Positions 1-64,000 of a DNA stretch of 64,000 nucleotides are shown one piece after another; positions within the stretch are counted from its first letter, which is position 1; the number at the start of each line of letters is the position of its first letter. The stretch comes from an uncultured Actinomycetes bacterium (GTDB lineage: Bacteria; Actinomycetota; Thermoleophilia; Gaiellales; JAICJC01). The DNA lies in the NCBI GenBank assembly GCA_963744065.1, contig CAVUSN010000023.1:45559-109558 (forward strand). Direction: 5' to 3'. The notes under the pieces were generated by a model. It saw only the letters and a list, made by a program, of their open reading frames with translations, did not search any database and was not told the DNA's origin. Both the position numbers and the translations under genes were made by a program.

Positions 1-155
1 GTCACCGCCAGACCGCAGGCGGCGGTCACTGACCCAGCAAGGGCCACGGCCAGCCAGCGTGGGTCGACCAGCAGCGCAGGGCCGCCGTGGGCGAGCAGCG
101 CCGCCGCCGCCGACCAGCCGCCAACCGTGACCACACGGGTTGTCACCGGCGTCAT
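1..155 (-). CDS. membrane protein, N-terminal part only (gene runs off the left window edge)
   Basis: ATG at 155, then MTPVTTRVVTVGGWSAAAALLAHGGPALLVDPRWLAVALAG. Hydrophobic with G/C-rich third positions and no stop before position 1. Lies 35 nt downstream of the 190..1212 gene on the same strand. Confidence 0.35.
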   Translation of the reverse strand, partial: MTPVTTRVVTVGGWSAAAALLAHGGPALLVDPRWLAVALAGSVTAACGLAV

Positions 156-189
156 CGGCCGGAGTATGCCAGACCCGCTTTGCATCGGG

Positions 190-1212
190 TTAGGACCGTC
201 GATGCGCCGCAGGGCGCAGCGATTCGTAGGGCGAGCGGTCGAGCAGTTCGATCGCCGCCGGGATGCAGATAACGGCCAGCCCCGTTCCGCCCACCAGTGC
301 GACCCACACCATCATCCGGGCGGCCGTGGCCGGCAGCGCCGAGAGCACGAAGGCGTGGGCGAAGAGCGACGCCTGGGGGATGGCGAAGGTGGCGCAGACG
401 GCTCCCACCATGCCGGCCACGCACACTCGCGCCGGGCCTGTGGCGGCGGCCACCGCGAACCCCACGAAGACGCCGGTGACGGCCAGCGCGAGCGCGCCCA
501 GGGCGAGGCCGAGCGGCGTGGTTGCGCCGTTCAGGAAGATGCCGATCCAGCCCGCGCCCAGGGCGGCGACCACCGGCGCCAGCAGGGTCAGCGAAAGGGC
601 GTGCAGGGCCCGCCGGCCGACAAAACGTGCAACCGCGATGGCCGCGGCCAGCCCGGCGACGCCGGCCGTGATCCACGGCCACCAGGCCGGTCTCGGGCCC
701 CACCACTCGGCGCCGTACAGATCGGTGCGGCGGCCGTTCACGATCAGATGCAGGTTCCAGGTGGCGACCCGCCGCGGGCCTGAACCGGAACTGACAACGG
801 TGAGCGGACGCAGCCGGTTCTCGTGCCAGGTGTAGGTGTGTCCCCCGGCCACGCGCACCCAGGCCGGCCGTCCGTCGCCGCTGCCAGCCTTGACGACGCC
901 GGCGGTGGCGGCGGTGGGGGAGGCTCGGTTCACCCACACGCCGTCCGGCCCATAGCGCAGGAAGGGCTCGCCAACCAGTCCCAGCACGAGCACCCGGTCG
1001 CCTGCCGGGACGGTCAGCTGCAGCCGGATGTCACCGCCCAGCACCCGTGCCCGCAATCCCCGCGCGGCCGGCCGGAAGCCGGTCACGGTGGCCCGGAAGC
1101 TGGTGGACAGGTCGCCGGTGGTGATGTGGGCGAGCGCCGCCGGCGGCCTGGCGAGGGCCGTCAGGAGTATTGCGATCGCGGCCGCGCTCGAACGCCAGCC
1201 AGCTTGCTGCAC
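190..1212 (-). CDS. membrane protein: signal or anchor, extracytoplasmic domain, C-terminal multi-TM region; family not recognised
   Basis: C-terminal 341 codons of track ORF 190..2328. The upstream part of that ORF is Arg-rich and overlaps the oxidoreductase gene. In-frame GTG at 1212 precedes SSAAAIAILLTALARPPAALA. The C-terminal third is strongly hydrophobic. Confidence 0.6.
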   Translation of the reverse strand: MQQAGWRSSAAAIAILLTALARPPAALAHITTGDLSTSFRATVTGFRPAARGLRARVLGGDIRLQLTVPAGDRVLVLGLVGEPFLRYGPDGVWVNRASPTAATAGVVKAGSGDGRPAWVRVAGGHTYTWHENRLRPLTVVSSGSGPRRVATWNLHLIVNGRRTDLYGAEWWGPRPAWWPWITAGVAGLAAAIAVARFVGRRALHALSLTLLAPVVAALGAGWIGIFLNGATTPLGLALGALALAVTGVFVGFAVAAATGPARVCVAGMVGAVCATFAIPQASLFAHAFVLSALPATAARMMVWVALVGGTGLAVICIPAAIELLDRSPYESLRPAAHRRS

Positions 1213-1295
1213 CGGTCCTCCGGTCGTGGCGGAGTTCGAGGATACCGGTGGCCGGGGCGCGCGGCTGCGCGCACCGGCCCGAGACCGGCTCGGAG

Positions 1296-2648
1296 CTACT
1301 CGCCGATCGGATGGTTCGAGCGGAAGAGCCCCTCCGGGTCGTGGGTCTGCTTGACCTGGATCAACCGGTCGTGCGCGTGGGCGCCGAACAGGTGCCGACC
1401 GTCCACCCGCACCTCGCGGAAGTTGGTGTACGAGCGGTCGGCCTCCCACGGGGCGAGCGCGTGCGTCACCGCCTCCAGGGCTGCGTCGACCGCAGGCCGG
1501 GCCTGCGGTACGGGCACGATACCGACGCCGTACATGGCGAATCCGGCGTCCCACGGGCCGACAGCGCCGTGTTCGGGGTGCGAGCGCGACAGCGCACCGC
1601 CCAGCTGACGGATCTCGATCGAGAGCAGTGGGTAGCGATCGCCGGTGCCGGTGGCCGCGAGCAGGGCGTCGATGCCATCGGCGTCGATATCCGCCAGCAG
1701 CATGCCGTCGCCGGCCCCGGGAACGGGGTGCTCGGGGTCCATGTGCAGCTTTCCCAGACCGGACGCCGGGATCACGCCGAGCGTGTCCATCTCCGGGCCC
1801 AGCGCGCGCAGCGGCGCGACCAGCGCTTCGGCCTCCGCGTGCTCGAGCAGGGCCGCCACCTCGACGCCCACGAACGCCCGTCCGCGCAACGGCTCGGGGA
1901 TCTCGGGGATGGGCGGCAGCCACAGCAGGCGGCCGAGTGAGGTGACCGCCTCGGGCAGCTCGTCGGCCAGTTCGCGCCAGGCGTTCAGCACCTCCGCAGC
2001 CCGGCCGATCGGATACAGCAGCATGCCGGCGTAGATCTCGCGCACGGGCACCAGCCGCATCTCGATGGCGGTCACCACACCGAAGGCGCCGCCGCCCCCG
2101 CGCAGGGCCCAGAACAGGTCGGGATGGTTGTCCGCGTCGACTCGCAGGTGGCGGCCGTCGGCCGTGACCAGCTCGATGGCGGTCACCTGGTTGGCGCCGA
2201 ACCCGTGCTGGCGGGCCATCCAGCTGAGACCGCCGCCCAGCGTGTAGCCGGCCACGCCCACGTCGGGGGACGATCCGGCCAGCGCCGCCAGCCCGTGCTG
2301 GCCGGCCGGCTCGGTGACGTCGATCCACCAGGCGCCGCCGCCGGCCCGGGCGATCCGCCGGTCGGGGTCGATGGCCACCTCGCGCATGCGCGAGGTCTTG
2401 AGCAGCAGGCTGTCGCTCAGGTCGCCCAGCGGCCCGGCGCCGTGGCCCGTGCTCTGCACCGCCACCCGCAGACCGTTCTCACGTGCGTAGGCGATGGCGG
2501 TTGCCACCCCGGCCGGATCGGCGGGAGTGGCGATGGCGGCCGGACGCTGGTCGCAGGCCAGGTTCCAGGCCAGCCGGGCCTGGTCGTAGTCGGCGTCGCC
2601 CGGCCGCACGATGCCGCCGGCGGTCGTCGTGGTCGTGTCCTCGAGCAT
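1296..2648 (-). CDS. FAD-binding oxidoreductase (FAD_binding_4 / berberine-bridge-like C-terminus)
   Basis: ATG at 2648 preceded by AAGGAG. MLEDTTTT...; QSTGHGAGP and GGGLSW motifs; C-terminal FRSNHPI typical of BBE-like proteins. The longer track ORF start at 2873 overlaps kdpE. Confidence 0.85.
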   Translation of the reverse strand: MLEDTTTTTAGGIVRPGDADYDQARLAWNLACDQRPAAIATPADPAGVATAIAYARENGLRVAVQSTGHGAGPLGDLSDSLLLKTSRMREVAIDPDRRIARAGGGAWWIDVTEPAGQHGLAALAGSSPDVGVAGYTLGGGLSWMARQHGFGANQVTAIELVTADGRHLRVDADNHPDLFWALRGGGGAFGVVTAIEMRLVPVREIYAGMLLYPIGRAAEVLNAWRELADELPEAVTSLGRLLWLPPIPEIPEPLRGRAFVGVEVAALLEHAEAEALVAPLRALGPEMDTLGVIPASGLGKLHMDPEHPVPGAGDGMLLADIDADGIDALLAATGTGDRYPLLSIEIRQLGGALSRSHPEHGAVGPWDAGFAMYGVGIVPVPQARPAVDAALEAVTHALAPWEADRSYTNFREVRVDGRHLFGAHAHDRLIQVKQTHDPEGLFRSNHPIGE

Positions 2649-2722
2649 TCGTGTCTCCTTGTGATCGCGGCCCCGCTGGGATAGTGCAGCCAGCCAGCCG
2701 GCAGGTGGGGGTGCGGCTAACC

Positions 2723-3418
2723 CTACGTTTCGGAGGGATCGACCAGCCGGTAGCCGGCTCCGGGCTCGGTCAGCAGGTGCCGCGGCCTGGTCGGGTCGCG
2801 CTCGATCTTCTGGCGCAGACGCGAGATGTACACGTGCAGGTAGTGCGACTCGACCTGATAGGAGGGGCCCCACACCCGCTGCAGGATCATGCGGTGGGTG
2901 AGCAGCTTGCCGCGGTTCTCGGCGAACAGCCGCAGCAGCTGGAACTCGGTGCGGGTCAACTGCACCGGCGAGCCGCCCACGCGCACGGACTGGGCGTCCA
3001 GGTCGATCTCCAGATCGTCCATCGTCATCACCGGTTCGGGCGGGCGCGGCACCCGCCGCAGCACCGCGCGCAGGCGGGCGGTCAACTCGTTGAGCCCGAA
3101 CGGCTTGGTCACGTAGTCGTCAGCGCCGGCGTCCAGCGCGTCCACCTTGGTGCGCTCCTCGCCCACCGCCGACAGCACCACGATCGGCATGTCGGAGTGC
3201 TCGCGGACGTGCCGGCAGACGTCGATCCCGCTCATGTCGGGCAGGATCAGGTCGAGCACCATCGCATCGGGTGGGTGGGCGCTGAGCATGGCCAGCGCCT
3301 CTCCGCCGGTGGCGGCCTGCTGCACCTCGTAGCCGGCCCCGCGCAGGTTGGTGGAGAGCGCTCGCAGGATCTGCGGCTCGTCGTCCACGACCAGGATGCG
3401 AGCCTTGGCGGCGCTCAC
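2723..3418 (-). CDS. kdpE: OmpR-family response regulator KdpE
   Basis: GTG start. Receiver domain (ILVVDDEPQILRAL, LPDMSG, YVTKPF) plus winged-helix domain (LTRTEFQLLRLFAENRGKLLTHRMILQRVWG). Last gene of the kdp operon. Confidence 0.9.
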   Translation of the reverse strand: MSAAKARILVVDDEPQILRALSTNLRGAGYEVQQAATGGEALAMLSAHPPDAMVLDLILPDMSGIDVCRHVREHSDMPIVVLSAVGEERTKVDALDAGADDYVTKPFGLNELTARLRAVLRRVPRPPEPVMTMDDLEIDLDAQSVRVGGSPVQLTRTEFQLLRLFAENRGKLLTHRMILQRVWGPSYQVESHYLHVYISRLRQKIERDPTRPRHLLTEPGAGYRLVDPSET

Positions 3419-3436
3419 TCAGGCGATTCTTGCAGA

Positions 3437-3628
3437 GGGGGATGATTCAGGGTGGCGCCGTCACGAGGCGCAGGATGCGGGCACGCTGGCAAGGATCGAG
3501 CGGCGAGCGGAGCGCAGGCACCGGCCCGAAGGGCCGCGGAGGCCGCGTTGAGCACCGCACGCCGTGTGGGACGCGGCCAGCCTGCCCGCAGACCAGCCGC
3601 AGCAGGCGCTCATCCTGGGTCAGCCCCC
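3437..3628 (+). repeat. structured repeat element, copy A (imperfect inverted termini, internal long-range stem)
   Basis: Aligns with the reverse complement of 59629..59809: one 29/29 block and one 32/34 block. Stem 3477..3490 / 3576..3589 pairs at 13 of 14 positions. Fills the kdpD-kdpE intergenic gap. Its right end overlaps the last codons of the kinase gene. Confidence 0.65.
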
Positions 3629-5028
3629 AAAGGCAGCGCGAGCGCGAAAGACGCCCCTTGCGCGGGCTGCGACTCGGCCCACAGCCTGCCGCCGTTGGCC
3701 TGCGCGAAGCCGCGCGCGATGGCCAGCCCGAGGCCGGCCCGGGCGCCGTTCCCGCCGCCCGTGTCTCCGGTTGTAAACGGCTCGAAGATCCGCTCCAGAT
3801 CGGCGGCCGGGATGCCCGGGCCGCGGTCGATCACGCGCACGATCACCTCCTGCCGGGTGCAGTTGCCGCGCACGGTCACCGGCTCACCGGGCGGCGAGTG
3901 CCGAATCGCGTTCTCCAGCAGGTTGACCAGGATCCGCTGGGCATGCACAGGGTCGATGCGCACCGGCGGCAGGTCCTTGGGCAGCAGCACCTGCACCTCG
4001 TGCCCGCGCTCGTCCAGCCCGGTCAGGGCCTGGGCCAGCAGCGAGTCGACCGTCCACAGCTCGGCCGCCGGCTCGGCCGCGTTGGCCTGCAGGCGGGACA
4101 GGTCGAGCAGGTTGGAGACCAGCCGGGTCAGCCGCTCGGCCTCCACCTGGATCGTCTCCAGCAGGCCCGCGCGATCCTCCTGGCTCAGCTCCAACGCAGG
4201 GTTGCGAAGCCCCTCCACGGCGGTTCGGATGGCTGTCAGGGGCGTCCGGAAGTCGTGGCTGACGGCCTGCAGGACGGCCGTCTTCGTGGTGTCGGAGCGG
4301 CGCAGGGTCTCGGTCTCCAGCGCCTGCTCCGCCAGCCGCTCGCGATCGATGGCGACCGCCAGCAGAGACGCCAGCGCTGGCAGGAACCGGCGGCGGGCGG
4401 CCAACGAGATGTCCGCCCTTTCGTCCACATACAGCGTGCCCACGTGGCGGCCGCCAGCGGTCAGTTCGAGTGGCGACTCGCCAGCCGGCGGCGGGCTGGG
4501 CGGGCCCAGTTCGATGCGTGCGCGCGTGCCACCCAGCACGCGCGCGGACCGCTCGGCCAGCCGCTCCAACTCCTCGGCGATCAGCGTCCCGCCCAGCAGC
4601 GCGGTGGCCAGGTCTGCAACCACGGCCGTCTCCCCGGCCCGCCGCTCGGCCTCGATCGCCCGCGAACGCGATCGGGCAGTCAGGCTGGACACCACGATGG
4701 CGGTGGCCAGGTACACGGCCAGGGCGACCCAGTTGCGCGAGTCGGACAACGTGAAGGTGCCCACCGGAGGCAGGAAGAACCAGTTGAAGGCCAGCATGCT
4801 GGCGACCGAGACGACAACCGAGTAGGCGATTCCAAAGCCGATCGCCACCGCCAGCACGGGGAAGACGTACAGCACGCCCAGGCTGAGCACCGGGGCGACC
4901 AATTTCAAGAGCTCGACCGCCACGGTGGTCAGTGCGACTGCGACCACGCTTCCGGCAAGCGCAGCGGCGTGCCGTCGGCGGCCGCGCAGCGACTGCACGA
5001 CGTGCAGCAGTTCGTGGGCTTTGTTCAT
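3610..5028 (-). CDS. kdpD: KdpD sensor histidine kinase, membrane plus catalytic part (split KdpD, C-terminal module)
   Basis: ATG at 5028 (MNKAHELL) overlaps the stop of the upstream USP ORF (ATGA). Four TM segments, H-box AVSHDFRTPLTAI, HATPase motifs DRGPGIP and GLGLAIARG. Confidence 0.9.
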   Translation of the reverse strand: MNKAHELLHVVQSLRGRRRHAAALAGSVVAVALTTVAVELLKLVAPVLSLGVLYVFPVLAVAIGFGIAYSVVVSVASMLAFNWFFLPPVGTFTLSDSRNWVALAVYLATAIVVSSLTARSRSRAIEAERRAGETAVVADLATALLGGTLIAEELERLAERSARVLGGTRARIELGPPSPPPAGESPLELTAGGRHVGTLYVDERADISLAARRRFLPALASLLAVAIDRERLAEQALETETLRRSDTTKTAVLQAVSHDFRTPLTAIRTAVEGLRNPALELSQEDRAGLLETIQVEAERLTRLVSNLLDLSRLQANAAEPAAELWTVDSLLAQALTGLDERGHEVQVLLPKDLPPVRIDPVHAQRILVNLLENAIRHSPPGEPVTVRGNCTRQEVIVRVIDRGPGIPAADLERIFEPFTTGDTGGGNGARAGLGLAIARGFAQANGGRLWAESQPAQGASFALALPLGADPG

Positions 5029-5456
5029 GCCGCCACTGGGCCCGGCCGCAGCACCAGCGTCTCGGTCGGCGCATGGATCAGGATCCAGGCCAGGTCGCGC
5101 TCGTCGAAACCGCCTCGATCCCCGGCAGTGGCCGGCAGGATGACGCGGTCGAAGTGCTCGACCGTCCACAACTGGGTGAGTGCGTCGCGCAGCGACCGCC
5201 CGCGCTCCATGCGGGTGTCGATGGGCACGCCGGCCCGCCGGGCCTCGTGCTCGATCGTCTCCAGCGCAGGCAGCGCCCGCCCCACCTGTTCGGCCAGCGG
5301 GCTGTCCAGAGGGTAGTTGAGGGGCACGACCAGCAGGCAGGCCGCCACCAGGGTCGCGTCCTCGGCGCGGGCGATCCGGAAGGCCGCCTGCAGCACGACC
5401 GGATCAAGCTCGCCGCCCGAAAAGGCGACCAGCACGCGCCTCGACGTACCGGCCAT
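5025..5456 (-). CDS. universal stress protein-like domain protein between the two KdpD modules
   Basis: MAGTSRRVLVAFSGGELDPVVLQAAFRIARAEDATLVAACLLVVP...RVILPATAG: USP-like alternating fold pattern. Stop overlaps the start of the kinase module. Confidence 0.65.
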   Translation of the reverse strand: MAGTSRRVLVAFSGGELDPVVLQAAFRIARAEDATLVAACLLVVPLNYPLDSPLAEQVGRALPALETIEHEARRAGVPIDTRMERGRSLRDALTQLWTVEHFDRVILPATAGDRGGFDERDLAWILIHAPTETLVLRPGPVAA

Positions 5457-5476
5457 GCGGCTGCGGCCCGGCCATC

Positions 5477-6583
5477 TCATGCCACCGGCTCCGGGCGTTC
5501 GGCGGGATCCGCGCATATTCGCAGGTCGATGCCGGGGAGCGCGTCCAGCAGTTCATCGAGCGGCGTTCGGCCGCGCAGCAGGGCCATCCGGCTGCGCCGC
5601 GGCCTGGAGACGAAGACGTAGGTCGTGCCGCGGTCGGCCGCGACCCGAGCGACGGCTGCCAGCGGGTCGGGGTCCTCCTCCTCCAGGAAGTGCACCCCCA
5701 GCAGCACGGCCAGCCGGCGCAGGGCGGCCACGGTCACCCGCTCCGCCTCGTCCAGCCGGTCGCCGGGCGAGCGGATCAGCAGGGCGTCGATATCGGCGTT
5801 CAGGCGCTGGCCCGACCGCCACGCCCGCCGCAGTACGCGTTGCGAGCGGGGGGACGGCTCGACCAGCACCAGGATCCGCTCGGTGACCGCGCCCCGCATC
5901 GGGATCTCGTCGTCGCCGGAGTGGATGGCGGTTGCCGAGCGGCGGGCCTCGACGTCCTCGGCCACCTCGCGCAGGGCCAGCTGGCGCAGCGACTGCAGGT
6001 TGTCGGTGCGGAAGAAGTTCTCGAGCGCCGTTTGCACGCGGCCACGCGGGTACACCTTGCCGGCCTGGATGCGCTCTCGCAGCTCCTGCGGCGTCAGGTC
6101 AACCAGCACCACCTCATCCGCATCGTCCAGCACCCGGTCGGGAAACGTCTCCCGCACCCGCACGCCGGTGGTCTCGAAGACGACGTCGTTCAGGCTCTCG
6201 AGGTGCTGGATGTTGACCGTCGAGATGACGTCGATGCCGGCGTCCAGGATCTGCTCGATGTCCTCGTAGCGCTTGCTGTGCGCCGAGCCGGGGGGGTTGG
6301 TGTGGGCCAGCTCGTCCACCAGCGCCAGCTCGGGTACGCGCCGGATCACGGCCTCGGTGTCCATCTCCTCGATCCGCACGTCGCCGTGCTCGACGGCCCG
6401 CCGCGGAACCACCTCGAGCCCCTCGGCGAGGGCGATCGTCTCGGGCCGGTCGTGCGGCTCCAGGTACCCGATCACCACGTCCACCCCCTGCTCAACGGCC
6501 TGGCGGCCCTCCAGCAGCATCCGATAGGTCTTGCCGACGCCAGCGGCGGCGCCAAGCAGGATTCTGTGGTGTCCTCGCGACAC
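5477..6583 (-). CDS. kdpD: KdpD N-terminal sensor module (KdpD_N P-loop domain plus USP domain) as a separate ORF
   Basis: GTG at 6583. ILLGAAAGVGKTYRML P-loop; VISTVNIQHLESLND; LTPQELRERIQAGKVY; then a USP-like ILVLVEPSPRSQRVLRRA segment. The track ORF extension to 6874 overlaps kdpB and is Arg/His-rich. Confidence 0.85.
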   Translation of the reverse strand: MSRGHHRILLGAAAGVGKTYRMLLEGRQAVEQGVDVVIGYLEPHDRPETIALAEGLEVVPRRAVEHGDVRIEEMDTEAVIRRVPELALVDELAHTNPPGSAHSKRYEDIEQILDAGIDVISTVNIQHLESLNDVVFETTGVRVRETFPDRVLDDADEVVLVDLTPQELRERIQAGKVYPRGRVQTALENFFRTDNLQSLRQLALREVAEDVEARRSATAIHSGDDEIPMRGAVTERILVLVEPSPRSQRVLRRAWRSGQRLNADIDALLIRSPGDRLDEAERVTVAALRRLAVLLGVHFLEEEDPDPLAAVARVAADRGTTYVFVSRPRRSRMALLRGRTPLDELLDALPGIDLRICADPAERPEPVA

Positions 6584-6630
6584 CGCTTCATCCTGCCATG
6601 GCGCCGCCGTCGGCGCGTGGCGGGGAGTTC

Positions 6631-8688
6631 TCAAGCGCCCAGCACGTTGTGCACCACCAGATCGATCAGCTTGATGCCGATGAACGGGGCGATGATGCCG
6701 CCCAGCCCGTAGATCAGCAGGTTGCGGCGGAGCAGCGCGGTCGCGCCGATGGCCCGGTAGCGGACACCCTTCAGCGACAGCGGGATCAGGATCGGGATCA
6801 CGATCGCGTTGAAGATGATGGCCGACGTGACCGCCGACAGCGGCGTGCCCAGCTTCATGATGTTGATCGTCCACAGCGGGCCGTGGTCACCGGGCTTGGA
6901 GGCGTAGGTGAACGCGAACATGGCCGGCAGGATGGCGAAGTACTTGGCCACGTCGTTGGCAATCGAGAACGTGGTCAGCGCGCCGCGGGTGATCAGGAGC
7001 TGCTTTCCCACCTCGACGATCTCGATCAGCTTGGTCGGATTGGAGTCCAGGTCGACCATGTTGCCGGCCTCCTTGGCCGCCTGGGTGCCGGTGTTCATGG
7101 CCACGCCCACGTCGGCCTGGGCCAGGGCGGGGGCGTCGTTGGTGCCGTCGCCGGTCATCCCGACCATCCGGCCCTTGGACTGCTCCTCCTTGATCAGGGC
7201 CATCTTGTCCTCGGGCGTGGCCTCCGCCAGGAAGTCGTCCACACCCGCCTCGTTGGCGATGAAGGCTGCGGTGACCGGGTTGTCGCCGGTGATCATGACC
7301 GTGCGGATGCCCATCTTGCGCAGCTCGTCGAAGCGCTCGCGGATGCCACCCTTGACGATGTCCTTGAGGTAGATCACGCCCAGCGTGAAGTTGTCACGGG
7401 CGACAACCAGCGGCGTCCCGCCCTCACGGGCGATCCGCTCGACCGCCGAGTCCACCTCGGCCGGCACCCGGCCGCCGCTCTCCTCCACGAACTTCCGCAC
7501 CGCGTCGGTGGCGCCCTTGCGGATGGAGCTGCCGTGCATATTGACGCCGCTCATGCGGGTGGTGGCGGAGAAGGGCACGAACTCGGCGTCCAGCGTCGAC
7601 AGCTCGTGCTCGCGCACGCCGTACTGCTTGGCCAGCACGACGATCGAGCGGCCCTCCGGCGTCTCGTCCGACAGTGAGGACAGCTGGGCAGCCTCGGCCA
7701 GGTCATGCGCCTCGACGCCGGGCGCCGCGATGAACTCAACCGCCTCGCGGTTGCCCAGGGTGATGGTGCCGGTCTTATCCAGCAGCAGCACGTCGATGTC
7801 GCCCGATGCCTCGACCGCGCGGCCGGACAGGGCCAGCACGTTGCGGCGCACCAGCCGGTCCATGCCGGCGATGCCGATGCACGAGAGCAGGGCGCCGATG
7901 GTGGTGGGGATGAGCGCGACCAGCAGGCAGATCAGCACGGTGGTGGAGACGCCACTCTTTGCGTACAGCGCGAACGGCTGCAGCGTGACCACGGCCACCA
8001 GAAAGATCACGGTCAACCCGGCAAGCAGGATGTTCAGGGCGACCTCGTTGGGCGTCTTGCGCCGGGCGGCACCCTCCACCAGTGAGATCATGCGATCCAG
8101 GAACGACTTGCCCGGCTCCTGCGTGACCTGCACCACCAGCCGGTCGGACAGAAGGCGCGTGCCGCCGGTGACAGCCGAGCGGTCGCCGCCGGACTCGCGG
8201 ATGACGGGAGCCGACTCGCCGGTGATGGCGGACTCGTCCACCGACCCGATGCCCTCGATCACATCGCCGTCGGCCGGGATCGGCTCGCCCGCCTCCACTA
8301 TCACCACGTCGCCGCGCTGCAGTTCCGGTGCTGGCACCTGCTCGGTGGAGCCGTCCGCGCGCCGGCGGGTGGCCGCGGTCGTTGTGCGCATCGAACGCAG
8401 GGTGTCGGCCTGGGCCTTTCCGCGGCCCTCGGCGATCGCCTCGGCGAAGTTCGCGAAGAGCACGGTCAACCACAGCCAGATGGCGATGTCGCCGGTGAAC
8501 CACAGCGGCTGGCCGCCTGACCCGAACAGGTTGATGATGAAGGTGGCGGTGGTCATGACTGACCCCACCTCGACAACGAACATGACGGGGTTTCGCAGCT
8601 GGATGCGGGGATCCAGCTTCTTGAACGAGTCGATTGTCGCGCGCGTGACGATCTCGCGCGTGAGAAGTTTGGCGGACTGCCGGGCCAT
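6631..8688 (-). CDS. kdpB: potassium-transporting P-type ATPase subunit KdpB
   Basis: 685 aa. DKTGTIT phosphorylation site, [20 protein letters not shown] overlaps the kdpC stop (ATGA). Confidence 0.97.
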
Positions 8689-9269
8689 CAGTGCTGCTCC
8701 TGGTCGAGTGCGATGTTGAGTTCGAGCACGTTCACGCCCGGCTCACCCAGGAAGCCCAGGAAGCGGCCGTCAACGTGGTCTGAGATGAGCTGCTGCACCG
8801 TCTTCAGGGGCAGGTGCCAGACCGCGGCGATGCGCGGGGCCTGCAGCTCGGCGTAGGCCTTGGAGATCTCGGGATCGATACCCGAGCCCGACGCGGTGAC
8901 GGCGTCGACCGGGATGTCCTTGGCGGTCAGGCCGGGGTTGTACGGGCCTTCCAGCTTGAGGATGTCCTGGATCCGTGTCTTGACCAGCTTGGCCAGCGCC
9001 GTGCTGTTGGGGCCGAGGTTCGAGAAGCTGGTGCCGTCGGCGTTGTAGGCGACGGCGGACGGCCGCTCGTGGAACCAGCGGGGGCCGTTGAACGACTGGG
9101 CGGCCAGCTTGGAGCCGACGGTCTTGCCGTTGATCGTGATCAGACTGCCGTTGGCCTGGTTGGAGAAGGCCAGCTGGCCGACCACTACCATCGCGGCCGG
9201 GTAGATGAGCCCCAGAGCCACGGTGCTGGCGACGATCACAATCGCCGATCGGATGATGTCCTTGCGCAT
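8688..9269 (-). CDS. kdpC: potassium-transporting ATPase subunit KdpC
   Basis: 193 aa. N-terminal [39 protein letters not shown]: all resemble E. coli KdpC. Confidence 0.95.
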
Positions 9270-9283
9270 GAGTCAGATACCTC

Positions 9284-11008
9284 TCAGAAGAGCTTGGATG
9301 TGAGGGCCTCGACCACCGGGCCGAGCACGAGCGCCGGCAGGATGGTGAGGGCGGGGAGCAGGATGACGACGCCGGTCAGCAGCACGACGAACGTCGGCCC
9401 GTCGGTGCGCATTGTCCCGGCGGACGGCGGCGTGATCTTCTTGGCCGCCACCGACCCGCCGATGGCCAGCGCCACCAGCAGCGGCACGAAGCGGCCCACA
9501 AGCATGGCGAATGCACCCAACATCGTGGAGAAGTTGAGGGCGCCGTAGCCGGCGAAGGCGCTGCCGTTGTTGTTGGTCTGCGACGTGTAGGCGTAGAAGG
9601 CCTCGGTGAAGCCGTGCGGGCCGGCGTTGAAGATGGACAGCTTGCCGGCATGCGTGGACATGGCGATCGCGGTCAGGATGAGCACCACGATGGGCACCCA
9701 TACAGATCCGATCACCGCCAGCTTCATCTCCCGGGCCTCGATCTTCTTGCCAAGGTACTCAGGCGTTCGGCCAACCATCAGCCCGCCCACGAAGACGGCG
9801 ATGATGACCAGCATCAGCATGCCGTACAGGCCGGAGCCGACGCCGCCGAAGATCACCTCGCCGATGAAGATGTTGGTCAGCGGCACGGCGCCGCCGAGGG
9901 CCGTGAAGGAGTCGTGGCTGCCGCTCACCGAGCCGTTTGAGGCGTCGGTGGTGGCGGTCGCCCACAGCGACGTGTTGGCGATCCCGTATCGGATCTCCTT
10001 GCCCTCCATGTTGCCGCCGGGCGAGTTCGACGATGCTGCGATGTTGACCCCGGACTGGCGCAGCACGGGCGATCCGTGCTGCTCGGCCGGAGCGGCGATG
10101 ACGACGCCCACAATCATCAGTAGAAACATGACCGACAGCAGAGCCCAGCCCTGCCGGGTCGCTCTGACCATCTTCCCGAACATGTACACCTCGGCCGAGC
10201 CGATTAGCAGGATGAAGAGCATCTCGATGAAGTTGGTGAACCCGTCGGGGTTCTCGAACGGCACGCTCGAGTTGGAGTTGTAGTAGCCCCCGCCGTTGGT
10301 GCCCAGCTGCTTCATGGCGATCTGCGACGCGGCGGGGCCGCGGGCGATCGACTGGGTCTGGCCGGTCAGTGTGTGCGCGACCGCGTGGCCCGAGAACGTC
10401 TCGGGGACGCCGCGCCAGATCAGGATGACGGTGGCGATGATGCAGATCGGCAGCAGGATGTAGGCCACTGTGCGGTACAGGTCGAACCAGAAGTTCCCCA
10501 GCGACGTGGTCTGGCGGCGGGCGAAGCCGCGGATCATGGCGACCATGACGCACATGCCGACGGCCGCGGAGATGAAGTTCTGCACCGCCAGCCCGGCCAT
10601 CTGGCTCAGATAGCTCATGGTGTACTCGCCGCCGTAGTACTGCCAGTTGGTGTTGGTGACGAAGCTGGACGCGGTGTTCACGGCCACGCCGGGATTGACG
10701 CCCTTGAGGCCGTCGGGATTCAGCGGCAGGTGGCCTTGCAGGCGCAGCAGTGCGTACAGCGGGATGATGAACATCATGCTGAACACGATCACGCTCGTCC
10801 CGTACTGCTTCCAGTTCTGCTCCTCCTCAGGGGATGTGCGCAGCAGCCTGTAGAAACCGCGCTCGGCGAAGCCGAACCAGCGGGCCAGGATGACCTGGTC
10901 GCCCTCGTACACTCGGGCCATGTATGCGCCCAGGAAGGGCGTCACGGCGAGCAGCACGACGACGTAGAAGATGATCTGGGCGATTCCTTGATAAGGGGGC
11001 AATGTCAC
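9284..11008 (-). CDS. kdpA: potassium-transporting ATPase subunit KdpA
   Basis: 574 aa polytopic protein. TNTNWQYYGGE and NGGGYYNSNS selectivity-filter-like motifs. GTG start overlaps the kdpF stop (GTGA). Confidence 0.97.
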   Translation of the reverse strand: MTLPPYQGIAQIIFYVVVLLAVTPFLGAYMARVYEGDQVILARWFGFAERGFYRLLRTSPEEEQNWKQYGTSVIVFSMMFIIPLYALLRLQGHLPLNPDGLKGVNPGVAVNTASSFVTNTNWQYYGGEYTMSYLSQMAGLAVQNFISAAVGMCVMVAMIRGFARRQTTSLGNFWFDLYRTVAYILLPICIIATVILIWRGVPETFSGHAVAHTLTGQTQSIARGPAASQIAMKQLGTNGGGYYNSNSSVPFENPDGFTNFIEMLFILLIGSAEVYMFGKMVRATRQGWALLSVMFLLMIVGVVIAAPAEQHGSPVLRQSGVNIAASSNSPGGNMEGKEIRYGIANTSLWATATTDASNGSVSGSHDSFTALGGAVPLTNIFIGEVIFGGVGSGLYGMLMLVIIAVFVGGLMVGRTPEYLGKKIEAREMKLAVIGSVWVPIVVLILTAIAMSTHAGKLSIFNAGPHGFTEAFYAYTSQTNNNGSAFAGYGALNFSTMLGAFAMLVGRFVPLLVALAIGGSVAAKKITPPSAGTMRTDGPTFVVLLTGVVILLPALTILPALVLGPVVEALTSKLF

Positions 11009-11094
11009 AGGTTTTCTCCACGCACGAGCGCGTACACCAGGTACACGAAGAGGATGATCGAGACGATCAGACCGAAGGCATCAGAGGCGGCCAT
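11005..11094 (-). CDS. kdpF: KdpF small subunit (29 aa)
   Basis: MAASDAFGLIVSIILFVYLVYALVRGENL. Resembles the E. coli KdpF C-terminal pattern YLVYAL. Below the ORF-track size cutoff. Coupled at both ends by overlapping stop and start codons. Confidence 0.8.
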   Translation of the reverse strand: MAASDAFGLIVSIILFVYLVYALVRGENL

Positions 11095-11177
11095 TACAGG
11101 CGCTCCAATCCCCACATGAAACCGAACATGGCGCCCAGACAGACGACCATAAGCAGCAACGCATACACATCAGGCAT
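11094..11177 (-). CDS. 27-aa hydrophobic peptide upstream of kdpF (unassigned)
   Basis: MPDVYALLLMVVCLGAMFGFMWGLERL. GAGAGGAG lies 6 nt before the ATG. The ATG overlaps the stop of the 206-aa ORF (ATGA), and its TAA overlaps the kdpF ATG (TAATG). Confidence 0.5.
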   Translation of the reverse strand: MPDVYALLLMVVCLGAMFGFMWGLERL

Positions 11178-11797
11178 CAGAAGCTCCTCTCGAGTTCGAA
11201 CAGGGTCTGCCGCAGCCGCTCCTCAAGGGCCGGCGCACCGGAATGGGCGTGCCGGTAGATGGGGCTGCCGGGATCGGTGATCAACTCCTCGGCCAGGCCG
11301 ACCGCTCGGGCCGAGACCGGCTGCGAGACGTCCTCCAGGTCAGCCGCCGCGCGCACCAGTTGCGGCTGGCAGGCGCGGACCGCCGGAATGTCCAGGGGGA
11401 CGCGGGCCGAGAGCCCGGACGCCCCCTCCGGCTCGCAGGCGACCCTGCGCAGCGACCCGGCCACCATCCTCCGGTGACGCGGGGCGAGCAGGGTGTGAGT
11501 GCGATCGCGCAGCACCTCGGGTGAGGGCCGGCGGCCGCGCTCGTGGGTCAGCCAGGCATCGGCGTGGGCGCTCAACTGCTTGCGCCGGATCCAACTCCAC
11601 GCCAGTGCGCCCATGCCGCCGGCGATCGACGCGATCAGTACCGCCGTCCAGGCGGTCGCGCGCAGCGCCCCCGACGCGCCGAGCGCGCCGGCGAGCCCGC
11701 CGATCGTCAGATACGGCAACACGGACTGCAGCGGGTGGGGGAGCCCCCTCTGGTAACCCGCCGCGGTGGACAGTCGCTTTCGATGCTGGGTAATCAT
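11177..11797 (-). CDS. hypothetical two-TM membrane protein, first ORF of the kdp operon
   Basis: 206 aa with G/C-rich third positions. Two hydrophobic segments (LPYLTIGGLAGALGA, AVLIASIAGGMGALAW), then a soluble domain. No family recognised. No obvious SD before the ATG at 11797. Confidence 0.6.
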   Translation of the reverse strand: MITQHRKRLSTAAGYQRGLPHPLQSVLPYLTIGGLAGALGASGALRATAWTAVLIASIAGGMGALAWSWIRRKQLSAHADAWLTHERGRRPSPEVLRDRTHTLLAPRHRRMVAGSLRRVACEPEGASGLSARVPLDIPAVRACQPQLVRAAADLEDVSQPVSARAVGLAEELITDPGSPIYRHAHSGAPALEERLRQTLFELERSF

Positions 11798-11821
11798 GGG
11801 TTTCAGGCTAGAAGGGGCGGC

Positions 11822-11857
11822 CTCAACGCGATCTCAAAGGCGTTGCGGAGCGCTCAA
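11822..11857 (-). promoter_or_regulatory. three TTGAG direct repeats (spacing 20 and 11 nt) upstream of the kdp operon; candidate response-regulator site
   Basis: CTCAA on the plus strand at 11822, 11833 and 11853. Mirrors the TTGAG cluster at 11962..12008. Confidence 0.3.
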
Positions 11858-11961
11858 CAAGGTCTCATCGGGCCGCGCGTGGCATTTCACACGCAGCGCC
11901 GGGCGCGGGACATCGGTGACTTCCACCCAACGTCGCCACGGGAGACTACGGAGGGCCCGCG

Positions 11962-12008
11962 TTGAGGGTCTGTTGACACGCCCGCAAGCGCCTTGAGTCC
12001 GTATTGAG
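11962..12008 (+). promoter_or_regulatory. four TTGAG/TTGAC direct repeats (spacing 11, 20, 11 nt) upstream of the divergent USP gene
   Basis: TTGAG 11962, TTGAC 11973, TTGAG 11993, TTGAG 12004. Helical-turn spacing is typical of OmpR-family sites. Confidence 0.3.
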
Positions 12009-12080
12009 CGGATCACTTCTAGCGTGACGGCAGGAGGCCGGGAACCCCCCGGATCTCGACCAAGGAGGAAGTGACCCAAG

Positions 12081-12530
12081 ATGTTCAAGACGATTCTGCT
12101 CGCGCTCGACGGCTCCGAGCGATCCGCGGATCCCGTGCGGTACGCCGCCGGGCTGGCGGACGAGGCGGACAGCCGGGTTGTGGTCGTCCACGTGCGAGAG
12201 CTCCACGCCGGCCGTGGCGCCGGGCCGGTGCATCTGCACGAGCCCGAGCTGGCGGCTGCCGTGCATCGGCAGGCCGAGGAGTTGCGCTCCCGTGGACTGA
12301 CCGTCGAGGAGCACGCCTACTCGACGTTCAAGAACCCGGCCGAGGTGATCGTCCGGGCTGCGGACAGGTTTGGCGCCAACGTCATCGTGACCGGTGGCTC
12401 CGAGCACCGCACCCTGCTGGGCGCGGTCATCGGCAGCACCCCGCAGGCGCTGCTGCACCGAGCTCCCTGCCCCGTGCTGGTGGCTCCGGATCGGGCCGGC
12501 GCTCGCCTTCGCGAGCCTGTGGCTGCCTGA
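12081..12530 (+). CDS. universal stress protein
   Basis: AAGGAGGAAG lies 10 nt before the ATG. MFKTILLALDGSERS...VIVTGGSEHRTLLGAVIGSTPQALLHRAPCPVLV is a classic USP-A signature. Confidence 0.9.
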   Translation: MFKTILLALDGSERSADPVRYAAGLADEADSRVVVVHVRELHAGRGAGPVHLHEPELAAAVHRQAEELRSRGLTVEEHAYSTFKNPAEVIVRAADRFGANVIVTGGSEHRTLLGAVIGSTPQALLHRAPCPVLVAPDRAGARLREPVAA

Positions 12531-12546
12531 TTTCGGCTCGGTTCAT

Positions 12547-12581
12547 GCGGGGCGCCGACGGTCTTCCCGCCGGCGCCCCGC
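12547..12581. terminator. 11-bp GC stem hairpin between convergent genes
   Basis: GCGGGGCGCCG (12547..12557) is perfectly complementary to CGGCGCCCCGC (12571..12581), with a 13-nt loop. Confidence 0.55.
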
Positions 12582-12586
12582 GGCGT

Positions 12587-13069
12587 TCAAGAGGATGAGC
12601 CCCGGGCGTCCAGCGCCGGGACGGTGGGCGTGGGCGGCGTGGGCCGTGGTGTGCGGCCCGCCCCCGTCGTCACCGGCGCAAGGCCGTGTATCTCGCGCCG
12701 CAGCCACCACCCAGCCGGGCCGGCCAGAACGATCCCGGCCACGGGCTCCAGGGCGCACGCGGCGCCGATCATGGCGGACACGCTGCGGCAGGGCACGATC
12801 TCGACTTTGCCCGTAACCCGAGTCTGGCGGATCGCCGTCAGTGCCGCCTGCTGCTGCCGGCGCAGCCGCTCGTGTAGCCGCGGGGGGACGGCGCCGATCG
12901 GCAGGGCAGGCGGGATCACACACGGGATCGCAACCCAGATGAAGCCTTCGTCCCGGGCTGCCGAGTGGATCGCGGAGGCGATCGTATCGGCCGAAACCCG
13001 GTTGCCGGTCGGGACGACGAGCGTCCTCGCGGATCCGGGGCGGGGGTGGGTGTGGGCTGACACTTCCAT
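12587..13069 (-). CDS. hypothetical protein
   Basis: 160 aa ORF with coding-like third positions. TLVVPTGNRVSADTIASAIHSAARDEGFIWVAIPCVIP. Pro/Thr-rich tail. The overlapping plus-strand ORF 12624..13157 looks non-coding. Confidence 0.5.
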   Translation of the reverse strand: MEVSAHTHPRPGSARTLVVPTGNRVSADTIASAIHSAARDEGFIWVAIPCVIPPALPIGAVPPRLHERLRRQQQAALTAIRQTRVTGKVEIVPCRSVSAMIGAACALEPVAGIVLAGPAGWWLRREIHGLAPVTTGAGRTPRPTPPTPTVPALDARGSSS

Positions 13070-13256
13070 ACCCTCACGCTATGGCCGGGAGGCTCAATGC
13101 GACCTCAAGAAGCAGCCCGCCGGCCCAACAGACCCTCACGACGGGCGCGGCCGATAAGCTGGGCGGGACAGTCATCGATGGCGTGCCGGGAAGCCTGGTC
13201 GGCAGGAGGATGCGCGTGCTGCCCTGGCGGCCCCCTCAGAACGAGTCCACGCCCTG

Positions 13257-14198
13257 ATGTCGACGCCGGTTGCGATCCTCCTGTTTGCGACCTCGCTGGC
13301 CGCCACCCTGGCCGCCGCCGGGCTGTTCGCGCGCCGGCTCGACCGGCTGGGTGACCGGCTCGGCATCCCGGAGCCGACGCTCGGCCTGCTGACGGCCCTG
13401 GCCGCCGACGCCCCTGAGCTGTCGTCGGCCGCGGCCGCCATCGCGGGCGGTCACGCCGCGGTCGGCGAGGGCGTCGTCATGGGCTCCAACATGTTCAACC
13501 TGGCCGCCATGATCGGGCTGAGCGCGATCCTGGCCGGTGCCATTCGGCTCGACTCGGCTGCGCTCGTGCGCGAGGGCGCGGTCGCACTGGCAGGGGTCGC
13601 TCTGGGCGGCAGCGTGCTGGTGGGATGGCTACCGGCATGGCTGGCACTGGCGGTGGTGATCGTGGGCGCGGTGCCGTACCTGCGCTGGCTGTCGGGCCTG
13701 CCGCCGATCCCGAGCGGACGCCCGGCCCTGGCCGGGCGGCACCGGGCGGCGGCCGAGGTGACGCGGCTCTTTGTGCTGGAGTTGCCGGCCGTGCTCGTGA
13801 TCGTTGCCGGCAGCGTCGGCATGGTCAGCGCCGCCGTCACCCTGGCCGATCGTTGGGGAGCGTCCCAGCGAGTTGTCGGCCTGCTCGTGCTGGCCACCAT
13901 GACCAGTCTGCCCAACGCGGCCACCGCCATCCGCCTGGGCCTGGCCGGGCGCGCGTCGGCGCTGGTCTCAGAGACCCTGAACAGCAACACCATCAACCTG
14001 ACGGGCGGCCTGATCGTGCCGTCGCTCTTCGTCACCGTCAGCGCATCGGGCGGCGCTGGCCTCGACGTCGGGGCACTGGTCGCGCTGACCGTCGGCAGCC
14101 TGCTTGTGGTCGGCCGCCGGGGCGGCGCGGGCAGGTTGGCGGGGGCCGGCATCATTGGCGGCTATCTGGCCTGGTTGGCCGTCCGACTGGCCATGTGA
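13257..14198 (+). CDS. CaCA-family cation/calcium exchanger (YrbG-like)
   Basis: 313 aa polytopic protein. Two alpha-repeat-like motifs (ALAADAPELSS..GSNMFNL and MTSLPNAATAI..NSNTINL). Confidence 0.85.
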   Translation: MSTPVAILLFATSLAATLAAAGLFARRLDRLGDRLGIPEPTLGLLTALAADAPELSSAAAAIAGGHAAVGEGVVMGSNMFNLAAMIGLSAILAGAIRLDSAALVREGAVALAGVALGGSVLVGWLPAWLALAVVIVGAVPYLRWLSGLPPIPSGRPALAGRHRAAAEVTRLFVLELPAVLVIVAGSVGMVSAAVTLADRWGASQRVVGLLVLATMTSLPNAATAIRLGLAGRASALVSETLNSNTINLTGGLIVPSLFVTVSASGGAGLDVGALVALTVGSLLVVGRRGGAGRLAGAGIIGGYLAWLAVRLAM

Positions 14199-14213
14199 GA
14201 TCGTGGGCCGCAG

Positions 14214-14927
14214 ATGAGCACCGCCCGACTGGCGCCGCTTCCGGCGAGCTTCCGCGAGACGACCGAGGCCCTGCACAGGCTGGCGGTGTACGTTATCTCG
14301 CCTGCCCAGCGGCTGGTCAACGGCGAGATCATCATGCGGGCGACGCCGGGTGGGTTTGCCACTTTCGAGTTCGACGGGCGGGCCGTCGGCGTGCAGGGCG
14401 ACCGCCTGCTGGCCGGCGGCCAGCCCCATCCGATCAGCTCGCTGAACGCCGCGGCAGAGGTCGCGGGCATCGCCCCCGACGTCGATCAGCAGACCCAGTT
14501 CGACGTGCCGGCCCACGGCGACCTGGACGCCGATCTGGCGGTCGATGCGCGGGCCGCCCTCGCGCTGGCTGACTGGTACGCGTTTGCGACTGACGCGCTG
14601 GAGGCCCTACGCGGGGAGGCGCAGGCGCAGGACGACGCGAGCATCGTGCGCATCTGGCCCGAGCATTTCGACGCCGCCATCGACATGGGCGATGCGGCCG
14701 CGGGCCGGCGCGCCACCTACGGCGCCTCTCCGGGCGACCGCCACCACGACCAGCCGTACCTGTACGTCTCGCCGTGGGCCGGCCGGATCGACGAGTTCTT
14801 CGCCGATCCGAGCTTCAAGGGCGCCTCGCTCGTCTACTCGCAGCTGCAGCCGCAACCCGATCAGCTGGGAACCGCGCTCGGCTTCCTGCGTGAGGCCCGG
14901 CGGCGAGTGCTGGCCCACACCGCCTGA
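14214..14927 (+). CDS. conserved hypothetical protein
   Basis: 237 aa soluble ORF with good third-position bias. No family recognised. Confidence 0.65.
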   Translation: MSTARLAPLPASFRETTEALHRLAVYVISPAQRLVNGEIIMRATPGGFATFEFDGRAVGVQGDRLLAGGQPHPISSLNAAAEVAGIAPDVDQQTQFDVPAHGDLDADLAVDARAALALADWYAFATDALEALRGEAQAQDDASIVRIWPEHFDAAIDMGDAAAGRRATYGASPGDRHHDQPYLYVSPWAGRIDEFFADPSFKGASLVYSQLQPQPDQLGTALGFLREARRRVLAHTA

Positions 14928-14936
14928 AGCCCCGGC

Positions 14937-16439
14937 TCAGTACAGAAGCAGCGTTCCGGCGGTCGCGTGGTTGTTGGCGTCGCCGGTGGGCAGGGCGATC
15001 ACGCCGCCGGCCACGATCGGCGAGTTCCAGTGGCCCGGCTGGGCCGGCAGGGAGGCGATGCGCGCGCCGGTGGCCGGTCGGTAGACGTCCAGCGTCCCGC
15101 CCGGGTCGTAGACAAACAGCAGCCCGCCGGCCAGCACCGGGCTGGTGCCGGCCGTCCCGATCGACCACACAGGCGTCAGCCGGGCCGCCCTGCCCGCACC
15201 CTGCAGGCGAAGCGCCTCGGTGCCCGAGCCGTCGGCTGCGAAGAGCCAGGTTTCGGTGGGAGAGCGATGCCACACGGCCATCGCCGTGAACATCTGCGCC
15301 CCGCCCGGGCTGGCCAGCGTCTGCAGCTCCCCGCCCAGCCGGCCGACGCCCTGGATGCCCAGGTCGATCAGCCGGATGTGGCCGTCCTTCCCGCCCTGGG
15401 CGACCAGCGGGCCGCCCTCCGACAGCAGGGCCGGCGCCGTCGAGCCCAGGTCGAGGTCGCTGGAGTTGAGCTCGGCCTGGTCGGACGGGGTGTAGGTGCG
15501 GAGCGGCCCCTGGCCCTCCGGGCCCAGTTCGAGCACCGAGTCGCCCCAGTTCTGCGCCCCGTCGAAGGGGCCGTTGCCGGTCGCCACCAGCACATCGCCG
15601 GTGGCCGGGTCGATGACCGCGCCGGCCCGGCCCCAGATGGCCGAGTCGGAGCCGGCGCAGGTGGGCGGCGAGAGCAGCGCGTGCACGTTCGCGCACAGCA
15701 TGTTGAAGACGGCCGCCAGCCGGCCGTCGGGCAGGTCGATCACGGCCAGGTGGCCCTGGTAGGGCGGGGCGTCGCCGATGTAGCCGCCGGTGACGACGTA
15801 CAGGCGGCCGGCGTGCACCGAGAGCGCCGAGGCGATCTTCTCCCGCCCCGGCAGCCTGGTCACCCGCACCGGCCAGCGGCCGCCGGTCAGCTCGCGCCCG
15901 CTGGACACCGCCAGCTTGTGGATCAGCCCATCCGGGGAGGCGGCATACAGGTAGCGGCGGTCCGGGTCGGCGGCCGGCGATGCGGTGGTGATCTGGGCGC
16001 TGCCCGCATAGCTCGCATACGACTTCGGCGTGTACGTCCACAGGATCCGCCCTACGGCCGAGACGGCCAGCGTGCGGCCGTAGGTGGTGGTCATGAAGAA
16101 GGCGCTCTGCATGCGGCCGCCGATGCGCACCCGGTGCAGATAGATCGGGGAGGAGTCGACCGTGCCGGGGAGGTCCACGGTCCTCGGGCGGAGGCTCGCC
16201 AGCGTGGCCGCGTTGATGCCCGTCGGCCCGGGCTGGACGTTGGTGCGGGCGGCGTCGACGCCGAACTGAAGCCAGTCGCGGCCCCGTGGAGCGTGATGGA
16301 CGGCCGGCGGCGGGGTGGTGGTCGAGCCGGTCGGCGGGGTCGTGGACGAGGCGGCGTGGGACCCGCCAGAGCTGCAGCCGGCGGCGGTCGCGATCAGGGC
16401 CGCCAACGCGGCTCGGCGGTGTGTGGGGATGCCGCCCAC
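14937..16439 (-). CDS. PQQ-like beta-propeller lipoprotein
   Basis: Lipobox ATAAGC after a basic N-terminus. Repeated blade-like segments (SSPIY, LYAASPDG, LYVVTGG, VLVATGNG, SPVLAGGLLFVYD). Confidence 0.8.
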   Translation of the reverse strand: MGGIPTHRRAALAALIATAAGCSSGGSHAASSTTPPTGSTTTPPPAVHHAPRGRDWLQFGVDAARTNVQPGPTGINAATLASLRPRTVDLPGTVDSSPIYLHRVRIGGRMQSAFFMTTTYGRTLAVSAVGRILWTYTPKSYASYAGSAQITTASPAADPDRRYLYAASPDGLIHKLAVSSGRELTGGRWPVRVTRLPGREKIASALSVHAGRLYVVTGGYIGDAPPYQGHLAVIDLPDGRLAAVFNMLCANVHALLSPPTCAGSDSAIWGRAGAVIDPATGDVLVATGNGPFDGAQNWGDSVLELGPEGQGPLRTYTPSDQAELNSSDLDLGSTAPALLSEGGPLVAQGGKDGHIRLIDLGIQGVGRLGGELQTLASPGGAQMFTAMAVWHRSPTETWLFAADGSGTEALRLQGAGRAARLTPVWSIGTAGTSPVLAGGLLFVYDPGGTLDVYRPATGARIASLPAQPGHWNSPIVAGGVIALPTGDANNHATAGTLLLY

Positions 16440-16465
16440 AGGGATGGAGGGTATCCTCGGCGGCG

Positions 16466-17224
16466 ATGGTTCCGGACCGGGTGCCGCTGGGCGCCGCGCT
16501 GTTGGTGGCCGCCGTGGGCGGCGCCCGCTCGGTGCTCGACATGGGCTGCGGCAGCGGCCGGCTGACCGTCATGCTGGCATCGGCCGGAGCGTCCGTCACC
16601 GGCGTCGACACAAGCGCCCAGCGGCTCTCCGTGCTGCGGGGGGCGGCGGAGGCAGCCGCGGTGCCGGTCGAGGTGGTGGAGGCCGACATGGACGAGCCGC
16701 TGCCGTTCGCCGACGGCGCATTCGGCGCGGCCGTCAGCCGCCTCTCGCTGCAGATCGCCCGCGACCCGCTGGCCACCCTGCGGGAGGTCGTGCGGGTCGT
16801 CGAGGCACACGCGCCGGTGGCCACGGCCGTATGGGCCGACCCGGCCCGGAACCCCTGGTTCTGCGAGCCACGGGCAGCGGTGGCGGCCGCGCTCGGACCG
16901 GAGCGGGCGGCCTTCGCGCGAGTGTTCGGCCGGCTCGGCAATCTCGAAGAACTGGAGCAGTTGCACCGCAGCGCCGGGCTGGTCGACGCGCGCGGCCAGA
17001 CCCTGGTCGACATCGTCCGGCCGGCCAGCGCAGCCGAGCACTGGGATCGCCTGGCGGGCTCGATCGGCCACTACCGGCGTCTGCGCGAGTCGCTCACCGC
17101 AGCTGAGGCTGAGGCTGTGGCGGGTGAGCTGGAGCGCCGGCTGGAGCCGTTTCGGCGCGGCGCCGGGCTGGAGCTCGAGCGTACGATGCTGATCGTGACC
17201 GCCCGCACGCCAGGCCCCACCTGA
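16466..17224 (+). CDS. class I SAM-dependent methyltransferase
   Basis: ATG at 16466. Motif I VLDMGCGSGRL; acidic loop VTGVDTS; post-I/II pattern. Confidence 0.85.
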   Translation: MVPDRVPLGAALLVAAVGGARSVLDMGCGSGRLTVMLASAGASVTGVDTSAQRLSVLRGAAEAAAVPVEVVEADMDEPLPFADGAFGAAVSRLSLQIARDPLATLREVVRVVEAHAPVATAVWADPARNPWFCEPRAAVAAALGPERAAFARVFGRLGNLEELEQLHRSAGLVDARGQTLVDIVRPASAAEHWDRLAGSIGHYRRLRESLTAAEAEAVAGELERRLEPFRRGAGLELERTMLIVTARTPGPT

Positions 17225-18384
17225 TGGCCGGTGCACCGTTGCCGGCGCGGGCGTCGGCCGTGATCGTGGGAGGCGGGGTGATCGGCGCCAGCATCGCCTT
17301 CCACCTGGCCGAGGCGGGCGTACCGGACGTGCTGGTGATCGAGCGCGGCCAGCTGGCCGGCGGCTCCACCAGCAGGGCGGCGGGCGGTGTCCGTGCGCAG
17401 TTCTCGGATCCGCTGAACATCCAGATCGGAGCTCGCAGCCTGCGCGCCTTCGCCGATTTCGGCCGCCGGCCGGGCTGGGAGATCGACTTCCACCAGGTCG
17501 GCTACCTGTTCCTGCTCACCCGCGACGCCGATGTGGCGGCATTCGCCCAGGGGGTCGAGACGCAGAATCGGTTGGGCGTGCCCAGCCGGATGCTGACGGC
17601 TGCCCAGGCGGCCGCGCTCAACCCCCTGATAGTGGTGGACGACGTGCTGGCCGCGGCCTTCTCGCCCGACGACGGCCACGCCACGCCGGAGGCTGTCGTG
17701 CAGGGCTACGCCAGCGCTGCCCGGGCGCTGGGCGCGGACATCCACACCGGCTGCGATCTGCTCGCGATCGAGTTCGAGGATGGCGACATCGCCGCCGTCG
17801 TGACCTCCCAGGGCCGCGTCGCCACCGACTGCGTCGTGTGCGCGGCCGGGGCGTGGTCGGCCAGGGTGGGCGAGATGGCCGGGGTTCTGCTGCCGGTGTC
17901 GCCGCTGCGCCGGCAGGTGCTGCACACCGGCCCGGTGCGGGGCCTGGACGGGCCGATCCCGATGACGATCGACTTCCAGACCAGCTTCTACTTCCACCGC
18001 GAGGTACCGGGGCTCTTGGTCGGCATGTCCGACCCAGACGAGCAGCCGGGCTTCGACGACCGCCCGACGGAGGACTGGATCCCCGCGCTGACCGAGATCG
18101 CCGGCCGGCGGGCGCCGGCGGTGCTGGAGGCGGGCGTGGCGGGGGGCTGGGCTGGCCTGTACGAGGTCACCCCCGACCACAACGCCCTGATCGGCGAGGC
18201 GCCGGCACCGGGCCGCTTCCTGTACGCGACCGGCTTCTCCGGCCACGGGTTCCTGCAGGCGCCGGCGGTGGGCGAGATCGTCCGCGACCTGTACCTGCGG
18301 CGGGAGCCGTTCGTGGACGTCGGGCCGCTCTCGGCCGCGCGGTTCAGCGCGGATCACCTGCGCCCTGAGCGCAACATCATCTGA
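17224..18384 (+). CDS. FAD-dependent oxidoreductase (DAO family; sarcosine/glycine oxidase-like)
   Basis: VIVGGGVIGASIAFHLA dinucleotide fold; GYLFL; C-terminal GFSGHGF. Start overlaps the methyltransferase stop (TGATG). Confidence 0.9.
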   Translation: MAGAPLPARASAVIVGGGVIGASIAFHLAEAGVPDVLVIERGQLAGGSTSRAAGGVRAQFSDPLNIQIGARSLRAFADFGRRPGWEIDFHQVGYLFLLTRDADVAAFAQGVETQNRLGVPSRMLTAAQAAALNPLIVVDDVLAAAFSPDDGHATPEAVVQGYASAARALGADIHTGCDLLAIEFEDGDIAAVVTSQGRVATDCVVCAAGAWSARVGEMAGVLLPVSPLRRQVLHTGPVRGLDGPIPMTIDFQTSFYFHREVPGLLVGMSDPDEQPGFDDRPTEDWIPALTEIAGRRAPAVLEAGVAGGWAGLYEVTPDHNALIGEAPAPGRFLYATGFSGHGFLQAPAVGEIVRDLYLRREPFVDVGPLSAARFSADHLRPERNII

Positions 18385-18397
18385 GCCACACGTCCCA

Positions 18398-18440
18398 GGC
18401 CGGTGCCTGGCACCTGCCTGGCACCTGCCTGGCACCGGCC
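18398..18440. repeat. GGCCGGTGCC-type palindromic element with three tandem TGCCTGGCACC 11-mers; probable bidirectional terminator
   Basis: GGCCGG(TGCCTGGCACC)x3 GGCC between convergent stops. Related to the perfect palindrome at 27817..27848. Confidence 0.7.
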
Positions 18441-18877
18441 TAGCGAAGCTTGATCAGGCCGGCCGGCGTGGGCTGGAAGCCGCACGCTTGGAAGTAGAAC
18501 GCCGCCAGGTGGTCGTCGAAGTCCACGTGTAGCCACTCGCAACCGGCTGCCCGGGCGTGCTCGACTGCGAATGCCACCACCCGGGTGGCGATTCCGCGCC
18601 GCTGCAGGCGGCCTCGGGTCTTCGTATCGATCAGGAATGCGTGGTCGCCGCCGTCCGTAATCACGTTCACGAATCCGAACAGCTCGCCGCGGTCGGCGCG
18701 GGCGGTCACCCAACCGTGGCTGTGCGGCCGGATCTGATCCCACCATCCGGGCACGGGCACTCCGCCGTAGGAGGCGACCAGCTCGCACATCTCGTCGTCG
18801 GTCAGTTCCCCGCGCCAGCGCAGCACAACGCCGTCGGCGAAGGACCGGGTGGTCTGAGGATGGGTAGGACTTGTCAC
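18440..18877 (-). CDS. GNAT-family N-acetyltransferase
   Basis: 145 aa. RLQRRGIATRVVAFAVEHA acetyl-CoA-binding-like motif; C-terminal FYFQACGF. Confidence 0.85.
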   Translation of the reverse strand: MTSPTHPQTTRSFADGVVLRWRGELTDDEMCELVASYGGVPVPGWWDQIRPHSHGWVTARADRGELFGFVNVITDGGDHAFLIDTKTRGRLQRRGIATRVVAFAVEHARAAGCEWLHVDFDDHLAAFYFQACGFQPTPAGLIKLR

Positions 18878-18900
18878 GGGCCCCGGAGTACTCTGGCTGC

Positions 18901-19773
18901 ATGCTACGGCTCGGCCTGGGCATCGCGACCGCGCTGGCGGCGTCGGGCCTGTTCGCCAGCGGGCTCGCGCTGCAGGCGGTGGAGGCGCGCTCGACGGGCG
19001 GCCAGCACGCGCTGCGCCCGTCCCTGATCTGGCGGCTGCTGCACCGCCCGCGGTGGGTCGTCGGCACCACCCTGGCCGGGCTGGGCTGGCCGCTGCACGC
19101 CACCGCCCTTGTGTTGGCGCCGGTCACCGTCGTGCAGCCCGTGCTGGCCTTCGGCCTGGTGCTGCTGCTGGCCATCGGCTCCCGGGTGCTGGACGAGCAC
19201 GTGACCGGCCGCCAGGTGCTGGGCGCGGCCGCCATCGTGGCCGGGGTGGCCGGGCTGGCCGCGGCCGCGCCGGCCCGCAGCGGCTCGCACGCCGCCGCCG
19301 GCCCGCTGGCGATCGCCATGGGTGCGGTGGCGGCCGTGGCCGTCCTGCCCTACCTGACCGGCGCGCGCATGCGCTCGCTGGGCCTGGCGGTGTCGGTGAG
19401 CGCCGGCTTCGCCTTCGCCTTCAGCGCGCTGGCGACCAAGCTGGTGGCAGACGACTACTCGCGCTCGCTGCTTCTGGCGGCCGGCTGGCTGGGCTGTTCC
19501 ATGGCGGGGGCGGCGGTGGGCATGCTGAGCGAGATGACCGCCTTCCAGACCCGCCCGGCGACCCGGGTGGCGCCGGTCATCTTCGTGCTGGACACGGTGC
19601 TGCCAGTGCTGATCGCGCCGTGGCTCTTCCGCGAGCGGTGGAGTGCCGACGGCGAGGTTGTGGCCGTGCTGGTGGGTGCGCTGGCGCTGGTCGCGCTGGG
19701 GGTGGCGATTGTCGCCGCCAGCCCGGAGGTGGGCACACTGATCGCCTCCGCCGAGGGCGGGCCGGCCGAGTAG
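18901..19773 (+). CDS. DMT-superfamily-like integral membrane protein
   Basis: About nine hydrophobic segments. Start taken at MLRLGLGIATALAASG (18901). The track start at 18871 overlaps the GNAT start. Confidence 0.7.
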   Translation: MLRLGLGIATALAASGLFASGLALQAVEARSTGGQHALRPSLIWRLLHRPRWVVGTTLAGLGWPLHATALVLAPVTVVQPVLAFGLVLLLAIGSRVLDEHVTGRQVLGAAAIVAGVAGLAAAAPARSGSHAAAGPLAIAMGAVAAVAVLPYLTGARMRSLGLAVSVSAGFAFAFSALATKLVADDYSRSLLLAAGWLGCSMAGAAVGMLSEMTAFQTRPATRVAPVIFVLDTVLPVLIAPWLFRERWSADGEVVAVLVGALALVALGVAIVAASPEVGTLIASAEGGPAE

Positions 19774-19789
19774 GCGCTCAGAACTCGTT

Positions 19790-21238
19790 TCAGGCGTCGA
19801 GCTGGCGGGGCAGCCAGCGGGCCGCCAGGAGCCCGCCGGCCACGCACAGCGCCGCCGCCACCGCCATGCCGCTGCGGAAAGCGTCCAGGGTGGCGGTGCG
19901 CGTCCCCGCAAGCAGTGCACCCGAGGCGAAGGGGTTGCCGTGGCCGTGGCTGGAGCGGGCGTCGAACACCAGCGACACGACAAGCCCGATCAGCGGCGTG
20001 GCGATCAGCCCGCCCAGCCGCGAGACGGTGGTGTTGACGCCGGCCGCCAGCCCGGCCAGATCAGAGGGAGCGGCCCGCAGCGCGGTACTGGTGATGGGCG
20101 CCACGGTCATCGCCAGGCCCAGCGCGAACACCAGCACGCCCGGCACCGGGCGCAGCGGCGCGGTGTCGGTGATGACCGCGAAGAGCAGCATGCCCACCGC
20201 CATCAGGAGCGGCCCGGCGGTCAGGTACAGGCGCGGGCCGTCGCGATCGGCCAGGCGGCCGAAACGGCCGGCCAGCAGGAACATGACCACGCTCACCGGC
20301 AGCATCACCACCGACGCCCGCACCGGCGAGTAGCCCACCGCAGCGGACTGCAAGTACAGCGCCAGGAAGAAGGTCGAGGCGCCCAGCGCTGCGTATACCA
20401 GGAAGGTGCAGGCGTTGGCCACCACGAACACGCGCTCGTGCAGCAGGGCGGTTGGGAGAAGCGGCGAGTCCGAACGCCGCTCTGAGGTCACGAACCCCGC
20501 CACCCCGGCGAGCGCCGCCAGCCCGGCGATCCAGACCAGCGGCCGCCCGAAGCCGGCCCGGGCGCCGTCCACCAGTGCGTAGGTGAGCGAGCCGAAGGCA
20601 ACCGCGATGGTGGCCGCGGCCGGCAGGTTGACGGGCTTGGGCCGGGTCGGCTCCGGCTGCCCGGGCCGCCCGGCCCTGGCCATGGTCAGCGTCAGCACCG
20701 CCGGCGGCAGGTTGATGAAGAAGATCCAGCGCCATGACGCGTACTGCACCAGCAGACCGCCCAGCGGTGGGCCGGCCAGGATCCCGATGCCGCTCCAGGC
20801 CGTCCACAGGCCGACCGCCCGGCCGCTGTCGGCGCCGTAGGTGGCGCGCAGCAGGGCCAGGCTGTTGGTGGTCAGGAGCGCCCCGGCCACGCCTTGCAGC
20901 ACGCGCGCCCCGACCAGCACCCCGGCGTTGGGCGCCAGTCCGGCCAGCATCGAGGTGGCCGCGAAGCCGAGCACGCCCAGGGTGAACATGCCGCGCCGGC
21001 CGTAGCGGTCACCCAGTGCGCCCGACACGATGTACAGGGAGGCCACCGCCAGCGAGTAGGAGAGCATCACCCACTGCTGCTCGGCCAGGCCCGCGTGCAG
21101 CTGGCGGCCGATGGTGGGCAGCGCGATGTTGACCACCGTGGAATCGATGAACGTCATCGACGAGCCGACGATGGTGGCGACCAGCGTCAGCTGCCGGCGG
21201 CGGGTGACTGCGGCATCCGCCGCGGGCCGCTCGGTCAC
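19790..21238 (-). CDS. MFS transporter, DHA2 (EmrB/QacA-like, 14-TMS type)
   Basis: GTG at 21238. FIDSTVVNIALPTI; GALGDRYGRRGMF motif A; LQGVAGALL. The upstream part of the 648-aa track ORF is out-of-frame P450 sequence. Confidence 0.9.
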   Translation of the reverse strand: MTERPAADAAVTRRRQLTLVATIVGSSMTFIDSTVVNIALPTIGRQLHAGLAEQQWVMLSYSLAVASLYIVSGALGDRYGRRGMFTLGVLGFAATSMLAGLAPNAGVLVGARVLQGVAGALLTTNSLALLRATYGADSGRAVGLWTAWSGIGILAGPPLGGLLVQYASWRWIFFINLPPAVLTLTMARAGRPGQPEPTRPKPVNLPAAATIAVAFGSLTYALVDGARAGFGRPLVWIAGLAALAGVAGFVTSERRSDSPLLPTALLHERVFVVANACTFLVYAALGASTFFLALYLQSAAVGYSPVRASVVMLPVSVVMFLLAGRFGRLADRDGPRLYLTAGPLLMAVGMLLFAVITDTAPLRPVPGVLVFALGLAMTVAPITSTALRAAPSDLAGLAAGVNTTVSRLGGLIATPLIGLVVSLVFDARSSHGHGNPFASGALLAGTRTATLDAFRSGMAVAAALCVAGGLLAARWLPRQLDA

Positions 21239-21295
21239 GCAGCCCGACCGCGGACGGGTTGCGCGCAGCCTGCTCCGGATGCGACCATACTCGTG

Positions 21296-21496
21296 ATGGG
21301 CGTCACGTACGAGCTGATCGACGCACCATATCCGTACCTCTGCGCCGTGTACCGGTGCCGGTGCGGGGCGGTCGTCGTGCGCCACGCAGACCAGGCGGCG
21401 GTGGCCCCGCCCGGCTGGCAGGCCTCGGACGACCCCGACGGCGAGTGCCTGTGCCCGGAGTGCGCGCAGGTCGCCGCAGCGCCGCCCGAGCCTTGA
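21296..21496 (+). CDS. small Cys-rich (zinc-ribbon-like) protein, 66 aa
   Basis: MGVTYELIDAPYPYLCAVYRCRCGAVVVRHADQ...GECLCPECAQ. Strong G/C third-position bias. Embedded at the end of track ORF 20894..21496. Divergent from the MFS gene. Confidence 0.5.
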   Translation: MGVTYELIDAPYPYLCAVYRCRCGAVVVRHADQAAVAPPGWQASDDPDGECLCPECAQVAAAPPEP

Positions 21497-21497
21497 T

Positions 21498-22680
21498 CTA
21501 GGCGTCCCACAGGACCGTGCAGCCTGGGCCGGCGCCCGGTATTCCCAGCCCCGCACCTGGCGCGGCGGTCGGGGTCGAGCCGCAGTCCGCGCAGCCGCTG
21601 GAACGCCATGCGGACTGCGATCCGGTCCTGCACTCGGGCCAGGTGGTGGCCGATGCAGAAGTGCGGGCCGAAGCCGAAGGCGGCGTTGGGCCGGCGCGGC
21701 CGGTCGAGCCGGTAGCGGTCGGCGTCGTCGCCCCACACCCGCGGATCGCGGTTGGCCGACGACACCACCAGGCCCACCGCGCAGCCCTCCGGCAGATCGA
21801 CTCCGGCCAGCCGGGCGCCGGCTGCCGCCGCCCTCGTCTGGGTGCCGATGGGCGAGATCCAGCGCAGGCCCTCCTCCACCGCGTCGCGGGCCAGCCGCTC
21901 CGGGTCGGCGGCGAAGGCGGCCGCCTGGTCGGGGTTCGAGAGCAGCCCCAGCAGGGTCGAGCCGGCGCCGTGGCCGGGCTCCTGCAGGCCGCCGATCAGC
22001 ACCAGCTTGAGGGTCGGCATGACCGCCGCCAGGCGCGCGTCCAGGTCGCCCTCGACCGACCCCAGCAGGTCAGACACGAGCGTCCCGTCGGGTCGCTCCA
22101 GCAGCGCCTCCAAGCGCGGCCGCAGGCGGTGGTCGATGTCGGCGCTGGTCGCGTCGGCCACAGCCTGTTTGGCAGGGTCGGCCTCGAAGTTCGAGGTGCC
22201 CGAAACCAGCCCGGCGAACCAGCCCACCAGCGTCGGCACGTCCAGTTCGTCGCCCAGCCCAATCAGCTCCGCCAGGCTGAGCACCGACAGCGGCTCCAGG
22301 TATTCGCTCATCAGCTCCGCCGAGCCGCGCGCCACCAGGCTATCCAGCAGCCGGCCGGCGACCGCTTCCACCAGCTGTGGGGCGCGCTGCTCGACCGCCC
22401 GCGGGCGCAGCGTCGGCTCCATGGGAGCGCGCAGCCGGCGCTGGGCCTCGCCGTCCACCGTCAGCACATTGCTGCCGCCCAGTGTGGCGTCAAGCGGCGA
22501 CCCCGGCACGGCGGCCGGGAAGCGGACGGCGTCCATGGCGGCCTGCTCGACGTCCGCCCACCGGGTGACCAGCCACAGGCCGATCGCCGGCACGTGGCAG
22601 ACCGGGGCGTGCTCACGCAGCTCGGCGTAGGCCGGGTAGGGGTCGTCCCACAGCTGCTCGACCGTGATCTCCGCGCCCAG
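21498..22680 (-). pseudogene. cytochrome P450, two frame changes near the 3' end and no canonical start codon
   Basis: Heme loop FGFGPHFCIGHHLA. After LRLDPD the product continues in a second frame (RPPRQVRGWEYRAPAQ) and ends in the third (TVLWDA, TAG at 21498). The N-terminal LWDDPYPAYAELREHAPV is in frame, but only ACG or CTG is available as a start. Confidence 0.8.
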
Positions 22681-22687
22681 CGCCGTG

Positions 22688-23701
22688 TCAGACGGCGGGG
22701 TCGCGGCGCAGCTCCATGGTCGAGCAGTGGATGCCGCCGCCGTTCTTGTGCAGCTCGAAATAGGGGATCGGCAGCACCTCGACGCCGCGTTGAGTGAGCG
22801 TCTCGGCGGTGCGCGGGCAGTCGTCCGGCATGATCACGCGGCCGGGCGCCACCGCCAGGCAGTTGATGGCCCAGGTCTCCTCGGGCGCGCACCAGATCGG
22901 CTCGATGCCCAGTGCGCCCATGCGGTCGAGGAACCAGTGCGGCAGGCCCGGCGCATCCACCAGCGCCTTGTCCACGTCGACCATCCCGAAATGCGCGTCC
23001 AGGTGGATCGAGAACCCACCCATTGGCAGCACGATCAACTCCATGCCGATCCGGGTCAGCAGCTCGCGCAGCTGATCGGCCGCCTCGGCGTTGCAGCGGA
23101 TGGAGGTGCCGAAGGCGGCCACCGTCGGCGTCAGCTTGGCAAACGACCCGCCCTCCAGCATGCCGGTGCCGGTGATCGTGCCCAGGATCGGCGCTCCGGC
23201 CGACGCCACCGCCCGGGTCACGCTGGCCTCCTCGCCCCGCCGCATGGCGGGCGCCATCCTCCCGATCAGCATGCCGCCGGGCAGCGAGATCAGCGGGTCG
23301 CGAGTGAACACTGCCTTGGTGAACCGCGGATCCAGGCCGTCGGCGAAGTGCACGCTGACGCCCTCCCGCTCGAGCGCTGCCACCAGCCCCTGGTGTTGCG
23401 ACGCGATCAGGTCGAGGTCAGGCGGCTCGCGGTCGGTCCAGTACCAGCCGCCGTCCGGGTCGACCATGGCGCCGACGGCCTCGTTCCAGGCGTCGGCGCG
23501 GATCTGCGCCAGCTCGCCGCCGGGCCGGCGCATGAGCACGTCGCGCAGCCGGCCAACCTCGTCCAGCGAGCCCCATCGGGCGCCCCATACGTGCTCCAGC
23601 TGGCCGGGATCGTGGAACCCCGGCTCGGGCACCGGCGGACACAGCACCTGGTAGTAGTCGTCCGGCAGCAGATCTTTGACGGTGGACGCCATGGTGGTCA
23701 C
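22688..23701 (-). CDS. amidinotransferase-superfamily enzyme (arginine deiminase / DDAH-like)
   Basis: 337 aa. C-terminal catalytic GGGIHCST. GTG start overlaps the kinase stop (GTGA). Confidence 0.85.
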   Translation of the reverse strand: MTTMASTVKDLLPDDYYQVLCPPVPEPGFHDPGQLEHVWGARWGSLDEVGRLRDVLMRRPGGELAQIRADAWNEAVGAMVDPDGGWYWTDREPPDLDLIASQHQGLVAALEREGVSVHFADGLDPRFTKAVFTRDPLISLPGGMLIGRMAPAMRRGEEASVTRAVASAGAPILGTITGTGMLEGGSFAKLTPTVAAFGTSIRCNAEAADQLRELLTRIGMELIVLPMGGFSIHLDAHFGMVDVDKALVDAPGLPHWFLDRMGALGIEPIWCAPEETWAINCLAVAPGRVIMPDDCPRTAETLTQRGVEVLPIPYFELHKNGGGIHCSTMELRRDPAV

Positions 23702-26070
23702 TGTATCCCGTCCGATCCGGCCCCGTCCTCTGCAGCGGGCTGCCTGGGCTGGGCCGGCACGGACATCACGAGGCGCGTCCCGCGGCCGGGCGTGGAGCGA
23801 ACCTCCAGCTCTCCGCCGGCCAGTCGCAGGCGCTCGCCCATGGCGTCCAGGCCGAAGTGCAGCCGCACCCGCTCCGAGGCCAGCACGCGGTCGGTGTCGA
23901 AGCCGACCCCGTCGTCGGTCACCTCACAGTGGATGGTGCCGCGCCGCTCGACCGCGGTCACCTGCACGCTGGCGGCCCGCGAGTGCCGGCGGGCGTTGGT
24001 CAGGCCCTCGCGCACGGCCCGGTAGACGAGCGTCTCGCTGGTCTGGCTGTAGCGGCGAAGCCGCGTCCGCACCTGCACCTGGAATCCGGCCTCGCGCGAG
24101 GTCTCGTCGGCCAGCGCCCGGATGGCCCGGGACAGGCCGTGCATCTCCAGGGTGGGCGGGCGCAGCTCGAAGCTCAGCCGGCGGGTGCGCTCGGTGGCCG
24201 CGGCCAGCGTGTCACGGGCGTGCCGGGCGGCCTCCAGAGCGCGCTCCAGCTCGCCCGCGGCCGCGGCCCGCTGCAGCCGGTCGAGGTCGACCAGGGCCGC
24301 GGTCATGACCTGGATCGAGTCGTCGTGCAGCTCGCCGGCGATGCGGTGCCGCTCGAGCTCCTCAGCGGTCACCATGGCGGCCAGCACCGCCGTCCGGTGG
24401 CGGTCGCCTTCGCGCCGCAGCTGCTCGGCCACTCGGCGGTCGGTGACGTCGGTGATGATGCCCTGGACGAGCGCCGGGTTGCCGTCGGCGTCGCGCAGGA
24501 CGACGGCGGTGTCGTGGATCCAGCGCACCTCGCCGTCGGCCCGCAGCACCCGGTACTCCTGCTCGTAGGGCTGGCCGGCGGCCATCCGGCGTGCGTACTC
24601 GGGCAGCACCTGATCGCGGTCATCCGGATGCACGAACATGCGCCAGAAATGGGGATCCTCGGCCCAGCGCGAGCGCGGATAGCCGAGCAGCGGCTCCACC
24701 TGGGGCCCGATGAACTGCGAGCGCCCGTCCATGTCGTGCACATAGGCGGCGGCCGGCATCTGCTCGACCAGCGCCCGCAACCGGCTCTCGCTGGATTCCA
24801 GCGCGATCTCCGCCTCGCGGCGGGCGGTGACGTCGAACAGCACCCCCTGATAGACCCGTTCTCCGTCCTGATCGGCCAACACCGTGCTGCGACTCTGCAC
24901 CCAGCGCTGGGTGCCGTCGTCCAACAGCATCCGGTACTCGCGGATGGCGAAGTCGCCCCTGTCCAGTTGCTCCAGGGCATCCCGATACACCCGCTCGCGG
25001 TCGTCGGGGTGTATGCGGGCCAGCCAGGCGTCCCAGCCCGACGCCCACTGCTCGGGCGGGATACCCGTCACCTGTTCGATCTGCGGGCTGACGTAGATGG
25101 AGGTGCCGTCCTCGCGGTCGGCGAAGGTCGCCGCCGGCAGCTGCTCGATCAGCGTGCGGTAGCGCTGCTCGACCTCCAGCCGCGCCTGCTCGGCCAGCAC
25201 CTCGGCGGTGACGTCGATGCCGACGCCCTGACGGCTGACGACGCGGCCGCGGCTGTCGCGGTTGACGCGGTCGTATTCGCGCACCCACACGGTGCGGCCG
25301 TCCTTGGTCAGCATCCGAAAGCGGGCCCGGTATGGCCGCCCCTTGACCACGGCGTCATCAAACGCGGCCATCACCCAGTCCCGGTCCTCCGGGTGCAGGA
25401 CGGCCTCCCACAGCCGGTCAGGGTCGCGCCGCCACTCGGCTCGGCTGTAGCCCAGCAGGTCCTCGCCTGGGCTGTAGAAGATGACGCTGCCCTGCTCGTC
25501 GGTTTCGTACACCGCGACCGGCAGCTGGTCGATCAGCTTGCGGAAGTGCTCCTCGGAGCGGCGCAGCTTGTGCACCACCCGAGCGTGCTCCTCGGCCAAC
25601 TGGTCACGGGCCAGGGCGGCTGCCAGCATCGGCGCCAGGCGTTGTGCGGCCGCCACCTGTTCGGCCGTCAACGTCGCCTCGCGCTGGCAGTAGTAGAGCT
25701 CCAGGAACAGCCCCCGGTCGCGCGCCCGGCGCACCGGCACCAGCAGCTCCAGCTCGGCGCCGATGCGCTCCAGGTAGGCGCGCATGAGCGGCGGCGTCCG
25801 GCGGTCGCGGCGGATGTAGCGGGTGGGCCGGCGGCGGCGCATGGCCACCCGCTCGGCGGGGCTGACGAAGAACCCCGAAGCTGACAATGGCTCATCCACC
25901 TGTGCAACTTCGGGCGCGGTCAGGATCCCCGTCACAGCGGCGTTGGTGAAGGCGTCGCTCTCCCGCAGCCACTCCGAGAACACGGCGTGGTCGGCGCCCA
26001 TGGCGTCACGCGCGTATTCCAGCAGGGCGTCCAGCAGGGAGGCCGAGTCGCGGCTGCGGGGAGGGCTCAC
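23698..26070 (-). CDS. cytoplasmic multi-PAS sensor histidine kinase (HisKA_3 / NarL-partner type), no adjacent regulator
   Basis: 790 aa. GAF-like N-terminus and three PAS/PAC units (repeated HPDDR and W..R motifs). H-box ERHRIAGELHDDSIQ. HATPase with DDGVGF and GLDAMGERL. Confidence 0.9.
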   Translation of the reverse strand: MSPPRSRDSASLLDALLEYARDAMGADHAVFSEWLRESDAFTNAAVTGILTAPEVAQVDEPLSASGFFVSPAERVAMRRRRPTRYIRRDRRTPPLMRAYLERIGAELELLVPVRRARDRGLFLELYYCQREATLTAEQVAAAQRLAPMLAAALARDQLAEEHARVVHKLRRSEEHFRKLIDQLPVAVYETDEQGSVIFYSPGEDLLGYSRAEWRRDPDRLWEAVLHPEDRDWVMAAFDDAVVKGRPYRARFRMLTKDGRTVWVREYDRVNRDSRGRVVSRQGVGIDVTAEVLAEQARLEVEQRYRTLIEQLPAATFADREDGTSIYVSPQIEQVTGIPPEQWASGWDAWLARIHPDDRERVYRDALEQLDRGDFAIREYRMLLDDGTQRWVQSRSTVLADQDGERVYQGVLFDVTARREAEIALESSESRLRALVEQMPAAAYVHDMDGRSQFIGPQVEPLLGYPRSRWAEDPHFWRMFVHPDDRDQVLPEYARRMAAGQPYEQEYRVLRADGEVRWIHDTAVVLRDADGNPALVQGIITDVTDRRVAEQLRREGDRHRTAVLAAMVTAEELERHRIAGELHDDSIQVMTAALVDLDRLQRAAAAGELERALEAARHARDTLAAATERTRRLSFELRPPTLEMHGLSRAIRALADETSREAGFQVQVRTRLRRYSQTSETLVYRAVREGLTNARRHSRAASVQVTAVERRGTIHCEVTDDGVGFDTDRVLASERVRLHFGLDAMGERLRLAGGELEVRSTPGRGTRLVMSVPAQPRQPAAEDGAGSDGIQ

Positions 26071-26158
26071 GCGCCGAGTCCCCGGGATACACGGATGGCG
26101 ACCTGCCGCATCACCAGGATGCTTGCAGAATCGCCATCCGTTGTCGCGTCTCGGTTGC

Positions 26159-26884
26159 TTACGCCGGCGCGATCCCGAATGTCACGGTGACCGTGGCGCT
26201 GACCTGCTGGGAGCCTGTCTGCACCGGAACCGGGGCTGCGGCCGACTTCATACCCTCAACGGCGCCGGCCGCGTAGACCGGATACCCACCGCCATTTGCG
26301 GTGATCGAGATCACACCCGTCACCCGCAGTCCTGCGGCCGCGGCGGCTGCGTTCGCCTGCATGCGGGCGTCGGCGACCGCCTTGGCGATGGCCTGAGCCT
26401 GACCCGCCTGCTGGTCGGACTGGGAGAAGTCGGGGCCCGAGTTGGCGGTCGCGCCGGCGGAGATGGCGTCGGCTTCCAGGCGGCCGGTCTGGGACACCTG
26501 GCGCACCGTCACCGTCAGCGACTGGTGGGATACCCATGGCTCGGATCCGTGCCCCTGGCGCCCGCCGCCGGTATCGCCGGTCTGCATGTCGGCGGCCTGC
26601 ACGCCGTCCTTGCGCATGGCCGCGATCACCTTCTGCATGGCACTCGAGGCGACGTTGGTGGCGGCCGCCAGGGTCGTGCCGCGGCCGCTGGTGGACAGGT
26701 AGATGGTGGCCTGGTCGGGGCGCAGGGTGGCCGTCCCGGTGCCGGTGAAGCGCAGGAACGAGGACATGCCGTGCGGGGTGGTGGCGGCGCGGGCCGGGCT
26801 GGCTTGAGAACCCAGCGAGTGGTCGGCGACAACGGCGAGCAGGGCGGCGGCGGCCAGCAGAGCCGCCAGGCGGGGCGTGGACAT
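26159..26884 (-). CDS. SIMPL-domain (DUF541) secreted protein
   Basis: Signal peptide MSTPRLAALLAAAALLAVVA. Ala/Gln-rich two-lobe pattern ending in QQVSATVTVTFGI. Confidence 0.8.
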   Translation of the reverse strand: MSTPRLAALLAAAALLAVVADHSLGSQASPARAATTPHGMSSFLRFTGTGTATLRPDQATIYLSTSGRGTTLAAATNVASSAMQKVIAAMRKDGVQAADMQTGDTGGGRQGHGSEPWVSHQSLTVTVRQVSQTGRLEADAISAGATANSGPDFSQSDQQAGQAQAIAKAVADARMQANAAAAAAGLRVTGVISITANGGGYPVYAAGAVEGMKSAAAPVPVQTGSQQVSATVTVTFGIAPA

Positions 26885-26943
26885 CGAGATCCTCCTTGGT
26901 GGTCGCCCCTATGACCGCGCCTTCGCCCGCGCGGTTCCCGAGA

Positions 26944-27582
26944 TCAGGAGCGGGAGGAGGGGGCCGACACCTCGGCGGCGGCCAGGCCCAGCCCGATGAA
27001 GATGCACCCGGAGATGCGGGGCTGCCAGCGCAGGATCCGCCCGCCCTGGCGCAGGCGGCCGCCCAGCGTGCCGGCCAGCATCGCCCAGGTCGAGTCCGAG
27101 ACCAGGCCCAGCAGGATGAATACAAGGCCCAGCACGGCCACCTGCTCGGGCACGTGGCCGCGCCGGGTGTCCACGAACTGGGGCAGGAAGGCCATGAAAA
27201 AGAGCGCTGTCTTGGGGTTCAGGCTGTTGACCAGGGCGCCCCGCCAGAACACCCGCCGGAAGGCGGCCGGGGCGGCCGGCTCGAGCGGCTCCGAGGAGGC
27301 CGACAGCAGCATGCGGACGCCCAGAACGATCAGGTAGCCGGCGCCGATCAGGCGCACCACCGCGAAGGCCTGGGCCGACGAGGCCAGCAGCGCCGACAGC
27401 CCGACCACGGCCGCGCCCACGTGCACCAGGCTCCCGGTGTGGATGCCCAGGGTGGCGACGGCGCCGCGCCGGCGGCCGCCGCGCAGGGCCTGGCCGACGA
27501 TGTACAGCACCGACGGCCCGGGCACCACCAGCAGCGCCAGTGCCGCCGCCGAGAAGAGCAGCAGGGTGGAGTGGGGCGGCAT
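26944..27582 (-). CDS. LysE/RhtB-family amino-acid exporter
   Basis: ATG at 27582. LLFSAAALALLVVPGPSVLYIV; NPKTALFFMAFLPQFV. Confidence 0.85.
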   Translation of the reverse strand: MPPHSTLLLFSAAALALLVVPGPSVLYIVGQALRGGRRRGAVATLGIHTGSLVHVGAAVVGLSALLASSAQAFAVVRLIGAGYLIVLGVRMLLSASSEPLEPAAPAAFRRVFWRGALVNSLNPKTALFFMAFLPQFVDTRRGHVPEQVAVLGLVFILLGLVSDSTWAMLAGTLGGRLRQGGRILRWQPRISGCIFIGLGLAAAEVSAPSSRS

Positions 27583-27794
27583 CACGTCTCGGTGCTGGCC
27601 GGGCCGGCCGGAATCCCCACCTGCGGGAAGGGGATGTCCTGGCCGCAGTAAGCGTTGTGCATGGCGGTGGCGGCCTGCAGTTCGAGCAGCTCCAGCACCC
27701 GACCGTGCTGACCGTCGGCGCGCAGCGCGTCCATCGCCCGCCGCAGCTGCGCCTCCCATTCCAGCCAGTCCTGCCGCTGTCGCTCTTCGGCCAT
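27582..27794 (-). CDS. hypothetical 70-aa protein coupled to the LysE gene
   Basis: MAEERQRQDWLEWEAQLRRAMDALRADGQHGRVLELLELQ.... Its stop overlaps the LysE ATG (TGATG). Confidence 0.5.
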   Translation of the reverse strand: MAEERQRQDWLEWEAQLRRAMDALRADGQHGRVLELLELQAATAMHNAYCGQDIPFPQVGIPAGPASTET

Positions 27795-27816
27795 AGCCTC
27801 AAGGGTACCTACCCAC

Positions 27817-27848
27817 GGCCGGTGCCAGGCACGTGCCTGGCACCGGCC
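27817..27848. repeat. perfect 32-bp palindrome in a divergent promoter region
   Basis: GGCCGGTGCCAGGCAC|GTGCCTGGCACCGGCC, 16-nt arms with no loop. Same core as the 18398..18440 element. Confidence 0.85.
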
Positions 27849-27892
27849 TTTGGATCGGTGGCTCCGTCCGACCCCGTTCGTACGATGAGAAC

Positions 27893-28114
27893 ATGGACTC
27901 GAAGCGCGAGAACCTGGCGATGGCCATCGACCTGCGACTGACCGACCTGTGGGTCGAGCTGTTCGAGATCGAGCCCGGCCGGCTGGACGCCGATCTGCTG
28001 GCCTGGTTCCTGCGGGCGGCCTACGGCCAGGGCTATACCGATGCCCTGCGCGAGACCAACCGCGGCCAGCTGTGCCTGGATCTGGGCTACGCCGTGCCCG
28101 ATCCCGCCGCCTGA
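27893..28114 (+). CDS. hypothetical 73-aa protein
   Basis: MDSKRENLAMAIDLRLTDLWVELFEIEPGRLDADLLAWFLRAAYGQGYTDALRETNRGQL. Coding-like bias but a weak SD. Confidence 0.45.
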   Translation: MDSKRENLAMAIDLRLTDLWVELFEIEPGRLDADLLAWFLRAAYGQGYTDALRETNRGQLCLDLGYAVPDPAA

Positions 28115-28143
28115 TCCGGCCGGCGCTGCGTAGATTGGCCGGC

Positions 28144-28553
28144 ATGACCGGGCGTCCGCGGCTGGTGATTGCGCTGGTGGTGGCTGCCATGCTGATCGCG
28201 TTCCTGGTCTATCAGGTGTTCGGCGGCTCCGATCAGCTGATCGTCTCGGTCGCCCAGCTGCGGGCCAACCGGGACGGCGCCGCCCATCGCGTGGTGCAGC
28301 TGTCGGGGATGGTGGTGTCGGCCGAAAGAAACAGCTCCAAGCTGGATTTCGTGCTGCGCGACGACGGCTCGACGCAGACGGTCCCGGTGCGTCTACCGGG
28401 GCTCCGTCCCCGACGCCGTTCAAGGTCAGGGCCGGCGGGTGATCGTCACCGGGCGCATGCAGGGCGGGACGTTCGATGCCGAGCGCGACTCGCTGGTCAC
28501 CAAGTGCCCCGAGCAAGTACACCGCCGGCGGCCGGGAGCTAGGCCACTCGTGA
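28144..28553 (+). pseudogene. ccmE: heme chaperone CcmE, Cys-type (CxxxY) variant; two frame changes
   Basis: TM anchor, then VQLSGMVV...LDFVLRDDGSTQTVPV (frame 1). YRGSVPDAVQGQGRRVIVTGRMQGGTFDAERDSLVTKCP (frame +1). SKYTAGGRELGHS with stop at 28551..28553 (frame +2). Confidence 0.75.
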
Positions 28554-30557
28554 CCACGCTCGGCAGCGTCGCCCTGCTACGTCGCCTTCGGCGCTGGCCG
28601 TCTACGCGACCGGAGCCGCCGTGCTGGCCGGCCGGCGGCGCGACCGGCGGTTGATGCAGAGCGCGGCAAACGCCGTGCTGGCCGCCTTCGCCACCGGCTG
28701 GTCGCGGTGTTCGCGCTGGAGTATCGCGCTGGTGCACCCACGACTTCTCGATCGCGGTGGTGGTCGACCACACCACCCGCCAGCTGCCGTTCTTCTACCT
28801 GCTGACGGCGCTGTGGGCCAGCCAGCCGGGGTCGCTGCTGCTGTGGCTGACGGTGCTGTCCGGCGCGGCCAGCCTGGTGATCGCTCCAGAACCGGCACCG
28901 AAACCGCGAACTGCTGCCGTGGGTGACGGCGGTGCTGGGCGCGGTGATGGTGTTCTTCTCGGCCATGGCGGCGTTCGTCTCCTCGCCGTTTGCCGCCGCG
29001 CCCAGGGGGTCGCATCCCGGCGCGGCCTCGACCCGTCGCTGCAGAACCCGTACATGGCCATCCACCCGCCCACGCTGTACCTGGGCTACGTGTGCATGGC
29101 GGTGCCGTATTCGTTCGCAATGGCGGCGCTGGTCACCGGCCGCACCGACGCCCGCTGGCTGGCTCTCCGTCCGCCGCTGGACGCTGGTCGCGTGGGCCGC
29201 GCTGGGCGTCGGCATGCTGCTGGGCGCGCACTGGGCCTACGAGGAGATCGGGTGGGGCGGCTACTGGGCCTGGGATCCGGTCGAGAACGCGGCCCTGATG
29301 CCGTGGCTGGCCGCCACCGCCTTCCTGCACTCGGTGATGGTGCAGGAGAAGAAGGGCATGCTCAAGGTGTGGAACATGGTGCTGGTGTCGGGCGCCTTCT
29401 CGCTCTCGGTGTACGGCACGTTCCTGACCCGAAGCGGCGTCGTCAACTCGGTGCACTCGTTCGTGCAGTCGCCGGTCGGCGGCTACCTGCTGGGCCTGGT
29501 GGCGGTCGTGGTGGCCTTCTCGGTGGGCATGATCGTGTGGCGGCTGCCGCTGCTGCGGGCCGAGCACCGGCTGGAGTCGGTGATCTCCCGCGAGGCCACG
29601 TTCCTGTTCAACAACCTGCTCTTCGTGGCGCTCGTTTTTGCGGTCTTCTGGGGCGTGCTGTTCCCGATCCTGTCGGAGGCCGTGCGCGGCATCCAGTCGT
29701 CGGTGTCGACGCCGTACTACAACTTCTTCCTGGTGCTGTTCGGGCTGCCGCTGCTGTTCCTGACCGGGGTGGGGCCGCTGATCGCCTGGCGGCGGGCGTC
29801 GCCGGGCAGCCTGTATCGGACGTTCCGCTGGCCGGTGGCGTCGGCCATCGCCGCCACCGTGCTGCTGGCGGCCGCCGGGCTGGGCTCGTCTACCGCCGGC
29901 CTGACGGCCCTGTCGCTGTGCGTGTTCGTGACCGTCACCATCCTGCTCGAGTTCGCCCGCGGGGCGTCCGCCCGGCGGGCGCTGGCGGGCGGTTCGTGGC
30001 CGTCCGCGCTGCTGGAGCTGGTGCGTCGAAATCGGCGCCGCTACGGCGGCTACATCGTGCACCTGGCGATGGTCGTGCTGGTGGTCGGGATCGTCGCCTC
30101 CGGCGCCTACTCGACCGTGAGGGAGGGCCACCTGGCGGTCGGCCAGAGCATGCAGCTGGACGGCTACACACTGACCAACAGGGGGCTCTTCCAGACCCCG
30201 GGGCCGAACTTCACCACCGAGCACGTGCGGCTTGCGGTGACGCACAACGGGCGGTCGATGGGCACCCTCAATCCAGGCCTGCGGGCCTTCACCGACACCG
30301 GCACCCAGGTGTCCAACGCCGTCGACATCCGCACCATGTACCCGTCCCTGACCGACCTGTACACGATCCTGCAGGGCATCGACCAGAACGGTTCCCAGGG
30401 TGTCGACCTGAAGGTGCTGGTCAACCCCATGATCGGGCTGGTCTGGACGGCCGGCGTGATCTTCCTGCTGGGAGCCCTGGTGACCGTGTGGCCGGACCCG
30501 CGTGAGGCCCGGATGCTGGCCCGGCGGTATGCCGCCGCCCTGGCGCGGGAGGCGTGA
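28550..30557 (+). pseudogene. ccmF: cytochrome c heme lyase subunit CcmF; about eight frame changes in the first 620 nt, intact thereafter
   Basis: WWD motif WAYEEIGWGGYWAWDPVEN and a long intact 3' ORF. The N-terminal segments (VTTLGSVALL, VYATGAAVLAGRRRDRRLMQSAANAVLAAFAT, THDFSIAVVVDHTTRQLPFFY, GLDPSLQNPYMAIHPPTLYLGY) tile across all three frames. GTG overlaps the ccmE stop. Confidence 0.85.
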
Positions 30558-30877
30558 ACACCGCACTGGTCGCGATCGCGGCCGCTGCCCTTGTGATCGC
30601 GGCCCTGGTGTTCGTGGCCTGGCCACTGGTCTCGCCCGAGGTCGAGCCGGAGCCGGGGTTGAGCGATCTGGCCCGCCGCCGGCTGGCGGCCGCCGAGCGG
30701 CGCGACGAGGCCTACTCGGCGCTGCGCGAGCTGGAGCTGGAGGTGCGCACCGGCAAGATCACCCAGGAGGACGCCGAGCGCGAGCGGGTGCGCCTGCGCG
30801 GCCAGGCGGCCGGGGCTCTGCGGGAGCTGGATCAGCTAGATTTGGAAGTTCCACCGAGCGGGTCCGAGGAGGATTGA
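30554..30877 (+). CDS. single-TM coiled-coil protein (CcmI-like?), coupled to ccmF and pspA
   Basis: MNTALVAIAAAALVIAALVFVAWPL, then an Arg/Glu-rich helix. GTGA overlap with the ccmF stop and TGATG overlap with the pspA start. Confidence 0.65.
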   Translation: MNTALVAIAAAALVIAALVFVAWPLVSPEVEPEPGLSDLARRRLAAAERRDEAYSALRELELEVRTGKITQEDAERERVRLRGQAAGALRELDQLDLEVPPSGSEED

Positions 30878-31665
30878 TGGCCGGTCTGATGTCCAGGTTC
30901 ACCACGCTATTCAAGGTCAAGGCCAACAAGGCGCTGGACCGGGCTGAGGATCCCGGTGAGACCCTCGACTACAGCTACCAGAAGCAGTTGGAGATGCTGC
31001 AGAAGGTCAAGCGCGGCGTGGCCGACGTGGTCACGGCCAAGAAGCGGCTGCAGCTGCAGACGGCCAAGCTCGAGGAGAGCGTGGTCAAGCTGGACAGCCA
31101 GGCCAAGCAGGCGCTGGCCGGCGGCAGCGAGGATCTGGCCCGCACAGCCCTGGAGCGCAAGACGCTGATCCAGGGCCAGCTGCAGGGGCTCGATCAGCAG
31201 ATCACCGCGCTCGAGCAGCAGCAGCAGAACCTGCTCGACCAGGAGCGCAGGCTGTCGGCCAAGGTCGAGTCCTTCCGCACCCAGAAGGAGGTCGTCAAGG
31301 CGCAGTACTCCGCCGCCGAGGCCTCGGTGCGGATCGGCGAGGCGACCACAGGGTTGGGCGAGGAGATGTCGGACGTTGGCATGGCGCTGCAGCGGGCACA
31401 GGACAAGACCGAGCAGATGCAGGCCCGCGCCTCGGCCGTCAACGAGCTGGTGGAGACCGGCGCCCTGGACGATCTGACCGCGCCGGCCGGCACCGATCTG
31501 GATCGCCAGATCGCGCAGCTGACGGCCGGCAACCAGGTGGATGCCGAGCTGGCCAAGATGAAGGCCGAGTTGGGCGGCGGGGCTGCCCCGGCCGGACAGA
31601 TCGGCACCGGGGATGCGGCGGCCGCGCCGCCGCCGGCGCCCGCCGAGGAGGAGGCCAAGCCGTGA
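30877..31665 (+). CDS. pspA: PspA/IM30-family envelope-stress protein
   Basis: MAGLMSRFTTLFKVKANKALDRAEDPGETLDYSYQKQLEML, then a long coiled coil and an Ala/Pro-rich tail. Confidence 0.9.
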   Translation: MAGLMSRFTTLFKVKANKALDRAEDPGETLDYSYQKQLEMLQKVKRGVADVVTAKKRLQLQTAKLEESVVKLDSQAKQALAGGSEDLARTALERKTLIQGQLQGLDQQITALEQQQQNLLDQERRLSAKVESFRTQKEVVKAQYSAAEASVRIGEATTGLGEEMSDVGMALQRAQDKTEQMQARASAVNELVETGALDDLTAPAGTDLDRQIAQLTAGNQVDAELAKMKAELGGGAAPAGQIGTGDAAAAPPPAPAEEEAKP

Positions 31666-31940
31666 TCGTGCGCATCCTCGAACAGGGCCAGTTCCGGCTC
31701 TCGGACGACCAGCACGGGCGCCTGAACGAGCTCGACAACGCCGTGGCGGCGGCGGTCGCGGCGTCCGACGAGGCCGCCTTCCGATCGTCGCTCGGGGCGC
31801 TTCTGGACTTCGTCCGCACCCAGGGCGAGCGGGTCGGCGACTCCGAGCTGGTGACCTCCGACCACGTGCTCCCGCACAACGAGATCACGCTGGCCGAGGC
31901 CCGCGAGGCTTTCGCCGGCGAAGGCGTCATCCCGGGCTGA
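31662..31940 (+). CDS. PspA-associated small protein (PspAA-like)
   Basis: MIVRILEQGQFRLSDDQHGRLNELDNAV...GVIPG. GTGA overlap with the pspA stop. Family name recalled from the described Psp partner families, not verified by search. Confidence 0.65.
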   Translation: MIVRILEQGQFRLSDDQHGRLNELDNAVAAAVAASDEAAFRSSLGALLDFVRTQGERVGDSELVTSDHVLPHNEITLAEAREAFAGEGVIPG

Positions 31941-31946
31941 CCAAAC

Positions 31947-31992
31947 CGGGGTCAGGCACCGTCACGTCATGACGTGACGGTGCCTGACCCCG
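31947..31992. repeat. GGGGTCAGGCACCGTCAC palindromic repeat, copy 1 (22-nt arms); probable bidirectional terminator
   Basis: CGGGGTCAGGCACCGTCACGTC-AT-GACGTGACGGTGCCTGACCCCG. Lies 7 nt after the pspAA stop and 9 nt from the convergent stop. Confidence 0.85.
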
Positions 31993-32000
31993 AATCCCGG

Positions 32001-32999
32001 CTACTCGTACACGATGACGTCCGGCGAGGGCCGCAGCGCCAGCACCAGGCGCGGGGGCATCAGGTCGGTGTCCTGCGTGTAGAAGAGCTTGAAGCCGTTG
32101 CCGATGCCCGGCTTGTGGCGGGCCAACTCGTCGTACTTGGAGATCTTGTTGGGGCGATCGCCGAAGCCGTCGATGTTGATCACGATGGCGACGCCCGGAT
32201 ACGGGTGGATGACGCCCTGGTGGGCGATCATGTCCGGCGTGAAGCGGTGCACGATCAAGAGCTTCTGGGGTAGGTTGCCGACCTTGACGATGTGCGACAG
32301 CATGGCCGCCACGCGGTTCACCACGGTGCCCGTGGTTGAGCCGATCACCTGGCCCGGGGTCTGGCCCGGGCGCATGCTCCACTCGGGATCCAGGGCCACG
32401 CCCACATCCGGCAGCCGCAGCCACTGGCGATAGGCCCGCAGCTCGCTCAGGAAGCTCGAGCGGCCGGGCTGGATGTCCAGCAGCAGCAGCCCCTTGACCC
32501 TGCGCACGGCCTTCAGGTAGCTGGCGATCACCTGGTTTGACTGCCGCATGCGGTACATGCCGTCGGTGCCGGGATCGGCCTGGGCAACGGTGGTGATCAG
32601 CTCGAAGGCCGGCAGCACCGGCCGGCCGGGCCGGGCGTAGGCCTCAGCCTGGGCCTCCAGCCGGGCCGCCGCGTGGGCCGGGGTGCCGTCCCCGAGCACG
32701 CCCAGGGCGGCAGTCTGCGGCGCGCCGTCGAATGCCACCACACGGAAGTCGGGCAGGATCGTGCGGCCGCCGCGGGGCAGGTGCGGCGGGGCCGGCGGCT
32801 TGTGATGCGTCTTGGCCGCCACCGCCCGGGTGGGCGGAGTGTGGTGCAGCGACAGGAGCGCAGCCGCGCCCAGCACCACCGCCGCCATCGTGCCGGCGCC
32901 GATCATGCGCTGCCGGCGGATCCGCCGGTGTCGCATCTCGCGCCTGATCTGGCGCTGGAATTCGCGGTCGTATTCGAGCATCAGATGGGCGCGTCCCAC
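32001..32999 (-). CDS. membrane-anchored protein, possibly glycoside-hydrolase-like TIM barrel
   Basis: 332 aa. Basic N-terminus plus a TM (MIGAGTMAAVVLGAAALLSL), then LLLDIQPGRSSFL, VALDPEW, LLIVHRF. Overlaps the PspAB-like gene by 19 nt. Confidence 0.7.
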   Translation of the reverse strand: MGRAHLMLEYDREFQRQIRREMRHRRIRRQRMIGAGTMAAVVLGAAALLSLHHTPPTRAVAAKTHHKPPAPPHLPRGGRTILPDFRVVAFDGAPQTAALGVLGDGTPAHAAARLEAQAEAYARPGRPVLPAFELITTVAQADPGTDGMYRMRQSNQVIASYLKAVRRVKGLLLLDIQPGRSSFLSELRAYRQWLRLPDVGVALDPEWSMRPGQTPGQVIGSTTGTVVNRVAAMLSHIVKVGNLPQKLLIVHRFTPDMIAHQGVIHPYPGVAIVINIDGFGDRPNKISKYDELARHKPGIGNGFKLFYTQDTDLMPPRLVLALRPSPDVIVYE

Positions 33000-33538
33000 A
33001 ACGGGAACCAGCGCTCGAGCTCCGGCTCGATGGGCAGTTCCTGCTCCAGCTTGCCCTGCAGCTGCAGCTCCCGCTCGGAGTCACGCCGCTGGCCGCCGGT
33101 GGGGACGAACGGGTAGAAGAAGCCGCGCTTGAAGTTGTAGATGAAGTGCACCTGCTCACCGAACAGGAACACCCCGCACAGCAGCTGCTCGCCAAAGCCC
33201 TCGTCGATCATCGACTGGGCGGCCACGTGGATGGTCGTGACCAGGTCTTCGAAGTCGGAGTCCGCCAGCACAAGCCACTCGTAGCCGAAGCTGTCGGTGG
33301 AGCGTTCCATCTTGGTGCCCTCGTCCTTGAAGGCCAGCGCCACCATGCCCTCGACGTCCTGGCCGCTCTCGCGGAAGCGCGCCGAGGCCATCGGTTTGAA
33401 GCAGATGGCAGCCTTGGACGCTGGCTGCAGACCGAGCGCTGTGTCCAGCGTGACCTGTGCGGTTGAGATGGCGAACAACCGCTCCAGCGTCGGCTTCTGC
33501 AGTTTGGTCCGGCCCAGAAGTGAGTCGAACAGCCCCAT
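32981..33538 (-). CDS. PspA-associated protein (PspAB-like)
   Basis: MGLFDSLLGRTKLQKPTLERLFAISTAQVTL...FYPFVPTGGQRRDSERELQLQGKL...ERWFPLWDAPI. Family name recalled, not verified. Confidence 0.65.
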   Translation of the reverse strand: MGLFDSLLGRTKLQKPTLERLFAISTAQVTLDTALGLQPASKAAICFKPMASARFRESGQDVEGMVALAFKDEGTKMERSTDSFGYEWLVLADSDFEDLVTTIHVAAQSMIDEGFGEQLLCGVFLFGEQVHFIYNFKRGFFYPFVPTGGQRRDSERELQLQGKLEQELPIEPELERWFPLWDAPI

Positions 33539-33623
33539 TAGCAGGGGAGATCCTACCTATCAGAATGCACTCACGGGCAACGCCGGCATATCCGGTAAAG
33601 CTGGAGGCCGCGGACGGGCCGGG

Positions 33624-34526
33624 CTAGACGGTTTCCAGCTCGCGCTCCATGCGGCGCAGCTGCTCGAGCCTGGCCTCCATGGAGGGGTGGGTCGCAAACA
33701 GGTTGGACAGCCCGTTCTTGAGGCCGACGGGGACGATGAAGAACTGGTTCAGGCTCTCGGCCGCGCGCAGGTCGCGCTGCGGGATGCGGCCCATCGAGCC
33801 GGAGATCTTGACCAACGCCGAGGCCAGCGAGGACGGCGACTTGGTCAGCACCGCCGCGCCTCGATCGGCCGCGAACTCGCGGTAGCGGGAGAGCGCCCGG
33901 ATCAGCACGAAAGAGATCGCATAGACGACGATCGAGACCAAGAGGGCGATCATGAAGGCCTGGCCGGAGTCCTCGTCGTCGCCGAATCCGCCGCCGAAGA
34001 AGAAGCCAAAGCGGACGATGATGCCGGCCACCATGGCGAAGAAGCTGGCCAGCGTCATGATCGCCACATCGCGATGCTTGACGTGCGACAGCTCATGGGC
34101 CAGCACGCCCTCCAGCTCGTGCGGCTCCAGCCGCTGCAGAAGGCCGGTGGTGACGGCCACCGCCGCGTGCCTGGGGCTGCGTCCGGTCGCGAACGCGTTG
34201 GGCATGTCGGTCTGGATGATGGCCACCCGCGGCATCGGCAGGTCGGCCGTCATGCACAGCCGCTGGATGACGGCGTGCAGTTCCGGCGCCTCGGACTGGG
34301 ACACGATCTTGGCGCGCGCGGTCGCCAGAGCGATCTTGTCGCTGGTCCAGTACTGCACGATCAGGAGCCCGCCGGCGATCAGCATGATCGGGATCAGGCC
34401 GATCGAGAACACCTGGGACAGGATCCCGAAGAAGACCACGTACAGCAGGCCAAGCAGGAACACGGTGGCCGCCATGCGGGCGGCCAGGCCGGGGTCTCGA
34501 TCAAGCGTTCTGCGGCGTCGTGCCAT
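33624..34526 (-). CDS. htpX: M48 zinc metalloprotease HtpX
   Basis: ATG at 34526. HELSHVKHRD zinc motif, four TM segments, C-terminal FATHPSMEARL. Confidence 0.9.
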   Translation of the reverse strand: MARRRRTLDRDPGLAARMAATVFLLGLLYVVFFGILSQVFSIGLIPIMLIAGGLLIVQYWTSDKIALATARAKIVSQSEAPELHAVIQRLCMTADLPMPRVAIIQTDMPNAFATGRSPRHAAVAVTTGLLQRLEPHELEGVLAHELSHVKHRDVAIMTLASFFAMVAGIIVRFGFFFGGGFGDDEDSGQAFMIALLVSIVVYAISFVLIRALSRYREFAADRGAAVLTKSPSSLASALVKISGSMGRIPQRDLRAAESLNQFFIVPVGLKNGLSNLFATHPSMEARLEQLRRMERELETV

Positions 34527-34600
34527 TGCCCAGATTGTAGCTGCGGGGTACGTCCGTTCGTGGGCGGCTGGCAAACCCGAAGCCGATCCACAGCCGGCTC

Positions 34601-35127
34601 TCAGCCGTGGATGGACTCTCGAAGCGGCGCGTTGTCGCCGATCGGCCGGCCGCCGGCGCAGCCCGAAAGGCGGGCGAACTCGAGCGGACTGAACCCCTGG
34701 ATGCGCTCGAGCACGGTGGAGCAGGGGAAGGTGGAGAGCGCCCAGAAGTCGCGCATGGCGGCCGGTGGGACAGCGCACCAGGACTCGACGCCGAGGTCGA
34801 GCGTAGAACGGGCGATGATCGAACCGTCCGCCGTATGGACGTCTGCGGCCCGCTAACGCCGGCGGCCGTGAGGCAGTTCGCCACCGGCATCCCGCGGCCC
34901 AGATAGTCGGCGATCGCGGCGCAGGCGACCGACGGATGCGGCATCGAGCCGGCGTCCGGATGGCAGGTCAGGGTGTACCGGTGGACGGTCTGGCCGGGCA
35001 GCCCGCTGACGACCACCGACAGCGACGTCACGCGGCTTGGCGGGACGTGCGCGTGCCCGCTGCCGAAGCAGCCGGCCGCAACTCCCACGACCAGCCCGAG
35101 GACAAGGGCGACCCGTCGCATACCCAT
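34601..35127 (-). pseudogene. lipoprotein with subtilisin-inhibitor-like motif; one frame change near 34840
   Basis: Lipobox VAAGC. YTLTCHPDAGSMPHPSVACAAI. After GVSGPQ the product continues in another frame as VHTADGSIIARSTLDLGVESWCAVPPAAMRDFW...ESIHG, with its stop at 34601. Confidence 0.55.
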
Positions 35128-35163
35128 AGGACGGCGCCCGGCGGCGTTCGGTTCCGAAGAGCG

Positions 35164-35718
35164 CTACGTCTCCAGGATGTGGATGTCCGGCAGGTTGCGG
35201 AACCGCTGCCGGTGGTCGAAGCCGTACCCGACCACGAACTCGTCCGAGGCGGTGAAGCCGGAGTAGCGCACGGCTGGATGTCGACCAGCCGCCGGTAGGG
35301 GCGATCCAGCAGGGTGCAGATCTCGATCGACGCGGGGCCGCGGAAGCGCAGCGTCTTCAGCAGCGAATGGAGGGTCAGGCCGGTGTCGATCACGTCCTCG
35401 ATGATCAGCAGGTGCTGGCCGCGGACAGGCGCATCGAGGTCCTTCAGCAGCCGGATCCGCCCGCTGGACTCGGGGGAGGCGCCGCGGTAGCTGGAGATCG
35501 CCATGAACTCCAGCCGGTGCGGCACCGTCAGCGCCCGCGACAGGTCGGCCAGGAAGATCGACCGCGCCCTTCAGCACCGTCACCAGCACCAGGTCGCGGT
35601 CGTGGTAGTCGCGGCCGATCTGCGCGCCCAGCTCCCGCACGCGCGCCGCCAGCATGTCGCGGGAGAGAAACACCCGCCCCGGCACGGGCTGCTCCAGCGG
35701 CTGCGCCGGCATGCTCAC
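35164..35718 (-). pseudogene. hpt: hypoxanthine phosphoribosyltransferase; two frame changes
   Basis: LVLVTVLKGA (frame 1); IFLADLSRALTVPHRLEFMAISSY...HLLIIEDVIDTGLTL (frame 2); YSGFTASDEFVVGYGFDHRQRFRNLPDIHILE (frame 1). Confidence 0.85.
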
Positions 35719-35734
35719 GGCTTATCTCCGGGCA

Positions 35735-36139
35735 CTAGGCAACCTGCTGCGGCGGCTCGCGCAGCTCATACTTGGCGGCCAGTGCCTCGATATCCCGCTT
35801 GTAGAACAGCTTGATCCGCAGCTGCGGATGCAGTTCCCGCAGCCGCCGCATCTTGCGGTTCTTCTTGGTCACCAGCGACTGCTTCATGGTGGTGATCTCG
35901 AGGTAGAGATCCTGATCGGGCAGGTAGAAATCGGGCGTGAACGCCTCCAGCATGCGCCGTCGGCGTCAACCTCGAGTGCGAACGTGTGCGGCTCGTAATC
36001 CCAGCGGATGCCGTGGAAATCGAGGATGCTGCGCGCATTCCCGCTCCGCGTCATTCGCGAAGCGCGGCGGCTTTTCGCCCACGAAGGCGTGAAACCGAGG
36101 TTGGTTCGGCATTCCGCCTCGAAAGTGTAGCCACGACAT
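35735..36139 (-). pseudogene. hypothetical protein (possible nuclease-fold); two frame changes
   Basis: The segments FVGEKPPRFANDAEREC / ILDFHGIRWDYEPHTFALEVDADG / MLEAFTPDFYLPDQDLYLEITT... tile three frames. Confidence 0.45.
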
Positions 36140-36215
36140 CGGATGTCTCCAGGTTCGCGAACACACGAACCAAGGCCGTTTCGCGACCGCCGCCGCGGGC
36201 ATATCATCGGCGGCG

Positions 36216-37011
36216 ATGCCTGCCCGCCGGCCATTCGTGATCGCGCACCTGTCCGACCTGCACTGCGGGTCGCCGTACTTCGTGGCCAACCTGCTGGAGC
36301 GCGCCATCATGGAGATCAACGACATCCAGCCCGATGTCGTGGTGTGCTCGGGCGATCTGACCACGTTCGGCTACAAGCAGGAGTACGCGCAGGCGCGCGA
36401 GCTACCTCGACCGGTTGGACTGCCCGGACGTGATCACGATCCCCGGCAACCACGACTCCCGAAACGTCGGCTACGTGCACTTCGAGGAGATGATCGGGCC
36501 GCGCTCGACGGTGCTGCGCAAGGACGGCATCACGTTCGTGGCCGATCGACTCGTCGGAGCCCGACCTCGACCACGGGGTGGTCGGCCGCGGCCGCTACGG
36601 CTGGATCCGCGACCAGTTTCGCGACCGAGGCCGAGTTCCGGGTGTTCGTGCTGCACCACCACCTGCTGCCGATCCCCGGCACCGGCCGTGAGCGAAACGT
36701 CGTGCACGACGCCGGCGACACGCTGGAGGTGCTGCAGCAGTGCCGGGGTCGACCTGGTGCTGTCGGGGCACAAGCACGTGCCGTACGCGTGGCGGCTGGA
36801 GAACCTCTTCGTGGTCAACGCCGGCACCGTGTCGTCGCTTCGCCTGCGCGGCCACACGCGGCCCTGCTACAACGTGGTCGAGATCAGGCCCGACCGGGTC
36901 GAGATCTACCGCCGCTATCCCTTCCACGGCCGCGAGCTGATCGTGCGCTTCTCGCCGCACACGCTGACCTACGAGAAGCACCCTCCGCTGCTCGGCGGAG
37001 GCAGCCGCTGA
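36216..37011 (+). pseudogene. calcineurin-like metallophosphoesterase; at least three frame changes
   Basis: HLSDLHCG, CSGDLT, ITIPGNHDS, VFVLHHHL and LSGHKHVP motifs are spread over two frames. Confidence 0.8.
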
Positions 37012-37017
37012 GCTCGG

Positions 37018-38306
37018 GTGCTAGCGCTGATCGACGGCGAGCACTATCCGCCCGTCGTGCGGGCGGCGCTCGCGCAGGCCGCGGCCTCCGAGCCGGTGGT
37101 CGCGGCGCGCTGCTGGTCGGTGGCAGCGAGAAGCTGGTCGGCGAGGCCGACTACGGCGTGCCGCTGGAGGGCGCTGGCGGCCGGCCAGACGGTGCCGGAG
37201 GCGATGCTGGCCGCCGCCCGCCGGTACGCCGCAGACGGCGTCCTCGACCTGTCCGACGAGCCGGTGCTGGGCCAGGACGAGCGGGTGGAGCTGGCCTGCC
37301 ACGCGCTGGCCGCGGGCCTGGCCTATCGCGGGCCGCGACTTCGACTTTCGGCCGCCGCCGCGGCAGCCGATCGAGGCGCCGGCGGTGGCCGTGATCGGTA
37401 CCGGCAAGCGGGTCGGAAAGACGGCCGTGTCGGCGCACGCTGGCCCGGCTGGCGGCGGCGGACGGGCTGCGACGTGGTGGTGGTGGCGATGGGCCGCGGC
37501 GGCCCGGCGGAGCCGGAGCGGGTGGCGACGACCGCCGCCGGTGGGCGTCGAACAACTGCTGGCCCGGGCGCAGGCCGGCCAGCATGCCGCCTCCGACTTC
37601 CTGGAGGACGCGGCTGCTGGCCGGGGTGGCGACGGTCGGCGCGCGCCGCTGCGGCGGCGGTCTGTTCGGGCTGCCCTACCTGTCCAATATGCCGGCGGCG
37701 GCCGCGCTGGCCGACGCCGAGCATCCCGACCTGGTGCTGCTGGAGGGCTCGGGCGCCGCTGTCCCGCCGATCGCCGCCGACCGCACGGTGCTGGTGCACG
37801 CCGCCACCGCAGGCCCGGCCGGGCGCGGCTTCGACCGCTACCGGCTGTTGCTCGCCGACCTGGTGATTTTGACGATGTGCGAACCCGGCCTCGACGTGGA
37901 GGCTCCGGTGCGCGAAGATGTGGCTGTGATCCGCACGGTGCTTCGACCGCACCCTGCGCGGAAGGTGAGCGGCCTGCGGGTGGCCTACTTCACCACCGCG
38001 ACGCAGCCGGCCGTGCCCGCGCGGCATCTGGCCGAGCTGCATGGGGCTGAGGTGGTGGCGGTGTCCGCCAACCTGGCCGACCGCTCGCGGTTGCGCGATG
38101 ACCTGGAATCGCCGCAGGTGCGGGGCGCCGACGCCTACGTGGTGGAGGTCAAGGCGGCGGGCATCGACATGGTGGCCGCCACGGCGCTGGAGCGCGGGAT
38201 CCAGGTCGTGCTGTGCGACAACCGGCCGCAGCCCGTGGCCGGCGAGGCCGATCTGGACGGCGCCCTGCGCGACCTGGTGCGGGAGGCGGTGGCGGCGCAT
38301 GCCTGA
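37018..38306 (+). pseudogene. cpgS: cyclic 2,3-diphosphoglycerate synthetase-like protein; at least six frame changes before about 37650, intact afterwards
   Basis: LALIDGEHYPPVV, LLVGGSEKL, AVIGTGKRVGKTAVS, VVVAMGRGGPAEPE, QHAASDFLEDA. Then the intact ORF 37584..38306 (LLEGSGAAVPP...VVEVKAAGIDMV). Confidence 0.7.
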
Positions 38307-39271
38307 GTGGCGTGTATGGCGACGCCGGCGGGCTAGCCCGGAGCAGGTGGCCGACGCGGGCCGGGAGCCGCGCATCCGCGGCCGCGGGGCCGGTCTGCCG
38401 TACTCCAAGGGGCGGATGGCGCAGACCCTGATGCTGTCTGGGTTCGCAGCCGAGCGGGCATACCAACTGTCCCAGGTGATCGAGCGCGAGGTGGCGGCGG
38501 TGGGCGCCGACGAGATCTCCACCGAGCAGCTGCACGAGCTGGTCGAGCACGTGCTGGGCCGCGAGGACACCCCGGCCATGCTGGCCCGCTATCACGGCTG
38601 GAACCGGCTGGCCCGGCTGGACAAGCCGCTGGTGCTCCTCATCGGCGGCGCCACCGGCACCGGCAAGAGCTCGCTGGCGACGGACCTCGCCTACCGGCTG
38701 GGCATCAGCCGCATCACCTCGACCGACGCCGTCCGCCAGGTGATGCGGGCCGCGTTCGCCGCAGAGCTTCTGCCCGCGCTGCACTACTCATCGTTCGAGG
38801 CCGGCGACGGGCTGCAAGATCCCGATGCCCGACCCGGATGCGGCCGACCGCGCGCTGTACGGCTTCATCCAGCAGGCGGAGCAGGTGGCCGTCGGCGCCA
38901 ACGCGATTATCGAGCGAGCGGTCATGGAGGGCCTCTCGACCGTCGTCGAGGGCGTGCACCTCGTGCCCGGGCTGGTGGCGCCGGAGCGGCACGCGGCGGC
39001 GGTCACGGTGCAGGTGATGCTGGCCATCACCGACGACGACGCCCATCAGGCCCATTTCCTGCTGCGTGACGTTGAGTCCGGCGGAGGGCGCGGCATGGAG
39101 CGATATCTGAAGCGGTTCGGCGAGATCCGCCGCATCCAGGACTACCTGATGGCGCAGGCGGAGCGCATGCAGGTGCCGGTGATCGAGGCCGGTGACCCCG
39201 ACGACGCGCTGGTGGCGGTGATGGATCTGATCCTGGATCGGGTCGGCGCCGTGACGCCCGCGCTACCCTGA
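38299..39271 (+). pseudogene. 2-phosphoglycerate kinase; one frame change near 38820
   Basis: LPYSKGRMAQTLMLSGF N-domain; P-loop LIGGATGTGKSSLA; RITSTDAVRQVMR. C-terminal half is in ORF 38825..39271. ATG overlaps the cpgS end by 8 nt. Confidence 0.8.
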
Positions 39272-39275
39272 GGCC

Positions 39276-40286
39276 GTGGCGCTTTCCGCCAAGGAGGAGC
39301 CAGCGGCCAGCGGCGCCGCCGGCGATCGCTCCGAGAACTGCCCGTGCACCGAACTGGTGTCGGTGACCGAGCGCTGCGCGCTGGCCGCCGGCCGGTACCT
39401 GGGCCGCGGCGATGCCCGCGAGGCGGACGAGGCGGCCTCCCGGGCCATGGTTGACGCCCTGGCCAAGCTGCCGATCTCGGGCGAGGTGGTGATCGGCCGC
39501 CAGGACGAGGCGCACCTGCTGACGGTCGGCGCCAAGGTGGGCAGCGGCGGCCGCCAGATGGAGCTGGCGGTTGACCCGGTGGAGGGCGGGCCGGTGCTGG
39601 CCCGCGGCCAGGCCGGGGCGCTGTCGATCCTGGCAGCGGCTGACCCCGGCGGCCTGACTCCGCTGCCGCGCATGTACATGAAGAAGATGGCGGTCGGCCC
39701 GGTGGCCGCGGCCGCATCGACCTGCGCCTGCCGGTGCGCGACAACCTGATGGCGATCGCCGACGCCTACGGGCGAACGGTGGCGGACATCACGGCGATCG
39801 TGCTCGACCGGCCCCGCCACGACGACCTGATGGCCGAGATCCGCGACGCCGGCGCCCGCATCAAGCTGATCTCCGACGGCGACATCACCGCCACCATCGA
39901 TGCGGCCGTGCGCGGCACCAACGACCACCTGGCGATCGGCATCGGCGGTGCGCTGGGCGGGATCATCTCGGCGGCCGCGCTGCGCTGCCTGGGCGGCGAG
40001 ATCCAGGGCCAGCTGTGGCCGATGAGCCGGACAGAGATCAACCAGGCGGCGGAGTACGGGATCGACCGACATCGAGCGCATCTTCGGCATCGACGACCTT
40101 GTCCGGGGCGAGGTGATGGTGGTGGCCACCGGCATCTCCAACGGCGACCTGCTGCGCGGCGTGCGGTACATCGCCGACGGTGCCCGCACGCACTCGATCG
40201 TGCTCTGCTCACACTGCAACCGGGTGCGCTTCGTGGATTCGATCCACCTGTTCTCGAGCGCTCGGCACGGCGACATCCGCCTGTAA
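39276..40286 (+). pseudogene. glpX: class II fructose-1,6-bisphosphatase GlpX; two frame changes
   Basis: ELVSVTERCALAAGRYLGRGD, ELAVDPVEG, YMKKMAVGP (frame 1). RDNLMAIADAYG...ISDGDI (frame 2). IERIFGIDDLVRGEVMVVATGISNGDLLRGV (frame 3). Confidence 0.85.
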
Positions 40287-40342
40287 GCCGGATAGCCCAG
40301 CCGTAGCCGCCTGCTCGCCGCGGGCTCCACTATGGTGCCGGG

Positions 40343-41199
40343 ATGCCGCTGCTGTACGAGTTGCACGACCTTGCCCGTGAGCGCGGAATCGAGCGCTACC
40401 GGCTGATGTCCAAGGCCGAACTGGCGGCCGCGCTGGGCCTCGAGTCCGACGGCCGCTCGGTGCCTGCGGCGGCGACGGAGACCGCCGGCCCCACCGAGGT
40501 GGAGCTGGTGCGCCGGGCCGGCTTCGCGCTGCTGGTGCTGCGCGGGCACGAGAACGCGCTGTCGCTGGAGACGCTGGAGCGGGTGGCCGAGCTGGCCGAG
40601 CTGCAGGCCGCCGACCCGGCCGTGCGGGTGGTGGCCATCACCGGCGCCGGCACCCGGCTCTTCTCGGCCGGTGCCGACCTGCCCAGCATGCGCGGCCGCG
40701 AGGGATCGATCGTGGCCGCGTCGGGCACCGACGCCTGCCGCCGGATCGCCAGCCTGGATGTGCCCACAGTGGCGCTCTTGAACGGACATGCGGTGGGCGG
40801 GGCGATCGACCTGGCGCTGGCCTGCGACTGGCGGATCGCCGTGCAGGGGGCCAAGCTGCGCTTCATCCACAACGAGCTCGGCTACTCGCCGCCGTGGGGT
40901 GCGGCCGGCCGGCTGGCCGCGCCTGATCGGGCGGGCGCCGGCGCTGCGGCTGTTCGCGACGTGCGACGGTGGTGGCAGCCGAGGAGGCGCGCAGCCTGGG
41001 CATCGTGGACGAGGTGGTGGGCCCGGGCCGGCTGGAGTCCAAGCTGGAGTCGCTGACCTCAAGCGTCAGCCGCTCCGATCGGGAGGCGCTGACGGTTACA
41101 AAGCGGCTGTTGGCCGCAGAACCCGACCTGGCCGCTCACGAGCGGGCGTTCGCCGCGCTGTGGGATACCCGCGGCGGATCGTCTACCCTGCCGGTATGA
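40343..41199 (+). pseudogene. Rho_N-like domain fused to enoyl-CoA hydratase/isomerase; two frame changes
   Basis: LHDLARERGIERYRLMSKAELAAAL, then ITGAGTRLFSAGADL and NGHAVGGAIDLALACD. The tail RLIGRAPALRLFATC / AAEEARSLGIVDEVV sits in the other frames. Confidence 0.7.
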
Positions 41200-41495
41200 G
41201 CCTGACCGAAGAGGACGTGTTCGACGCCCTGCGGGTGGTCGAGGACCCCGAGCTGGGGATGGATGTGGTCGACCTGGGCCTGGTGTACGGCGTCAAGGTC
41301 GAACTGCCGACCGTCACCGTCACCTACTCCCTGACCTCCATGGGCTGCCCGGCCGGGGCCATGATCGAGGAGCAGATCCAGGACGTCGTGCGCAGCCTGG
41401 ACGGGGTGACCGAGGTGGTTACCGACCTCACCTGGACGCCGCCCTGGTCGCCCGATCTGATGTCGGACGACGCCAAGTTCGTGCTCGGCTTCTAG
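41196..41495 (+). CDS. DUF59 / SufT-like iron-sulfur assembly protein
   Basis: VEDPELGMDVVDLGLVYGV...TSMGCPAG...TWTPPWSPDLMS. ATGA overlap with the upstream stop. Confidence 0.85.
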   Translation: MSLTEEDVFDALRVVEDPELGMDVVDLGLVYGVKVELPTVTVTYSLTSMGCPAGAMIEEQIQDVVRSLDGVTEVVTDLTWTPPWSPDLMSDDAKFVLGF

Positions 41496-41743
41496 CCGGT
41501 CTCGCGCAGCTCCTCGTACAGCCACAGAAGCGCGGCCAGGATGATGACGCCTGCCGTCCCCAGGTCGATCGCGCCCTGCACCTGGACATACTCACCCTGG
41601 CGGCGCCAGTGGTCGGCGAAGAAGACGCTCACGGACACGATCCAGATCAGCGCCAGCGTGACCGCCAGCGCCGCCGGTGGGTTACGTGACCCGCACCGAC
41701 GAAGCTCCCTCACCGTGCGCTGGTATGGCGAGTCGAAGCTCAT
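41492..41743 (-). CDS. small two-TM membrane protein (paralog 2)
   Basis: MSFDSPYQRTVRELRR...LALIWIVSVSVFF...GVIILAALLWLYEELRETG. ATG overlaps the stop of paralog 1 (ATGA). Confidence 0.55.
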   Translation of the reverse strand: MSFDSPYQRTVRELRRCGSRNPPAALAVTLALIWIVSVSVFFADHWRRQGEYVQVQGAIDLGTAGVIILAALLWLYEELRETG

Positions 41744-41976
41744 GAACGGTCGAACAGTCTGCTGCGCTCGAGCAGCCACACCAGCGCCGCCACGCCCACG
41801 ACCCCGAGCGCTGAGCTGTCGATCACCTGCGTCAGCTTTTCGTACCAGCCCAGTTCCGCGCCGTAGCGGCTGTGGATGCACCACTCCCACACATTCATGC
41901 CGATCCAGGCGATCGCCAGCGCCAGCCCGATAACGACCGCTGGGCGCCTGTCGAATCCCCTCCGCACCGCATCCAT
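41740..41976 (-). CDS. small two-TM membrane protein (paralog 1)
   Basis: MDAVRRGFDRRPAVVIGLALAIAWIGMNVW...GVVGVAALVWLLERSRLFDRS. Same architecture as the downstream ORF. Confidence 0.55.
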   Translation of the reverse strand: MDAVRRGFDRRPAVVIGLALAIAWIGMNVWEWCIHSRYGAELGWYEKLTQVIDSSALGVVGVAALVWLLERSRLFDRS

Positions 41977-41991
41977 GGGCCAACCCTACGC

Positions 41992-42040
41992 CCCGGGGTC
42001 AGGCACCGTCACAAACGGCGTGACGGTGCCTGACCCCGGG
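41992..42040. repeat. GGGGTCAGGCACCGTCAC palindromic repeat, copy 2 (21-nt arms, 7-nt loop); probable terminator
   Basis: CCCGGGGTCAGGCACCGTCAC-AAACGGC-GTGACGGTGCCTGACCCCGGG, 23 nt after the S55 peptidase stop. Followed by a short CCCGGGCTT(T)CTTCAG direct duplication. Confidence 0.85.
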
Positions 42041-42062
42041 CTTCTTCAGACCCGGGCTTTCT

Positions 42063-43847
42063 TCAGCCGACCTGCAGGTTGATGGTGCGCCGGCCCAGGA
42101 TCACGCTGCCGCGCGGCACGATGGTCGTGCTGGCCGCACCGCCGCCGTTGAACCCGAACACCGACGCCACCAGGTCGTTGGTGTGCTGGCCGTTGGCAAA
42201 CACGGCCAGCATGTTGGGGAATGACCCCGCCGCCGAGCTGGCAGACCCGCCGCCGAACGGCCCGCAGTACTGGCAGCCGCCCGGCGGGATGCCCCCGCCG
42301 ATCCGCAGCGAGCCGCCGAACCCGATCTTCTCGGGGACGGCCACCCGCATGCCGACGGCCGACTCGGTGCCGTCCGGATGCCGCAGCCACACCCGCAGCC
42401 GGACCAGCTCGCCCGGAATCACGTGCAGCGTGGAGTGCGGCTTCAGGGTCGGATCCAGCGAGCTGGACGAGTCCACCCGCACGATCGACCCGGTCAGATG
42501 CTGCTGGGTGATGGTCGAGTTGATGGTCACCCCGGTCACGTGCACCTTCTCGAACGGGTTCGACTCGATCGCGCCCAACTCGCCGCCCAACTCGAACACG
42601 CTCTCGAACGAGGCGTCGAACGGCGAGTAGTACATGTCCTGCCGGGTCAGCGTCCACGGGTTGCCCTCGGCGTCGGTGCCCGTGATCGTCCACGACACCC
42701 TGGACGTGCCGTCGCCCACCCGGTCGAACACCACGTCCTGGTCGGCCTCAAGATGCGACTCACCCGTCAGCGCCAGGTAGCTCTCGCGGACGACATCGGT
42801 GGTGCCGGTGCGGGACGTGCCCAGATCCGGGTTGGTGACCGTCGCGGTGATCGGGATCAGGGTCGGCTGCACACCCTCGATACCACGGATGCCGGTCAGC
42901 CGGTCCTGGTCGATGATGCCGTGGAAGCCGGTCACGTTGGCCATCTTGAACGGCTCGACGATGCTCGGTACCACGGCCACCACGTCGGCGCCGTTCATGC
43001 CCATGTCGGTTGCGCCGTCGAACAGCATGGGGTGCCCGAAGGCCACCGCCTCCGAGCCGCAGGTCGCGGTCAGCGTGCCGATGCCGCCCATGGTGACGTC
43101 GCCGTAGCTGATGGTTGCGGCCACCGAGTCGCCGGCCTTGAGCGTCTTGGCGCCCCCGCCCGAGGGCGCCGAGGCGACGCCGCCGCGGTAGGCGATGAAC
43201 GGCAGCTTGCCGCGGTCGAGAAACGACTGCACGTGCTGCAGGCCGCGGTCAGACAGACCCGAGACCGACAGCGGTACGTCCAGCTCGTGTGCGGACGAGG
43301 GCAGGCTGGAGGCCGGCACGCCGGTCGCGTTTGCGACCTGGCCGCGTAGGGCCGGGGTCAGCTTGACGCTGGCCGCCGCCGGGGCGCCCGCGCCGCCGCC
43401 CATCGGGTAGCTGAAGAGCTTCATCATCGAGGCCGCCGGGGTCATCCCGCCGATGGTCGGGTCGGACGCGTCGAACCCGTAGGAGATGGCGCCCGCCAGC
43501 TTGCCGTTGACGTACACCGGCGAGCCCGAGAAGCCGGCCGCGATGCCGGTCTTGTCAACGGCCGCACCCGAAACCTGGATGGCCACGAAGTCCACCCCGG
43601 GCGCGATGCCGTCGGTCAGCACGCCCAGCACCTTGACGGTGAAGGACGCCGGCTTGGTGCCCTGCACCACGGTGTAGCCGATGCCGGTCACGCCCGGCTT
43701 CAGGCCGGACTCCGGAAACACCGCCGGCGGCGTGGTGCATGGGGTGGTGGCCGATGCTGCCGGCGCACCGCCCCCCGTGAATGCAATACCTGCGACCGCG
43801 GCGATGGATGCAGAACCCACCAGCCCGGCCAGCGACCTGGTTCTCAT
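42063..43847 (-). CDS. secreted peptidase S55 (SpoIVB-like) domain protein
   Basis: ATG at 43847 with GGGGGAGG 6 nt upstream. Signal peptide. GFSGSPVYVNGKLAGAISYG serine-protease motif. Confidence 0.8.
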   Translation of the reverse strand: MRTRSLAGLVGSASIAAVAGIAFTGGGAPAASATTPCTTPPAVFPESGLKPGVTGIGYTVVQGTKPASFTVKVLGVLTDGIAPGVDFVAIQVSGAAVDKTGIAAGFSGSPVYVNGKLAGAISYGFDASDPTIGGMTPAASMMKLFSYPMGGGAGAPAAASVKLTPALRGQVANATGVPASSLPSSAHELDVPLSVSGLSDRGLQHVQSFLDRGKLPFIAYRGGVASAPSGGGAKTLKAGDSVAATISYGDVTMGGIGTLTATCGSEAVAFGHPMLFDGATDMGMNGADVVAVVPSIVEPFKMANVTGFHGIIDQDRLTGIRGIEGVQPTLIPITATVTNPDLGTSRTGTTDVVRESYLALTGESHLEADQDVVFDRVGDGTSRVSWTITGTDAEGNPWTLTRQDMYYSPFDASFESVFELGGELGAIESNPFEKVHVTGVTINSTITQQHLTGSIVRVDSSSSLDPTLKPHSTLHVIPGELVRLRVWLRHPDGTESAVGMRVAVPEKIGFGGSLRIGGGIPPGGCQYCGPFGGGSASSAAGSFPNMLAVFANGQHTNDLVASVFGFNGGGAASTTIVPRGSVILGRRTINLQVG

Positions 43848-44001
43848 GACGAGCCTCCCCCGTTCACCCTCCACGCCGTGCGGCGCACGGCTCGGTTGCA
43901 GACCTTACGCCGCTCGTTTCGCGATTGGAAGGGCGCTGGGTAACAGCTGTGTAACCGGATGGAAACGGCTCTGGCGGCGGTGCGGCCGATAGGCTTCGAG
44001 C

Positions 44002-44964
44002 ATGGACGCGGGCGAGCTGACCGAGGCGGTGCTGGCCGCGGCCGCCGAGCTCGGCATCGACGCCTGCGGCGTTGACGGCGGCCGAGCCCTACACGGGGGC
44101 GGAGCAGGCGATCCTGGCCCGCCGCGGACAGGGGCTCTTCGCCGACATGCGGTTCACGATGCGCTCAGCCGGAACGCTCGTGCCACCCCGAGACGCTGCT
44201 TCGTAACGCGCGCTCGGTGGTGGCCGCGGCCCGCAGCTACGCCCGGCCCGAGCCGGCCAAGCCGGACGACCTGCCGCGCGGCCGGCTGCCGCGCTACACC
44301 CGCCGTGACGAGTACGCCCAGCTGCGGGCCGACCTGCGCGAACTGGGAGAGCGCCTGCGCGGGCTGTCCTCGGGGGCGCGCTTCGGCGTCTACGTCGACG
44401 CAAACCAGCACGTCGACCGGGAGGCCGCGGTGCGCTCGGGGATCGCGGTGTACGGCAAGAACACCTTGGCGATCACCCGCCGGCACGGCTCGTGGGTGGT
44501 GCTGGGCGCGCTGGTCACCGACGTCGAGCTGGCGCCCACCGGCGAGCCGGCGGAGGGGCCGGCGTGGGACGCCTGCGGCTCGTGCCGCGCCTGCATCGAT
44601 GCCTGCCCGACCGACGCGATCGTCGCCGACGGCGTGCTCGACTCCCGGCTGCTGCCTGTCCTACCTGTCGCAGTCGCGGCTGGCCGAGCTGCCGTTCGCC
44701 GAGCAGTTCGAGGACCGGGTGTACGGCTGCGACATCTGCCAGGACGTCTGTCCGTGGAACCGCGGGGCCGAACGGCGGGCGGCCGGGGCCGAGCCCGATC
44801 CGGTGGACGAGGTTTACCCGCCCCTAGCCGAGTGGATCGAGTCTGACCCCGGCCGTCTGGCCGAGCGCTACCGCAGGCTGTACGTCCCCGACCGGGACGG
44901 ACGCCACCTGCAGCGCAATGCGCGAATAGCGCTGGCGAACGTCGATCAGGCGGCCTTGCGCTGA
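44002..44964 (+). pseudogene. queG: epoxyqueuosine reductase QueG; at least three frame changes
   Basis: Two 4Fe-4S motifs, CGSCRACIDACPT and CDICQDVCPWN. The segments AAEPYTGAEQAILARRGQGLFADMRF / PERSCHPETLLRNARSVVAAARSY.../ CLSYLSQSRLAELPF lie in three frames. Confidence 0.8.
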
Positions 44965-45116
44965 ATCAGCCAGCGCAGGCGAGCGCGCCGAGCGTCCCGC
45001 CGCTGCATGCGGCGATCGAACTCGGCCAGCTGGGCGAGCCGCTGGAAGTGCTCCATCTCGGTCTCGGGGAAGTGCCGCTTGGGCGGCGTGGGGAGGATGA
45101 TCAGGGGTGCGTTCAT
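44946..45116 (-). CDS. possible 56-aa protein downstream of pafC
   Basis: MNAPLIILPTPPKRHFPETEMEHFQRLAQLAEFDRRMQRRDARRARLRWLIQRKAA. Below the track cutoff. Overlaps the queG 3' end by 19 nt. Weak SD. Confidence 0.3.
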   Translation of the reverse strand: MNAPLIILPTPPKRHFPETEMEHFQRLAQLAEFDRRMQRRDARRARLRWLIQRKAA

Positions 45117-45197
45117 GCCTCAGGCATCGGCACCCCGGGCCGCCGGCGGGATCAGCGTCAGCCCTCAACCTGACTCCCCGAAAACGGGGATCCGCGG

Positions 45198-46159
45198 CTA
45201 CCCGGTGGGGACCGCCGTCAGCTCGCCCAGGCGGGCGGCGGCGGCGTCTCTGACCTGCTCGCGCAGGCTGGGCGGGTCGAGCACCTCGGCCTGGCCGCGG
45301 TAGCGCACGATCTCGGGGATCAGCCAGTCCAGCGACCCGTAGGTGATGGCGGCGACCGCGCCGCCATCGGCCGTCGGCTGAGCGCCAAGCCGGCCCTCCA
45401 GCTCCGAGCGCGCCCGCTCGGGGCTGAAGCGGACGCGGGCGATGCCCACCTCGCCGCCCAGTTGGTGGTCGAGGTCGGCCATCTCGGGTCGGGCCTGGTA
45501 GGGCTCGCTGCGCAGGGCTCGCGTCCTGGACGTAGGCCACCTTGAAGGTGCGCCGGGCGCTGCGTGAGCGGTCGTACGCCTCGACGTACCAGCCGCGCTC
45601 GTCGCGCCGCAGCAGGTAGGGCTCGATGGCGCGGGTGGAGAGCTCGCTGGACGACCGCGACAGGTAGGTGATGTCGACCAGTTGGCGGCTTCGCACGCCC
45701 TCGTTCAGCACGGTCACGGCCAACTCTTCAGCGTCGGCGTTCTGGGGCGCGGGGGTGTCGGCCAGCGGGAAGTGGCCGAACGCCGCCTCCATCTTGGCCC
45801 GCACCGTGTCCAGCGAGCTGTGGGACTCGGCCGCCACCAGCGGGGCGACCACGTCCAGCGCCCGCAGCAGGGCCTTTGCCTCCAGCGGCGAGAGCCGGGC
45901 CGGGCGCCGAAAGGTGTCGCCATACAGCTCCTTGTCCACCTGCATCGACCCGTTCACGGTCGAGCAGTAGACCGCGTAGCAGCCGCCGCCGAAGTTGACC
46001 AGGTTGAGCAGGTCGAGGTGGTCCTGCAGCTCCTGCTGGCGAGAGCCGGAAGCGCTCGCGCATGTCGGCCGACGACACGGTGGCCGACGGCTCGTCGCCG
46101 CAGCGCTCGAGCAGGAAGGCAAGCAGCGCCTGCAGCAGCGCGAAGCGCTCGGGCGCCAC
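45198..46159 (-). pseudogene. pafC: PafC-like HTH/WYL transcriptional regulator; several frame changes, boundaries approximate
   Basis: ERFALLQALLAFLLERCGDEPSATVSSADMRERF / QQELQDHLDLLNLVNFGGGCYAVY...RGWYVEAYDRSRSARRTFKV / RVRFSPERARSELEG...IVRYRGQAEVLDPPSLR sit in different frames. Confidence 0.6.
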
Positions 46160-46178
46160 CGGGCCGTGGGCGCGGGGG

Positions 46179-47264
46179 CTCAGGTAGGGCTCGGCGGGCG
46201 GGGTCTGGCGGGGCCAGCTCGCCGGGCTCGGTGGGCCGTCCGCGGTGCGCCCGCACGACCGCCCGCAGGTCTGCCGAGACCGTGCGCAGCAGCGCCGGCG
46301 GCGACAGCGGAGTCACCCGCCCGCCCAGCGACAGGATCCAGGCGACAGCGCGCGCAGGTCGGAGTACTCGGTGGTCAGGCGGCGCCGAGCCGTCGTCGTG
46401 CTCCTCGATCTCGCCGTAGCGTCCGTACAGCCGGTCCACCCAGAAGGTGGCGTCGGGCGACACCGCCAGCACCGCCTCGCCGGCCGGCTCGCGGCCCAGC
46501 TGCCACGGCGCCCGGTCGCGGTAGGCGGTGACGTTGAAGTCGGCGGGGATGCGGAAGTCGCGCTCGCGGCGGGTGGCGAACTTGATCTCGCCGCGGATCC
46601 GCGAGACGCGGAAGGTCGCGCCGCCGGTCGGGGTCCTCAGCCGGCCGGTCGAGGTCGTCGCCGACCACGTACCAGACGCCGTTCAGCTCGCACAGCCCGT
46701 ACGGGTTGACGCGCCGCTCGGCGCTGCGTGTCGGTGCGAGATCGTCCAGTAGGTGAAGCGCACCGTGCGCTGCTTGGAGATGGCCTGCTCGAGCTTGGCC
46801 AGGCGCTGCGCCATCTCGGCCGTGTAGACGCTGCCGAGCAGGTCGACAGTGGCGGTCTTGGGACCGGGGTCGAGCAGTGGGTGGGCGCGGCCCAGGGCCA
46901 GGTTCTGCAGCGCCAGGCGCAGCGGCTCGGCGTAGGCGAACTGGCCCTCCAGCAGGTGCAGGCTGGTCTGCAGCGCCGCCAGCTCGTCGTCGGTGAGGTC
47001 GATCGGCGGCAGGAAGTAGTGCTCCTCGCGCAGGTTGTACAGCTCCTCGCCGGTGAACTCGTCGCGGACCGAGTCGATCGGCACGCCCAGGCCCTGCAGC
47101 TCGGTGCGGTCGGCGTAGTAGCGGCGGGCGAAGGCTTCGTCGCCCATGTTCGCGTAGCCCTCGACGTTGCTCTTCACGTCACGGGCGGTGACCGGTCGCT
47201 GCTCCGCCATCAGGTAGGCCACCAGGGAGAGCTGGCGGATGAGCTTGTCGGCGTCGTGCGTCAA
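46179..47264 (-). pseudogene. pafB: PafB-like HTH/WYL transcriptional regulator; several frame changes, 3' boundary approximate
   Basis: TTG at 47264. DKLIRQLSLVAYLMAEQRPVTARDV...KQRTVRFTYWTIS, then NGVWYVVGDDLDR, FRVSRIRGEI-type and VLAVSPDATFWVDRLYG...ILSLGGRVTPLSPPALL in other frames. Confidence 0.6.
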
Positions 47265-47368
47265 GACAGAGGGGCAGTCTACCGGTGCCCGGGTGTTGCC
47301 AATCCGCCATGTCGTGCCGGGTCGGTCGCGGATCTGTGACGAGCTCCGTGACCGGCCGCCGGCGGCGG

Positions 47369-47389
47369 TACTATCGAACGAATGATCGC
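47369..47389 (+). promoter_or_regulatory. TACTAT -10 hexamer 7 nt before the dinB ATG (leaderless-type), overlapped by a candidate LexA box TCGAACgaatGATCGC
   Basis: TACTAT at 47369..47374. TCGAAC-N4-GATCGC at 47374..47389 matches 10 of 12 positions of the actinobacterial TCGAAC-N4-GTTCGA consensus as I recall it. Confidence 0.4.
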
Positions 47390-48466
47390 CCATCTCGACC
47401 TGGACGCCTTCTTCGCCGCGGTCGAGCTGCACCGCCGTCCGGAGCTGCGCGGCAAGCCGCTGGTGGTGGGCGGCAACCGGCCGCACGGGGCGTGGTGTCG
47501 ACCGCCAGCTACGAGGCCCGCAAGTACGGCATCCGCTCGGCCATGAGCTGCGCCGAGGCGCTGCGCCGCTGCCCGCACGTCGTGTTCGTGCGGCCCGACC
47601 ACCGCACCTACCGGGAGTGGTCGCGGCGGGTCTGGGAGATCGTCCGCTCGATGGCGCCGGTGGTCGAGCAGGTCGGCATCGACGAGGGCTACCTGGTGCT
47701 GGCCGACGGCGACCCGCGTGAGCAGGCGGCGCTCGTCCAGCAGGCGATCCGCGCGGCAGGTGCGGCTGTCGTGCTCGCTGGGCGTGGCGACCTGCAAGGT
47801 GGTGGCCAAGATCGCGTCGGACATGCGCAAGCCGGGCGGCATCACGTACGTCCCGGCGGCGAGGAGGCCGCGTTCCTGGCGCCGCTGGCGGTGCGCAAGC
47901 TGCCCGGGGTGGGGCCCGAAGGCCGAGCACCGCCTGACGGCGGCCGGGATCGAGACGATCGGCGGGCTGGCGGCGCTCGACGACGACCGCCTGCGCGCAG
48001 CTGCTGCCCGGCGCGGCTGGGTGCGGAGCTGCGCGACCGCGCCCGCGGCATCGACCCGCGGCCGGTGTCGGCCGAGCCGGGCGAGGCGATCTCGATCTCC
48101 AGCGAGGAGACGTTCGAGCGCGACATCACCGACCGCGACGAGCTGCACGCCGGCTGCGGCCGATGGCCGACGAGCTGGCCGCACGCTCGTCCGCAAAGGC
48201 CTGGCGGCGCGCACCGTCACGACCAAGCTGCGCTACCCGGACTTCTCGATCGTCACCCGCTCGCAGTCGCTGGCGGTCGGCATCGACGAGCCCCAGATGA
48301 TCGGCGATCTGGCCTGCCGGCTGCTCGACCGCGCGCTCGACCAGCGGCCGGGCGCGCTGCGCCTGGTCGGCGTCGGCGTGTCAGGTCTCGAGCGCCACAA
48401 GCAGCTCGCGCTGCCGGTGGACGAGGCGGCTACGCTGCGACCGGGCGGCGCTCCTCGAGGTGCTGA
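47382..48466 (+). pseudogene. dinB: DNA polymerase IV (DinB); at least seven frame changes, 3' end uncertain
   Basis: [84 protein letters not shown] and TVTTKLRYPDFS alternate between frames. Confidence 0.8.
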
Positions 48467-48843
48467 TGCGACGGGCAGTACTCGCGGTCGGGCAGCGGCG
48501 TGCGCTGGCACGGCTTGCCCTTGCGGGTGGTCGCCTTGCACGACGCCATGCCCTCGTCGGCCCGCTCGATCTCCTCGAGGATGTGGGCCACCGCTCTGGA
48601 GATGTGCCGGTCGATCGACCGGTACACCCGCGCCTGATTGGAGATCGAGAACAGGTGGCGGATCTCCTGGAACAGGCTCTGGCTGGGCTTCGCGAAGTAG
48701 TGCGGGTCGCGGGCCAGCCGCTCGATGGTGCCCTCGCATGCGTTCAGCACCCGCCGTTTCGCCTCCGGGACGCTGATCGTGTCCGGATGCGGGTCGACCA
48801 GCTCTTTGATGTCGACGTAAATGGCGCGGCTGAATCGATACAT
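48430..48843 (-). CDS. hypothetical protein with C-terminal Cys/His cluster
   Basis: ATG at 48843 with GAGGAG upstream. MYRFSRAIYVDIKELV...; C-terminal KGKPCQRTPLPDREYCPSHQH. Confidence 0.65.
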   Translation of the reverse strand: MYRFSRAIYVDIKELVDPHPDTISVPEAKRRVLNACEGTIERLARDPHYFAKPSQSLFQEIRHLFSISNQARVYRSIDRHISRAVAHILEEIERADEGMASCKATTRKGKPCQRTPLPDREYCPSHQHLEERRPVAA

Positions 48844-49019
48844 GCGTTCTCCTCGCGCTGTTACAAGGGTGTGAAGGACGGCCGTGCCATTATGCACCGC
48901 GGGCCGTTCATTTGGGGTGTCGGATTGTTAAGCAGAGATTAATCACCGCGATTCGTTCGGAGAAAGTGGCGGATTTCCCAACAAATACCCAAGCGGGTGT
49001 CGGGTCACAAACTCGCAGT

Positions 49020-49924
49020 ATGCGGTGTTACATGCACCCACTGTTCGGCGCCCACGACCCCGGCCCGCATCCCGAGCGGCCGGCCCGCTACGACGTCGTG
49101 CTGGCCGCCGTGCAGGCGTCCGGGGCGGACATCCTGGAGGCCCCGGCCGCGACGCCGGAGGCGATGGCGCGCGTGCACCCGGCCGCCCATCTGGCCTGGT
49201 TGGAGGAGGTTTGCAGCGCCGGCGGCGGCATGCTCGACCCCGACACGGTCGTCAACCCGTTCAGCCTGGACGCGGCGCTGCGGGCCTGCGGCGGGGCGGT
49301 GGCCGGTGTGGACGCGGTGCTGGACGGTGAGGCAGGCGCGGCCTTCGTGGGCGGGCGTCCGCCCGGCCACCATGCCGAGGCGGCGCGGGTGATGGGCTTC
49401 TGCATCATCAAATCAGCGTGGCGGTGGCCGCCGCCCACGCGCGCAGCCGCGGAGTCGAGCGGGTGGCCATCGTGGACTGGGACGTGCACCACGGCAACGG
49501 CACCCAGGCCATCTTCTGGACCGACCCGGACGTGCTGTACGTGTCCCTGCACCAGTTCGGGTGGGGGTTCTTCCCGGGCACCGGCACGGCCGCCGAGCAG
49601 GGCGGCGACGGTGCGGCGGGCGCGACGGTCAACGTGCCGCTGGCGGTCGGCGCCGGCCGCGGCGAGTACCTGGCGGCGTTCGCCGAGCGGGCGCTGCCGG
49701 CGGTGCGGGACGACCGGCCGCAGCTGATCCTGGTGTCGGCCGGCTACGACGCCCACCACGCCGATCCGCTGGGCTCGCTGCGGCTGGACGAGGCGGCTTT
49801 CGTGGAGATGACCGAGCGGCTGGGGGAGTTGGGCGTGCCGCAGGTGCACGTGCTGGAGGGCGGCTACGACCTGGACGCGCTCCGGGCCAGCGTCGCCGCC
49901 GTGTTATCCGCCCTGCAACACTGA
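49020..49924 (+). pseudogene. histone-deacetylase-family enzyme (AcuC / acetylpolyamine amidohydrolase-like); one frame change near 49410
   Basis: HPERPAR, RPPGHHA, GFCI (frame 1), then VAIVDWDVHHGNGTQ, SAGYDAH, LEGGY (ORF 49418..49924). Alternative start at 49032. Confidence 0.8.
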
Positions 49925-49927
49925 GAG

Positions 49928-49975
49928 TCGGGGTCAGGCACCGTCACGGACCACGTGACGGTGCCTGACCCCGAC
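49928..49975. repeat. GGGGTCAGGCACCGTCAC palindromic repeat, copy 3 (21-nt arms, 7-nt loop, T-tract); intrinsic terminator-like
   Basis: GTCGGGGTCAGGCACCGTCAC-GGACCAC-GTGACGGTGCCTGACCCCGAC followed by TTTT. Lies 4 nt after the HDAC stop and 4 nt before the convergent stop. Confidence 0.9.
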
Positions 49976-49978
49976 TTT

Positions 49979-51637
49979 TCAGGCCTGGGCCTGGCTGAGC
50001 TCGACCAGGTTGCGCGAGAAGGCCGTGTTCTCGCGGTAGTCGATGGGGATCTCGACCACCGACGGCACGTCCAGCTCGAGCGCCCGGCGCAGCGTCGGCA
50101 CCAGTTCGTCGGTCGCGCCCACCCGCATGCCGGCGATCCCGAACGACTCGGCCAGCTTGACCAGGTCGGGATTGGTGAACTTGGTGCCGGCCAGGTGGCC
50201 GAAGCGCCGCTGCTGGTGCAGTTCGATCACGCCGTAGGCGGAGTCGGTCCACACGATGTTGATGGTGGGAAGGCCCAGCCGCTTGGCGGTCTCCAACTCC
50301 TGGCAGTTCATCAGGAAGCCGCCGTCGCCGGAGATCGTGACCACCCGCCGGTCGCGCGGCAGCACCAGCCGAGCGGCCACCCCGGCCGGCACGGCGAAGC
50401 CCATGGCGGCGGCGCCGTTTGAGATCAGCACGGTGTTCGGCTCGTGCGTCGGCCACAGCCGGGAGATCCACAGCTTGTGTGCGCCCACGTCGGAGATCAG
50501 CAGATCGTGCGGCCCCATCAGCTGGCGCAGGTCGCGCAGCACGCGCTGCGGCTTGACCGGGAAGCCGTCGTCGGAGCCAGCCTCGAGAGCGCCGCGCAGC
50601 AGTTGCCCGTACTCCGGCGCGCTGAAGCGGGCCGGCGGCTTGTCCGAGATCAGGTTGCCCAGGTGGGTGAGGATGTGGGCCAGGTCGCCGATCAGCTCCA
50701 CCTCGGGCACGTAGTGCTCGTCCACCTCGGCCGCCACCGTATCGATGCACAGCACCCGCCGGTCGCGGCGCGGGTTCCAGGCCCGCGGCGACCACTCGAC
50801 CAGGTCGTAGCCGACGCACAGCACCAGATCGGCCTGGCCCATGAAGCCCTTGGGGTAGTCCTGCGCGCGCAGGCCAGCCGTGAACAGCGCGTATTCGGAG
50901 TCGGAGTCGACCACGCCCTTGCCCATGAACGTGTTGATCACGCGCATCCCGGTCTGGGCGCAGAACCGGCGCAGGGCGGGGGCGGCGTTCTGGCGGACGA
51001 CGCCGTTCCCGGCCAGGATCACCGGGCGCTCAGCCGACTGCAGCAGTGCTGCAGCGCGGTGCAGTTCGCCGGCCACCGGTTCGATCATGGCCGCCGGCCG
51101 GTGCGGCAGCGGCTCGCCGTCCACGTCCGGCGTCTCCATCACGTCGGCCGGCAGCTCCAGATGGGTCGCGCCGGGCTTCTCCCGCTCGGCCACCGCGAAC
51201 GCCTTGCGTACCGCCTCGGGGATGATTTCGGCGTCGTGGATGCGCGCGTTCCACTTGGTCACCGGCTTCAGCATGCGCACGATGTCGATGTGCTGGTGGC
51301 TCTCCTTGTGCATCTCCGACAGGTCTGTCTGGCCGGTCAGGGCGACCAGCGGCGCCCGGTCGAGGAACGCGTCGGCCATCCCGGTCACCAGGTTGGTCGC
51401 ACCTGGCCCCAGCGTGCCCAGGCAGACACCGGCGTGGCCTGTCAGGCGGCCCCAGGCGTCGGCCATGAAGGCGGCGCCCTGCTCGTGCCGGACGGGGATG
51501 AACTCCACGCTGGACGAGTGGTCGAGGGCCTCATTGAGGTCGAGCGTCTCCTCGCCGGGGATGCCGAACACGTACCGCACGCCCTCGTTCTCGAGGCAGT
51601 TGACGAAGAGCTCAGCGGCGCCTGGAGGGTGTTTCAT
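49979..51637 (-). CDS. thiamine-diphosphate enzyme, acetolactate synthase-like (catabolic AlsS type)
   Basis: ATG at 51637. GIPGEE, GPGATNL, TPP motif GDGGFLMN...N. 552 aa. Confidence 0.9.
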   Translation of the reverse strand: MKHPPGAAELFVNCLENEGVRYVFGIPGEETLDLNEALDHSSSVEFIPVRHEQGAAFMADAWGRLTGHAGVCLGTLGPGATNLVTGMADAFLDRAPLVALTGQTDLSEMHKESHQHIDIVRMLKPVTKWNARIHDAEIIPEAVRKAFAVAEREKPGATHLELPADVMETPDVDGEPLPHRPAAMIEPVAGELHRAAALLQSAERPVILAGNGVVRQNAAPALRRFCAQTGMRVINTFMGKGVVDSDSEYALFTAGLRAQDYPKGFMGQADLVLCVGYDLVEWSPRAWNPRRDRRVLCIDTVAAEVDEHYVPEVELIGDLAHILTHLGNLISDKPPARFSAPEYGQLLRGALEAGSDDGFPVKPQRVLRDLRQLMGPHDLLISDVGAHKLWISRLWPTHEPNTVLISNGAAAMGFAVPAGVAARLVLPRDRRVVTISGDGGFLMNCQELETAKRLGLPTINIVWTDSAYGVIELHQQRRFGHLAGTKFTNPDLVKLAESFGIAGMRVGATDELVPTLRRALELDVPSVVEIPIDYRENTAFSRNLVELSQAQA

Positions 51638-51690
51638 GATGGCGTCGTGACGAGGCCTGGCATCGGGCCGCAAGTCTACCGGCGGCCCAT

Positions 51691-52386
51691 TCAGACGCTC
51701 GCCAGCAGATCGGCCAGTTCGGCCGGCCGGGCCAGCATGGGCGAGTGCGATCCGGGCCACTCGAGCGTGGTCACTCCGAGCAGGTTGCGGGCGGCCCGGC
51801 GCGACCAGGCCGGGCCGATCATCAGATCCTCGGCGCACACCAGGTAGGTGGAGGGCACGTCCGGCCAGCCCGCCAGCGGGCACACCTCCCGGCCGGGGGC
51901 GGACGCCTGCGGCCGCAGCCGGTCGACGGCACGGCCGGCCAGGTCGGGGTCGCAGTCGGCATACATGGCCTCGATCGCGTCGGCCGGATCCGGCCAGTAG
52001 GAGAGGCCGGCCGCGTTTCGGCCGATGCGCTCGGCCGGCCCCGGCGGGAACAGGTCGGGCTCGTCCCAGCGTTCGCTCATCGACCGGCCGGGGATGGGGA
52101 CGAGCGCGCACAGCCACAGCATGTGCCGAACCGGCCTGGCGGCGGCCACCAGCGGGATGGTCAGCCCGCCCAGCGAGTGGCCGACGGCGACCACGTCGTC
52201 ACCGGCCTGCGCCCGATCCAGCGCCTCGCACACCGCCGCGGCGTAGCGGCTGGCGTCCGCCTCCGGGTCGTCGCAGGGCAGATCCGGCGCCACCGCCCGG
52301 TGACCGCGGGCCTCCAGCTCGGCGGACAGTGCGTCGAACGCCCAGCCGCCGTGCCAGGCCCCGTGCACGAGCGCAAACGTCGTCAC
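51691..52386 (-). CDS. alpha/beta hydrolase
   Basis: FALVHGAWHGGW; nucleophile elbow GHSLGG; C-terminal GSHSPML. Confidence 0.85.
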   Translation of the reverse strand: MTTFALVHGAWHGGWAFDALSAELEARGHRAVAPDLPCDDPEADASRYAAAVCEALDRAQAGDDVVAVGHSLGGLTIPLVAAARPVRHMLWLCALVPIPGRSMSERWDEPDLFPPGPAERIGRNAAGLSYWPDPADAIEAMYADCDPDLAGRAVDRLRPQASAPGREVCPLAGWPDVPSTYLVCAEDLMIGPAWSRRAARNLLGVTTLEWPGSHSPMLARPAELADLLASV

Positions 52387-52415
52387 GCGTCGAGCCTACC
52401 AGCGGTGTATGCCGC

Positions 52416-53486
52416 TTACTTGGGCCCGTACACCGTGTAGCAGCTGTCCGCTGCGCCGGCGATCGTCCGCTGCTCGTCGTTCAACTGCTGGGCCAGCAGC
52501 TGGGTATACAGGCTGCGGTGCATCGCCCCGCCGGGCAGCATGACCGGCGCCGAGGAGTAGCCGTCGGGGAACCCGCCGGCGGTGTACTCGCCCGGAGGCG
52601 GCCCCTGCCAGCGCACGATCGGCGTCACGCCCGGCCCCATGGCGGTGGCCCGGTACATGGTGGCGGCGGCGTAGCCCGGGCGGGTCACGCCGTAGGTGGT
52701 CTTGTACACGCTGGCGCAGAAGTCGCCGTGCGGATAGTGGGTGAGGAAGCCGTTCCAGCGCACCCAGCCGCCGGGCTGCGTGTAGGCGCCGTCCTTCGAC
52801 CAGGCCGAGTTCTGGGCGTCAACGTAGATATTTCGGCCGTAGCCGTCCGTCGGGCTGCCGACCCGGGTGGACGCATGCCCGTAGACGCGGTGGCCGTCAA
52901 CGGCGAACACGCCGTACAGGTGGTCGTAGTGCACGCTGCCGGCCGCGTTCGCCCAGCCCCACTTGAGCCACAGCACCGGGTTGAACTTGTCCGTCCAGTG
53001 CGACACCTGGAGCTCCCACGCGCGGGCGGTGGTGGTGGCCGGGTGCACGCCGGCGTCGGGCAGGGTGCGCTGCCATTCCTGCAGCGCCCAGTGCTCGGAG
53101 GCGTTGTTGTTCATGGTGCAGGCGGCCACCGTCACGGCCATCGACGACTTGAGCGCCTGGTCAGGCGTGCACATGTTGGTGATGTGCTTCCAGGCGTTGG
53201 CCCCAAACGGGCTGCCGGCGCCGCCGTTGTAGTTGATCGAGAACTGCACCTGCGGCACCTTGGTCGAGTAGAAGCGCGCGTTCATGGCGCCCCACACCAG
53301 AGCGCGGTGCCAGACGCCACCGCTCTGGTAGGTGACGACGGCGACCTCGCGGCCATCGAGCATGCCCACCTTGATGGACGGATGCGCGGCGTTTCGGGCC
53401 ACCAGCTGGCTGGCGGACGCGGAGCCCGCCAGCACAACCAGTGAAACGACCACCCCAGAAAGAAGACAAGAAAACCTGAGCTTCAT
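52416..53486 (-). CDS. secreted protein of unknown family (Trp/Tyr/Gly/Asn-rich)
   Basis: Signal peptide MKLRFSCLLSGVVVSLVVLAGSASA, encoded by unusually AT-rich codons. 356 aa. The upstream part of track ORF 52416..54065 is non-coding-like. Confidence 0.75.
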   Translation of the reverse strand: MKLRFSCLLSGVVVSLVVLAGSASASQLVARNAAHPSIKVGMLDGREVAVVTYQSGGVWHRALVWGAMNARFYSTKVPQVQFSINYNGGAGSPFGANAWKHITNMCTPDQALKSSMAVTVAACTMNNNASEHWALQEWQRTLPDAGVHPATTTARAWELQVSHWTDKFNPVLWLKWGWANAAGSVHYDHLYGVFAVDGHRVYGHASTRVGSPTDGYGRNIYVDAQNSAWSKDGAYTQPGGWVRWNGFLTHYPHGDFCASVYKTTYGVTRPGYAAATMYRATAMGPGVTPIVRWQGPPPGEYTAGGFPDGYSSAPVMLPGGAMHRSLYTQLLAQQLNDEQRTIAGAADSCYTVYGPK

Positions 53487-53657
53487 GCACATATTGCATC
53501 GGAATCCGCGGGGCATATGCCCTCCCCCAGGGGAGGGATCGGAGATGTCACCCAATGCGTGGCGGTTTGGGCACGAACTCGGCTCGGATGGCGTCTTGTT
53601 CCGTGGCTGGGGCTCGCCGGATGCTGTGGCGGTCAACCGACCCCAGGAGGCTTTCTG

Positions 53658-53903
53658 ATGACCACCTTGATGCTCACCGCCCGCGCCCATAGCGCCGTTC
53701 TGGCCGCCGCCCAGCGCCTGCAGCGCGATGCTGCCGACGAACGCGGACAGGGCACCGTCGAGTACGTCGGCCTGGCCATGGCCATCGGCGTCCTGCTGCT
53801 CGCCGTCAGCTCGTTCCTGTCCGGTAAGGACCATGGCATCGGCTCGATCATCACCGGCGCCATCAAGTCGGCGCTGGAGCAGGCGTCGGGCGGCGCCAAG
53901 TGA
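53658..53903 (+). CDS. Flp/Fap-type pilin-like small protein
   Basis: AGGAGG lies 7 nt before the ATG. Leader ending ERG, then QGTVEYVGLAMAIGVLLLAV (G-x4-EY prepilin motif plus a hydrophobic helix). 81 aa. Confidence 0.6.
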   Translation: MTTLMLTARAHSAVLAAAQRLQRDAADERGQGTVEYVGLAMAIGVLLLAVSSFLSGKDHGIGSIITGAIKSALEQASGGAK

Positions 53904-53904
53904 T

Positions 53905-54117
53905 CTAGCAACTCGGGTTGGCCGACGAGATGTACAGCATCCCCAGCATGAACAGCACGATCTCGCCGGAGCCGATGACCAATGCCGCCCTGGCCATCGT
54001 CCGCCCTGTGCGGGCGATTGCCATGAGCGCCACCGCTGCCGCCGGGGCGGCGAACAGCAGGCCAACCGGCAGGTCGCCGCGCGCGAGGAACAAGGCGGCC
54101 TGCTGGTCGGTGCTCAC
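53905..54117 (-). CDS. small two-TM membrane protein
   Basis: 70 aa with a GTG start. LPVGLLFAAPAAAVALMAIA and ALVIGSGEIVLFMLGMLYI. Convergent with the pilin-like gene. Confidence 0.4.
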   Translation of the reverse strand: MSTDQQAALFLARGDLPVGLLFAAPAAAVALMAIARTGRTMARAALVIGSGEIVLFMLGMLYISSANPSC

Positions 54118-54427
54118 GGTTCCAGCGTACCGGGTCGCCTAATACACTTTGTCAAGTGGCAAAGTCGGTCTGGAATCGAATCCGCAGCGCGGCACGCGGC
54201 GCGACCCGTCGCCTGACCCCGCCGGGCAACCGCACGCCGGTCGAGGAGAGTCTGGAGCAGAAGCCCGGGCTCTCTAGCGGAACCGCGTTTCCCGCGGGTC
54301 AGCGCCACGCGGATACCGATGGCTGGCTGGGCAAGGGCTGAGCTGACGGCGCTCGCGGCGACCGGTAGACCCAGAACCGTTACCGCACCGACACGGAGCC
54401 GCCACCCACCCCTGATACGTTGGGGGC

Positions 54428-55540
54428 ATGAGGCTCCTGCGAACACTGCCCGCCAAGGTTGGCCTGGTCTCGACACTGGCGGGGCTGGCGCTGCTCGGCG
54501 CCGGGCAGCGGGCGCATGGGCAGCAGGTCACCACCACCCCGACCCTGTCCCAGCTGGTCGGCCAGCGGCTGGTGATCGGGTTCTCGGGCACGACCGCCAA
54601 CCCCGCTCTGCTGGGTCGGATCAAGGCCGGCCAGGTGGCCGGCGTGATCCTGTTTTCGTCCAACATCTCGTCGCCCAGCCAGCTGATCGCGCTGACCAGC
54701 TCGTTGCAGGCGGCCGCCACGGCCGGTGGCCAGCCGAAGCTGATCATCGCCACCGACCAGGAGGGCGGGCTGGTCAAGCGCATCCCGTGGGCGCCGCCCA
54801 ACCGCTCGGCCCAGCAGTTGGGCATGCTGCCCACGGCGCAGGTCACCCAGAGCGGCAGGGAGACCGGCGTGGCGCTGGCCAAGGACGGCGTCAACGTCGA
54901 CCTGGCGCCGGTGTCCGACGTCCCCGCCGGCCCGCAGGACTTCATCGAGCAGCAGCAGCGGGCCTTCTCGCAGAGCCGGTTCACGGTCGCCCTGGACGCC
55001 GCCGGGTTCGCCGGCGGGCTCGAGCAGGAGGGCGTCTGGCCGACCATGAAGCACTTCCCCGGGCTCGGTCTGGCGACCGTCTCCACCGATCAGGCACTGG
55101 TGCGCATCACCGCCTCGGCGCAGACCATCAACAAGGGCCTCATCCCCTACACACTGGCCTTCCAGCGCAAGCTGCACCCGCTGGTCATGCTGTCGACCGC
55201 CGTCTACCCGGCGCTCGACTGGCGGGCGGCCGCCTGGTCGCCCCCCATCATCGGCCCGCTCCTGCACGGAAAGCTGCGCTTCGGCGGCGTCACCATCACC
55301 GACTCACTCGACTCGGCCGCGGCCGTGCGCCACGAGACCGTGCCTGCGGTCGCGCTCCGCTGCGCCGGGGCGGGCGCCGACATGCTGCTGGTGACCGGCT
55401 CCCAGGCCACCAGCCAGGCGGTTTTCAAGGCCCTGCTGGCCGCCGCCAAGTCGGGTGCGCTGCCGATGTCCAACCTCACGACTTCGTACAACCGGGTCAT
55501 CGGCCTCAAGGTCACGGTTGTAGGGAAGCCGGCGCTACCG
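54428..55540 (+). CDS. secreted glycoside hydrolase family 3 (NagZ-like beta-N-acetylhexosaminidase); true 3' end uncertain
   Basis: Signal peptide. GQRLVIGFSG, ATDQEGGLVKR, KHFPGLG. The track ORF runs on to 55912 as an Arg-rich tail antisense to the dodecin gene, so a 3' frame error or an earlier stop is likely. Confidence 0.8.
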
Positions 55541-55741
55541 GGGCTCGACGGGGAACCTGATCTTGACCAGCGCGTGCCAGCGCACGACCTGGCCCTTCTC
55601 GACGTCGCAGGTGATCGACTCGACGTCGACCGCCGTGATGCCGCGGATCGACCGCGACGCCGACGTGACCGCCTCCCGGATCGCGTCGTCCGACCCCGAC
55701 GAGGACGTGCCGATTACCTCGATCACCTTGGTCACAGGCAT
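55535..55741 (-). CDS. dodecin-family protein
   Basis: ATG at 55741 with GAGGAGG upstream. MPVTKVIEVIGTSSSGSDDAIREAVTSASRSIRGITAVDVESI. 68 aa. Confidence 0.8.
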   Translation of the reverse strand: MPVTKVIEVIGTSSSGSDDAIREAVTSASRSIRGITAVDVESITCDVEKGQVVRWHALVKIRFPVEPR

Positions 55742-55904
55742 TCGTGGGCCTCCTCGCAACGTTTCGCCCGTTTCGCCGGCTGCAAACGCTTCGCGCTGCC
55801 GCGTCCTCGGTCGCGCCAATACAACTCGGTATTGGAGCTCCCTGCGTCCTTGCATCGCTCGGTTTTCGCTCGCCGATTCCGGACGAACGTTACGAGCAGG
55901 CCCA

Positions 55905-56952
55905 CTAGCTGACCATCGCTCCGTAGAAGTCGCGCATGTCATCCAGCGATTTGGGCTCGTAGTCGCCGGCGTGGCCGGCCTGCCCGAACTGCGTCATGCG
56001 CTCCTCGCACACCTTCTGCATCGCGGCGCGGGCCGGCGTCAGGTAGTAGCGCGGATCGAACTCGTCGGGCTTCTCCACGAACGCCTTGCGGATGGCGCCG
56101 GTGATGGCCAGGCGGTTGTCGGTGTCGACGTTGATCTTGCGCACGCCGGCGCGGATGCCGCGCTGGATCTCCTCGACCGGCACGCCGTAGGTCTCCTTGA
56201 TCTGTGCCGCCGTACTTGTTGATGACGTCGCACAGGCTCTGCCGGCACCGACGACGAGCCGTGCATGACCAGGTGGCAGTTGGGCAGCTTGTGGTGGATC
56301 TCCTCGATGCGGTTCATGGCCAGCACGTCGCCGGTCGGCTTGCTGCGTGAACTTGTAGGCGCCGTGGCTGGTGCCGATGGCGACGGCCAGGGCGTCGATG
56401 CCCGGTGCGCTCGACGAAGTCGACCGCCTGGTCGGGATCGGTCAGAGCTGGTCGAGCGACTTGCCCTCGGCGCCGTGGCCGTCCTCCTCGCCATGCCGTG
56501 CTCGAGCGAGCCCAGGCAGCCGAGCTCACCCTCGACCGACACGCCCACGGCGTGCGCGAGGTTGACCACCTCGCGGGTCACCGCGCACGTTGTACTCGTA
56601 GTTCGACGGCGTCTTGCCGTCTTCCTCGAGCGAGCCGTCCATCATGACGCTGGTGAAGCCGTAGTCGGATGGCGCTGACGCAGGTGGCCGGGGAGTTGCC
56701 GTGGTCCTGGTGCATGACGATGGGCAGCTCGGGATACAGCTCGGCCGCGGCCAGCATCAGGTGGCGCAGGAAGTTGTCGTTGGTGTACTTGCGGGCGCCG
56801 CGCGAGGCCTGCACGATGACCGGGCTCTTGGTGGCCCGGGCGGCCTCCATGATGGCCTGGATCTGCTCCATGTTGTTGACGTTGAACGCGGCCACGCCGT
56901 ATCCCCCGGCGGCGGCCTCGTCCAGCAGCTGGCGCATCGACACCATCGCCAT
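55905..56952 (-). pseudogene. fba: class II fructose-bisphosphate aldolase (CbbA/FbaA type); about eight frame changes
   Basis: [19 protein letters not shown]...VMHQDHG / [25 protein letters not shown] / [27 protein letters not shown] / EEDGHGAEG / LTDPDQAVDFVERTG / DALAVAIGTSHGAYKF / KPTGDVLAMNRIEEIHHKLPNCHLVMHGSSSVP / YGVPVEEIQRGIRAGVRKINVDTD.... These segments tile the whole enzyme across three frames. Confidence 0.85.
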
Positions 56953-57012
56953 GCCCGACCTCCTCGTCTCGTCGTCCCGCCAGTCTAGTGGCGGGTCGGC
57001 GGCGGGCGCGAT

Positions 57013-57510
57013 CTACCGGCCGAAGCTCCAGTGCTTGTTGGCCAGGAAGCTGATCGGGGTGACCGCGGCGATGGCGATGGCGGCGGCCGGCAGCTTGGCC
57101 ACCGAGCCCCATTCCACCAGCGCCGAGAGCAGCAGCAGGTCGAGCGCGAGGGCTGCAGTGCTCACGGTCAGGAAGCGGGCCAGCTGGTGGTGCGGGCGGC
57201 CGCCGGCATCGGGGAACGTCCACAGCCGGTTCCACGCGAAGTTGGAGAGCGCCGCCAACACGAAGGCGATCGTGAACGCCGGCAGGTAGGGCATGAGCGC
57301 GTCGGTCAGCCTGAAGCTGACCAGGTTCAGCGCATAGCCGGAGCCGCCGACGCAGCAGAAGCGCACCAGCTGCCACACATCGGGCGGAAGGCCGGGCCGG
57401 GGGCCGGGCGCGCTGCGGGGCGCGTCGTAGGTGATCACGCGCACGGTCATCGATCCGTGCGGATCGGTCTCGATGCGCTCGATGCGCTGGGCGTGGGGGT
57501 GGGCGGCCAT
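57013..57510 (-). CDS. GtrA-family membrane protein
   Basis: LVRFCCVGGSGYALN, NFAWNRLWTF, FLANKHWSF. Confidence 0.85.
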   Translation of the reverse strand: MAAHPHAQRIERIETDPHGSMTVRVITYDAPRSAPGPRPGLPPDVWQLVRFCCVGGSGYALNLVSFRLTDALMPYLPAFTIAFVLAALSNFAWNRLWTFPDAGGRPHHQLARFLTVSTAALALDLLLLSALVEWGSVAKLPAAAIAIAAVTPISFLANKHWSFGR

Positions 57511-57569
57511 ACCGTCTGGATCGGCAGGTCCGGGGCCGGTCTTGAGGCGCTGGCGTCAGCTGCCGACGG

Positions 57570-58172
57570 TCAGCTGGCGGCGCTCGGACCGGGCGCGCCG
57601 GCGGGCGCCGACGTCTCCGACTCGGTGGGCCGGAACAGGTCGCGGACTCCGCTCTGGCGGGGCCGCTCGAGCGTCACCTGCATCGGCTGGTCAAGCTTGT
57701 CGATGACCGCTTCGACGCCGCTTCCGGCCCGCTCCACGGCGCCGCCCACCTGGGCGATGTCCTGGCGCAGGGCGGACATGCCGCTGGACAGCAGCTCGAC
57801 CACCAACTCCAGATCCTCGACTCGACCCAGCCGCTCGGCCAGCAGGTCGCGGTTCAGCTGCTCGACCCGGCTGGCCATGTCGACCATGAGGTCGCGCAGC
57901 TCGCCCATCCGGCGCGAGCTGGTGTGGTCGTCCAGCACCCGCTCGACGGCCTGCTCGATGCGCGCCGGCAGCGACCGCTCGAGCTCCGAGGCGGTGCTGC
58001 GCAGGTCATCCACGTGCTGCTCGGCGCGGGCCAGCAGGGTGCGCAGGTCGGGCATCGAGCTGACAACCGGCGCGTCCAGCGGTGCGTCCTCAGCGGGCGG
58101 TTCGCCCTCGCCGCGCGCGCGGGCCCGCAACTCCTGGATCCGCCGGTAGAGCTGGGCCTCCGCCTCGGCCAT
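57570..58172 (-). CDS. coiled-coil protein, unknown function
   Basis: ATG at 58172 with GGAGGAG upstream. 200 aa, Glu/Arg/Leu-rich heptad-like sequence. Confidence 0.65.
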   Translation of the reverse strand: MAEAEAQLYRRIQELRARARGEGEPPAEDAPLDAPVVSSMPDLRTLLARAEQHVDDLRSTASELERSLPARIEQAVERVLDDHTSSRRMGELRDLMVDMASRVEQLNRDLLAERLGRVEDLELVVELLSSGMSALRQDIAQVGGAVERAGSGVEAVIDKLDQPMQVTLERPRQSGVRDLFRPTESETSAPAGAPGPSAAS

Positions 58173-58259
58173 GGGGTTCGGCTCCTCCACGCTCCCAGTG
58201 TATCGCCGTCCGCGGTCGCTGTTAAGCTCGGGCCACGACCATGCGCCGGAGGTGAGCCT

Positions 58260-58646
58260 GTGCACGACGACGATGATGATGTGACCTACACGCGCATCCT
58301 GGGCCCGATGGACCAGATGACCGCCGACCCGGTCGGCACCCAGCGTACGCATCCGGCGCTGGTGTGGAAGCCGAAGCTGGGCGAGCAGCAGGTGTTCGAG
58401 TTGGAGCACCGGCTGATGCGGATCGGCCGCCACGACCAGAACGACATCATGCTGGCCGGCCCCACCGTGTCCACCCGCCATGCGACCGTGCGCCGCGAGC
58501 AGGTGGGCGTGGTGATCGAGGACGAGGGCAGCCTGAACGGGACGTTCGTGAACGGCGTGCGGGTCGAGCAGCAGCTCCTGGAGCACGGCGACAAGATCCA
58601 GATCGGCCCGCACCTGCTGGTGTTCGTTGGCGCTGTCGCCGCCTGA
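58260..58646 (+). CDS. FHA-domain protein
   Basis: GTG at 58260 with GGAGGTG upstream. RIGRHDQNDIMLAGPTVSTRHATV...GSLNGTFVNGVRV...GDKIQIG. Confidence 0.8.
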   Translation: MHDDDDDVTYTRILGPMDQMTADPVGTQRTHPALVWKPKLGEQQVFELEHRLMRIGRHDQNDIMLAGPTVSTRHATVRREQVGVVIEDEGSLNGTFVNGVRVEQQLLEHGDKIQIGPHLLVFVGAVAA

Positions 58647-58653
58647 CCGCCCG

Positions 58654-59115
58654 TCAGCGCCTGAACTGCAGCGGCGCCCACGATGGCACCGGGGCCAGTT
58701 CGACCAGCGGCGAAGCGTCGGTCGGCATGCGGTAATCGAACCGCCCGGCCCGCTCGTCGTAGCTCACCTCCAGCATGCCCGCCTTGACCCGGTGGTCGAG
58801 CCAGGCGCCGCGGAAGACCAGCTTGCGCAGCCAGTAGGCGACCGGCTCCTTGTGCAGGTCGTCGATATCCGAAAGCCGGCCGACCAGGTAGCGGCCCAGG
58901 TCGCTGCGCGGCCTCTCGATGATGCCGGTGGCGGTCAGATCGACCAGGTCGGAGGCCTCCTCGACGCCCAGGTCGCCGGGCGGCACCAGCTCCAACCGGG
59001 CGGCCGCGGCCGACACCCGCTGCTCGAAATCGATCCGCGAGAAGCCGTACCTGTAGTCGAGGAACTCGACCACGAAGTCGTCGCCCGAGACGTAGTCGGA
59101 TTCCGAGTGCTCCAC
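58654..59115 (-). CDS. hypothetical protein
   Basis: GTG at 59115 (VEHSESDYVSGDDFVVEFLDYRYGF...). The upstream part of the track ORF is Arg/Pro-rich. No SD, and only 21 nt from the divergent DUF192 start. Confidence 0.5.
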   Translation of the reverse strand: MEHSESDYVSGDDFVVEFLDYRYGFSRIDFEQRVSAAAARLELVPPGDLGVEEASDLVDLTATGIIERPRSDLGRYLVGRLSDIDDLHKEPVAYWLRKLVFRGAWLDHRVKAGMLEVSYDERAGRFDYRMPTDASPLVELAPVPSWAPLQFRR

Positions 59116-59136
59116 GGGCGGGGAGTCTAGAGAGAA

Positions 59137-59478
59137 ATGCCTCGGATTCGCCTGGAGAGAGGGCCGGTTGTGTGTGAGCGGGGCGAGATGGCGATCACCG
59201 CCTGGACGCGCACCAAGGGCCTGCTCGGCCGATCCGGCCTGGAGCCCGATCAGGGTCTGTGGATCGAGCCGACCAACTCCATCCATATGTTCTTCATGCG
59301 GTTTGCGATCGACGTTATCTACGCCGCCGCCGACGGCCGTGTGCTCAAACTGGTGCGAGGCATCGGGCCGTGGCGGGTGTCCTACTGCCGCGGGGCCAAG
59401 GTTGCGCTCGAGCTGCCGGTCGGCGCCATCGAGCGCAGCGGGGTGGGGGTGGGCGATCACCTGGTGATCGAGGCCTGA
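59137..59478 (+). CDS. DUF192-family protein
   Basis: GLLGRSGLEPDQGLWIEPTNSIHMFFMRFAIDVIY...ALELPVG. Confidence 0.85.
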   Translation: MPRIRLERGPVVCERGEMAITAWTRTKGLLGRSGLEPDQGLWIEPTNSIHMFFMRFAIDVIYAAADGRVLKLVRGIGPWRVSYCRGAKVALELPVGAIERSGVGVGDHLVIEA

Positions 59479-59628
59479 TTCCGCTCGGTTCCGTCGCCTA
59501 GAGACAATTCGGGGGCCAGAGGTCATCCCCCGTGGGTGACCATCGGTCACCTGTATGCGAGGGCCCATGGGTCTTGATTCGGTATGCGGTGGCGGTGACG
59601 CCGCCCCCACCCGCCTTCAGCCCGATTC

Positions 59629-59809
59629 AGAACCCGTTTCAGAATGATGTTCTGTTGCGGCTGGTTCGCGGTGGTTGCGGGTGCGTCCCACGCGGCGTGC
59701 GGTGCTCAACGTGGCCTGCGGCCACGCCTGCGCTCCGCTCGCCGCTCGATCCTTCCGGCAACCACCGCGCCCTGCGCCTCACGACGAACCTCATTCTGAA
59801 ACGGGTTCT
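59629..59809 (-). repeat. structured repeat element, copy B, bounded by perfect 18-bp AT-rich inverted repeats (MITE-like)
   Basis: AGAACCCGTTTCAGAATG (59629..59646) and its exact complement CATTCTGAAACGGGTTCT (59792..59809). Internal 12-bp stem 59667..59678 / 59758..59769. The reverse complement aligns with 3437..3628. Confidence 0.75.
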
Positions 59810-61395
59810 TAGGCGCCGGTCAGGTCGCGGCGGCGGAAGCGCCAGTCGGCGAGCGCCAGAGCGGCCACCGCGGTCGCCGACATGATCGCGGCCGCGCCTG
59901 CCCGGAAGGGCTGCGCTGGCACCAACCCGATGTGGTTGAAGGGCGACAGCCCGAGCGTCCACGACGGCACGTTCAGGACCGCTCCGACCAGCTGCCATAT
60001 GAAGGCGGCGCCGACCAGCCCGTAGCCGATGCCGGCGCCGGCCCGCGGCCAGACTGCGAAGCCGAGCGCTGCCAGGCCCAGGAAGAGCAGCGCCGCCGGC
60101 AGGCAGTTGAAGCTTGCCTCCAGCACCCGCGGCAGGCTGACGGCCGCGCCCTGGGTGGCCACGCCAATCCAGGCCGCCAGCCCGGCCGCCAGCGCCAGCA
60201 GCAAACCCCCGGCGACGGCCAGCGCCAGCCGCCCACCCAGCCACGAGCTGCGGCTGACGGGCAGGGCAAGCAGTGTCTCCAGCCTGCTTTCGGCCTCCTC
60301 CCGGCGGGCCGCGGCCACCTGCGCGCAGCCGAAGAGCGCAAACGCCAGCGACCCAAACAGGAAGTACAGGCCCAGCGCACCGGAGGGGGTGGCGATCGAC
60401 GCGCCCAGCTTGTGCAGCTGGTTGCGCAGGCTGGCCGGGATGCTGCTCTGGGTGAAGCTGGACGCGAGGCTGCCCACGATCAGCGCGAACAGGCCGACCC
60501 CAACCATCCAGGCGATCAAGCTGCCTCGTTCCGAGCGCAGCGCCTGAGCGGTGGGTGAGCCGAGCAGCCGCAGGTCGGCACGAGCCGTGTCGTGGGCCTC
60601 GACCAGGCCGCGGCCAACGTCACGCCGGACTGCGATTCCGAGTGCTCCCGCCAGCAGCACGGCGGTGGTCAGCGCCGGCAGCAGCAGGACGGCCGGCCGG
60701 GCGCCGCTGAATGCCCGCATCTGCTCCGTCCAGCCCAGCGGCGTGGCCCACAGGAGCCAGCTCACGCCGGACGCCGTATCGGCCACCACCCGCACCAGCA
60801 GGGCGGCCACGAACAGGCCGCTGGTGGCCATCAGGGCCAGCCGCCGGGTGGGTGCGATCTGGCTGGCCAGGGCGCCGACGCCGACGAAGACACTGCCCAC
60901 CGACATGATGGCCAGCGCCAGGTAGGCCGATCCGCCGGGGGCCAGCCCGGGGGCGACCAGGCCGGCGGCCAGCGCCAGCCACAGCAGCGCCGCCTCGAAG
61001 GCCAGGCTGGCCAGGATGCTCAGGTTGGCCTGCAGGCGGCTGAGCGAGCGGGCCAGCACCAGCTCCATCCGGCCCGACTCCTCCTCGCCCCGGAATGCCC
61101 GCACGGAGGCGATCACTCCCCAGGCCCCGGCCAGCATGACCCCGCCGCCGCCCACCCGCCAGGCCACGTAGCCGCCGACGTGGATCAGGTCGTGGGGCAC
61201 GCCGTAGAAGAGCCGTATCGCCTTATCTGAGCCGAAGGTGGTCGCGAACGCCCGGCGGTCGGCGATCGTCGGGTAGGCGTCACGGTACCCGACCACGTTG
61301 GCGACGGCGTAGAAGACGAAGATGAGGCCGAATGAACCTGCCCGGATGCGGCCGTCGGCCAGCGTACGGAGGCTGATCGCTCTAACGGCCGCCAT
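59809..61395 (-). CDS. ABC-2-type transporter permease
   Basis: 528 aa, about 12 hydrophobic segments. Overlaps the ATPase gene by 14 nt. Confidence 0.85.
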   Translation of the reverse strand: MAAVRAISLRTLADGRIRAGSFGLIFVFYAVANVVGYRDAYPTIADRRAFATTFGSDKAIRLFYGVPHDLIHVGGYVAWRVGGGGVMLAGAWGVIASVRAFRGEEESGRMELVLARSLSRLQANLSILASLAFEAALLWLALAAGLVAPGLAPGGSAYLALAIMSVGSVFVGVGALASQIAPTRRLALMATSGLFVAALLVRVVADTASGVSWLLWATPLGWTEQMRAFSGARPAVLLLPALTTAVLLAGALGIAVRRDVGRGLVEAHDTARADLRLLGSPTAQALRSERGSLIAWMVGVGLFALIVGSLASSFTQSSIPASLRNQLHKLGASIATPSGALGLYFLFGSLAFALFGCAQVAAARREEAESRLETLLALPVSRSSWLGGRLALAVAGGLLLALAAGLAAWIGVATQGAAVSLPRVLEASFNCLPAALLFLGLAALGFAVWPRAGAGIGYGLVGAAFIWQLVGAVLNVPSWTLGLSPFNHIGLVPAQPFRAGAAAIMSATAVAALALADWRFRRRDLTGA

Positions 61396-62284
61396 CCGCC
61401 GAGCCCGAGTAGTGGTGCAGGAAGATCTCCTCCAGCGACGGCTCGCGGCTGGTCAGAGCCACCACCGGGTGTGCGGCCAGGGCGGCGATCAGCGGCCCGA
61501 TGTCGCCGCTCACCTCGATCCGCAACGCGTTGGGGCCGGCCGCGGCCGCGTGCACGCCGGCCATCCCGGCCAGCTCGGGCGGCGGCCCGGCGAAGGTGAC
61601 GTCGATCGTCTGCGCGCTCAGGTGGCGCAACTCCTGGAGCGTGCCCTCGTCCACCAGTCGGCCCTCGCGCAGGATGCCCACCCGGTCGCACAGGGCCTCC
61701 ACCTCGCTCATGATGTGCGACGAAAGGAACACCGTCTGGCCGCGCTCTCGGGCCTCCTGCACCGTCTCCCGGAAGGCCACCTCCATCAGCGGATCAAGGC
61801 CGCTGGTCGGCTCGTCCATGACCAGCAGCTCGGCCCGGCTGGCGAAGGCGGCCACCAGCTGCACCTTCTGGCGGTTTCCCTTGCTGAGCGCCCGCACCTT
61901 CTTGTCGGACTCCAGCCGGAACCGCTCGAGCAGTTGGGCGCGGTAGGCCGGGTCGTCGGAGCCGTGCAGGCGGGCCAGATAGTCGAGTGTCTCGGCCACC
62001 GTCATGGCCGGCCACAGGAACGGTTCGCCGGCCACGTAGGCCAGCCGCCGGTGGGCCGCCACCGGATCGCGCCAGGCGTCGATCCCGAACACCTGGGCAG
62101 CGCCCGCGGTCGGCCTGTGCAGGCCCAGCAGCAGGCGGATGGTGGTGGTCTTGCCGGCTCCGTTGGGGCCCAGGTAGCCGTACACCTGGCCGGCCGGGAT
62201 GGACAGTTCGAGACCGTCCAGCGCAAGCGTCGCGCCGTAGCGCTTGGTCAGCCCCTGGGCGTGAATGGCAAGCTCGTCGGCCAT
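61382..62284 (-). CDS. ABC transporter ATP-binding protein
   Basis: Walker A GPNGAGKTT, signature LSKGNRQK, Walker B LLVMDEPTSGLD, H-loop SSH. Confidence 0.95.
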   Translation of the reverse strand: MADELAIHAQGLTKRYGATLALDGLELSIPAGQVYGYLGPNGAGKTTTIRLLLGLHRPTAGAAQVFGIDAWRDPVAAHRRLAYVAGEPFLWPAMTVAETLDYLARLHGSDDPAYRAQLLERFRLESDKKVRALSKGNRQKVQLVAAFASRAELLVMDEPTSGLDPLMEVAFRETVQEARERGQTVFLSSHIMSEVEALCDRVGILREGRLVDEGTLQELRHLSAQTIDVTFAGPPPELAGMAGVHAAAAGPNALRIEVSGDIGPLIAALAAHPVVALTSREPSLEEIFLHHYSGSADGGR

Positions 62285-62352
62285 CTGGATCCCTGCGGAC
62301 AGGTACCGGGTGCGGATCCTAGATCGGCCTTCGGGCGGGCGGTCCCGCCCGG

Positions 62353-63420
62353 CTACACCACCAGGCTATAGAAGGGGTCGTTGGCCATCGTCGTGTACTG
62401 GGCCAGGCGGGCCGGGGTCAGGTCCATGTGGAAGTCGCTGTACTTGGCGCCGCGGCTCGTCCAGCACACGCCCAGCACCTGCCCGGCGCCCCAGCCGGCG
62501 CCCCAGCCCTTGAACAGGGCATCCATCTGCTGCAGGTAGGGCACGACCTTGGCGTCGGTGCCGCCGATGCCGGTCTCGGCGCTCAGGAACGGCCGTCCGA
62601 CCGAGGCGGCGAAGGCCTGCACCGGGATCCACTGGCCGGCCGCGGTGTAGTTGTAGTTGGCCTGGTTGTACATATCCACGCCCAGCATGTCGTAGCAGTC
62701 GGCGCCCGGATCGCACAGACTGACGACGTATGGCTTGACCGCCGCCGTGCCACCGCCCACGCCCCAGATCGGGTCCTGGTAGTACTGGCGCCAGTGCGGC
62801 GTCCAGCACATCAGCATGTTGCCGCCCCGGGAGACGTGAGCATTGGCCGCGTCGATCAGTGAGCGCACATGTCGGAAGGCGGCGATGAAGTCCTGCGCGG
62901 TACCTGCCGCCACTCCGCCGCCCTCGGCCTTCACGTACTGCTCGTGGTGGAACGAGAAGTGCATGGGCAGCGCGGTCGTCCATGTGGGGTCCGTCAGCAC
63001 GCGCTGGATGAACGAGTTCAGGGCCGCGTCGTACTGGCCGGCGGTGATCGCCTGCCAGTAGCCGGTGGTCGTCCCGGTGGGCTTGCCGTTCACGTACGTC
63101 CACCGCCGGCCGGCGGCGAACATCCGGTGCATCTCGGTGAAGTCGGCGTTGGTCTTCTGGAACCCGCCGTTCAGCCGGAATCCGGCGAAGCCGCGTCCGA
63201 AGTCCGCCTCCAGCTGGTTGCAGTAGGTGGCGAAGTTCTTGTCCAGGGTGTACGTGTCGCCGATGCCCCAGATGATCGATCCGCTGCTGTCGTCGGCATG
63301 TGCAACGCCGGTCCGCCCGAACAGCGCCAGGCTGGCCGCTGCAAGGCCGAGGAACTCACTGCGCCGCATACCGCCGCTGGTCGCGGGTGCGGCAGCGACT
63401 GGCCCGAACATGGCAGCCAT
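62353..63420 (-). CDS. Tat-secreted glycoside-hydrolase-like protein (TIM-barrel type, family uncertain)
   Basis: ATG at 63420 with GGGAGGGGA upstream. Twin-arginine signal GGMRRSEFLGLAAASLALFG. HFSFHHEQY, CWTPHW, LSAETGIGG. Confidence 0.75.
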   Translation of the reverse strand: MAAMFGPVAAAPATSGGMRRSEFLGLAAASLALFGRTGVAHADDSSGSIIWGIGDTYTLDKNFATYCNQLEADFGRGFAGFRLNGGFQKTNADFTEMHRMFAAGRRWTYVNGKPTGTTTGYWQAITAGQYDAALNSFIQRVLTDPTWTTALPMHFSFHHEQYVKAEGGGVAAGTAQDFIAAFRHVRSLIDAANAHVSRGGNMLMCWTPHWRQYYQDPIWGVGGGTAAVKPYVVSLCDPGADCYDMLGVDMYNQANYNYTAAGQWIPVQAFAASVGRPFLSAETGIGGTDAKVVPYLQQMDALFKGWGAGWGAGQVLGVCWTSRGAKYSDFHMDLTPARLAQYTTMANDPFYSLVV

Positions 63421-63777
63421 CGTCGTCCCCTCCCTGGAGCGTTGGGAGCAGTGCCAAGCGGCGTAAGTCGGGTCGGCCGCCGGGTCGCGGCTCCGTGAAC
63501 CGCTTCGGAGTGTGGCACGCCTCGCTGCCACCGTCAAGCCACCCAGGTGTCACCTGGCAACGCGCTGGCGCGACGCTGGTACTGCGGACCAAAACCGGCG
63601 AGCGGCAAACTCGGGCGGCGCTGCTTCACGACCAGTTGTACAACGAGGTGTCGGTGCCGGTAGACGAGGCGAATCTCGTGTTTCGGGACCGCCTTGTCCG
63701 AATCCGACGTCCCCATCCTCCGACGGTGGTTGATGTGGACAGCTGTGGACGCAGCCGGCCACTGGAGGGAGGGCGGC

Positions 63778-64000
63778 ATGCGGCGAATCGGCGCGGGCCC
63801 GGAGGTCGGGCTTGCCCTCTTGGCGGTGCTTGGCTTGGACGTGTGGCTGTTGTCGCTGCTGGTTTCTGTTCGGTGGATTCACGACGGCTGGACTGTCTTC
63901 GTACCAATCGCTGCGCTCGGTCTGCCGATCTGGCGAAGGAAGTGGCTGGTCGCACTGCTCGGGCTGTTCCTCGTGCTTCCAGCCGCCGTGCCCGAGGTGA
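63778..64000 (+). CDS. membrane protein, N-terminal part only (runs off the right edge)
   Basis: ATG at 63778. MRRIGAGPEVGLALLAVLGLDVWLLSLLVSVRWIHDGWTVFVPIAALGLPIW.... No stop before 64000. Not in the track because it is open-ended. Confidence 0.35.
   Translation, partial: MRRIGAGPEVGLALLAVLGLDVWLLSLLVSVRWIHDGWTVFVPIAALGLPIWRRKWLVALLGLFLVLPAAVPEV

Follow-up and report, generated by a model that had tools for sequence, protein, structure and literature searches.

Within the 64,000-nt stretch of actinobacterial DNA analyzed here (the window), the kdp operon raises the question of what the structured sequence between a histidine-kinase gene and kdpE is, and why a relative with stems of a different sequence recurs elsewhere in the same window. 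An earlier note on this DNA had read the pair as the product of either a functional RNA or a hairpin-forming mobile element. The OmpR-type response regulator gene kdpE (2723..3418, minus strand; Pfam Response_reg and Trans_reg_C) is the downstream neighbor of the element at this locus (copy A; 3437..3628, plus strand, 192 nt, delimited by covariance model and fold), and a spacer of 18 nt (3419-3436) lies between the GTG start of kdpE and copy A. On the other side, the kdpD histidine-kinase half (3610..5169, minus strand; Pfam DUF4118, HisKA, and HATPase_c) extends with its 3' end 19 nt into copy A, and a KdpD sensor-domain ORF, likewise assigned by Pfam, is located at 5477..6874 (minus strand). 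The second element (copy B; 59630..59808, minus strand, 179 nt) runs from GAAC to GTTC, with its bounds set by homology with other copies, and the gene for an ABC-2 membrane protein (59809-61395, minus strand; Pfam) ends exactly at it.

The alignment of the reverse complement of 59629-59809 with 3437-3628, from which the earlier note had started, was reproduced, and all its sequence statements on both copies check out apart from minor corrections to a codon count and to the bounds of copy B. The 29-nt block described as identical, AAGGATCGAGCGGCGAGCGGAGCGCAGGC, matches at 29/29 positions and is found within the window only at 3491-3519 (plus strand) and 59726-59754 (minus strand). A 28-nt block, GTTGAGCACCGCACGCCGYGTGGGACGC, is likewise restricted to 3547-3574 and 59683-59710, and both blocks had 0 matches in 100 shuffles. 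The complementarity of the stems could be read directly from the sequence, with 13/14 pairs between 3477-3490 and 3576-3589 and 12/12 pairs between 59667-59678 and 59758-59769. The strand bearing AAGGATCGAGCGG is referred to as the sense strand, which for copy A is the plus strand, i.e., antisense to kdpD and kdpE, and for copy B the minus strand. Both copies are predicted to fold as a single long hairpin, the sense strand of copy A reaching -122.2 kcal/mol (z = -6.3) and that of copy B -118.9 kcal/mol (z = -11.2), while the opposite strand of copy A folds 13 kcal/mol weaker than its sense strand. In copy A, the outer stem P1 (5' arm 3437..3459, plus strand, paired with the 3' arm 3606..3628, plus strand) has a sequence peculiar to this copy, and its 3' arm overlaps the end of the minus-strand kinase ORF. 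The middle stem P2 (5' arm 3477..3490, plus strand) encloses the core (3491..3575, plus strand), which is composed of a 5' block (3491-3519), a variable apical hairpin, and a 3' block (3547-3575) and contains an invariant GA/GA 2x2 internal loop. Full-length copies of the family described below measure 176-193 nt; their length is remarkably uniform, mostly 176-185 nt, and the 192 nt of copy A are due to its apical hairpin, which is 12 nt longer.

The further copies that the earlier note had proposed to look for were found in abundance outside the window. Two exact-pattern scans, covering one genome per species, revealed the core at 41 loci (23 + 18) in 11 MAGs, with 1-11 loci per MAG; as the patterns were exact, these counts are lower bounds. 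All 11 host MAGs are labelled Gaiellales or uncultured Actinomycetes, and one additional pattern match (L038) was discarded as a chance match. Within the scanned collection, the best match to the window's KdpE reached only 66% identity (a Gaiellaceae MAG), and the collection therefore does not contain the window's own genome. The covariance model R1, for which 27 full-length copies were used, scored copy A with 137.6 bits (E = 1.6e-28, span 3435-3630) and copy B with 208.3 bits (E = 5e-44), detected these two copies only and no third one in the window, and recovered truncated, tandemly duplicated, and nested copies at other loci. In soil metagenomes holding the window sequence, words from the core reached a depth of 200-400 compared to 3-12 for the flanks and many different flanks were joined to the same sharp terminus. 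A search of viral contigs for the family gave no match, and literature searches by sequence strings and by taxon returned nothing relevant to it. The P2 stem of copy A (ATGCGGGCACGCTGGC) is of the type found in MAG bin260, and P2 and the ends of copy B are of the type present in MAG La1, among others. Judged by these stem and end sequences, copies A and B are members of different subfamilies, which co-occur in other species, and not a pair that diverged from each other in this genome by compensatory change, as had been implied.

For the alignment of the 27 full-length copies (A2), RNAalifold yielded a consensus structure of one rod with 60 pairs, in which the 20 pairs of P1 and short conserved pairs are followed by P2, by a core helix whose bulges are fixed, and by the apical hairpin; the P2 arms of copy A correspond to the covarying columns 44-58 and 144-158. 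In this structure, standard pairs make up 95.4% of 1618 cells, and changes on both sides are seen for 34 pairs, while 0 of 500 shuffles reached any of the pairing measures and pairing fell to 31-45% when the 3' partners were slid by 1-3 columns. Core pair 71-130, for example, is G-C in 23 copies, G-U in 2, and A-U in 2. Both stems covary extensively in this larger alignment, and the observation that structure is kept while sequence changes is thus far stronger over 27 copies than two could show. Mean pairwise identity across the 27 copies is 0.48 in P1, 0.67 in P2, and 0.92-0.95 in the core. Despite its low identity, P1 is paired in 90.7% of cells, and complementary termini of 19-24 bp are present in all full-length copies. 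The 5'-GA/3'-AG loop at columns 62-63/138-139 is invariant and is bordered by a G-C pair on one side and by a helix of U·G, C-G, and G·U on the other. Since the core is kept at every position across species, it is not under codon-type constraint. Insertion into pre-existing hairpins, which was considered as a source of the variability of the outer stem, was ruled out by the constant length of the copies and their conserved terminal GGRG or GAAC.

The pairing is also strand-biased. On the sense strand, where an A·C cell corresponds to a G·U pair on the opposite strand, G·U and A·C cells occur at 140:19 overall, at 86:19 in varying pairs, and at 38:10 in P1 (hand tally of pair types); cells are not independent events, and related copies inflate both the G·U count and the ratio. 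The direction of the bias is identical in every lineage examined. It bears on the possibility that pairing was kept without any selection, through intrastrand template switching combined with G+C pressure in an ordinary palindromic MITE. Many differences between the P1 of copy A and P1 of elements with canonical ends are A→G changes mirrored by T→C, as such a process would leave them, and these changes on the two arms could partly be due to G+C pressure without selection for pairing; single-copy variants with perfect or near-perfect arms point in the same direction. While template switching and G+C pressure can account for some of the matched changes, template switching is strand-neutral and therefore cannot make G·U 4-7-fold more frequent than A·C, it would erase asymmetric internal loops that are invariant in 27/27 copies, and several of the compensated changes are transversions. 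As a full explanation, we thus regard it as extremely improbable. Instead, the strand bias together with the preserved asymmetric loops leads us to infer selection on a single-stranded form of the sense strand. This form could be either RNA transcribed from the element or single-stranded DNA exposed during replication or transposition, and the fold is probably a protein-recognized structure needed for the persistence or movement of the element.

The same data could be taken to indicate that the family is foremost one of functional noncoding RNA genes, which would encode a protein-binding sRNA or a new self-cleaving ribozyme under their own promoter and use the termini as a closing helix. Such genes would be in line with the very strong covariation and the confinement of G·U to one strand, with invariant internal loops, including the GA/GA loop, that are typical of RNA-protein sites, with a core that remains 92-95% identical across species as the helices drift, and with a similar apical module in unrelated plasmids that is always on the same strand. 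However, neither a sigma-70-like promoter nor an intrinsic terminator was found in or beside either window copy, and promoter-like hexamers (-35, -10) were absent from both strands of both copies. The flanks differ at every locus, which excludes a shared external promoter. Copies lie between genes or reach a few bases into gene ends, often within operons, and their orientation to the close neighbor is mixed (~9 sense and ~13 antisense; hand tally from the neighbor table); together with the lack of a promoter, this mixed orientation argues against an RNA that serves the host. Moreover, the TNA duplications and IS1031-like ends described below would be unexpected for RNA genes, and a match in Rfam is lacking: the window gave none at the gathering threshold, both copies searched at E up to 10 gave hits at chance level only (UCA1, mir-4864, and Cis52; E = 0.3-1.4), and the only matches in 39 related loci were to tRNA and RNase P, outside the elements. 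Overall, we consider a family of RNA genes unlikely.

The ends of the elements point to a different origin. Copy B and many relatives carry GAACnnGTTTCAGAATG inverted repeats, with 3-bp TNA duplications on the outside; the termini of copy B are the canonical inverted repeats, GAACCCGTTTCAGAATG and its complement, and it shares with many others the end GAACyCGTTTCAGAATG and its complement. Among 32 elements with both ends, the 3-nt flanks are identical in 16 and one base off in 12 more, whereas the next 3 nt outward, taken as a control, are identical in 1/32. The flanking triplets are TAA, TTA, TCA, TGA, or CTA (the latter being TAG on the other strand). For copy B, one target-duplication position is occupied by TAA (59809..59811, minus strand), which doubles as the stop codon of the gene for the ABC-2 membrane protein, and the second by TGA (59627..59629, minus strand), one base off TAA. 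Where metagenome contigs carry unrelated sequence upstream, the break is always at 59629, and the flanks joined there end with TTA or TAA. No clear TNA duplication was seen for copy A or for the other subfamilies with noncanonical ends (GGAGG..., GACCC..., GGGGG...). Among the matches listed, the same ends also bound elements of 130-180 nt with other interiors, in MAGs of Gaiellaceae, Solirubrobacterales, and Patulibacter, i.e., across Thermoleophilia. All of these elements fold as rods, and in 10/10 of these relatives, the sense strand recognized by R1 folds 12-27 kcal/mol better than its complement.

Both stretches in the window are, in our judgment, probably copies of a previously undescribed MITE family that is so far confined to Gaiellales-like soil actinobacteria. 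The elements are shorter than ~300 bp, are devoid of ORFs, have terminal inverted repeats, occur as dispersed copies, and are polymorphic for presence and absence, as is characteristic of MITEs; target duplications accompany the canonical ends only. Of the two readings offered by the earlier note, the hairpin-forming mobile element is thereby borne out, through terminal inverted repeats, TNA duplications, multiple copies, and empty alleles, while a function as RNA is not, in view of the missing promoter and terminator consensus and the mixed orientation to flanking genes. The IS1031 subgroup of the IS5 family targets TNA and generates an exclusively 3-bp direct repeat (PMC12016507), and an exclusive 3-bp TNA duplication is what we observed. 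Because this subgroup makes the same duplication and has similar ends, the enzyme is likely to be of IS1031 type, with the element being moved in trans by a DDE transposase of this subgroup. The earlier note had named clear similarity to the terminus of a known IS or MITE as a finding that would refute its reading, and by this criterion the element is of MITE type rather than a free-standing RNA gene.

A parent IS5/IS1031-type transposase element would be expected to carry GAACnnGTTTCA ends with TNA duplications. In ~160 loci, no transposase was found between ends 0.6-3.5 kb apart. The only long pair of ends (L128) turned out to be a chance match in a low-G+C acidobacterial gene, and L165, considered as a parent IS, carries an XRE-type gene and no transposase. 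No recurrent neighbor gene (transposase, RAYT, or reverse transcriptase) emerged either, as an all-against-all comparison of the ORFs at the loci revealed housekeeping families only. In the host genome, which has 70% G+C, TAA, TTA, and TGA sites would mostly be stop codons, which may account for the location of copies next to gene ends and within operons.

Mobility could alternatively depend on folded single-stranded DNA that is processed by an HUH/tyrosine enzyme in the style of REPIN/RAYT or IS200/IS605, with the hairpin itself being recognized. It would be in keeping with end pairing that is maintained while the sequence is not, as in P1, and with the strong strand bias of the wobble pairs. 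A weak hint also comes from the local GC skew, which, taken in the sense orientation, is negative at 31/47 loci (mean -0.008, s.e. 0.004, p about 0.04). However, the two window copies have opposite orientations within one stretch of uniformly positive GC skew, and a Y1/HUH gene was not found among the few neighbors scanned. Furthermore, such systems lack target duplications and terminal inverted repeats, and the clear TNA duplications of this family argue against a purely single-stranded DNA pathway of transposition, which we thus deem very unlikely. It should be noted that MITE status alone does not explain the near-invariant interior, the covarying stems and terminal repeats, or the wobble pairs on one strand.

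At the kdp locus, closely related populations differ in whether they have the element, as alleles without copy A were detected on soil-metagenome contigs. A 397-nt contig from run X12 matches 3111-3430 and 3627-3685 with ~95% identity and has 18 nt (GTCACTCCGAAGGGACCT) where the window has 196 nt (3431-3626). The same empty junction is present on a 184-nt contig from run X6, with GTCACTCCGCGGCGATCT in place of the 196 nt and flanks that are ~95% identical. Read on the gene strand, KdpD ends in these empty alleles with ...LPLE(VPS or IAA)E and is followed by TGA, 13 nt, and the GTG of kdpE. The difference between the filled and the empty allele (196 nt vs 18 nt) is more than a clean insertion, and copy A is not visibly flanked by a TNA duplication. 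The claim that copy A encodes the end of the kinase ORF and its stop codon (3610-3612) is correct, but the contribution is not six codons; it amounts to five complete codons plus the stop, together with a single base from a codon for Leu. We had also considered that clean excision of 3437-3628 restores an ancestral kdpD frame with a GTGA overlap into kdpE. While the frame does stay open, the real empty alleles end differently and have a 13-nt spacer, and the idea was dropped.

The outer ~16 nt of P1 in copy A are found at the depth of the flanks in metagenomes, compared to 150-550x for the inner part, indicating that this outer stem is rare or unique. The abundant metagenome relatives of copy A end with GGAGGTsGTwCC..., like the four copies in MAG bin260. 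Copy A is a member of a diverged subfamily that landed antisense at the 3' end of kdpD, and its insertion replaced the last kinase codons and placed a very stable hairpin between kdpD and kdpE. The locus thereby exemplifies how a mobile element can rewrite the C-terminus of a protein, and a hairpin of about -110 to -120 kcal/mol now separates two-component genes that are 13 nt apart in related strains.

Apart from the Gaiellales copies, the apex of the core (CGGAGCGCAG, hairpin, GTCGAGCACCG) was found to be 82-86% identical over 44-51 nt to sequences of MOBP plasmids from Burkholderia, Xanthomonas, and Pseudomonas. The plasmid module occurs in 2-7 copies per plasmid, always on one strand and upstream of small genes. 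On the Pseudomonas aeruginosa plasmid p1, of which 40 kb were examined, four copies, all on the minus strand, lie in repeated modules of ~300 nt upstream of small genes on the plus strand. The module folds as a similar but weaker rod and is without a match in Rfam; part of its BLAST score stems from the apical hairpin, which is variable within the Gaiellales family. The resemblance therefore does no more than suggest homology with the core apex. In position and strand, the plasmid module recalls the single-strand promoters of plasmid leading regions (PMC11541004). A tentative and, in our view, rather unlikely reading is that the core is an autonomous functional single-stranded module that has been captured and spread through Gaiellales by an IS1031-type MITE, with the module of MOBP plasmids, where 4-7 copies all face away from the strand of the downstream genes, as its counterpart. 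Candidates for the captured module would be an RNA bound by protein, a new ribozyme, and a priming or promoter-like signal in single-stranded DNA. If this were true, the element would be the vehicle of a structured signal and not mere selfish filler.

Gaiellales abound in soil, yet almost none have been cultured. The MITE family described here marks their gene ends and operon junctions and breaks short-read assemblies, with several copies located at the ends of contigs. It should be masked or annotated in MAGs. Furthermore, the standard double-stranded cut-and-paste mechanism does not predict a near-invariant interior, drifting but paired ends to which a transposase would bind, and wobble pairs on one strand. 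The family thus provides a clean test case for the role of a folded single strand, be it RNA or single-stranded DNA, in the maintenance or mobility of MITEs.

Several known systems share individual properties with these elements. Frpo hairpins, which act as single-strand promoters in the leading regions of plasmids, carry -35 and -10 elements (PMC11541004). With Frpo/ssi sequences and single-strand origins of plasmids, the family has in common a strand-specific folded DNA of 150-300 nt; it differs from them in its lack of -35 and -10 elements, its chromosomal context, and its mixed orientation. REPINs are likewise multi-copy and hairpin-forming, and their single-stranded fold is thought to be important. 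They are doublets of REP sequences, about 70-110 nt in length, without target duplication and with one RAYT gene per family. In contrast, target duplications are present here, the fold is a single rod with an asymmetric core, and there is no recurrent neighbor.

Closer in kind are Correia/NEMIS, Nezha, and Chunjie elements, which are also small, have terminal inverted repeats and short duplications, are located in intergenic regions or at gene ends, and form very stable hairpins (PMC3184786). In these, however, the terminal repeats are the conserved part, unlike in the family described here. To our knowledge, strand-specific covariation over the whole element has not been reported for MITEs of this type. 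That a mobile repeat can undergo compensatory change is already known from bcr1 of the Bacillus cereus group, a repeat of ~155 bp in which compensatory changes keep the structure at the RNA level (PMC3184786). [quoted passage not shown]

The closest likeness is to the IS1031 subgroup, in which the inverted repeat of ISLrh is GAACCTGTCTAGTATCT (PMC12016507). The ends share the initial GAAC, with GAACCTGTCTAGTATCT in ISLrh corresponding to GAACCTGTTTCAAAATGA or GAACyCGTTTCAGAATG here, and several of our elements begin with GAACCTGT, comparable to ISLrh. IS1031 elements are ~860 bp long and encode a transposase, whereas the family described here measures 180 nt and lacks one, and its parent element was not found. 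It further differs in having an interior that is more conserved than its ends, which covary. The elements thus constitute a new family of a known kind of mobile element, with an unusual pattern of conservation in which the interior lies far above the ends.

Ends of the form GAACnnGTTTCAGAATG with TNA flanks were common to elements of 150-170 nt whose interiors differ from that of the Gaiellales element, and these were found in MAGs assigned to Gaiellaceae, Solirubrobacterales and Patulibacter. They were located at L136 7353-7517, L148 3082-3245, L183 7062-7226, L144 326-495, L145 927-1094, L150 3445-3611, L163 5738-5906, L168 3947-4115, L176 1787-1949, L199 607-772 and L201 5050-5217 (L-numbers denote loci from other genomes, MAGs or plasmids, with coordinates local to each locus). 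All of them fold into a rod, i.e., a single long hairpin, with one strand favored by 12-33 kcal/mol. Elements with GAACnnGTTTCAGAATG ends and varied interiors look like a superfamily that spans the whole class.

Rearranged copies included a tandem partial duplication of the element core (L040 2852-3072), a 305-nt element with approximately 140 nt inserted at the apex (L149 121-425), a copy devoid of the 5' half (L035 5235-5405) and a 3' fragment of 46 nt directly adjacent to a complete copy (L002 ~1855-1900). With respect to the sense orientation of the element, flanking GC skew was negative in 31 of 47 element-carrying loci, which points to a possible, weak bias of element orientation relative to replication.

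Within the window, KdpD is encoded by two minus-strand ORFs in different frames (3610-5403 and 5477-6874), the latter bearing the N-terminal KdpD sensor domain and the former a USP-like start followed by DUF4118, HisKA and HATPase domains; the gene could be naturally split, or the break could stem from a frameshift or from misassembly. In element-free kdpD-kdpE alleles on metagenome contigs from two soil runs (X6 and X12), KdpD ends differently, in LPLEVPSE or LPLEIAAE, and 13 nt separate kdpD from kdpE (compare 3419-3436 in the window); in more distant relatives the two genes overlap via GTGA or ATGA. Therefore, the kdpD-kdpE junction is variable even without the element.

At three loci, the element is followed by approximately 170 nt starting with ATTAAATGGATTCGCCGCTCCGGCTGGCC (minus strand; L002 1480-1670, L003 5020-5210 and L021 3070-3260). 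Since two of these loci share one genome but adjoin different genes, the flank is itself a repeat. Between the orthologous loci L002 and L003, it is almost identical, while the outer stems of the elements are unrelated.

A perfect AT-rich palindrome, GTGAATAAATGGTGCCTGGCACCATTTATTCAC, doubled in some cases, adjoins elements in two MAGs (L002 ~1900-1935, L003 ~5400-5470, L021 ~3455-3490 and the left flanks of L029 and L037), and related cores, GGTGCCWGGCACC or GGGGCCAGGCCCC, occur at other loci. The window holds one exact occurrence of GGTGCCTGGCACC (18402-18414). These palindromes look like a second, REP-like repeat family and perhaps supply the rare TWA targets.

A hairpin resembling the apical part of the core was present in 4-7 copies per MOBP plasmid, e.g., on pBVIE04 (L243 2480-2600) and on Pseudomonas aeruginosa plasmid p1 (L244 1319-1356, 3896-3933, 5139-5176 and 23737-23774), where all 4 copies examined lie on one strand. 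Rfam contained no match for this plasmid hairpin. It is embedded in repeated modules of approximately 300 nt that bear TACGTA repeats and lie upstream of small genes running on the opposite strand, and it may constitute an ssDNA or regulatory module.
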